NCBI GenBank assembly: GCA_030838305.1
Contig: JAUTWY010000455.1
Coordinates: 1-36,044 of the forward strand
Direction of reading: 5' to 3'
Length of the DNA stretch: 36,044 bases
DNA from: Acidobacteriaceae bacterium
GTDB taxonomy: Bacteria > Acidobacteriota > Terriglobia > Terriglobales > Acidobacteriaceae
Shown here: in pieces, positions 1 to 36,044 of the stretch
Position numbering within the stretch: position 1 is the first letter of the stretch
How the letters are laid out: each line of letters begins with the position of its first letter
Notes under the pieces: generated by a model
Seen by the model: the letters and a program-made list of their open reading frames with translations, nothing else
Told to the model about the DNA's origin: nothing
Databases searched by the model: none
Translations under genes and position numbers: made by a program

Positions 1-62
1 CGCAGAGGGGCACGGAGTAGGTCAATCGCTTTAGCCTGTGCTCCATTGATCTATCAGTTTGC

Positions 63-2684
63 TTACTTTGGAGCTGTGAGGATGGTTCCGTTCGGATCGA
101 GCAAGAGCTTGCGTGTTCCCGGGGGTACAGTTAATCGAAAGGGGGATTCGGGCCCATCGGCAAACACGCGGCCCGCTGGCACGGGAGCTTTGCCGGAAAC
201 GACCGCGTAAATGGGAACGGACGTCACGAGATCTTCGGGAGCATCTTCCTGGCGTATTGCTCCGGAGACGATCGTCGCGTTTCCTTTGGTTACGAATTTG
301 ACGTTTCGCAACTCGAGCCGGGGAACGGAAGTACCATTGATCCAACCATCCAGGAACCAATCGAGGGAAGCCTTACCTTCATATCGCAACGATGGCCGCA
401 GATCCTCCGCAAAAACATTCAACAGTTCGCGAGTGCTGATCGCTCTTCCTTCGTAGCGCTCGCGAAGCTTACGCAGGGATCGCACGAAACGCTCTTCTGC
501 AATTCCGCGGCCTGGATCTTTCTTGCTGGCATCTTCTGCAGTGTCGAGCAACATGGAACGCAGCATGTGGAACAGCCACGTCGCGCGTCCGTAACTAATG
601 GCCTCATAGCCTCCTGGAAAGTGCGATGAAAGCAGGCGGCTCCCTAGAGTTACAGGTCCCGCGTCCTTGGTAAAGTTGCCGTCTTTATTCTCGTTGGCCA
701 GATCTTGCCGATACTTTTCCATGATCTGCCGAAAGCCTGCCGGGTTGCTTTCCTGCAAGAGCATCAACGAAGAATAATTTGCCAAGCCTTCGGAAAACCA
801 CTGATCGCGATAGGTGCTCCAGATGATAAGGTCTCCCCACCACTGGTGCGCTGCTTCGTGTGCGGGGACCATTTGGCCAAGCAGGCTGTGTACCGGATCC
901 ATGTGGAGGTCGGCACGCTCCTCCTGAGTCAGAAATGCGTACGAGGAGAGAAAAATGAGCCCGGGCCATCCTTGGCTCTGCAGTCCGGGCAATTGAGTCA
1001 GGGCCAATTGACTGTAGGGAAAGGGACCGAATCGTTCGGCATAGGAGCGGAGGGCGCGAGCTGTAGTCTCAGCCACGGCGGTTGCGTTTCGCGCTGGCGA
1101 AGGCGCGATCGTAGCGAGTGGAACTGCGGGGATCTGCGGCAGCGGCGCTTTAGGATCGACTTGCGGCGTTCCCTTGGAAAAATTCCGCTCCACACCGACC
1201 GTTGCATAGGTTTCGACCATGACGTTTCCGGCTTGTGCCGCACCCCGAATGTATTTGCCCAAGTTGAATCCGGCCACGGGTATAGGCCTTTCCGAAACCC
1301 AGCGCCCCACTTGTTCTTTACCCGCGTTCTCAGTTTGTGCGGATGGCGCCGATTGCTGGGGTGCGGGCATGGGCTTGCCCGTCGCGACGAGAGTCCACCC
1401 TGGTGGATAGTGGAAGGTGAGGTCGAAGTCCGCCATGGCCATCCCGCGATTGGGATACCAAGTGCCGCGTTCGCCCACGTAGAGCAGGCCTTTGCCGGCT
1501 TCAGCGATTACCTCGCCGCCATAGACAAAACGCAGTTTGATTTTCTGTCCCTTGATTGCCGGTTTGGGGAGAATCACGGCCACCAGATCGTTGCCACTCC
1601 GCGCGAGGCGCGTGCCTTCCACTGCGGGATTGTGAATGAACTCCACCGTACTTCCATCCGCCTCCACAGTCTGAATCTGGAGAAAACGCGAGAGTTCGAA
1701 GACAAGGAAACGAAATCCACCGCGTCGCACATCCAGCGACAAGTTCACCTCGGCATCCAACTCTTTGGGCGGTTTCACGTGAGCATCAATCACGTAGCTT
1801 CGCACCAGAATCGGATCTTCGCGCGATTCTGTTTCCGCGGGCAGCGTCTGCGGGATATCTCTCTGCGCCACGCGGTTCCGTCCCGCATTTGCCGTCGAGA
1901 AGGAAGTCCAAACGTCGTAGTATAGGTTTCCGCTCTCTACTCTTTTGGACTGTCCCGCTTCGACTTGTTCCCCAGCGGTCGAGTCGAAAACCACATCGAA
2001 GACGCCGAGTTTATTTCCCTGCAACCGCGCGTGCAAAAGTCGGTCCTCGGGATCCACTCGTCTTACGGCTGAAGAGTCTTCGCCTGCAACCGGCAGCATC
2101 TCGCTGAACCCTGCCAGCAATCTCATGGCGTCAGACTGCGCCAAGTTGCGGGCCGTCTCGTCCCATCGAACGACAAAGTCTTGCCCATCTTGCGGCGCCC
2201 TGAGGCCCGGTTGCAGTTCGGCGGCAGTATTGTCATTAAAGCGGAAGTAGGCTGTGGAGAAGCGTTCTTCCAGAATAGCCATCCCTGTGAACAAGCTCAT
2301 TGATCTTCGTTCCACATCGTTCGGGGGGACAAGCAGCAGTTCTCCCTCGCCGGCAAAGAATCCTCCGGTGATTCTGCCCAGACTATCCTTCGTGAAGGCG
2401 ATGGTTCCATCCTCGAGAGTGATGTGGATGGAGGGGCGGTCCAAGGAAGCTTCTCGTACCCGGAATACCCGGCTCGGATCCAGGCCGATTGAGCTCAGTT
2501 GCAGGTAGAGGGCTTCCGCCGGCCCGGGTGGCCGCGCCTGCACGGGAGCAGCCGGCGTATTTTGTGCGCTCGCAGAAGGCGAAATATTGAGGCACAGGGT
2601 CAACGTGACGCCCCATTTGCATAATGATGTCGGCACTTTGGTCACGTAGGTTTGGGGCGCTGCTGTTGCTAGAATGCGCTTCAA
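63..2684 (-). CDS. M1-family zinc aminopeptidase (aminopeptidase N-like), probably secreted
   Basis: 873-aa ORF with the gluzincin signature HEAAH-X18-E (HEAAHQWWG...WFSEGLANY). N-terminal hydrophobic stretch ending SPSASAQ looks like a signal peptide. The track start is TTG at 2684; in-frame GTG codons at about 2645 and 2636 are alternative starts. Confidence 0.85.
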   Translation of the reverse strand: MKRILATAAPQTYVTKVPTSLCKWGVTLTLCLNISPSASAQNTPAAPVQARPPGPAEALYLQLSSIGLDPSRVFRVREASLDRPSIHITLEDGTIAFTKDSLGRITGGFFAGEGELLLVPPNDVERRSMSLFTGMAILEERFSTAYFRFNDNTAAELQPGLRAPQDGQDFVVRWDETARNLAQSDAMRLLAGFSEMLPVAGEDSSAVRRVDPEDRLLHARLQGNKLGVFDVVFDSTAGEQVEAGQSKRVESGNLYYDVWTSFSTANAGRNRVAQRDIPQTLPAETESREDPILVRSYVIDAHVKPPKELDAEVNLSLDVRRGGFRFLVFELSRFLQIQTVEADGSTVEFIHNPAVEGTRLARSGNDLVAVILPKPAIKGQKIKLRFVYGGEVIAEAGKGLLYVGERGTWYPNRGMAMADFDLTFHYPPGWTLVATGKPMPAPQQSAPSAQTENAGKEQVGRWVSERPIPVAGFNLGKYIRGAAQAGNVMVETYATVGVERNFSKGTPQVDPKAPLPQIPAVPLATIAPSPARNATAVAETTARALRSYAERFGPFPYSQLALTQLPGLQSQGWPGLIFLSSYAFLTQEERADLHMDPVHSLLGQMVPAHEAAHQWWGDLIIWSTYRDQWFSEGLANYSSLMLLQESNPAGFRQIMEKYRQDLANENKDGNFTKDAGPVTLGSRLLSSHFPGGYEAISYGRATWLFHMLRSMLLDTAEDASKKDPGRGIAEERFVRSLRKLRERYEGRAISTRELLNVFAEDLRPSLRYEGKASLDWFLDGWINGTSVPRLELRNVKFVTKGNATIVSGAIRQEDAPEDLVTSVPIYAVVSGKAPVPAGRVFADGPESPFRLTVPPGTRKLLLDPNGTILTAPK

Positions 2685-4108
2685 TGCGGCTTCGTGTCAC
2701 TACCTTATCAGCACTTTGGATGACGTTCGCTTTCGCGGCGGCCTCGGCCGACACGATCCATTTAAAGAACGGCCGCATTATCCTCGCCGATCACGTCCGT
2801 GAAAACGGCAATCGCTGTGAATACGACATTGGCGAGGACACTTATGCGATTCCTAAGAGTTCGGTCGAGCGCATCGAGGCGGGCGGCATGCCTCCGGTCG
2901 CCTCGCCCAGTTCCAACAAGACTTCCAGCGATCTGCCCGTATTCACTCCGATCGACGGTCTCAAGGATGAGGGTGATCTTCCGAAGACAATCGTTAGGGA
3001 TGGCAAGGTTGATCCTGACGCACTCTCGAGGCTCGAGGGCAAAGGAAATGCCGAGTTAAGCGCGACAGCGAACTTCATTGCCGCCAAATTTGAATTCGAC
3101 CATGGCAATCTCGACCAGGCGCGCCGCTATTTCGACAGCGCTCTCCGCTTCGAGCCGCAGAACGCGACGGTCCTTACCTACTACGCAGCGCTGCTGGTGC
3201 GCACGGGAGACGCTTCGCGGGCACTGACTTACGCCCGGCTGGCGACGCAGGCGTCGCCCAGTTCGGCCGATGCTTTCGCTGTGCTGGGCTATGCGCAGCA
3301 AGCTTCCGATCGCACGAAAGATGCGATTGCCTCATGGAAGCGTTCTCTCGAATTGCGGCCCGATCCCGCAGTGCAAAAATTCCTGGCAAAAGCGGAGCGC
3401 GAGCAGAACGTCGAGGCCGCCTTCTCGCAACGCGAGACCGGCCATTTCATTCTGCATTACGAGGGCAAGCAGAGCTCGGAAATATTCCGGGAACAGATCC
3501 TGGCCGCGCTGGAATCGGACTACGACGATCTCTATCGCACTCTGGGAACTCCGCCACGCGACAACATTCTTGTAACGCTCTACACGGAGCAAGCTTTCTT
3601 TGACGTGACGCGGGCCCCTTCCTGGATAGGAGCCATCAACGACGGCAAGCTCCGCATTCCAATCAGCGGCCTCAATTCCATGACGTCTGAATTGGCCAGA
3701 GTGCTGAAGCATGAACTGGCCCACTCCTTCATCAATCAGATTTCCTCAGGCCGCTGTCCGCCCTGGCTGAATGAGGGAATCGCTCAGCTTCTGGAACCAA
3801 GATCTTTGGGCGGCGACGGACTTCACTTGTCCCGGCTGTTTAAGGCGGGGCGCGACATTCCTTTCAATGAACTGGAAGGCAGTTTCCTGCGATTCTCGGG
3901 CGCCAAAGCCTCCGTGGCCTATGCGGAGTCGCTGGCGGCCGTTTCCTATATCAACGATTCCTACGGAATGGGCGACCTGCAGACAATTTTGCAACGGCTG
4001 GGACAAGGCAGCTCCACCGAATCCGCCCTGCGTGCGACCCTCCACTCGGATTACGGTCAACTGGAGTCCGAGGTCGCCAAGTATCTCTCCGGCAAGTACG
4101 GCCAGTAG
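2684..4108 (+). CDS. Secreted TPR-repeat protein with C-terminal MA-clan metallopeptidase-like domain
   Basis: The ORF track opens at 2624, but ATG 2684 gives a good signal peptide (MRLRVTTLSALWMTFAFAAASA|DT). TPR-like helical repeats lie in the middle (RRYFDSALRFEPQN..., ASWKRSLELRPD). C-terminal HELAHSF plus NEGIAQLLE resembles the peptidase_MA HExxH...E arrangement. Confidence 0.7.
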   Translation: MRLRVTTLSALWMTFAFAAASADTIHLKNGRIILADHVRENGNRCEYDIGEDTYAIPKSSVERIEAGGMPPVASPSSNKTSSDLPVFTPIDGLKDEGDLPKTIVRDGKVDPDALSRLEGKGNAELSATANFIAAKFEFDHGNLDQARRYFDSALRFEPQNATVLTYYAALLVRTGDASRALTYARLATQASPSSADAFAVLGYAQQASDRTKDAIASWKRSLELRPDPAVQKFLAKAEREQNVEAAFSQRETGHFILHYEGKQSSEIFREQILAALESDYDDLYRTLGTPPRDNILVTLYTEQAFFDVTRAPSWIGAINDGKLRIPISGLNSMTSELARVLKHELAHSFINQISSGRCPPWLNEGIAQLLEPRSLGGDGLHLSRLFKAGRDIPFNELEGSFLRFSGAKASVAYAESLAAVSYINDSYGMGDLQTILQRLGQGSSTESALRATLHSDYGQLESEVAKYLSGKYGQ

Positions 4109-4191
4109 CCCCGAGTTCTCCGCATTCTCCGGCAAAACTTCATATTGCTCCTAGTCCGGGCTTGTGCTAGTTTCTGATAGCTCGCGCGCCC

Positions 4192-4959
4192 ATGTGTGCT
4201 CTATTCCACTCCCGCGTTGCCGAACCAATCCCAGTGCTGGAGCCTGTTCCGGGCGACTTCCCTAAGATCGATGGCGCGGAGATTGCCGCTACCACCTACG
4301 GAAAACGAGTCGCTGGGGATTTCTACGATTCCTTACGCGTTGGCCCGGAACGCATATTGTTTGGCTTGCTTGATGTTGCCGGCCGGCGCGAGAACAACCG
4401 GCTCCTCCTGTCGACCGCACAGACTGTCTTTCGGGTTCGCGGGGCCGAACTCTTTTCGGGCTCCGATATCAACGAATCCGAAGCCATGGTTACGCTCTGC
4501 ATCGAACTCAACCGCAGCTTGATGGAAGCCGCCGCTGGGGTGCATAGTTGTCCAGCATTTATCGGCTGCTACCACGAAAGGTTTGGCACACTCTGCTACA
4601 CCAACGCCGGGCATACGGCAGGACTGCTCCGCGACGACACCGGCATTGCCGAACTCGCTTCCACAGGCTTGCCCCTTGGCCTGTTCTCTCACGCCACCTG
4701 CGACGCTCCCACAGTGGCTTTGGAGGAAGGTGCAGTGCTGTTGCTGGTTTCGCGAGGCGTGGTTGAGGGCAAGTGTAAAGCGGACAAGGCTGACGATGAG
4801 GAATTCGGCCTGGAACGCGTGAAAGAGCGGTTTGGGACCGAATCTTCGTCCAACGCCCAGGCGATCAGCGGATCCATTTTGAATAGAGTCGGGGAGTTCA
4901 CCTGCGAGCCTCTGGTTCCAGACGACATGACCGCGCTCGTCTTCGTGCGGACTGGCTAG
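4192..4959 (+). CDS. Stand-alone PP2C/SpoIIE-type phosphatase domain protein (degenerate catalytic motifs)
   Basis: 255 aa. GDFYD, NAGH, GLPLG and C-terminal DDMTALVFV motifs are typical of SpoIIE/RsbU-type PPM domains. However, DVAGRR replaces DVSGHG/KG and VSRG replaces TDG. Confidence 0.7.
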   Translation: MCALFHSRVAEPIPVLEPVPGDFPKIDGAEIAATTYGKRVAGDFYDSLRVGPERILFGLLDVAGRRENNRLLLSTAQTVFRVRGAELFSGSDINESEAMVTLCIELNRSLMEAAAGVHSCPAFIGCYHERFGTLCYTNAGHTAGLLRDDTGIAELASTGLPLGLFSHATCDAPTVALEEGAVLLLVSRGVVEGKCKADKADDEEFGLERVKERFGTESSSNAQAISGSILNRVGEFTCEPLVPDDMTALVFVRTG

Positions 4960-5090
4960 CATGTGCTACAGGCAACTCGGAAGCCAAGCCGGCACGCCAA
5001 AATATTCTGGGTAGTTCACACCCTGCCGGGAGTAGTAAAATATTTGAAAAGGTTTTCGCCCGCAAGTCCAGGCAGCCTACCGGAAATCCT

Positions 5091-6272
5091 ATGAAGAAAC
5101 TGGTTCTCATACTCATCGCTGTGGGTTGTCTGCCTGTCTTTTGCGCGGGGCAGGTGGTTGAAGAAATAATCGCTCGCGTCAACAGCCAAATCATCACACG
5201 CTCGGAGTTCGTCCGCAGCAAAGACCAGCTCAAGGACGACGTGAAGCAGCAGAGCCCTGCCGAGGCGGACAAAGTCTACGCCGAACGGGAAAAGGACGTC
5301 TTGCGCGACCTCATCGATCAGCAGCTCCTGATTGAAAAGGGCAAAGACCTTGGCATTACCGGCGACACCGACCTGATCAAGCGCCTCGACCAGATGCGCA
5401 AGGAGATGAAGCTGGACTCGATGGAAGAGCTGGAGAAAGCCGCTACCGCCCAGGGCATTTCATACGAAGATTTCAAGCAGAACATGCGAAACCAGCTCAT
5501 CACGCAAAAGGTGATTGGCGAAGAAGTCGGTTCCCATCTCAGCATCCCGAAAGAAGAGGAAGCCAAGTTTTACGAAGAACACAAGAATGAGATGGAGCAG
5601 CCGGAATCGATAAAACTCAGCGAGATTCTGGTGGCTCCGCACCGAGCGGCCAACGATAAACCAGCCGAAAAACCAGCCCAGGCCGCAGCTGATTCCGCCG
5701 CGGCGGGCAGCGTTCCCAAGAGTCAAGACGCTTCTGCCGATCCAGCCAAAGAGGCAGAAGATGCTGCAGCTCTGACCGCGGCTGAGGCCAAAGCTAATGA
5801 GTTGCTCAAACAGATCCGCGCCGGAGCCAGCTTTGAAGATGTGGCGAAGAAGAATTCCGACGGTCCTTCGGCGTCGCAGGGCGGCGATCTGGGAGCATTC
5901 AAGCGCGGCTCTCTAGCCAAGGAACTTGAGGATAAGACATTTGCCATGAAGGCCGGCGAAGTCACCGACGTGATCCGCACTAAACAGGGTTATGTCATCT
6001 TGAAGGTGACCAGTCACCAGGCGGCAGGGATTCCGACATTGAAGGAAGTGGAACCTAAGATCCAGGACGCCCTGTATTACCAGAAGCTGCAACCAGCGCT
6101 CCGCGCTTATCTCACGAAACTCCGCGAAGAAGCCTACATCGACATCAAGGCTGGTTACATCGATTCCGGCGCCAGCCCGAACCAGACCAAGCCCATTGAA
6201 ACCACCACCGCCAAGGCTTCCGACGCTAGGAATCTTAAGAAAAAGAAAAAGAAAGTGCTGGGCGTCCTTTAG
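5091..6272 (+). CDS. SurA/PpiD-like periplasmic chaperone with parvulin PPIase domain
   Basis: Signal peptide MKKLVLILIAVGCLPVFCAG. SurA-N-like helical region (IIARVNSQIITRSEF...). Parvulin motif GGDLGAFKRGSLAKELEDKTFAMKAGEVTDVIRTKQGYVILKV. Confidence 0.8.
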   Translation: MKKLVLILIAVGCLPVFCAGQVVEEIIARVNSQIITRSEFVRSKDQLKDDVKQQSPAEADKVYAEREKDVLRDLIDQQLLIEKGKDLGITGDTDLIKRLDQMRKEMKLDSMEELEKAATAQGISYEDFKQNMRNQLITQKVIGEEVGSHLSIPKEEEAKFYEEHKNEMEQPESIKLSEILVAPHRAANDKPAEKPAQAAADSAAAGSVPKSQDASADPAKEAEDAAALTAAEAKANELLKQIRAGASFEDVAKKNSDGPSASQGGDLGAFKRGSLAKELEDKTFAMKAGEVTDVIRTKQGYVILKVTSHQAAGIPTLKEVEPKIQDALYYQKLQPALRAYLTKLREEAYIDIKAGYIDSGASPNQTKPIETTTAKASDARNLKKKKKKVLGVL

Positions 6273-6396
6273 AAGACGAAGCTCCCGTGAGGACAGCTCG
6301 CCCTCGGCTGCTCCGCGCGGAGCGAGGTATTCTGGCACCACCCCTTTCAGCGCGCGCTCACTCTCGTGCCGTCTCGGTCTGTTCTGATTTACACTA

Positions 6397-7479
6397 GTGC
6401 GGAGAATGAAAGAATTCTACATTTGCGATTGCGTGCGCCACGAGAACAAAATCATTACCTCCAACTTTGTCGTGGTCAGCAAGCAAATCAAGCCCAAAAA
6501 AACCGGCGAGCCTTACCTCGCTCTTACGCTGGGCGACCGCAGCGGGCAGCTCGAAGCCAAGATGTGGGACAACGTGGAGGAAGTGCTCAACGCCTTCGAG
6601 CAGGACGATTTCCTCAAAATCAAGGGACTGGTCAACAAGTATAAGAATCGCTTCCAGCTCACCATCCATAAGGTGCGCAAGCTCGGGGAAACGGAAATCG
6701 AATTCTCTGATTATCTCCCCAAGACCACAAAAAATATTGATGATCTCTGGCAGACTCTCGCCGACTACGTTGCCTCTTTTCAGAACCCTCACCTGAAGTC
6801 TCTCGTGAGGGCTTTCATGTCAGACCCGGAGATTGCAGCCGCATACCGCAACGCCCCGGCGGCCAAGACTCTGCATCATGCTTATATCGGGGGCCTGCTC
6901 GACCATGTAGTCTCGCTTTTTCGCTCTTGCGACCTGGTCTCCAGAAACTATCCTCAGGTCAATCGCGACTTGTTGCTGACTGGGGTCTTTCTCCACGACA
7001 TTGGCAAGATTCACGAACTGGCCTACAACCGCTCGTTCTCTTACACCACGCGCGGCCAGCTTCTGGGGCACATGATTATTGAACTGGAGATGTTGCAGGC
7101 GAAACTCGCGCTGGTCCCAGCATTTCCCACTGAACTCAAGACGCTGCTGGAACATCTCATTATCAGCCACCATGGAGAGTATGAATTCGGCTCGCCCAAG
7201 TTGCCGATGTTTCCCGAAGCGCTCCTCTTGCATTATATGGACGACCTGGATTCCAAAATGGAGGCCATGCGCGCGCAATTTGAGCGCGAGGCTGACCTCG
7301 ATAGCTCATGGACGAGCTATAACGCGTCACTCGGTCGCCCCCTGCTAAACAGCGCAAAATTTCTTAGCCCAAAACCTCCTCCCGCACCCACCGATTCCTC
7401 CTCCCCCGCTGAGGATGAGCCGGAAGGCGCGAGTGAAGGCCGCGAAGAAAGCTCCCCTGTGACCGGTCTCAAACCCTGA
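6397..7479 (+). CDS. yhaM: OB-fold + HD-domain 3'-5' exoribonuclease, YhaM family
   Basis: N-terminal OB-fold-like region (KPKKTGEPYLALTLGDRSGQLEAKMWD). HD domain motifs HHAYIGGLLDHV and FLHDIGK, later HYMDDLDSK. Start is GTG 6397 or ATG 6406. Confidence 0.8.
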   Translation: MRRMKEFYICDCVRHENKIITSNFVVVSKQIKPKKTGEPYLALTLGDRSGQLEAKMWDNVEEVLNAFEQDDFLKIKGLVNKYKNRFQLTIHKVRKLGETEIEFSDYLPKTTKNIDDLWQTLADYVASFQNPHLKSLVRAFMSDPEIAAAYRNAPAAKTLHHAYIGGLLDHVVSLFRSCDLVSRNYPQVNRDLLLTGVFLHDIGKIHELAYNRSFSYTTRGQLLGHMIIELEMLQAKLALVPAFPTELKTLLEHLIISHHGEYEFGSPKLPMFPEALLLHYMDDLDSKMEAMRAQFEREADLDSSWTSYNASLGRPLLNSAKFLSPKPPPAPTDSSSPAEDEPEGASEGREESSPVTGLKP

Positions 7480-7591
7480 TGTTCATCACGTGAAACGGGA
7501 ACATGCTATCGATACTCACTATCCAGACTCAGTCGATTGCCACGCCAATCCTTTGCGATTAAATTAGGAGTCAGTACGACATGGAGGGATC

Positions 7592-8293
7592 ATGCGCTCA
7601 CGTTCTATCTTTTTCATTCTTAGTCTTGCTCTGATGCTGGGCACTGCGGGCTGCTCGCGCAAGCCTGCCTCGGACAATTCGAATGCCGCCAGCGGCAACA
7701 CCAACAATGCCAACAACGGCAACACGAGCAACGCGGATACGAACAGCGCCAACCAGCAGAATCAAGCCCCGGCTCCAAACCCACCCCTGGTGGTGCCCTC
7801 CGGGACTACAGTGACCGTCAGGTTAGGGACAGAGCTTGGCTCCAAAGTGAGCGCGCCGGGGGAGCGATTCACTGGCACCGTGGCCAAAGACGTCGTGATA
7901 GACAATGCCGTCGCCATCCCACGGGCTACCCGAGTCAGCGGAACAGTAGTGAATGCCAAGCCTCTCGGAAAATTTGCGGGTGGCGCGCTTCTGCAGATTC
8001 GGCTTGACTCCATCAACATCAACGGCTCGGATACGCGGGTCCATGCCTCTGCCCGTTCTTTCACAATCAAAGGAAAGGGCAAGCGCACTGGAATCATGGC
8101 TGGCGGCGGGGCTGCGTTGGGCGGAATTGTAGGAGGATTGGCAGGTGGCGGAAAGGGCGCAGCCATTGGGCTCGCAGCCGGGGGCGGGGCCGGCGGAGCT
8201 GGCGCGGCCCTTACGGGAAACAAGGAAATTGTGCTGCCCGCAGAATCTGCGGTGGCCTTCCAGCTCACGCAACCGATCGAAGTCAGCCAATAG
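7592..8293 (+). CDS. Lipoprotein with N/Q-rich linker and C-terminal glycine-zipper segment
   Basis: GGAGGG Shine-Dalgarno 4 nt upstream of the ATG. Lipobox LGTAG|C. Asn-rich low-complexity stretch, a beta-rich middle domain, then GGGAALGGIVGGLAGGGKGAAIGLAAGGGAGGAGAAL. Confidence 0.65.
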   Translation: MRSRSIFFILSLALMLGTAGCSRKPASDNSNAASGNTNNANNGNTSNADTNSANQQNQAPAPNPPLVVPSGTTVTVRLGTELGSKVSAPGERFTGTVAKDVVIDNAVAIPRATRVSGTVVNAKPLGKFAGGALLQIRLDSININGSDTRVHASARSFTIKGKGKRTGIMAGGGAALGGIVGGLAGGGKGAAIGLAAGGGAGGAGAALTGNKEIVLPAESAVAFQLTQPIEVSQ

Positions 8294-8314
8294 ATCTGCC
8301 GGCTCACCCCAGAT

Positions 8315-8357
8315 CACCACAAGCGGGCATGCCTTGCTTGCGGTGAGAGTTTGTTAT
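8315..8357 (+). terminator. Candidate intrinsic terminator after the lipoprotein gene
   Basis: Inverted repeat CACCACAAGC (8315-8324) / GCTTGCGGTG (8336-8345), 9 of 10 complementary, followed by AGAGTTTGTTAT. By eye only, no energy calculation. Confidence 0.35.
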
Positions 8358-8363
8358 CCCAAG

Positions 8364-9071
8364 ATGCTCGACTTCAACCGCTTCGAGATTCTCACCTTCG
8401 ATTGCTACGGCACCCTGATTAACTGGGAGGAAGGAATCCTCCGCTGCCTGCACGGCATTCTTGGAGCCCGCGGGAAAGACACGGACGATGCCACGATCCT
8501 CCGGCATTACGGCGACTTCGAAGCTCGCGCCGAGCACGGCACGTATCGCCGCTATCGCGAGGTGCTGCAGTCGGTGGTAAGCCAATTCGGCGAACACTTT
8601 GGATTCTCTGCAACGCACTCCGAAACTCAATCGCTGCCCGAGTCACTGCCGAGTTGGAAGCCCTGGCCGGATACAGTTGGCGCGCTTCGCGAACTTCAGA
8701 AACGTTTCCGGCTGGCTATCATTTCCAACGTGGACGACGATCTTTTCGCTGGAACTCAGCCTCAATTGGGAGTCAAATTTGACCAGGTCATCACGGCCCA
8801 ACAGGCGGGAGCCTACAAGCCATCACTGAAGATTTTCGAACTCGCATTGGCCCGCATCGGCGTTCCCGCTCACCGCATCCTGCACGTAGGCCAGAGCGTT
8901 TACCACGACGTGCTTCCCGCGCAGTCGCTGGGCCTCGCTACCGTCTGGGTTAACCGGCCATCGCCGCGAACCGGGGTGGGTGCGGTGAAAGCAGCGGAGG
9001 GGCATCCCGAGTTGCAGGTTTCCAGCCTGGCGGAACTTGCCTCCGCCGGCACAGGTCAGCAATCAGCTTAG
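8364..9071 (+). CDS. HAD-superfamily hydrolase, haloacid dehalogenase type II-like
   Basis: Start moved to ATG 8364 because the 8145 extension overlaps the upstream gene. Motif I FDCYGTL, motif II ISN, conserved Lys in AYKPSLKIF, motif IV HVGQSVYHDV. Confidence 0.8.
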   Translation: MLDFNRFEILTFDCYGTLINWEEGILRCLHGILGARGKDTDDATILRHYGDFEARAEHGTYRRYREVLQSVVSQFGEHFGFSATHSETQSLPESLPSWKPWPDTVGALRELQKRFRLAIISNVDDDLFAGTQPQLGVKFDQVITAQQAGAYKPSLKIFELALARIGVPAHRILHVGQSVYHDVLPAQSLGLATVWVNRPSPRTGVGAVKAAEGHPELQVSSLAELASAGTGQQSA

Positions 9072-9754
9072 AAATTAACCGGAACCTTCACTACTTTCCT
9101 CTGAATCGCCCACATTACCAGCTCCGCCTTATTGTGGATGCCAAGCTTCCGCATCAGATTGAACTTGTGAGCGTCCACCGTCTTAATGCTGAGTCCCAGA
9201 ACTGTTGCCGCCGATCGCACGGTTCTTCCTTCCGCCAACAGCTTCAGCACTTCGCGCTCGCGAGCGGTAAGTGTGCGTTCTTGCCGGAATAATGTTGTGG
9301 TGGGGCGCTGTGGATCTGGTTGTGAGAACGCCTCCCGGTCATTCGGCTGATTCGCAGCGTTGCGGACCATTTCCACCAGTTCTCCCGCGGAAGTTTGCCG
9401 AACCGCGCAGCTTTGCTCTGCTGTCCGCAAATTTCCAAGCGGGAAGCCGGATTGTTCCTGGCCGCTCAAGAATACGATTTTGGTACGGGGAGACTCCCGC
9501 GCCACAAGAAGCTCAGCCTCAGCCGGCCGAAGCCCGAAGGTCGCGGAATCCGCGACCACCACATCCGGGCGAAACTCGTGAACCTTGCGCAAACCCTCTG
9601 CCGCGTTGCCGGCCTCGCTTACAACCTGGATGTCAGGCTCATCTTCCAGCAGTCGCCTCAGGCCTTCACGCAACAGAACGTGGTCGTGCACAAGTCCGCA
9701 ACGAATCTTGCGGTTCGAAACGAATACCTCCGTCGAATCTGTGCGTGGGGGCAC
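9068..9754 (-). CDS. NarL/LuxR-family response regulator with atypical receiver domain
   Basis: GTG start preceded by AAGGAG at 5-nt spacing. REC-like N-terminus (IRCGLVHDHVLLREGLRRLLE...PDVVVAD). C-terminal LuxR HTH (LTAREREVLKLLAEGRTVRSAATVLGLSIKTVDAHKFNLMRKLG). Confidence 0.8.
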   Translation of the reverse strand: MPPRTDSTEVFVSNRKIRCGLVHDHVLLREGLRRLLEDEPDIQVVSEAGNAAEGLRKVHEFRPDVVVADSATFGLRPAEAELLVARESPRTKIVFLSGQEQSGFPLGNLRTAEQSCAVRQTSAGELVEMVRNAANQPNDREAFSQPDPQRPTTTLFRQERTLTAREREVLKLLAEGRTVRSAATVLGLSIKTVDAHKFNLMRKLGIHNKAELVMWAIQRKVVKVPVNF

Positions 9755-9985
9755 ACAGTCTCCTTAGTTTGGCCAGAACGTTTGCGAAATGACGCGAGCG
9801 GAGGGACAGAACCCAAACTACAAAAATAATGAGCGTTTCACGTATTGTAGCAATCATTCGTGCCGGTGCGCCTGAAAAAGAATCACTCTATTGCCACTTT
9901 GTAGCGGATCGTGCGGGGGCGACACCTTCTGTTTACCACGCAGAAAATTCCAGCGAGCCGCCGCATCAGGTAGAATCGAGCACTT

Positions 9986-11158
9986 ATGCTGCGTTACTTC
10001 ACAGCCGGAGAATCTCACGGCGAAGCCCTGGTCGCATTCCTGTCGGGCCTGCCTGCCGGGCTCAAAGTCGACCAGGCATTTCTCGATCGCGAACTCTGGC
10101 GCCGGCAGCAAGGCTACGGGCGCGGCGGCCGCATGAAGATCGAGCGCGATACGGCTCACATTCTCTCCGGCGTTCGGCATGGCATGACGATAGGCTCGCC
10201 AATTTCGGTGCAACTCGAAAACAGAGATTGGAAGAACTGGCAGGAGGCATTACCGGTTGCCGAGGGCGATCCCGCCCGTCACAAGCGTGTAGCTTCTCCC
10301 CGGCCCGGGCACGCGGATTTGGCGGGGGCTCTGAAATACAATTTCTCCGAAGCTCGCTACGTTCTGGAGCGTGCCTCGGCCCGCGAATCAGCGGCGCGCG
10401 TCGCCATCGGCGCACTCACCAAGACGTTCCTGCGCGAACTCGGCATCGAGGTTCTCAGCCACGTGGTCGCTGTCGGCAGCGTCGTCCTGCAGCAAGAGGT
10501 CTCGTGGAAGCAGATTCAGGAGCTTTACAATCAGGATGAAATTTTGCTGAACTGTGCCGATCCGCAAATTCAGAATGGCATGAAGGAGCAAGTGGATAAG
10601 GTTTTGAAAACTGGTGACTCGGTGGGAGGAGTGTTTGAAGTCGTGGCCCACGGTGTGCCCCCCGGCCTCGGAACTTACGCGCAGTGGGACGAGCGGCTGG
10701 ACGGTCTGCTGGCCGGAGCAGTTATGTCTCTGCAAGCGGTGAAGGCGGTTGAGATCGGCGCAGGAGTTACCGCCGCGGCTTCTCCCGGCTCGGCCGTGCA
10801 CGACGAAATCGGCTACGGCCAGCCGGCAGCCTTTACCGCGTTCACTCGCAATCGTAACAACGCGGGCGGAATTGAAGGCGGCGTTTCCAACGGTGAGGAG
10901 ATTCGCGTGCGCGGCTATCTGAAGCCGATTTCCACTTTGCGCCGTCCGCTAAAATCTGTCGATTTCGCTACCCGTGAACCCGTGAGCGCGGCCTATGAGC
11001 GTTCCGATGTTTGTGTGGTTCCCGCCGCTGGAGTTGCGGCCGAAGCCATGGTCGCCCTTACTCTGGCGCGCTGTGCACTCGACAAGTTCGGCGGCGACTC
11101 CTTGGGAGAGACTTTGCGCAATTTCCAGGGCTATTGCCTGCAACTAAAAAACTACTGA
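9986..11158 (+). CDS. aroC: Chorismate synthase
   Basis: 390 aa. N-terminal MLRYFTAGESHGEALV, RPGHADL, GGIEGGVSNGE and RSDVCVVPAAGVAAEAM are hallmark AroC segments. Confidence 0.95.
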   Translation: MLRYFTAGESHGEALVAFLSGLPAGLKVDQAFLDRELWRRQQGYGRGGRMKIERDTAHILSGVRHGMTIGSPISVQLENRDWKNWQEALPVAEGDPARHKRVASPRPGHADLAGALKYNFSEARYVLERASARESAARVAIGALTKTFLRELGIEVLSHVVAVGSVVLQQEVSWKQIQELYNQDEILLNCADPQIQNGMKEQVDKVLKTGDSVGGVFEVVAHGVPPGLGTYAQWDERLDGLLAGAVMSLQAVKAVEIGAGVTAAASPGSAVHDEIGYGQPAAFTAFTRNRNNAGGIEGGVSNGEEIRVRGYLKPISTLRRPLKSVDFATREPVSAAYERSDVCVVPAAGVAAEAMVALTLARCALDKFGGDSLGETLRNFQGYCLQLKNY

Positions 11159-11667
11159 TGATTTACCCCATTGTGAAATTCGGAAATCCCGTGCTTGAAA
11201 AGCCGGCGGAGAAGGTCACGGTCTTCAACGATGAACTGAAGAAGTTGATCGCAGACATGTTCGAGTCAATGTATGCTGCCCGCGGCGTGGGGCTGGCCGC
11301 GCCGCAGATCGGAATTTCGCGCCGTATCGCGGTAGTGGACGTCACGTTCAAAGAAGATCCCGACGCCAAACTCGTCCTCATAAATCCTGAGATCATTCAT
11401 AAGGAAGGCCGGCACGCGCAGAGTGAGGGCTGTCTCAGTATTCCTGACTTCCGCGAAAACGTGAGCCGTGCGCAAGTTGCCACGGTGCGCGCTCAAGATG
11501 TGACGGGGAAGGTTTTCGAGAAGACCGGCGACGACTTGCTGGCCCGCGCTTTTCAACATGAAACCGATCACCTGAATGGCAAGCTCTACATCAGTCACAT
11601 CAGCGCGCTCAAGCGCGACTTGATCAAGCGCAAAATCCGCAAACTGGTCAAAGCGGGAGAATGGTAG
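11158..11667 (+). CDS. def: Peptide deformylase
   Basis: ATG 11158 overlaps the aroC TGA (TGATG). Motifs GVGLAAPQIG, EGCLS and QHETDHLNG are all present. Confidence 0.95.
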   Translation: MIYPIVKFGNPVLEKPAEKVTVFNDELKKLIADMFESMYAARGVGLAAPQIGISRRIAVVDVTFKEDPDAKLVLINPEIIHKEGRHAQSEGCLSIPDFRENVSRAQVATVRAQDVTGKVFEKTGDDLLARAFQHETDHLNGKLYISHISALKRDLIKRKIRKLVKAGEW

Positions 11668-11668
11668 A

Positions 11669-11716
11669 AGATTGAGTCATTGAGAGATTGAGTCATTCAG
11701 AGATTAGTCAATGAAC
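11669..11716. repeat. Three tandem 16-bp repeats filling the def-fmt spacer
   Basis: AGATTGAGTCATTGAG / AGATTGAGTCATTCAG / AGATTAGTCAATGAAC read directly. Further GTCAATG/TTCAATG echoes continue up to the fmt start. Confidence 0.8.
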
Positions 11717-11728
11717 TAAGGATTCAAT

Positions 11729-12676
11729 GTGTCAATGCCTCCCTCTCTCAATCTCGTCTTTTGCGGCACGCCGCAATTTGCCGTACCCACACTCGAGAGC
11801 CTGGTCGAGACGGGATTCAAGATCCAGCTCGTGGTGACGCAGCCGGACCGCCCTAAAGGGCGCGGCCTCGAAACCGTTTCGTCGCCAGTCAAGCAATCCG
11901 CGCTGAATTTAAAATTGCCCATCGCCCAGCCCGCAAGCATCAAGAACAATGCCGATTTCCGAGCTCAGCTCACCACCCTCAAGCCGGACGCCATCATCGT
12001 GGTCGGCTACGGCCGCATCATTCCACAATGGATGCTCGATCTTCCGCCGCTCGGCAACATCAATCTGCACGCTTCGCTCCTGCCGAAATATCGCGGGGCC
12101 GCGCCCATCCAGTGGGCGATTGCGCAGGGCGAGCCCATCACCGGAGCCACTACCATGAGAATTGACGCTGGCCTCGATACCGGCGACATTCTCTTACAGC
12201 AGGAAACTCCCATTGCTCCTGCCGACACTTCAGAGTCCCTTGCCCCGAAGTTGGCGACCCTGGGAGCTGACCTTATGGTTACAACCTTGCGCGGGTTGCA
12301 AGCCGGCACGATCAACTCGCGCCAGCAAGATCACGCCCAAGCCACGCTAGCACCCATCCTCAAGAAGGAAGATGGCCTGATCGATTTCTCCCGCCCCGTG
12401 AACGAGATACTGAATCGCATGCGCGGCTTTCAGCCGTGGCCGGGCGCATACACGAAGTTCCGCGGGAAGAATCTGCAAGTATGGAAGGCAGAGAGGTTCG
12501 ATCGAGCTCTGCCTCCATCCGAGCTCAAGGTAGAAGGTGATTGTCTTTTTGTCGGTTGCGGCGAGGGTACCGCGATCGAACTCCTCGGATTGCAACTGGA
12601 GGGCAAGAAACGAAGCTCTGCTTCCGATTTCCTTCGAGGCTATCGCCCTCATTCCGGCGAGAAACTTGGCGCTTAA
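11729..12676 (+). CDS. fmt: Methionyl-tRNA formyltransferase
   Basis: 315 aa. LVFCGTPQFAVPTLESL, VVTQPDRPKGRG, NLHASLLPKYRGAAPIQWAI. Start is GTG 11729 or ATG 11735. Confidence 0.95.
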   Translation: MSMPPSLNLVFCGTPQFAVPTLESLVETGFKIQLVVTQPDRPKGRGLETVSSPVKQSALNLKLPIAQPASIKNNADFRAQLTTLKPDAIIVVGYGRIIPQWMLDLPPLGNINLHASLLPKYRGAAPIQWAIAQGEPITGATTMRIDAGLDTGDILLQQETPIAPADTSESLAPKLATLGADLMVTTLRGLQAGTINSRQQDHAQATLAPILKKEDGLIDFSRPVNEILNRMRGFQPWPGAYTKFRGKNLQVWKAERFDRALPPSELKVEGDCLFVGCGEGTAIELLGLQLEGKKRSSASDFLRGYRPHSGEKLGA

Positions 12677-12727
12677 TCCAGGGCGAAGTTCTTCCCCACT
12701 TCGGTTGCTTCCGTCATACTTGCCATT

Positions 12728-14116
12728 GTGAAATCAAAGCGTCCAGACTCGGATCCCGCAGTCTCGCCAGCCCGTTCTGCGGCTTTCGATATCCTCATTC
12801 GCGTCGACCGCGAGTCCTCCTATGCCTCCGAACTTCTTCATTCCCGGACATACGACCGTCTCTCCGTGGTCGACCACTCTTTGGCAACGGAACTGGTCAT
12901 GGGCGTTCTACGCTGGCGATCGCTGCTCGACGTACAAATCGCAGGGGTTTCCGCCCAACCGCTTTCCAAACTCGATCTCGAAATCCTGACTGCACTTCGC
13001 CTTGCGGTTTACCAACTGGGCTGGCTGGATCGCGTTCCAGCCCGTGCCGCGATCAATGAGAGCGTCGAATTGGTCAAACGCGCCCGTAAGCGTTCAGCCG
13101 CTTCTTTCGTCAATGCTGTCTTGCGTAAGCTCGCCAGCAGCAGCCTCGGCCGCCAGTTCTCGCAATCGATGCTGAATGGATCTTCTGCCGAAGGCCTTGC
13201 CAGCAGCAGCGCGCATCCACGATGGCTTATCGAACGCTGGACTCAAGCCTTTGGAATCGAAACAGCGCACCGGATTTGCGAATACGACCAGTCGGTTCCC
13301 ACTACCGCAATTCGCATTCGTCATCCCGAGGCGGAAGCCCAACTCAAAGCTGAGGGCGTCGAAGTCGTGCGGGGCGTTCTACTTTCCTCGGCACGGCGCG
13401 TTGTGCATGGAGACATTACCAAGTCTGCAGCGTTCCGGGGAGGCTTATGCGGCATTCAAGACGAAGCATCGCAGTTGGTCGCAGCTCTGGTCGGCCGCGG
13501 GGCAAACATTCTGGATTGCTGTGCGGCTCCCGGAGGAAAAACTGCGGCCATCGCGGATCGCAATCCCACTGCGGATATCGTTGCCGTCGATCTTCACCCA
13601 CACCGGGCGCGGCTGCTGCAAACATTGCGGCGCGGGAATTATCGGGCGGAGGCGCACAGCCCGAATGTCCAGGTGGTGGCCGCCGATGCGCAAAGGCTGC
13701 CTTTTGCCACAAGATTCAACCGTGTGCTCGCTGACGTGCCTTGCTCCGGCACGGGCACCCTCGCCCGCAATCCAGAAATCAAATGGCGTCTCACGCCCGA
13801 AGATCTCGCTGCTCTGCAAGTGCGCCAGGTCGCGATCCTCCGTTCGGCGATGACCCAGGTCACTGATGGAGGACGTCTGATTTATTCCACATGCTCCCTG
13901 GAGAGAGAAGAGAACGAAGATGTCGTTGAGTTGGCCCTGGCCCAGGACTCATCATTCCGTGTGATTGACTGCCGCGGGGAGCTTGAGCAATTGCGACAAG
14001 AACAAGAATTAGTGTGGCCAGATGCTTCCGGGCTCACTCGCGGTCCCTACCTTCGTACTTTTCCCGGGGTCCATCCCTGCGACGGATTCTTTTCTGCGAT
14101 CCTGGAGAAAATCTAG
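12728..14116 (+). CDS. rsmB: 16S rRNA (cytosine967-C5)-methyltransferase RsmB/Sun
   Basis: GTG start. NusB-like N-domain (ARSAAFDILIRVDRESSYASELL). SAM-MTase motifs ILDCCAAPGGKT, DVPCSGTGTLARNPEIKWR and YSTCSLEREENE. Canonical position after def-fmt. Confidence 0.9.
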   Translation: MKSKRPDSDPAVSPARSAAFDILIRVDRESSYASELLHSRTYDRLSVVDHSLATELVMGVLRWRSLLDVQIAGVSAQPLSKLDLEILTALRLAVYQLGWLDRVPARAAINESVELVKRARKRSAASFVNAVLRKLASSSLGRQFSQSMLNGSSAEGLASSSAHPRWLIERWTQAFGIETAHRICEYDQSVPTTAIRIRHPEAEAQLKAEGVEVVRGVLLSSARRVVHGDITKSAAFRGGLCGIQDEASQLVAALVGRGANILDCCAAPGGKTAAIADRNPTADIVAVDLHPHRARLLQTLRRGNYRAEAHSPNVQVVAADAQRLPFATRFNRVLADVPCSGTGTLARNPEIKWRLTPEDLAALQVRQVAILRSAMTQVTDGGRLIYSTCSLEREENEDVVELALAQDSSFRVIDCRGELEQLRQEQELVWPDASGLTRGPYLRTFPGVHPCDGFFSAILEKI

Positions 14117-14123
14117 AAGCCGA

Positions 14124-14900
14124 TTATCGAACTTCGAAATTCAGCACTGCACCCGCCAGAACTTTCTGTCCCGCCGGCGGCCACTGCGTAACGATCATGC
14201 TGGCTGGCGAGGGCTGCGGCGGCGCAGGAGATGGGGAGGGGGCTGTGCTCGCTGTTGCGGAATTCGGCGCAACCGCGTTCGCCTGCGCGGGAGCCATGCT
14301 CACGGTCCCCAGCCGGAAACCTGCGTCCTGCAGCGTCCGACTCGCAGTGCCCAACGGTTGTCCGACAAAGTTCGGCACCACGAATGCCGGCGCATCGGCC
14401 GTCACCGTCACCAACAAACTCGTTTTCGGAGCCGCCACCTGGCTTGCGTTTGCCGGAGGACTCTGCGCCACCACCAGGTCGGTTGGAGTTCCCGGCAACT
14501 GAATCTCGGTGATCGAAGCCACTTCCAGTCCGCGGCGCCGGATGTTTAACTCCGCTGCGCGCTCACTTTGCCGGGTTACATCGGGAATCGAAACGCGCTG
14601 TGGCCCCATGCTCTGCGCCACCCGTAACTGCCAGCCGCGCCGCACTTTCGTCCCAGGCAGCGGCATTTGGGTCATGATCCTTCCCTCCGGAATCGTTGCA
14701 CTGTAGTACTGGCGCTCCACCTCAATCTGGAACCCAAGCCCGGAAACAGAGCGTTCGGCATCCGGAGGGGTCAGGCCAAGGACTGCGGGCACTTCCACTT
14801 CCTGACCGTGAATCGCAAATCGCATGGCCGTCAATGCCGACACCAGCGCCACCACCACCAGCGCCAGCGCCAGCATCGCGAAGCGAAATAGAGGCTTCAT
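14124..14900 (-). CDS. Single-pass membrane protein with three PASTA domains
   Basis: N-terminal TM helix (FAMLALALVVVALVSALTA). Three PASTA-like units begin VEVPAVLGLTPPDAE..., VSIPDVTRQSERAAE... and FVVPNFVGQPLGTASRTLQDAGF.... The third is interrupted by a Pro/Ala/Ser-rich insert. Confidence 0.75.
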   Translation of the reverse strand: MKPLFRFAMLALALVVVALVSALTAMRFAIHGQEVEVPAVLGLTPPDAERSVSGLGFQIEVERQYYSATIPEGRIMTQMPLPGTKVRRGWQLRVAQSMGPQRVSIPDVTRQSERAAELNIRRRGLEVASITEIQLPGTPTDLVVAQSPPANASQVAAPKTSLLVTVTADAPAFVVPNFVGQPLGTASRTLQDAGFRLGTVSMAPAQANAVAPNSATASTAPSPSPAPPQPSPASMIVTQWPPAGQKVLAGAVLNFEVR

Positions 14901-14979
14901 AAGATTGATGCTAGCAATTATAGTGCGGCCATCAGGAACAACCTGACTTCATCCGTTTTTTATCGAGCCAGAAGGGCCT

Positions 14980-15009
14980 GTTGACGCATCTCATTTGTGG
15001 CGCTTATCA
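14980..15009 (+). promoter_or_regulatory. Putative sigma70-type promoter for the dksA-like gene
   Basis: TTGACG (14980-14985), about 17-18 nt spacer, TATCAT (15004-15009). By eye only. Confidence 0.3.
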
Positions 15010-15079
15010 TTTTTGTTTGGCCCAAACCCCACGGGCGGTTCTGGAGAACCGCCGGCGGATTTATAGAAGAAGTGAACTT

Positions 15080-15448
15080 ATGGATAAGAAGAAGTTAGAG
15101 GGATTTAAGAAGCGGCTGGAGACGCGGCAGCAGGATCTGCGCCGAACGGTCTCTCGCACCCAGGCGGATGGCCGCTCCGCTGACGAGGACACGGCGCAGG
15201 ATATTGCCGATCGCGCCGCCAGTTCCTACACCAAAGAATTTCTTTTCAGCCAGAGCAACAACGAGCGGCAGCTCCTGCAGATGGTCGAAAAGGCGCTGGC
15301 ACGGATTCGCGAGGGCAGTTTTGGCGAATGCATCCACTGCGGCAAGGAAATTAACGCCAAGCGCCTGGAGGCTGTGCCCTGGACGCGCCATTGCATTGAG
15401 TGCCAGGAAAAGCTCGAGCAGGGCTTGCTAGAAGAGGCTCCACGCTAG
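15080..15448 (+). CDS. DksA/TraR-family C4 zinc-finger transcription factor
   Basis: Start moved to ATG 15080 (MDKKKLEGFKKRLE...). Coiled-coil region with acidic tip (DEDTAQDIADRAA). C4 finger CIHCGKEINAKRLEAVPWTRHCIEC. Confidence 0.8.
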   Translation: MDKKKLEGFKKRLETRQQDLRRTVSRTQADGRSADEDTAQDIADRAASSYTKEFLFSQSNNERQLLQMVEKALARIREGSFGECIHCGKEINAKRLEAVPWTRHCIECQEKLEQGLLEEAPR

Positions 15449-15546
15449 TCGCGTTCCAGCTTTGACGGTGTTATTTTCCGGCTGATAAACTAAATAGTTC
15501 GTCCCACCAAGACAGAGACTCACAAGACCGAGACTGGAAGGTTGCA

Positions 15547-16272
15547 GTGCGCGCAGAAACCCGTCATCAACTTAAGCAGGATGCATTCAGCCGCGTCACC
15601 ATTGGGGCTGCCGAGAAGACTGCTCACTGGAGCGTCGCGCACAGGAGCACTCTGGCGATTGCTGCCGTCGCGGTTGTTGTAATCGTGGCCGCGGTGGCGG
15701 GCGGCTGGTATTACCTGAGCGCGCAAGATGAGAAGGCCAGCCTGGAGATGTTGCAGGCGGTCAGGACCCTGGAGGCTCAGTTGCGTCCCGCCGAAACGCC
15801 CGCGCAACCAGACGTTCCCAGCTTTACCTCCGCAAAAGAGCGTTCCGAGGCAGCGAAAAAACAATTTCAGGCGATTGTGGATAAATATCCGCACACCCGC
15901 ACGGCGGACATGGCACGCTACTTTTTGGGTGTGACCTCGGCAACCGCAGGCGATAATGTCGCAGCCGAAAGCAGTTTCAAGGCGGTGGCATCGACCGGCA
16001 ACAAAGAACTGGCTTCGGTCGCTAGGCTCGCGCTGGCGGCTCTCCACGGGAACACCAATCGTACCAAGGACGCCGTGGCGTTATACCAGGATCTGATCAA
16101 CCATCCCACGGCTTCGGTGAGCAAAGCCACCGCACAGTTACAACTGGCCGAGCTTTACCAGACCAGCAATCAGCCGCTGGACGCGAAACGTATCTACGAG
16201 CAGATCAAGAAGGACAATCCCGGCCCTGAAGCGGTGCAGATTGCGACCCAAAAACTTACGGAACTGAAGTAG
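15547..16272 (+). CDS. Membrane-anchored TPR-like protein (YfgM/UPF0070-like)
   Basis: GTG start with GGAAGG 6 nt upstream. N-terminal TM (LAIAAVAVVVIVAAVAGGWYYL) followed by a helical TPR-like domain (ARLALAALHGNTNRTKDAVALYQDLI..., [23 protein letters not shown]). Confidence 0.6.
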   Translation: MRAETRHQLKQDAFSRVTIGAAEKTAHWSVAHRSTLAIAAVAVVVIVAAVAGGWYYLSAQDEKASLEMLQAVRTLEAQLRPAETPAQPDVPSFTSAKERSEAAKKQFQAIVDKYPHTRTADMARYFLGVTSATAGDNVAAESSFKAVASTGNKELASVARLALAALHGNTNRTKDAVALYQDLINHPTASVSKATAQLQLAELYQTSNQPLDAKRIYEQIKKDNPGPEAVQIATQKLTELK

Positions 16273-16634
16273 ACCCGGGCACCCCGCCCCCGCACCCCAA
16301 GAACAGCGTCAGACCTGCCTAGCAGCGTTTGTTCAATGACAAGCCGGCGGTAGGTCGCCTGAATGACTTCTTCTGCGGAGACTGATTGCACGAACTGGAA
16401 GCCGTAGCGGAAGGCATTCCTTTGGCGGACCACTGCATAAACCCTCACTGGGCCGAGGGGAAGAATAAATTCCAATTCCACCATTTCGTCCACGGGAACT
16501 TCAATTCTCAGTATGGCTGAGATTCCGGAATCGCTGAGGTCGACGGTGTGCCCCTTCAGCACGCCGCAGTTCCGGGAACTGATACTCATATTGACCTCAA
16601 GCTTGAACCGGGGCTGGCGACGACTGTCGGCCAT
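16194..16634 (-). CDS. Single-domain PilZ (c-di-GMP receptor-type) protein
   Basis: PilZ signature RRQPR (RxxxR) and DLSDSG (DxSxxG) about 25 aa apart. ATG 16634 is preferred; the track start at 16709 is the alternative. The last 79 nt overlap the 3' end of the convergent 15547-16272 gene. Confidence 0.7.
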
Positions 16635-16829
16635 GCCCCTACCGGCACTGGCTGCGGGCTGATTCTGACGTTCCAATTCTGCTTCTCCCCAACTTATCCC
16701 TATCGGCATGAAGGAGCGGAAACTTTATTCTTGCACGCTTTTCTCACGAGCCCATTCCACTTTTTCTGCTGGTTGAGTAGGATGATTGTCCAGATTCAAT
16801 TACCGGGTTTTATTCCCATTGGAAAACCT

Positions 16830-17309
16830 ATGGCTGACTTCACACTGCGCGTGAACGGTAACGAAAAGAAAGTGAGCGTCTCGCCGGAGACTCCACTGCT
16901 CTGGGTGCTGCGGGACACCATGGAACTCACCGGAACCAAATTCGGTTGTGGCGCCGGATTCTGCGGCGCCTGCACCGTGCACGCGGAGGGCGAGGCGATA
17001 CGGTCGTGCTCGACCCCGATCTCGCAGGTTGCGGGGAAAAACGTCACGACCATTGAAGGCCTGGGCGCCAACGGGCTGCATGTGTTGCAGCAGGCCTGGA
17101 TTGCCGAAGAAGTTCCGCAATGCGGTTACTGCCAGACGGGACAAATTATGACGGCGGCGGCGCTGTTGGCAAAGACTCCGAAGCCAAGCGACGAACAGAT
17201 CACGCGGGCAATGAATGGAAACCTGTGCCGCTGCGGAACGTACGAGAGAATACGCAAGGCGATTCATCGGGCATCAGAATCAGCGGCGGCTCCGGGAGGT
17301 GCGCGATGA
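16830..17309 (+). CDS. (2Fe-2S)-binding small subunit of a molybdenum hydroxylase (IorA / aldehyde dehydrogenase small subunit-like)
   Basis: Start moved to ATG 16830 ([13 protein letters not shown]...). Cys clusters [22 protein letters not shown] and CRCGTY. Confidence 0.9.
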
Positions 17310-19423
17310 GCCCGCTGAGCCGGCGGGAATTCGTTGCCGCAGGAGTAGCCGCGGGAGCAGGACTTGTGGTGGGTTTCTACCTGCCGCATGGAGGGCGGGC
17401 GAACCACGAAGCATTCTCACCTAACGCATATCTGCGGATTACGCCGGATAACAAGGTCACGATCGTTGTGGCGCGTTCCGAGATGGGGCAAGGTGTCCGC
17501 ACAGCGCTACCCATGATTCTGGCGGAAGAATTGGAAGCAGACTGGAAGCAGATCGAGATCGAGCAGGCTGGAGCGAGCACACTCTACGGGGATCAAACCA
17601 CAGGCGGCAGCGCGAGTGTGCGGACAGCCTGGGATCCCATGCGAAAGGCGGGCGCAGCGGCGAGGGAGATGCTGATTTCGGCGGCGGCGCTGACCTGGGG
17701 CGTGCCGCGATCCTCATGCAGCGCGCAGGGCGGAAGCATCCTTCATACGGCGTCCAACCGGAGATTGAGCTACGGGGAGTTGGCCGGGAAGGCCTCCACA
17801 TTGCCTATTCCGAGCGATGTGACCTTGAAGCAGGCGAAGGATTATAAGATTGTTGGACAGCGCCTGGCCCGTGTGGATACGCCTGCGAAGGTAAAGGGCG
17901 AAGCTGGGTTCGGCATCGACTTCCGGATGCCGGGGATGAAATACGCGGTTCTGTCGCGGTGTCCCACCATCGGCGGGAAGGTCGTAAGCTTCGACGATAA
18001 GGAATCGAAGAAGAATTCCGGAGTGAGTTACGTAGGCAAGATCAGCGATGCAGCGGTGGCCGTGGCCGCGGACAGCGTTTGGGGCGCGATGGAAGGGCGG
18101 CGCGTGCTTACCGTGAATTGGGATGACGGGCCGAACAAAGACTTGAATACTGCGGCGGTCACGGAGTTATTGAAGCAGACCGCGGCAAAAAAGGGCGCGA
18201 CTTTGTATTCGGTGGGCGATGTGACGAAGGCGAAGGGGCGGAGAATTACAGCGGAATATCAGCTGCCATTCATGGCGCATGCCCCGATGGAGCCGGGAAA
18301 CTGTACCGCGAATTATTCCGCAACCGGATGCGAGTTATGGGCTCCCACGCAAGTTCCGCAGGATTGCCGCGACGCGGTGGCGCAAGCCGTCGGTCTGGAT
18401 TCAGACCAAGTCAAGGTGAATGTCACACTGATGGGTGGAGGTTTCGGGCGGCGGCTGGAGCACGACTACGCGGTGGAAGCGGCCCTGGTGTCGAAGGCGA
18501 TTGGCGGTCCGGTGAAAGTGATTTGGACTCGCGAAGATGACATGCGCTTTTCAACCTACAGGCCGGCGAGCCTGCATCAGCTGAGCGCGGTTCTGGATGG
18601 TGCAGGTTGGCCGGTGGCGTTTACGCATCGCATCATCGCACCTTCAATCAGCGGGCAAAAAGGGCAACCCGTGCCGGGTGGAGTGGATCCCGATCTGCCA
18701 GATGAAGCGGCTCTTGTGTACGGGATGGATAATGTGTCGATTGAGAGCGTGATCGCGGAAACGCCGGTGCCGCTAGGGTGGATGCGGTCCGTTTACGCGC
18801 TGCAGGTGGGATTTGCCAGCGAGAGTTTCATTGATGAACTGGCTGCGGCGGCAGGAAAAGATCCGCTGGAATATCGCCTGCACCTGCTTTCGAAGGATCA
18901 GGACATCCAGTACTTCACGACGACATGGCACACCGCCCGTATGCGTGGGGTCCTGCAACTGGCGGCGGAAAAGGCAGGGTGGAAGCATCCTTTGCCTGCG
19001 GGACGCTTTCGCGGGATTGCGTGCTTTGCATGTTTTTCTTCCTACATGGCTGAGGTAGTCGAGATCAGCATGGAGAACGGAACCCCGCGTGTGCATCGCG
19101 TGGTAGCGGTGGTCGATTGCGGACAAGTCGTGAATCCCAGCATCCTGGAGCAGCAAATTCCGGGTGGCATCGTCTATGCGCTGTCGAATGCCCTCAGGGC
19201 GAAGATCACCATCGAGAAGGGACGCGTAGTCCAGGGAAATTTTGACGACTACGCGCCGCTGCGCATGGAAGAAGTTCCGGCGGTGGAAGTCCATGCAGTG
19301 CCGAGTACGGAAGTGCCTACGGGGATTGGAGAGCCTTCCGTTCCCCCGCTGGCGCCCGCGCTGTGCAACGCGATCCATGCGGCGACGAAGAAAAGGATTC
19401 GGGCACTGCCCATTTTGAGTTAA
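17306..19423 (+). CDS. Molybdopterin-binding large subunit of a xanthine-dehydrogenase-family oxidoreductase (IorB-like), Tat signal
   Basis: ATG 17306 overlaps the upstream TGA (ATGA). Twin-arginine motif SRREFVAAG. Aldehyde-oxidase/XDH-type segments [15 protein letters not shown] and VDCGQVVNP. Confidence 0.9.
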
Positions 19424-19427
19424 GAGC

Positions 19428-20606
19428 ATGAAATGTCTGTGGATCATGCGGTGCACCGCACTGGCTACCCTGGCCGCGCTAACCACGTGTCTTCCGCTGG
19501 CTCAATCCACGGCGGCCCGTTCTGTACAGCCAGTCTCTTCCGTTCCATCTTCGCGGCTCGCGCACCTGCGGCGTGGAATCAACGCGAGCGAGTGGTTTGC
19601 GCAAGTCTATGACAAGCTCGGATACTCCAAAGAACACTTCCAAAGCTGGACCACCGCGGATGACATTGCACTGATCCAATCGATGGGCTTCGATCACGTG
19701 CGCCTGAGCGTGGATCCTGAACCCATGGTGTTACACCACCCGCCCGATGAGCTTCCCGCGGAATACATCGGCTATCTCGACACCGCCATAAAGATGGTCT
19801 TAGATCGCGGGCTGGCGGTGGTGATCGATCTGCATCCTAATAGCGAGTTCAAAGCACGGCTGGCGAAAGATGACAGCTTTGTGCAGGAGTTGAGTGACTT
19901 CTGGAGGGCGCTGGCGCGGCACTATTCCACTTGGGATGCGGACCGCGTCTTCTTCGAGATTCTGAACGAGCCAGAGTTCACCGATCGTTACCGCTGGTAC
20001 GGCGTGCAGTCGAAAGTGGCGGCGGCGATCCGTGAAGGCGCGCCGCAACACACGATGATCGCGGCAGGAGCTCGTTGGTCGAACGATGACGAACTGGTGT
20101 TTCTCGAGCCTCTGCGCGATCCCAATGTGATTTACAACTTTCATTTCTACGATCCGCACATCTTCACACACCAGGGTGCGACGTGGGGAGTGTACTTCTG
20201 GCATTGGGTGAAAGGCCTGGATTATCCGTCGTCGCCAGAATCGGCGGCGAGAGTGGCGGCTGACGTACCGGATGCGATTGACCGTCTAGCAGTGATGCGA
20301 TACGGGCTGGACCATTGGGATGCTGCGCGGGTTAACGCTGAGATTGCGCAGGTGGCGGACTGGGCCCGGCGCCGAGCGGTCCCGGTAGTTTGCAACGAGT
20401 TCGGTGTCTATCGCTATTATGCGAAACCAAAAGACCGTGAGGCATGGATTCATGACGTGCGAACCGCTTTGGAAGAGCATGGCATAGGTTGGACGATGTG
20501 GGACTATTCGGGCAGTTTCGGCGTGGTTACAAAAAAGGATGGGCGCACGGTCGCAGATAAAAGCACCCTGTGGGCATTAGGGCTGAATCCAAAGACCGGG
20601 AAATGA
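19428..20606 (+). CDS. Secreted glycoside hydrolase family 5 (cellulase/mannanase-type)
   Basis: Signal peptide ...CLPLAQS. GH5 acid/base motif FEILNEP and nucleophile context VVCNEFG, plus HFYDP. Confidence 0.85.
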   Translation: MKCLWIMRCTALATLAALTTCLPLAQSTAARSVQPVSSVPSSRLAHLRRGINASEWFAQVYDKLGYSKEHFQSWTTADDIALIQSMGFDHVRLSVDPEPMVLHHPPDELPAEYIGYLDTAIKMVLDRGLAVVIDLHPNSEFKARLAKDDSFVQELSDFWRALARHYSTWDADRVFFEILNEPEFTDRYRWYGVQSKVAAAIREGAPQHTMIAAGARWSNDDELVFLEPLRDPNVIYNFHFYDPHIFTHQGATWGVYFWHWVKGLDYPSSPESAARVAADVPDAIDRLAVMRYGLDHWDAARVNAEIAQVADWARRRAVPVVCNEFGVYRYYAKPKDREAWIHDVRTALEEHGIGWTMWDYSGSFGVVTKKDGRTVADKSTLWALGLNPKTGK

Positions 20607-20620
20607 CCGGCGGCTCCGCC

Positions 20621-20650
20621 TTGACACTGCTTTCTTTCAACCTTTATCCT
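20621..20650 (+). promoter_or_regulatory. Putative sigma70-type promoter for yceD-rpmF-plsX-fabD
   Basis: TTGACA (20621-20626), 18-nt spacer, TATCCT (20645-20650). By eye only. Confidence 0.3.
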
Positions 20651-20736
20651 TGAAATTGCTCCTTGCGGTACTTGCGCCTTCTTGGCGTGCTTCCGCGGGC
20701 CTGGGGCGGCAACTGGACGGCGGCGCGGAGGTTCCC

Positions 20737-21288
20737 ATGTTCTTCGAGATCAAACATTTACAACTTCATCCCGTGGAGTTTGCGGAGAAGTTCGAGCCGG
20801 GCACAATCGACTTGGGAGCCGATTATCGCCAGGTCACGCCGATCGAAAGCAGCGGCCGTGCCGACTTGGTCGAAGAGCATCACGGCAAGCACAAGATTAT
20901 CCAAGACATACGCGTTAGGGGTCGGCTGGCGACCAGCCTGGAGACATACTGCGCGCGCTGTTTGGAACCTCTCACCCAGGATGTAAAGCGCGAGTTTGAT
21001 CTTTTGTATCGTCCTCAGGGATCCGACGCCGGGCGCGATGAAATGTCTGTGACCGACGCCGAGGCCGAGATCAGCTATTATGTGGGCGAGGGTCTTTTGC
21101 TGGACGATGTGGTGCGCGAGCAAGTGCTGCTGGCCGTCCCGCTGAAGGTTACGTGCCGCGAGGATTGCAAGGGCTTGTGCCCACACTGCGGCAAGAATTT
21201 GAACCAGGAACAGTGTTCGTGCGCGGTCACGCTGGAAGAACCGCGGTGGGCGGCGCTAAAAGAGATTCGCGACAAGCTGGCGCATTAG
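20737..21288 (+). CDS. yceD: YceD/DUF177 family protein (large-subunit rRNA accumulation protein)
   Basis: Start moved to ATG 20737. Cys pairs CARCLEP and CKGLCPHCGKNLN. Canonical position directly upstream of rpmF. Confidence 0.85.
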   Translation: MFFEIKHLQLHPVEFAEKFEPGTIDLGADYRQVTPIESSGRADLVEEHHGKHKIIQDIRVRGRLATSLETYCARCLEPLTQDVKREFDLLYRPQGSDAGRDEMSVTDAEAEISYYVGEGLLLDDVVREQVLLAVPLKVTCREDCKGLCPHCGKNLNQEQCSCAVTLEEPRWAALKEIRDKLAH

Positions 21289-21350
21289 CAAAATTCAGAG
21301 ATTAACAGCAAGCGAGGCCGAAGAGCCTTGGCGAGAGGAATTTTCATACT

Positions 21351-21536
21351 ATGCCGAATCCGAAACGACGACATTCCCAGAAGCGCACCTCGACCCGGCG
21401 GGCGCATGATGCGCTGACCAGCCACTCGCTCTCCGAGTGTCCCAACTGCCACGAGAAGAAGATGCCGCATCGCGCCTGCGCCAAGTGCGGCTACTACAAG
21501 GGCCGCGAAGTTCTGGAAGTAAAGGAAGTCGGCTAA
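21351..21536 (+). CDS. rpmF: 50S ribosomal protein L32
   Basis: 61 aa. MPNPKRRHSQKRTSTRRAHDAL plus zinc-ribbon CPNC...CAKCG. Confidence 0.95.
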   Translation: MPNPKRRHSQKRTSTRRAHDALTSHSLSECPNCHEKKMPHRACAKCGYYKGREVLEVKEVG

Positions 21537-21548
21537 TTTCCTGCCACC

Positions 21549-22628
21549 ATGCCTAGCGTGATCGCGCTGGATGCGATGGGTTCGGACCGGGCTCCCAAGC
21601 CTGAAATCGAAGGCGCAATTCATGCTGCGCGCAACTATGACGTGCGCGTGTTGCTGGTCGGCCCGGAAGATACGATCAAGGCCGAGTTGGAACGCCATCC
21701 TGCGGCCTCGCGGCTGCCGATCGAGATCGTCCACGCCAGTCAAGTCATCACCATGGAAGATAAAGCGGTGCAGGCGGTCCGCTCCAAGCGCGACTCTTCC
21801 ATGCGGGTGGGACTGCGTATGGTTCGTGAGGGCCGTGCGGCGGGCTTTGTTACAGCCGGCAATACCGGCGCGGCCATGGCCTCTGCAAAGATGGTGCTGG
21901 GAGCTTTGCACGGCGTGGACCGTCCCGCACTGGCGGCGGTATTTCCTACGGCTCTGGGGACCGCGGCGATTTTGCTCGACGTCGGAGCGAATGTGGATTG
22001 CAAGCCGCACAACCTCGAACAGTTTGCGGTGATGGGCGAAATTTATTTTCGGTCCATGTTTGGCGGCAGGTTTGAGAACAAAGCGTTCGCCCGATCGATG
22101 TCCGGGCGCCGGCCCCGGGTGGGATTGCTTTCGATTGGCGAAGAAGAAACCAAGGGAAACGAGCTGACGCGCGAATCGTTTCAGTTATTGAAGCGGCTGC
22201 CCTTGAACTTCGTCGGTAACGTGGAAGGCCGGGATCTGTTCAATGGCAACGTCGACGTGATTGTGGCCGACGGTTTCGTCGGCAATGTCGCGCTCAAAGT
22301 GTCAGAAGGCGTGGCGAATCTGGTCCGCACGGTCCTGAAAGAATCGCTGAAGGCAACGATTTCGCGGCAAGTCGGATACATGCTTTCGCGCAGCGCGTTT
22401 TCGGATTTCAAAAAACGCATCGATCATACCGAATACGGTGGCGCCCCACTGCTGGGAGTGAAAGGTGTGTGCATCATCACGCACGGTTCGTCCAACGCAA
22501 ATGCGATCAAGAATGCTGTGCGCGTGGCTGCGGAGTTTTCGCAGCGCCGTATCAACGAATCGATCGAGCAGGGATTGGCCGCGCTTCGTCCCGCACCCGC
22601 CGAACCGGAACCTGCGCCGGCGCGCTGA
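21549..22628 (+). CDS. plsX: Phosphate acyltransferase PlsX
   Basis: 359 aa. [34 protein letters not shown] and ITHGSSNA are characteristic PlsX segments. Follows rpmF. Confidence 0.95.
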
Positions 22629-22702
22629 TTCCCGGCAAAATCAAAATCATGCACGAACTCAATCACTCTCCCAATCCTGCCAAGTCAACAGCCAGCGGAA
22701 CC

Positions 22703-23632
22703 ATGATCGCATTTATTTTTCCCGGCCAGGGCTCGCAGGCCGTTGGCATGGGCAAAGACCTCGCCGAGAAGTATCCCGTTGCGCGGCAGACATTTGAAGA
22801 AGCCGACGAGGCTCTGGGCTACAAATTGTCGCAGGTCTGTTTCGAGGGTCCGGAGGAGAAGTTGCGGCTGACCGAGGTTACACAGCCTGCGATTCTCACC
22901 GTATCCATCGCAGCGCTGAGGATTCTCGAGGCCCGCATGCCCAAACCGTGCTTTGTCGCGGGGCATAGTCTGGGCGAGTACTCCGCCCACGTCGCATCTG
23001 GCACCATGACGTTTGCGGATGCAGTACGCACCGTGCGCAATCGCGGCAAGTACATGCAGGAGGCAGTCCCCGTAGGTATGGGGAGCATGGCGGCCATCCT
23101 CGGGATGGGATTGGAGAAAGTAATTTCAGTTTGTCAGGACGCAGCGCAAGGCGAGGTCTGCTCGCCTGCCAATATCAATTCTGCGGAACAAATTGTTATC
23201 TCGGGCCATACGGGGGCTGTGGAACGCGGAGCCAAGCTGGCCGATGAGCGCGGCGCCAAGCGCGCCAAGTTGCTGCAGGTGAGCGCGCCTTTCCATTGTT
23301 CGCTGATGAAACCCGCACAGGACCGTCTTCAAGCAGATTTCAATAAGGTGAAGATGCGGAAGCCGGTGTATCCGGTGGCTTGCAATGTGGAAGCGGCGCT
23401 GATCACGGATGAACACAGGGCGCGCGAAACGCTTATCGCACAGGTAACGGGCGCGGTGAAATGGGATGCGTGCATGCGGTTGCTGATCGGCGAAGGCGCG
23501 CAGACCTTCGTGGAGATCGGTCCAGGAAAAGTTCTGTGCGGACTGATGCGCCAGATCGACCGCTCGAAAACCTGCCTCAACGTCGGCGACGAGGCGTCGC
23601 TCACAAAGACATTGGAGCAGTTTGGAAGCTAG
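22703..23632 (+). CDS. fabD: Malonyl-CoA:ACP transacylase
   Basis: [17 protein letters not shown], active-site GHSLGEYSA, later [12 protein letters not shown] 22703 is preferred and ATG 22649 is possible. The track start 22469 overlaps plsX. Confidence 0.92.
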
Positions 23633-24108
23633 CGAAATTCCAGGCCGCAGGGCGGCGTGCTGATTGTCTTATCGCTCTTGTCGACGTACAACTGCGCGTG
23701 TTGCGCACGATCGTTCACGACCAGGTCGACGACCACCCCGGTTCCTCCCCCCGGGCAGTTACTGGTGCCGTAGATCTTGTAGCTCTTGACGATACCCCAC
23801 TGGCCGCCCGGCCCCCAGTCCTGCCGGAACTCATTGAACGGATACTGCGCATGATTCTGCGGGTGCTGCTTCCAATCGGGATCGTGATAGTAAATTCCGT
23901 AGGCCGTTTCGAATTCTTGCTTCTGCAGCGAAGAAAAGAATTTATCGGCGATATGCTTTTCCGGCCAGAAGCGGTTCCACCAGCCAACGATCGCCAGAAA
24001 CAGAATCAGAACGATTGCCGAAATAATGCGGCTTCTTTTCTGCCGCTCTTTTTCGGGATGGTATTCTTTCGCGTCCAGTAAAGTCATCTCATCTAGAATA
24101 ACGGACAC
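23629..24108 (-). CDS. Hypothetical membrane-anchored protein
   Basis: 159-aa ORF with one TM (IISAIVLILFLAIVGWW) and a Trp/His/Gln-rich ectodomain with two Cys. I recognise no family. Its stop shares CTAG with the fabD stop. Confidence 0.5.
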   Translation of the reverse strand: MSVILDEMTLLDAKEYHPEKERQKRSRIISAIVLILFLAIVGWWNRFWPEKHIADKFFSSLQKQEFETAYGIYYHDPDWKQHPQNHAQYPFNEFRQDWGPGGQWGIVKSYKIYGTSNCPGGGTGVVVDLVVNDRAQHAQLYVDKSDKTISTPPCGLEFR

Positions 24109-24232
24109 GAGCGTTAAGTCAAAAGTTCCAGGGTTGATTCACCGCCGAGCCTGCCGAGAAATCAACATGAAGCGTAGAACCGATGGATTTAGACTTCTCG
24201 GCGTCCTCTGCGATCTCGGCGGTTAACTTTCC

Positions 24233-25345
24233 CTACAGCGTTCGCTTAAACAGTGGAATCGCAATTCCGAGAGTAACGGCCGCAAAGATCGAAAGAAACA
24301 GCATGTCCCCCCACACCGCGGCGAGAGTCGTCTCTTTCAACAGCAGGCACTTAAAACCGTCGACCGCGAAGGTGAAGGGATCGACGCTGGCGATGGCTCG
24401 CAGCCATCGGGGAAAGGCCTGGATCGGATAGATGGCCCCGCTGGGAAAAAACAGCAGCGTATTCAGAATGCCGAACATGGCCCGCGGCACCAGCGGATCT
24501 TCGATGCGCACCATCAGCAGGAACATCATGGTATTGAAGGCCAGCGATGTCAGCACAATCATCACCAGCAGTCCAAACATCGTGACCGGATTGAAAATCG
24601 TGTTCACGCCGGAGATAAGCGCGCCGATCACGCATATGATGATGCCGGTCATCACTGCTTTGATCGCGCCCGCCAAGTTCAGTCCCAATACCAGTTCGAG
24701 TTTAGTAATCGGCGTGACCAGATAACCTTCGTGCACGCCGCGCGCCTTATCGTCGATGTAGAGCATGCCGCCGCCGATCATCACCGAGACAAACATCGCC
24801 AGAGTGAGCGAGCCGGGCAGCAAGTATTTCATATATTCGATATAGGGATAGAGTTCGACAATGTCCAGCGCGGTCTGCCGCAGAACTCGCGGCTCGATGG
24901 TGGGCTGGTTGAGAGCGTTGGTGAGGCTGGAGAGTTCCGCCTCCAGTGCGGAGCTCATAAAGTTGTCGCTGTTATCTACAACTAAGGCAATCTGCGGATG
25001 ATTTTCCTCGTAAACCCGCCGCGAAAACTGTGGGGGAATGATTACTGCGCCCTCGAGCTTGCCGTTGCGAACATCTTCCACAGCTTTTTTTTCATCGTCG
25101 TAGTACACCGGAACGAAAGTTCGGATGTTTGCGCGGACGGAGTCAAAAGCCTCGCGAATCTTCAGCGCCTGCGTGCCGCCATCCTGATCCACAATGGCGA
25201 CGCGGGCATCACGAATCTTTCCGCCGAACGCGTTTCCCAAAATGACGAGCTGCACCAGGGGAAAAATCATCGATGCCAGCATCAACGCCGGCGAGCGGAA
25301 AAACTTGCGCATCTCGCGCTCGACAATCGCCATGATGCGGTTCAT
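24233..25345 (-). CDS. ABC-2 type transporter permease
   Basis: 370 aa. N-terminal TM, large extracytoplasmic loop, then five clustered TM helices, as in ABC-2 / YbhS-YbhR-like permeases. ATGA overlap with the upstream ATPase gene. Confidence 0.85.
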   Translation of the reverse strand: MNRIMAIVEREMRKFFRSPALMLASMIFPLVQLVILGNAFGGKIRDARVAIVDQDGGTQALKIREAFDSVRANIRTFVPVYYDDEKKAVEDVRNGKLEGAVIIPPQFSRRVYEENHPQIALVVDNSDNFMSSALEAELSSLTNALNQPTIEPRVLRQTALDIVELYPYIEYMKYLLPGSLTLAMFVSVMIGGGMLYIDDKARGVHEGYLVTPITKLELVLGLNLAGAIKAVMTGIIICVIGALISGVNTIFNPVTMFGLLVMIVLTSLAFNTMMFLLMVRIEDPLVPRAMFGILNTLLFFPSGAIYPIQAFPRWLRAIASVDPFTFAVDGFKCLLLKETTLAAVWGDMLFLSIFAAVTLGIAIPLFKRTL

Positions 25346-26388
25346 GGCTGCAACCCCGGCCGCTGCGGCATTGTGAAGGCATATGCTTTCTGCAGTTCGT
25401 CGCGCAACTGACGGCCCGTGTAGTGCACGAATACATCGTCCAGCGTCGTGTTCTGTACCGACAGCGACTTCACCGCCACCCCGGCTTCCACCGCCATTTC
25501 GACCAATTCAGTAGTCGTGCGCGAACCGTTGCCGGTAAGCACGCGATACATTCCCGCGCCTTCCCGCTGCACTGAGGTGACATCGTCGAGTGTGTGCAGC
25601 CGCTGCTCCCAGTCTTCGGGAGGATTCTCGAACTGCGCTTCAATCACGTTTGACCCCGGCACGCTAGCCTTCAAAGCCATCGGCGCATCGAGGGCGACCA
25701 GTTTGCCGTGATCCACGATGGCAATGCGATCGCACAGCCGGTCGGCCTCATCCATGTAATGCGTGGTGATCAGAATCGTGAGTTGCCGCTGGCTCTTGAT
25801 GTTTCCCAGCATCTCCCAGACGGCTACGCGCGACACCGGATCCAATCCGGTGGTTGGTTCATCGAGAAAGAATATTTTCGGATGATGCACAAGGCCGCGC
25901 GCAATCTCCAACCGCCGCCGCATGCCGCCCGAGAGCGTCTTGGTCTGTGCATCGCGCCATTTGGTCAGATCCACTAGCCCAAGTAGCTCCTCGATAGAGC
26001 GCTTCCTTTCTTTTGCCGGTACGTCATAAAGCTTAGCGTAGATGTTGAGGTTCTCTTCCACCGTAAGATCAAGATCGCTGGTCAGCGCCTGCGGAATCAC
26101 TCCGATCGTCCGCCGCACGGCATCAGGATCCTTGGCAACGTCATGACCTTCGATACGCGCGTTTCCTGCTGTAATTGGGATCAGCGTGGTCATCATGCGG
26201 ATCAGGGTTGACTTGCCCGCGCCATTCGGACCAAGCAGTCCGAAGATTTCGCCGTCACTCACATGGAATGAAACATCATCCACCGCGGTGAAGGTGCCAT
26301 ACTTCTTGACGATGTGCTCGACTTCGATGGCGTGAGTCGGTGTGGAGGCGGGTGATCCGCCGCTCACTTTGTCGTTGAGGTCAGCCAT
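25342..26388 (-). CDS. ABC transporter ATP-binding protein (DrrA/YbhF-like exporter ATPase)
   Basis: Walker A GPNGAGKST, signature LSGGMRRRLEIA, Walker B IFFLDEPTTGLD, H-loop TTHYMDEA. Extra C-terminal domain. Confidence 0.92.
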   Translation of the reverse strand: MADLNDKVSGGSPASTPTHAIEVEHIVKKYGTFTAVDDVSFHVSDGEIFGLLGPNGAGKSTLIRMMTTLIPITAGNARIEGHDVAKDPDAVRRTIGVIPQALTSDLDLTVEENLNIYAKLYDVPAKERKRSIEELLGLVDLTKWRDAQTKTLSGGMRRRLEIARGLVHHPKIFFLDEPTTGLDPVSRVAVWEMLGNIKSQRQLTILITTHYMDEADRLCDRIAIVDHGKLVALDAPMALKASVPGSNVIEAQFENPPEDWEQRLHTLDDVTSVQREGAGMYRVLTGNGSRTTTELVEMAVEAGVAVKSLSVQNTTLDDVFVHYTGRQLRDELQKAYAFTMPQRPGLQP

Positions 26389-27488
26389 CAGTGCTGCCCC
26401 GCTGTGGCCGCGCTCTGCGGTCTGCTCTCACCCTTGACCTGCGCCGGGGAGACCAGCACCTCGGCCGTCATTCCTGGCACGAACGCGCCTTGCGGATTGT
26501 CCAACCGGACTTTCAGTACGATGGTCTTAATATCCCTCTTGCGGCGGCTCACATCGCGCTGCGTGGCAAAGTCACCTTCCACTCCTTTGAAAAATACCTT
26601 GCCGCTAGTGATCGTGCCGCCCGGCAGCCGAACTCGCAACGTGTCGCCATAGCCGATGTGGTCTGCATAAGTTTCCGGAATCGCCACCCGTGCCCACGTG
26701 TCGGTCAGATCCACGATGGTCACAATGGCCGCACCGATGTTTACGACTTCTCCCTGTCGCGCCGCGCGTACCGACACAGTGCCGCTGACGGGAGCGTAAA
26801 CATTGGTGTAACCCAGCCGCACCGCGGCCTGATTCTTCTGCGCAATGGCATTTTTTAGATCCGCTTGAGTCGACTGCACGGTGCTCTGCGCCGCATTGGC
26901 TTGCTGCGTGCGCGCGATGGCCGCGTTCAATTCGGCTTCTGCGGCCTTCACCAGCTCTTGTTGCGCCTGAACCGTCGCTTGCGCCGCCTGCAAATTGGTT
27001 TCGGCCTGGACGCGCTCTTGATCGGAGGCTACGCCTGCTTTTGCCAGTTCGACCGCGCGCCGGCTGTCGCTGGCAGTGCGATCAAGCGTGGCCTTGGCCT
27101 GCAGTAGTTGCGCCTTTGCCGACGACACCTTCGCCCGCGCATTCACCACGTCGCTCAAAGTTGAACCTGAAGTGGACCGTTCGGTGTGCCGCATCTCGGA
27201 AACTTTGTGCTGCAGGCTCGTGATGGTTGCCGCCGCCGCGGCTTCCTGCGTCTGCAACTCGGAGGGATCGAGCACGGCAATCAAGTCTCCAGCCTTCACC
27301 GGCGTGCCTTCATCCACCAGCAATTTCTGGATGCGGCCTTCCACTTGCGCGCTGACGATCACCTGATTGGAGTCAACGGTACCGATCAGCACCAGATCCT
27401 TGGAATGGTCAGCGGAGAACACGTAGTAGATCAGCGAGATCACGAAGATGATGCTCAAGAGAATGAAGAATCGGTTACGAGCACTCAT
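26388..27488 (-). CDS. HlyD-family membrane-fusion (periplasmic adaptor) protein
   Basis: N-terminal TM. Lipoyl-like half motif (VKAGDLIAVLD). Long Ala/Gln-rich coiled coil. Beta-barrel segment (VSVRAARQGEVV..., VRLDNPQGAFVPGMTAEV). Confidence 0.85.
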   Translation of the reverse strand: MSARNRFFILLSIIFVISLIYYVFSADHSKDLVLIGTVDSNQVIVSAQVEGRIQKLLVDEGTPVKAGDLIAVLDPSELQTQEAAAAATITSLQHKVSEMRHTERSTSGSTLSDVVNARAKVSSAKAQLLQAKATLDRTASDSRRAVELAKAGVASDQERVQAETNLQAAQATVQAQQELVKAAEAELNAAIARTQQANAAQSTVQSTQADLKNAIAQKNQAAVRLGYTNVYAPVSGTVSVRAARQGEVVNIGAAIVTIVDLTDTWARVAIPETYADHIGYGDTLRVRLPGGTITSGKVFFKGVEGDFATQRDVSRRKRDIKTIVLKVRLDNPQGAFVPGMTAEVLVSPAQVKGESRPQSAATAGQH

Positions 27489-28180
27489 GGGCGTATTCCT
27501 CGTGCCGTATTCGGTGTGGGATGAAACAGCGCGGCAGAAATAAAATCCAGGACCGCGGCCCGCCGCTCGGCGATTCGCTCCGGCGCCAGAGGATTGAAGC
27601 GCACGATCCGCTGCATCACGGGAGCGCTGCTGAAATAGAAGACGATCATCGCTACCATGGAAGGAACGAAGTGCGCCGGATCCACTTTACGGAATTCGCC
27701 TTCCACGATTCCCTGCTGCAGCAACTCGCCAACCCTCCGGTAGATTGGCTGAAAGTAAGTCTTCACCAGCCGGTCAATGTGCTCTGAATGGCCTTCGCGC
27801 GCGCGCATCATTTCGCGCTGCATCAGCTTGGGATAAATTTGATTTGAAGCGATGAAATCGAAATACGCACCCACGTAGGCCATGATCTTCTTGCGTGGAG
27901 GTAAGTCGCTGTCGAGCACCTGAAAGACTTTTGTCTTCATCCCGGAAAACGCGTTATCAAGGACCGCGCCGTAGAGCGTCTCTTTGTTTTTGAAGTAGTA
28001 ATAGAGCAGCGCCTTGTTGACTCGCGCCTCGCGGGCAATGGCGTCGGTGCGCGCTCCGGCGATGCCGTGCTCGGAAAACTCTTTGGCTGCGGCCTGAAGT
28101 ATGGCGGCACGGCTCTCCTCGGGCTGGCCGCGGGAACCCATGCGGGGAGCGGGCTGTCGAGGACGAAAGAGTCGGGCCAT
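27485..28180 (-). CDS. TetR/AcrR-family transcriptional regulator
   Basis: HTH region SRAAILQAAAKEFSEHGIAGARTDAIAREARVNKALLYYYFKNKETLY. ATGA overlap with the adaptor gene, so it is the first gene of the operon. Confidence 0.9.
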   Translation of the reverse strand: MARLFRPRQPAPRMGSRGQPEESRAAILQAAAKEFSEHGIAGARTDAIAREARVNKALLYYYFKNKETLYGAVLDNAFSGMKTKVFQVLDSDLPPRKKIMAYVGAYFDFIASNQIYPKLMQREMMRAREGHSEHIDRLVKTYFQPIYRRVGELLQQGIVEGEFRKVDPAHFVPSMVAMIVFYFSSAPVMQRIVRFNPLAPERIAERRAAVLDFISAALFHPTPNTARGIRP

Positions 28181-28188
28181 GACTTAAT

Positions 28189-28198
28189 TAACCGGTTA
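28189..28198. promoter_or_regulatory. Perfect 10-bp palindrome, candidate TetR operator
   Basis: TAACCGGTTA lies 9 nt upstream of the tetR start, embedded in TTAATTAACCGGTTAGTTAG. A second imperfect inverted repeat CACGAAGG/CTTTCGTG lies at 28211-28230. Confidence 0.3.
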
Positions 28199-28396
28199 GT
28201 TAGACTGTAGCACGAAGGCACCCTTTCGTGACGAACTTTTACCAAACCACTACACATCTATGCATCGATTTTATGGCTTTCCGCGCTATACTCGCATCGT
28301 CGCTGATCTTGCGCCGTGCATCTCAAGTTCTGGCCCACGCTCGCAGGTCCTCTCCGATGCAGGTTTTGACGGGGAAGTGCCAGCCTGGAGGGTTTT

Positions 28397-29581
28397 ATGC
28401 GCTTGGCCTCTTCGTCCCCTCGTCGAGCACGCAGCATCCCCGTAAGATTGATCGTCGCTACCGCAGCTATGCTCGCCACAGGTTGCGGTGGGAACTCATC
28501 GATGAAGACCACGCTTTCCCCCCAAGCGGAGTGCGTGCAGTCGCCCCAGCCAGCCTTTGCTTACGTATTAAACCAAGGAAGCTTTGATTGGGGCAACGGC
28601 ACCATCTCCTCCTACACCGTTAATTCCTGCACTGGGAGCCTGACGCCGACGACGCCTGCTACGATCGCCACGGGAAGCAGCCCCGAAGACATGGCTGTCG
28701 ATCCTTTGGGAAGGTTCGTCTATGTGGCGAATCTTGTTTCAAATGCGGTCGATAATGCCACAATCTCGATGTACACCATCAATTCCCGTACCGGTGTCTT
28801 GACTCCGACGACACCAGCGACGGTCCCCACCGGATTTTTCCCCCAGGGAATTGGAATCGATCCTTCCGGCAAATTCGTCTACACGGCAAACAGCGACGAC
28901 AATACGGTTTCGATGTTTACTATCGATTCCACAACTGGGGTCCTGACGCCCACAAGGCCGCCTGCGGCTCCAGCGGGAATGGACCCCGGGTCCGTAACCG
29001 TCGATCCATCCGGGAGGTTCGCATACGTTGCGAATCAAGGGGATAGTACCGTGTCGATGTACACCATCGACCAAACCACTGGTGTGTTAACTCCGACGGC
29101 GCCCCCGACAACGCCAGCCGGAGGTGGACCGTTCGGTGTCACCATTGCCCCGTCTGGCAATTTCGCCTACGTGCCCAATGCATATGGGAACAACAATGTT
29201 TCGGAATACAACATCGACTCCAGCACAGGAGTATTGACGGCCACTGCGGAAGGGGCCGCGCCGGCAGGCAACTCCCCGACTTGTGTAGCGGTCAATCCGT
29301 CAGGCAAGTTTGCCTACGTAGTCAATCGACAAGACAATACGGTTTCGGCGTACACGATTAGCTCCAGCAGCGGAAATTTAAGTCACATCGGGACCATCGC
29401 AACCGGAGCGCAACCCTGGCGCGTTTCGGCCGATCCTTCCGGCAAGTTTGTTTACGTGGCTAATGAGAGCGGCAGCATTTCCATATTTGCTCTGAATAGC
29501 GACGGTACGTTGAGTTCCGCGGGAACGGTGGAAACGCCAAGCGGGGCCTTCGCGATAACCGTGGTTCAAGCCAGGCAATAG
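28397..29581 (+). CDS. Lipoprotein, seven-bladed beta-propeller of the lactonase/YncE-like type
   Basis: GGAGGG Shine-Dalgarno. Lipobox LATG|C. Seven roughly 48-aa repeats of the form F(V/A)YVAN..(D)NTVS.YTID..TGVLTPT.P...P.G..P..V.VDPSGK. Confidence 0.8.
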   Translation: MRLASSSPRRARSIPVRLIVATAAMLATGCGGNSSMKTTLSPQAECVQSPQPAFAYVLNQGSFDWGNGTISSYTVNSCTGSLTPTTPATIATGSSPEDMAVDPLGRFVYVANLVSNAVDNATISMYTINSRTGVLTPTTPATVPTGFFPQGIGIDPSGKFVYTANSDDNTVSMFTIDSTTGVLTPTRPPAAPAGMDPGSVTVDPSGRFAYVANQGDSTVSMYTIDQTTGVLTPTAPPTTPAGGGPFGVTIAPSGNFAYVPNAYGNNNVSEYNIDSSTGVLTATAEGAAPAGNSPTCVAVNPSGKFAYVVNRQDNTVSAYTISSSSGNLSHIGTIATGAQPWRVSADPSGKFVYVANESGSISIFALNSDGTLSSAGTVETPSGAFAITVVQARQ

Positions 29582-29699
29582 TTCGAATGTGCGGGTAGAA
29601 AGTTGCAGGTCGTCAGAACGCCGCGTTTGGAGACGTACCGCACAACGGACACGCGACGGGAGCGTCAGCCTGCGAGCGGGTTGGGCAAACGAACTGGAA

Positions 29700-29981
29700 T
29701 TAGCTTGCCCCGCCCGCAATCGACGGCACCAGCAGCACCTCATCTCCATCCTGGAAGGCATAGCCAGGCCCGCCCAGAAAGCGGATGTCTTCCTCATTCA
29801 CATAAATGTTGAGAAAGCGGCGCACCTGTCCAGCTTCATCGCGGAGATGAGGTTTCAGCTCCGGAAATTTCTCATCAAGGACGGAGAACAGTTCTCCCAG
29901 ATTCGTGGCCGCGCACGCGATCGAGCCCACGCCCGCTGTGTGCCGACGCAAGGCCGTCGGAATTTGAACCGTGATCGGCAT
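29700..29981 (-). CDS. MoaD/ThiS/CysO-family ubiquitin-like sulfur-carrier protein (C-terminus ...AGG-AS)
   Basis: 93 aa with strong AAGGAGGGG Shine-Dalgarno in the 11-nt gap after the upstream gene. Sequence ...FLNIYVNEEDIRFLGGPGYAFQDGDEVLLVPSIAGGAS matches the beta-grasp carrier pattern, with the diglycine two residues before the stop. Confidence 0.8.
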   Translation of the reverse strand: MPITVQIPTALRRHTAGVGSIACAATNLGELFSVLDEKFPELKPHLRDEAGQVRRFLNIYVNEEDIRFLGGPGYAFQDGDEVLLVPSIAGGAS

Positions 29982-29992
29982 CTTTCCCCTCC

Positions 29993-31321
29993 TTATGCGC
30001 CCACCGTAGCCGCCTCTTTTGCGACCTCGGTGTTATCCAGAGTTTCGTTCAGGTATTTCTCGAATTCAGCCAGCTTAGGCGCGATCGGCCTCTCGATCTC
30101 GTACACACCCGCCAAGACATCGGTCGTCTTCAAGCCGTTTCCGGTGATGCACAACACGGTTGTTTCCTCAGGCAGAATGCGGTCCTGGCGATAGAGCTTC
30201 CGGGCCGTTCCTACGGTTACGCCGCCAGCCGTTTCGGTGAAGATGCCTTCGGTTTCGGCCAGCAGTCGAATCGAATCGATCACCTCGGGATCACTCACGT
30301 CCTCGCTCCATCCGCCGCTATGCTTGATTGTCTGAATGGCATAATGGCCGTCAGCGGGATTGCCGATCGCGAGCGAACGAGCAATGGTCGCTGGCTTTTG
30401 CGGTTCGATCTCCGCACTGCCTGTCTTTACCGCCGTCGAAATCGGAGAGCATCCAGTCGCCTGCGCTCCAAAAAACTTCACCGGCTTCTCCTCAACCAAG
30501 CCCAGCTTTGCAAGTTCGTCGAACGCCTTCTTGATTTTTGTGATCAACGACCCGCCTGCCATGGGAACGACCACGTTGTCCGGCAGGCGCCAACCCAGTT
30601 GCTCGGCAATTTCGAACCCGACGGTCTTCGATCCTTCAGCGTAGTAAGGCCGCAAGTTGACGTTGACGAAACCCCAGCGCCGCTCTTCGGCAATCTGCGA
30701 GCACAGCCGATTGACCTGGTCGTAATTTCCCGCGATGCGCACCACATTCGCGCCGAAGACCTGTGTGCCAAGAATCTTCGCGGGTTCCAGATCGGACGGG
30801 ATGAATATCCAGGCTTTGAGTCCGAGCCGGGCCGCATGCGCCGCAACGGCGTTAGCCAAATTGCCCGTAGAAGAACACGCCACCGTATCAAAGCCGAACT
30901 CTTGAGCCTGTGCCAGCGCAACCGCCACTACACGATCCTTAAAGCTCAAAGTCGGAAGGCACACGGCGTCGTTTTTCAGATAAAGATTCCGCGCGGCAGT
31001 CTTCGAATCGTTGGTGGCTCCGACCAGTCGCTCCGCGAGATGCGGGGTCTGGAACAGGGGCGTGAACCCAACCGGCAACCGCGGCTCATAGCCCGCGGGC
31101 AGCGGCAGCAATTCCGAATAGCGCCACATGTTTGGGGATCGTTGCGCAATGCGCTCGCGGCTGGCCTTCGGCTGATCAACGGAGCCTTGGGCCAGAGCAC
31201 CCTTTACGGCGTCATAGTCGTAGGTTATTTCCAGAGGAGAGAAACAGTCATCGCAAATCGAGCGAGGCTGGTTGCCCCAACTTCGTCCGCATTCCCGGCA
31301 GCGCAATTCATAGTGAGCCAT
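29993..31321 (-). CDS. Threonine-synthase-like PLP enzyme with N-terminal zinc ribbon (candidate homocysteine synthase, MetM-type)
   Basis: 442 aa. CRECG...CDDC zinc ribbon. PLP-lysine motif PTLSFKDR. ACSSTGN and a Gly-rich PLP phosphate loop. Under SAM-I riboswitch control and coupled to the sulfur-carrier gene. Confidence 0.88.
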   Translation of the reverse strand: MAHYELRCRECGRSWGNQPRSICDDCFSPLEITYDYDAVKGALAQGSVDQPKASRERIAQRSPNMWRYSELLPLPAGYEPRLPVGFTPLFQTPHLAERLVGATNDSKTAARNLYLKNDAVCLPTLSFKDRVVAVALAQAQEFGFDTVACSSTGNLANAVAAHAARLGLKAWIFIPSDLEPAKILGTQVFGANVVRIAGNYDQVNRLCSQIAEERRWGFVNVNLRPYYAEGSKTVGFEIAEQLGWRLPDNVVVPMAGGSLITKIKKAFDELAKLGLVEEKPVKFFGAQATGCSPISTAVKTGSAEIEPQKPATIARSLAIGNPADGHYAIQTIKHSGGWSEDVSDPEVIDSIRLLAETEGIFTETAGGVTVGTARKLYRQDRILPEETTVLCITGNGLKTTDVLAGVYEIERPIAPKLAEFEKYLNETLDNTEVAKEAATVGA

Positions 31322-31391
31322 ATGCTACTCGCTTTCCTGTCTTGCTCTACAGCAGCGAATAGCTGGGGACGAGCCGGGAAAAAGCGCCCTA

Positions 31392-31431
31392 AAATACGAA
31401 GGCCTCTTTCCAGGAAAAAGGAAAAGAGGTC
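31392..31431 (-). terminator. Candidate riboswitch expression-platform terminator
   Basis: Minus-strand RNA CCUCUUUUCC-UUUUUCCU-GGAAAGAGG, followed by CCUUCGUAUUUU. One bulged U and an imperfect U-tract. By eye only. Confidence 0.45.
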
Positions 31432-31463
31432 GGAATGCAAATAAACTTAAGCTTCGCATCCGA

Positions 31464-31577
31464 ATCTCATGTTCCCCGTTTCCGGGCGGGAGTTGGCACC
31501 TGGCGGTCGGGATATATGATCCCGATCCGGTTGCCGTGGCGTCACAGGGCTCGTCCCTCAGCCACTCTGCATGAAAT
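31464..31577 (-). promoter_or_regulatory. SAM-I (S-box) riboswitch aptamer
   Basis: Minus-strand read AUUUCAUGCAGAGUGGCUGAGGGACGAGCCCUGUGACGCCACGGCAACCGGAUCGGGAUCAUAUAUCCCGACCGCCAGGUGCCAACUCCCGCCCGGAAACGGGGAACAUGAGAU. It carries the conserved AGAG.GGC.GAGGGA, GCCC..UGA (kink-turn), GGCAACC, GGUGCCAA.UCC and a GAAA-capped P4. P1 (UUUCAUG/CAUGAGA), P2 (GUGGC/GCCAC) and P3 (CGGGAU/AUCCCG) all pair. Confidence 0.85.
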
Positions 31578-31611
31578 TCCAAGCCTGCCCCGAAGGGCAA
31601 ACTTGTCCTTA

Positions 31612-31640
31612 ATCCTACAACGTCAATTAAGATTCGTCAA
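31612..31640 (-). promoter_or_regulatory. Putative sigma70-type promoter driving the riboswitch transcript
   Basis: On the minus strand: TTGACG (31640-31635), 17-nt spacer, TAGGAT (31617-31612), about 35 nt upstream of the aptamer. A GCCC-UUCG-GGGC hairpin lies between the promoter and the aptamer. Confidence 0.4.
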
Positions 31641-31670
31641 CAAGATCGTTGACCACAAGATCGTTGACCG
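31641..31670. repeat. Perfect 15-bp tandem duplication within an array of TTGAC/GTCAA half-sites
   Basis: CAAGATCGTTGACCA / CAAGATCGTTGACCG. Flanking GTCAA at 31622 and 31636, TTGAC at 31649, 31664 and 31673. Confidence 0.8.
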
Positions 31671-31756
31671 GCTTGACCGGCCGAACCGGCCATGCAGTCC
31701 CGAGAAATTTGTTCTCAGTGCTGGCGACCGGTACACTCTTGATTCGCGAGGTGATC

Positions 31757-33760
31757 ATGGGGAAGTTGAGAAAGTCTTTTTTTCTTCGGGTAGGTGATGC
31801 TTGTGTAACCCTTTTATATGTCCTCGTGGTCCTGCTCCCGTTTGTCGTAACTTCGGTCAAGCAATGCGCGGCTCAGACCGCTGCAACCGTCTCCACTGAT
31901 TTGGCGAACGAGTCTCCCGCCCACTTCACCACGGTCACCGACGCCTTCGACTACGTCAAGCGCGACGTCATGATCCCCATGCGCGATGGCGTAAAGCTGC
32001 ATACAGTGATCGTCCTGCCGAAAGGTGCGAGCCATGCGCCGATCCTGCTCACGCGCACGCCTTATGATGCAAACGCCCAAATCAGCCACGCCCAGAGCGC
32101 TCACCTCGGCCCCATCCTGAGCGGTTACGACAATGCGGCCGAAGTGATCGTCGAAGGGGGCTACATTCGCGTTGTGCAGGACGTTCGCGGCAAGTACGGT
32201 TCCGAAGGCGACTACGTGATGACCCGTCCCCTGCACGGGCCGCTGAATCCCACGCCGGTTGATCACGCCACCGACACCTACGACACCATCGACTGGCTGG
32301 TAAAAAATGTTCCCGAGACCAACGGCAAAGTCGGGGTCTTGGGAATTTCTTACGATGGATTCACCACGCTGATGGCGCTGGTCAATCCGCATCCCGCATT
32401 GAAAGTCGCAGTTCCAATGAATCCCATGGTGGATGGCTGGATGGGCGACGACTGGTTTCACAACGGCGCTTTCCGCCAACAGAATCTGCCGTACATCCAG
32501 GTGCAAGAGGCCACCCGCGCGTCGGACGAGAAATGGTGGACAAATCATTTTGACGACTACGACGTTTACATGGAAGCAGTATCCGCGGGTGAACTCGGCC
32601 GCCGTCACGGACTCGAGCAGGTTGGGTTCTGGCGGAAGTTGCTAGAGCATCCCAGTTACGACAAGTGGTGGCAAGAGCAAGCAATGGACCGGATTCTCTC
32701 GGCGCAGTCCTTAAAAGTTCCAACCATGTTGGTGGACAGCCTGTGGGATCAGGAAGATATCTACGGCGCTCCTGCGCTCTATAAGGCTCTCCAAGCCAAA
32801 GACCCGAACAGCGATAAGTTATTTCTGGTGCTGGGACCATGGCATCACGGTCAGGAAATTGGTGATGGCAGCTCGCTCGGCGCACTGAAGTTCAACAGCG
32901 ATACGGGACTCTATTTCCGCCAACAGATTCTCCGGCCATTCCTCGATCAATATCTGAAGGATGGCGCGCCCAAAGCTGACGTCGCACCCGTCAGCGCGTT
33001 TGAAACCGGAACGAACACATGGCGGCGCCTACCCACATGGCCGGCCGGTTGCGAAAAGGGCTGCTCAGTCAAACCAACGCCTCTCTATCTCAATGCCGCT
33101 CAAAAGCTCAGCCTGGCCGAGCCTAAGGCAGGCGACGCCCCCTTTGACGAATACGTCTCTGATCCTGCAAAGCCCGTGCCATTCCGCCGACGTCCCATTC
33201 AACCTGTCGGCTATGACAATGGCTTAACCTGGCCTGAGTGGCTTGTCGACGACCAGCGCGAATCCTCCGGCCGGCCCGATGTTGCGGTGTTTACCTCCGA
33301 CGTTCTTACCGCGCCCATGAAGATCAGCGGGCAACCGGTCGCCAACCTGGTCGCTTCCACCAGCGGCACCGATTCCGATTGGGTGGTTAAGTTGATCGAC
33401 GTCTTTCCCGACGAAGTCGCCGGCCAAGCTGCGATGGGTGGATACCAACTGATGGTCTCCGCGGACATCTTCCGCGGCCGCTATCGCGAGAGTCTGGAAA
33501 CGGCGAAAGCCATTGCCTCCGGTCAACCCTTGCCTTACCATTTCAATCTTCCCACTGCAAACCATGTTTTCCTGCCCGGCCATCGCATCATGGTGCAGGT
33601 TCAATCCAGCTGGTTTCCGCTCTATGATCGCAATCCCCAGACTTTCGTGAACAATATCTTCTGGGCTAAGCCGGGCGATTATCGGAAGGCGACCCAGCAT
33701 GTGTATCATTCGCCCCGCCAGGCCAGCTTCATCGACCTTCCCTTGGTGGTAACGCCGTGA
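31757..33760 (+). CDS. CocE/NonD-family serine hydrolase (S15 X-Pro dipeptidyl-peptidase / amino-acid-ester hydrolase-like), secreted
   Basis: Start moved to ATG 31757 (GAGG 5 nt upstream). Signal/TM LLYVLVVLLPFVV. TRTPYD, nucleophile GISYDGF, and the C-terminal beta-sandwich signature QVQSSWFPLYDRNPQTF. Confidence 0.85.
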   Translation: MGKLRKSFFLRVGDACVTLLYVLVVLLPFVVTSVKQCAAQTAATVSTDLANESPAHFTTVTDAFDYVKRDVMIPMRDGVKLHTVIVLPKGASHAPILLTRTPYDANAQISHAQSAHLGPILSGYDNAAEVIVEGGYIRVVQDVRGKYGSEGDYVMTRPLHGPLNPTPVDHATDTYDTIDWLVKNVPETNGKVGVLGISYDGFTTLMALVNPHPALKVAVPMNPMVDGWMGDDWFHNGAFRQQNLPYIQVQEATRASDEKWWTNHFDDYDVYMEAVSAGELGRRHGLEQVGFWRKLLEHPSYDKWWQEQAMDRILSAQSLKVPTMLVDSLWDQEDIYGAPALYKALQAKDPNSDKLFLVLGPWHHGQEIGDGSSLGALKFNSDTGLYFRQQILRPFLDQYLKDGAPKADVAPVSAFETGTNTWRRLPTWPAGCEKGCSVKPTPLYLNAAQKLSLAEPKAGDAPFDEYVSDPAKPVPFRRRPIQPVGYDNGLTWPEWLVDDQRESSGRPDVAVFTSDVLTAPMKISGQPVANLVASTSGTDSDWVVKLIDVFPDEVAGQAAMGGYQLMVSADIFRGRYRESLETAKAIASGQPLPYHFNLPTANHVFLPGHRIMVQVQSSWFPLYDRNPQTFVNNIFWAKPGDYRKATQHVYHSPRQASFIDLPLVVTP

Positions 33761-34177
33761 GAGTTCCCTACTCGCGACGCTCGCGGAGTCCCATCTCGCA
33801 GTGCCTTCCCCGGGGAAGTCGTTTTCAACCTCCGGGCCATCACCAGCGCCAGCGAGTGCTAAAAAATGCGAGGCGAGTCCGGGAAAAGCCTCCAGTATCT
33901 TTCGCATTTCGTGCGCGCCGATTTCGTCGACTTCCGCCTCTTCTTCCCTTACGACGACAGCCGCTGTGGCTTTACACGGTTCGAGAAAACCGATCTCGCC
34001 ACAGACGTCGTCCACCCCGAGCCTGGCTACAATCGCCCTCGAACCCGTCCCAGCCCGTTCCACAGTAGTTTCCCCTCTGCGGATGATATTGATGTTGCTC
34101 CCCCACTCACCTTCCCGAATAATCTCTTCTCCCAGCGTGAAGATGCGCCGCGTGCCCTGGCTCGAATCAAGACCCAA
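33224..34177 (-). CDS. Cyclic-nucleotide-binding-domain ORF, possibly decayed or frameshifted
   Basis: Residues about 10-115 fit a cNMP-binding beta-barrel plus C-helix (IFTLGEEIIREGEWGSNINIIRRGETTVE...RLGVDDVCGEIGFLEPCKATAAVVVREEEAEVDEI). The only start is TTG directly after an in-frame TGA. From codon 140 on the ORF is antisense to the 31757-33760 gene. Confidence 0.45.
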   Translation of the reverse strand: MGLDSSQGTRRIFTLGEEIIREGEWGSNINIIRRGETTVERAGTGSRAIVARLGVDDVCGEIGFLEPCKATAAVVVREEEAEVDEIGAHEMRKILEAFPGLASHFLALAGAGDGPEVENDFPGEGTARWDSASVASRELSRRYHQGKVDEAGLAGRMIHMLGRLPIIARLSPEDIVHESLGIAIIERKPAGLNLHHDAMAGQENMVCSGKIEMVRQGLTGGNGFRRFQTLAIAAAEDVRGDHQLVSTHRSLAGDFVGKDVDQLNHPIGIGAAGGSDQVGDRLPADLHGRGKNVGGKHRNIGPAGGFALVVDKPLRPG

Positions 34178-34294
34178 TCATTCGGAAGCAGATATTGACG
34201 GTTGCCAGGCATGGCTGGAACATCGGCAAGAATCACTGCGGCCTGTAGTCACTTTGGCTGAGGCTGGAGTTGGTGAAACCGAGACGGCAATCCT

Positions 34295-35485
34295 TTAACG
34301 GCTATACTGATTCTTCTTTTTGTCGGCATGCCGCTCGATTCCAAGTTGAATCAGCCGGTCGATTAGATCCGCATACTCAAGCCCGGACGCCGCCCACAGC
34401 TTCGGATACATACTGATCGCCGTGAATCCGGGCATGGTGTTGATCTCGTTCAAATAGATCTTGCGGGTCTGCGGGTCCATCAAAAAATCTACGCGGGCCA
34501 GCCCGGAGCAGTCCACTGCTTTGAAAGATCGCACCGCCAATTCCTGAACCTTTTTCGTTTCCGGTTTGGTGAGCTTTGCCGGGATAATCAGCTCGGAACC
34601 TTCATCAAGATACTTGGCGTTGTAGTCGTAGAACTCTTTTACGGGGACAATTTCGCCGGGGATTGAAGCCATCGGCTCATCGTTGCCGAGAACCGAGCAC
34701 TCGATCTCTCGCGCCTTGTTTTTCTTCCCACCCACGCTTTGCTCGACGACAATCTTGCGGTCGAATTTCGCCGCTTCTTCGATAGCGGGCCCGAGTTCCT
34801 TGCGGTTGTGCGCCTTGCTGATTCCGACCGACGATCCCAAATTCGCGGGCTTCACAAAAACCGGAAACTTCAGCTTGCTCTCTACAAATTTCTCAACTTT
34901 CTTCGGCTCTTTCTCCCACGCGCTGCGCAGAATTGTGACGTGCCTGACCATAGGAATTCCGGCGGCAAGGAACAACGACTTCATCACGTCCTTGTCCATG
35001 CCCGCAGCCGAGCCCAGCACCCCCGCTCCCACGTAAGCGATATCAGCCAGTTCCAGCAAGCCCTGAATCGTCCCGTCCTCACCGAAGGTGCCGTGCAGCA
35101 CGGGAAAAATCACATCGACGTTGATGGCCCGATCGGCGGCCCGCCGCGTCAGCGCCGCATCCGTCTGAAAAGGGACGAGCCCGCTCTGCCGATGCACAGG
35201 CTCGGGAGGGACCACAACCGCTTCTCCTCGGGCCAGCACTGCCGCCGGTTGCGTGGTCTCTGGATTGCCCGCGCGAAGGTGGCGCGGCTCGATCACCAGC
35301 TTGCCTTGCAACAGGTTCTCGGCGTCGCCCGAGGTCAGCCAGCGACCGTCTTTGGTAATGCCGATGGGAACCACTTCATACTTGTCTTTGTCGATCGCGT
35401 TGAGAACCGACGCAGCCGAGAGCAGCGAAACTTCATGCTCACCGCTACGTCCGCCAAAAAGAATTCCGACCCGAAGCTTGCTCAT
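34295..35485 (-). CDS. ddl: D-alanine--D-alanine ligase
   Basis: Start moved to ATG 35485 ([24 protein letters not shown]). [46 protein letters not shown]. Confidence 0.92.
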
Positions 35486-35492
35486 AAAATGT

Positions 35493-36044
35493 CTATAAAA
35501 TCTTTTTTCCAAACGCCGACAACGCCAACTCAACCGCCAAATCTGCTGTCCGATTGTGCTCATCAATCACGGGATTCACCTCCACGATCTCGAAGCTCGC
35601 CATGCGTCCGTGGTCAGCAATAATCTCCATCGCCAGGTGCGCTTCCCGGTAGGTCGCCCCGCCGCGCACCGGAGTGCCTACGCCCGGCGCATCCTCGGGG
35701 TCGATCCAATCCATGTCGAGCGAAATGTGATAGCCAGCGGTTCCGCGTCCAGCCATGCGCAGAGCTTCTTCGATTACTGTGCGCATGCCGCGCTCATCAA
35801 TGTCGCGCATGGTGAAAACGCCGATACCCGCGCGGCGCACATTCTCTTTTTCAACGGCATCAATATCGCGCACTCCCACCAGCACGCAGTTCTCCGCCTT
35901 CACTTTCGGAGAAAACTCGAGAATGTTCGCCAACTCCGGTGGGCCCAGCCCCATGATCGCCGCGAGCGGCATGCCATGCACGTTTCCGCTCGGCGAACTC
36001 TCAGGAGTATTGATGTCGGTGTGAGCGTCGATCCAGATGAGGCC
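35493..36044 (-). CDS. Arginase-family ureohydrolase (5' end outside window)
   Basis: The frame is open to the window edge. It reads [28 protein letters not shown]..., then LVGVRDID, then SLDMDWIDP and EIVEVNP, which are arginase Mn-binding signatures. The stop is 7 nt before the ddl start. Confidence 0.88.

Follow-up and report, generated by a model that had tools for sequence, protein, structure and literature searches.

The window, the whole 36,044-nucleotide stretch of DNA that was analysed, carries on its minus strand a predicted promoter, a SAM-I riboswitch aptamer, a metM-like gene for a PLP enzyme and a metO-like gene for a sulfur carrier, the two genes being separated by 11 nt. Both reading frames (442 and 93 aa), the lysine of an SFKDR motif in the enzyme and its N-terminal cysteines were present as claimed in the original prediction.

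Promoter and SAM-I aptamer

A scan of the minus strand recovered the sigma-70-type promoter, TTGACG-N17-TAGGAT, that had been proposed from the sequence. This predicted promoter (31612..31640) consists of a −35 element, TTGACG (31640-31635), a 17-nt spacer and a −10 element, TAGGAT (31617-31612); both hexamers were kept in six distinct related leaders, with variation in the spacer and flanks. We infer the transcription start of the metM-metO unit from this predicted promoter. A perfect tandem direct repeat of 2 × 15 nt (ACAAGATCGTTGACC on the plus strand; 31640..31669, with no strand assigned) abuts the −35 hexamer and may lie outside the unit. A different short direct repeat is located at the equivalent position in a related locus, L167. 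Between the promoter and the aptamer is a conserved stem-loop, CAAGUUUGCCC-UUCG-GGGCAGGCUUG (31580..31605, minus strand), which appeared in every fold prediction and in which 4 of 11 pairs changed on both sides among seven leaders.

The aptamer, with helices P1 to P4, occupies 31464..31577 of the minus strand, where it had been placed originally. The Rfam model RF00162 matched 31577-31464 with a score of 74.0 bits relative to a gathering score of 44.4 (E = 1e-15; model positions 1-108 of 108) and was the sole match above the gathering score in a cmscan of the whole window. When folded alone, the aptamer formed a four-way junction of P1 to P4 (−46.1 kcal/mol), and transcripts with a 3′ end at any position between 31464 and 31385 kept this junction as their minimum-energy fold. 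On the same strand, the ATG of the metM-like gene follows the aptamer after 142 nt. SAM-I riboswitches are established regulators of methionine and SAM genes, and the predicted direction of the switch, off with SAM, is well grounded.

Expression platform

Immediately 3′ of P1, a hairpin, UCGGAUGC...GCAUUCCGA (31430..31463, minus strand), was predicted in all seven leaders of the window clade; its paired positions hardly vary and, hence, covariation evidence is absent. This hairpin is followed by a terminator-like hairpin and tail (31390..31429, minus strand), indicated by a tool flag, the folds and the relatives, in which the hairpin, CCUCUUUUCC...GGAAAGAGG, spans 31429-31403 and the tail, CCUUCGUAUUUUA, spans 31402-31390. 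The original prediction of a hairpin with a U-rich tract was borne out in part: the hairpin was flagged by the tool, but CC and then UUCGUAUUUUA, an interrupted U tract, come after it, and the number of terminator-like sites in the region (4 versus a shuffle expectation of 2.7 ± 1.6) was not above expectation. Relatives have a less interrupted U tract, such as CCUUUUUGUUUU in L165, and a terminator-like hairpin by the rule of the tool was detected in 5/7 window-clade leaders versus only 6/58 leaders of the sister clade. The 5′ arm of the 31429-31403 hairpin can alternatively pair with the 3′ part of the aptamer, GGGGAACAUGAGA (31477-31465), and this pairing is a predicted antiterminator.

Folds and conservation in related leaders also identified a downstream strand, GGCUCGUCCCCAGCUAUUCGCUGC (31352..31375, minus strand). 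Its first 10 nt are the exact complement of GGGACGAGCC in aptamer helix P2 (31557-31548), a match reached in 11 of 1000 dinucleotide shuffles. Its 3′ part (31363-31354) is predicted to pair with AGCGAGUAGC (31333-31324), giving a hairpin beside the ribosome-binding site (31324..31363, minus strand) that stops 2 nt short of the ATG, encloses AGGAAAG (31338-31332) and was predicted in 7/7 window-clade leaders. The inner stems of this hairpin vary (CUGU/ACAG, GCCGUUC/GAACGGC and CCGUU/AACGG) and the outer stem is almost invariant. The terminator and antiterminator and the hairpin beside the ribosome-binding site, which may be mutually exclusive structures, were both predicted and conserved; their pairs barely vary, so that covariation is neutral.

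It is possible, albeit doubtful, that the leader of this lineage is a dual-acting SAM-I riboswitch in which terminator attenuation and a translation gate are combined and coupled to a processed MetO precursor. The terminator hairpin at 31429-31403 would attenuate transcription, and a second switch would gate translation of the read-through mRNA. The strand at 31375-31352 would leave the ribosome-binding site open when paired with P2 and closed when paired with the sequence just 5′ of the ATG. As the terminator is largely missing from the sister acidobacterial clade and missing from Actinobacteria, such a leader would represent lineage-specific transcriptional control added to an ancestrally translational switch, while the variable C-terminal tail of the MetO precursor would add a proteolytic maturation step.

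The 442-aa enzyme belongs to the MetM clade

The metM-like gene (29993..31321, minus strand) was characterised from the list of ORFs, Pfam, sequence identity, a tree, individual residues and a structural model. The protein contains an N-terminal zinc ribbon (Cys8, Cys11, Cys23 and Cys26; nt 31300-31244) and the SFKDR motif with Lys128 (nt 30940-30938) in a ThrC-fold PLP domain (Pfam PALP, PF00291; 216 bits). In five Streptomyces genomes, the gene linked to the riboswitch and to metO is 51-52% identical to the window protein over residues 6-422; these metM orthologues were recognised by riboswitch and metO synteny, the S. albulus MetM sequence being outside the comparison. Identity was 51% to two Kitasatospora genes and 31-34% to the ThrC proteins of T. 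thermophilus, A. aeolicus, M. tuberculosis and B. subtilis.

The comparison by HMM and phylogeny that had been suggested as a check was performed and grouped the protein with the metM orthologues. Scores were 533 bits with an HMM of 41 actinobacterial metO-linked genes versus 194 bits with a ThrC HMM, and a neighbour-joining tree placed the protein in a clade with Streptomyces, Nitrospira and archaeal members (bootstrap 100), apart from the four ThrCs. Residues that are invariant in the four solved ThrCs (T88, S155, N157, R160, Q164 and G187-N-A-G190; T. thermophilus numbering) are absent from the window protein, which has the MetM-clade substitutions T88L, S155N, N157R, R160Y and Q164S. The GNAG motif at 187-190 is replaced by A[GS]GS in all members of the MetM clade and reads A-G-G-S in the window protein. 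The identities, scores and replaced residues agree with the original view that the enzyme is unlikely to be a bona fide ThrC, and its assignment as a MetM-clade enzyme rather than a canonical ThrC is supported at the sequence level.

The AF2 model (mean pLDDT, 82) had threonine synthases as its top structural matches (Foldseek probability, 1.00; TM-score to target, 0.79-0.85). The protein also passed the NCBIfam thrC equivalog TIGR00260 (260.6 relative to a cut-off of 167.1), as did a Streptomyces orthologue and the Nitrospira member, indicating that this model fails to separate the two functions. The 25 best NCBIfam matches listed for the protein were to ThrC, threonine/serine dehydratase and related models; CysM, CysK and MetY models were absent among these 25. 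Every named one among the 120 nearest database homologues was called 'threonine synthase', and the nearest named homologues belong to the genus Candidatus Sulfotelmatobacter. The zinc-ribbon fusion, for which the original prediction gave no role, proved to be a family-wide trait rather than something new: the cysteines are invariant or nearly so in a 15-sequence alignment (A3), the BLAST alignments to the Streptomyces orthologues start at window residue 6, before the ribbon, and NCBIfam PRK08197 and PRK05638 align from residues 5-6.

The sulfur carrier and the gene junction

The metO-like gene (29700..29981, minus strand), identified by its ORF, Pfam and a structure match, encodes a 93-aa beta-grasp protein of the CysO/ThiS/MoaD type, in keeping with the MoaD-like carrier that had been predicted after the 11-nt gap. 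It matched Pfam ThiS (PF02597) with 42.4 bits relative to a cut-off of 22.5. Its best solved relative is M. tuberculosis CysO (3dwg chain C; 44% identity, E = 2.4e-20, residues 1-91), a match that bears out the proposed likeness of the gene pair to protein-thiocarboxylate sulfur amino acid synthesis; identity to actinobacterial MetO orthologues was 36-40%. The carrier C terminus reads ...IAGG-AS, with Gly90-Gly91 (nt 29714-29709) followed by Ala-Ser, an end that implies a requirement for trimming. Tails beyond the GG are the rule in the carriers of acidobacterial relatives and are hypervariable.

The sequence of the metM-metO gap is GGAGGGGAAAG. A Shine-Dalgarno sequence of the carrier gene, AAGGAGGGG (29986..29994, minus strand), read directly from the DNA, overlaps the TAA stop codon of metM at 29994-29986. 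The short gap suggests that the two genes may be translationally coupled.

Recurrence of the locus in relatives

The same leader and gene pair were found in loci L001, L084 and L165-L170, a recurrence that excludes chance. An nhmmer search detected a homologous leader in 73 of 80 metagenome loci of the sister clade, the other seven being cut off upstream. A SAM riboswitch lay 5′ of the gene in all 16 actinobacterial loci tested with Rfam, as well as in L001 and L084. A carrier ORF was present just 3′ of metM in 41/80 actinobacterial loci and in 86/91 of loci L082-L172. A riboswitch-linked metM with no carrier within 4 kb was observed in 33 of the 80 actinobacterial loci (L002-L034; Micromonosporaceae, Jatrophihabitans and Blastococcus), and a close acidobacterial relative (L171/L172) has the riboswitch and metM with no nearby carrier. 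These relatives suggest that the carrier may be replaceable.

In Nitrospira sp. Nam80 (L082), the genes ThiS-PALP-ThiF-MetM-ThiS-NIL-ThiF-JAB lie on one strand, such that the MetM/MetO pair adjoins two ThiF-type E1 genes, a JAMM protease gene and a CysO/CysM-like pair. MetM-like proteins were also detected, at the level of protein sequence, in Thermoplasmatota and other Euryarchaeota. Genes for an E1, a JAMM protease, a homoserine kinase and a canonical ThrC were all absent from the 36-kb window, and the 1.17 Mb of DNA examined yielded no canonical thrC.

A probable SAM-repressed homocysteine operon

These analyses indicate that the unit is very probably a SAM-repressed metM-metO operon of a Candidatus Sulfotelmatobacter-like Acidobacterium, a function assigned by analogy with the S. 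albulus pathway. The operon would most likely make homocysteine, the methionine precursor, by the route described for Streptomyces in 2024. MetO would be trimmed first, with removal of Ala-Ser, presumably by a JAMM/Mec-type protease, exposing the C-terminal Gly-Gly. A MoeZ/ThiF-type E1 would then adenylate MetO, leading to the thiocarboxylate, and MetM would swap the phosphate of O-phospho-L-homoserine for that sulfur, yielding homocysteine as the precursor of methionine and SAM. When SAM is abundant, its binding to the aptamer would lock P1, allowing the hairpin at 31429-31403 to form, so that metM-metO would no longer be transcribed and/or translated. With SAM in short supply, the 3′ part of the aptamer would pair with the 5′ arm of this hairpin, and the strand at 31375-31352 would pair with P2, leaving the region 5′ of the ATG open. 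SAM repression fits an enzyme of the methionine branch rather than of threonine synthesis and, hence, supports the MetM reading. The resemblance to MetM/MetO that had been proposed originally was correct, as the enzyme falls within the metM clade and the riboswitch and adjacent carrier are alike.

An alternative is that a MetM-type O-phosphohomoserine sulfhydrylase uses free sulfide or a small thiol and that the carrier is dispensable or serves another pathway. The carrier-less loci of Actinobacteria and of the close acidobacterial relative are consistent with this possibility, as is a later study in which 'MetM activity' was mimicked with Na2S (PMC12172450). However, where metO is not adjacent, a CysO from another place in the genome may serve, the window carrier follows metM after 11 nt with a strong Shine-Dalgarno sequence, the pair is retained in most of loci L082-L172 and the Nitrospira pair lies in a cluster of E1 and JAMM genes; use of free sulfide is, therefore, unlikely. 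A different replacement by a carrier thiocarboxylate, such as a CysM-like synthesis of cysteine from O-phosphoserine or a reaction of the cysteate-synthase type, is improbable in the extreme. The carrier is slightly closer to M. tuberculosis CysO than to the actinobacterial MetO orthologues, and cysteate synthase is a relative of ThrC, with a weak match of the enzyme to TIGR03844 (42 bits relative to a cut-off of 325). Set against these points are the 52% identity of the enzyme to the Streptomyces metM orthologues, with identical signature residues, and the control of methionine and SAM genes by SAM-I riboswitches. Furthermore, the presence of a separate CysO/CysM-like pair beside MetM/MetO in Nitrospira points to distinct jobs for the two pairs and counts against a CysM-like role.

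There is scarcely any likelihood that the enzyme is a true threonine synthase, one from an unusual subfamily with a zinc ribbon, and came under SAM control by happenstance. The TIGR00260 score, the names of the homologues and the top structural matches all point in this direction, and threonine-related activities have been reported for the ThrC of Microcystis, which is homologous to MetM (PMC12172450). However, MetM is often misannotated as threonine synthase (GapMind 2026), the enzyme lies in a fully supported clade apart from the four solved ThrCs and lacks their invariant residues, SAM repression of threonine synthesis would have no regulatory sense and the enzyme gene is coupled to a sulfur-carrier gene.

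For the proposed SAM-repressed metM-metO operon, earlier publications already cover the chemistry, the carrier and the link to the riboswitch, and the window opens no new question; as a SAM riboswitch upstream of metM has been reported for S. albulus (PMC12172450), the architecture of the window is not new. What appears to be new is the presence of this gene pair in Acidobacteriota, in a Candidatus Sulfotelmatobacter-like organism. Literature searches for a characterisation of the MetM/MetO type in Acidobacteria found nothing, consistent with the original statement on this point. The database label 'threonine synthase' is most likely wrong for this enzyme. Given the names of the homologues and the acceptance of the window protein by TIGR00260, automated reconstructions of Acidobacteria, Candidatus Sulfotelmatobacter included, would miss the homocysteine route and may also count a second thrC. 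The gene pair was found in Acidobacteriota and many Actinomycetota and, with a full E1 and JAMM set, in Nitrospira; together with the MetM-like archaeal proteins, this distribution suggests that the O-phosphohomoserine route is widespread in soil and peat bacteria.

Comparison with known systems

The MetM/MetO pathway of Streptomyces albulus is attributed to Hasebe, Adachi, Maruyama and Hamano (2024, Appl Environ Microbiol 90:e01247-24), as cited in PMC12172450, bioRxiv 10.1101/2024.10.14.618325 and bioRxiv 10.64898/2026.09.15.751699. GapMind 2026 describes this pathway, including the Mec and MoeZ steps, and notes that misannotation is frequent. Published identities are 51.6% between a cyanobacterial homologue and S. 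albulus MetM (PMC12172450) and 33% between B. subtilis ThrC and MetM (bioRxiv 10.64898/2026.09.15.751699), figures that are matched by the identities of the window enzyme. In both loci, a SAM-I riboswitch precedes the gene for a PLP enzyme homologous to ThrC and a small carrier gene of the ThiS/CysO type comes next, and the window enzyme shares the N-terminal zinc ribbon and clade-specific residues of the Streptomyces orthologues. The window differs in its phylum, Acidobacteriota rather than Actinomycetota, in sequence (about 52% identity for the enzyme and 36-40% for the carrier) and in the carrier end, GG-AS as opposed to GG or GG-C in the Streptomyces copies. The aptamer is 142 nt from the ATG, with a terminator-like hairpin, as compared to 13-75 nt from the start of the protein match in Actinobacteria.

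The CysO-CysM-Mec-MoeZ system of M. tuberculosis has a carrier of the same family and, presumably, the same logic, in which a fold-type II PLP enzyme holds a phosphorylated hydroxy-amino acid for attack by a protein thiocarboxylate. However, CysM belongs to the CysK/CysM type and has O-phosphoserine as its substrate, whereas the window enzyme is of the ThrC type with O-phosphohomoserine as its presumed substrate; the M. tuberculosis genes are clustered with mec, while neither mec nor moeZ is present in the window. The HcyS-HcyD-HcyF-MetY system of Wolinella succinogenes, credited to Krishnamoorthy and Begley in 2011, reportedly makes homocysteine via a protein thiocarboxylate. The window carrier resembles HcyS, which in Wolinella is made as a longer precursor and has its additional C-terminal residues cut off by a JAMM protease, but MetY is a fold-type I O-acetylhomoserine sulfhydrylase that uses O-acetylhomoserine and not O-phosphohomoserine.

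Canonical ThrC proteins (T. thermophilus 1uim/1v7c, B. subtilis 6cgq, M. tuberculosis 2d1f and A. aeolicus 2zsj) share the fold, the SFKDR motif and, presumably, the O-phosphohomoserine substrate of the window enzyme. Apart from its low identity to these four proteins, the window enzyme has a zinc ribbon that they lack, is predicted to be SAM regulated and is paired with a sulfur carrier. As at the plant branch point, O-phosphohomoserine rather than an O-acyl homoserine would feed the methionine branch and SAM would set the partition. In plants, the enzyme used is a fold-type I cystathionine gamma-synthase, cysteine donates the sulfur, and SAM allosterically activates ThrC (2c2b). In the proposed operon, by contrast, a ThrC paralogue would perform the sulfur chemistry and SAM would act on the mRNA.

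Results

Analysis of the 442-residue protein. The gene downstream of the riboswitch (31321-29993, minus strand; ORF list) encodes a 442-aa protein matching Pfam PALP, in which the features of the original prediction could all be read: a ThrC-like sequence, an SFKDR motif with the PLP lysine (Lys128) and an N-terminal CxxC...CxxC arrangement (Cys8, Cys11, Cys23 and Cys26). An NCBIfam search gave 260.6 bits with TIGR00260 (cut-off, 167.1) and 256 bits with PRK08197, below its cut-off of 303. The best solved relatives were threonine synthases, which did not cover the first ~62 residues, and an AlphaFold model (mean pLDDT, 82) exhibited a three-stranded N-terminal ribbon followed by the ThrC fold. 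No structure closer to this model than the ThrCs, and no solved MetM structure, was found in the PDB. The nearest database homologues (87 to 92% identity) were from Candidatus Sulfotelmatobacter and other Terriglobales, and those with names were all called threonine synthase; an identical sequence was recorded only on one 2.4-kb contig.

A homocysteine route in Streptomyces albulus, for which GapMind 2026, PMC12172450 and a third paper cite Hasebe et al. 2024, is described in the citing passages as using MetM, a ThrC homologue, to make homocysteine from O-phospho-L-homoserine, with MetO as the carrier. GapMind 2026 includes Mec and MoeZ steps in this route and states that threonine synthase is a frequent misannotation of MetM, and PMC12172450 reports a SAM riboswitch upstream of S. 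albulus metM. A reference scan of one genome per species was performed with a five-sequence alignment in which an actinobacterial sequence was deliberately placed in the lead, so that the scan is uninformative on phyla other than Actinomycetota; it detected 80 actinobacterial loci, including 12 from Streptomyces and 4 from Kitasatospora. RF00162 was directly upstream in all 16 of the actinobacterial loci tested, and 41 of the 80, among them all those from Streptomyces, had a CysO-like ORF ending in ...AVAGG or ...AVAGGC immediately downstream.

The window enzyme was 51 to 52% identical to the products of the Streptomyces and Kitasatospora metM orthologues over residues 6 to 422 and 31 to 34% identical to the ThrCs of Thermus thermophilus, Aquifex aeolicus, Mycobacterium tuberculosis and Bacillus subtilis. 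These values agree with the published 51.6% identity between a cyanobacterial homologue and MetM (PMC12172450) and with the 33% identity between MetM and B. subtilis ThrC (bioRxiv 10.64898/2026.09.15.751699). An HMM built from the 41 metO-linked actinobacterial genes scored the window enzyme at 533 bits, compared to 194 bits with a ThrC HMM. A neighbour-joining tree placed the window protein in one clade (bootstrap, 100) with the Streptomyces genes, a Nitrospira member and archaeal members; neither the four ThrCs nor the other zinc-ribbon ThrC-like groups fell in this clade. Signature positions on which all four ThrCs agree (T88, S155, N157, R160, Q164 and GNAG187-190, T. thermophilus numbering) were occupied throughout the MetM clade, window included, by L, N, R, Y, S and A-[GS]-G-S. 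The low identity to ThrC, the difference in HMM scores and the replacement of these residues bear out the original prediction that the enzyme is unlikely to be a bona fide ThrC.

The score with TIGR00260 could be read as favouring a threonine synthase. This curated thrC equivalog model also accepted one Streptomyces metM orthologue and the Nitrospira member; NCBIfam release 20 contained no MetM-specific model, and NF006050 (PRK08197), which spans the zinc ribbon, is likewise named threonine synthase. When the four solved ThrCs were used in a tblastn search of 1.17 Mb of homologous-locus DNA, only MetM homologues and no canonical ThrC were detected. The idea that the zinc ribbon was a distinctive fusion was not sustained: its cysteines showed little or no variation across the family, indicating that the ribbon is a family trait. 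Five other ThrC-like proteins with an N-terminal zinc ribbon (P0250, P0258, P0260, P0261 and P0264) fell outside the MetM clade and had other residues at the signature positions (STGNA, STGNT, SSGNF and others).

Carrier gene. The predicted 93-aa beta-grasp carrier was confirmed by the ORF list (29981-29700, minus strand) and by a match to Pfam ThiS. Its gene follows that of the enzyme after an 11-nt gap, and AAGGAGGGG overlaps the stop codon of the enzyme gene. The best solved match was M. tuberculosis CysO (3dwg chain C; E = 2.4e-20; 44% identity), followed by the Amycolatopsis ThiS/MoaD protein 4n6e. Actinobacterial carriers end mostly in GG or GGC, whereas the window carrier ends in ...IAGG-AS, i.e., Gly-Gly plus two residues. 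Among the carriers of loci L082 to L172, the acidobacterial tails after Gly-Gly were hypervariable (GGC in 13, then GGIL, GGSR, GGAR, GGCCADGE and others) and only two carriers ended exactly at GG; judged from this variability, the tail looks like a cleaved propeptide free of sequence constraint.

MetM-MetO fusions were suspected from proteins with ...ILPAVAGG ends (P0185 and P0224) and from stop-to-stop ORFs spanning both genes. The long ORFs of two such loci, L060 and L040, are offset at their start by 25 and 26 nt, respectively, from the MetM match and are therefore in another frame; the apparent fusions were interpreted as frameshifts or as reading frames that stay open in GC-rich DNA.

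Gene context in other lineages. The same riboswitch, enzyme and carrier were present on a syntenic 4.6-Mb acidobacterial contig (L001; ena:ERZ25039482:contig_1170) and in L165 to L170. In a sister clade of 80 metagenome loci (69% identity), a homologous leader was detected in 73, the other 7 being cut off upstream, and a carrier ORF followed the enzyme in 86 of the 91 loci L082 to L172. Nitrospira sp. Nam80 (L082, 3924-9152) had a one-strand cluster with the order ThiS-PALP-ThiF-MetM-ThiS-NIL-ThiF-JAB, the PALP protein being 307 aa; this cluster comprises a CysO/CysM-like pair and then a MetM/MetO pair, plus one gene for a JAMM protease and two of E1 type, and no riboswitch was found in it. 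Of the contextual evidence, its gene content argues most strongly that the family works with a protein thiocarboxylate. A stand-alone small NIL-domain protein recurred near the MetM/MetO pair of another locus (L084, 11069-11311); MetN and the archaeal homocysteine system also contain NIL domains.

Carrier-less loci were also observed. Loci L002 to L034 (Micromonosporaceae, Jatrophihabitans, Blastococcus and others) had a metM homologue, with a SAM riboswitch in all four that were scanned with Rfam (L006, L016, L025 and L029) and no carrier ORF up to 4 kb upstream or downstream; these organisms may borrow CysO from elsewhere in the genome or use sulfide. Two acidobacterial loci (L171 and L172; enzyme 88% identical) had the leader and metM, no carrier gene, and a TetR gene ~225 nt after metM.

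No E1, JAMM, thrC, thrB or metX/metY gene was present in the 36-kb window, and the genes neighbouring metM-metO (a TetR/HlyD/ABC efflux operon, a beta-propeller lactonase, an S15 peptidase and Ddl) are unrelated to it. The TetR-HlyD-ABC ATPase-ABC-2 permease operon (24233-28180, minus strand) lies just downstream of metM-metO, as in the close relatives L001, L165, L167 and L171; the insertion of the 394-aa lactonase gene (28397-29581, plus strand) between the two was specific to the window.

Riboswitch, promoter and upstream region. An Rfam scan of the whole window yielded a single above-threshold match, to the full SAM-I aptamer model RF00162 at 31577-31464 on the minus strand (74.0 bits versus a gathering score of 44.4; E = 1e-15), confirming the predicted aptamer. 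Folded alone, this stretch formed a four-helix junction. The promoter was also recovered by a promoter scan, with a −35 element (TTGACG, 31640-31635) separated by a 17-nt spacer from a −10 element (TAGGAT, 31617-31612, minus strand); both hexamers were conserved in six distinct close-relative leaders, with variable spacer and flanks. Adjoining the −35 hexamer is a perfect 15-nt tandem repeat (ACAAGATCGTTGACC x2, 31640-31669), located in the divergent intergenic region common to the metM unit and the S15 peptidase gene; at the corresponding position, L167 carries another short direct repeat of different sequence (ATTCTTGATC x2). The window repeat might bind a regulator or might have arisen by duplication of the −35 region. 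Between the aptamer and the presumed start of transcription is a conserved stem-loop capped by UUCG (31605-31580, minus strand), the only leader helix in which compensatory changes were seen (4 of 11 pairs among seven leaders); it possibly serves in 5′-end stabilisation.

Expression platform. The aptamer 3′ end is 142 nt from the ATG of the metM-like gene. With the aptamer enforced, three minus-strand hairpins were predicted downstream of it: 31463-31430; 31429-31403 (CCUCUUUUCC...GGAAAGAGG, then CCUUCGUAUUUUA); and 31363-31324, whose 3′ end is 2 nt short of the ATG. The unconstrained minimum-energy fold was 12.4 kcal/mol more stable. In that fold, the aptamer 3′ part (31477-31465) was paired with the 5′ arm of the second hairpin, as modelled a classical antiterminator, and a conserved strand (31375-31352) was paired with the 5′ half of the aptamer. 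The first 10 nt of this strand are the exact complement of aptamer helix P2, a length reached by only 11 of 1,000 dinucleotide shuffles. The downstream hairpins, the antiterminator pairing and the P2-complement strand were conserved across the seven window-clade leaders, in which covariation was informative for the 5′ hairpin only, the terminator and ribosome-binding-site helices being almost invariant. The hairpin with a U-rich tract (31429-31403) was the one weaker element of the original prediction; the U tract was cleaner in several of the related leaders than in the window.

A terminator-like site was present in five of the seven window-clade leaders versus only 6 of 58 sister-clade leaders. 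Many sister-clade leaders (L085 to L164) had a conserved GAGAGACGUCAC-like segment ~75 to 85 nt 3′ of the aptamer, complementary to the 3′ strand of P2, and in several the Shine-Dalgarno sequence GGAGAGAG was complementary to the P4 5′ strand CUCUCUCC, which suggests a different, translational platform in that clade. In Actinobacteria, the aptamer ends 13 to 75 nt upstream of the protein match, a spacing that points to translational control. For the window clade, transcription attenuation at the predicted terminator hairpin is likely, possibly with an added translational layer, and SAM would probably turn the metM-metO leader switch off.

Discussion

Both the observation and the interpretation of the original prediction were judged to be right. 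No paper on MetM/MetO in Acidobacteria was found in the literature, consistent with the suggestion that the system had not been characterised in such a lineage. The assignment has practical value in mending the pervasive annotation as "threonine synthase" and in bringing out the breadth of the O-phosphohomoserine route. Judged by sequence, the window unit and the published MetM/MetO system, SAM riboswitch included, are orthologous, and the resemblance of the window unit to the Streptomyces pair extends from overall identity to the common riboswitch, the carrier and the signature residues. The phylum of the window is new for a system that has itself already been published.
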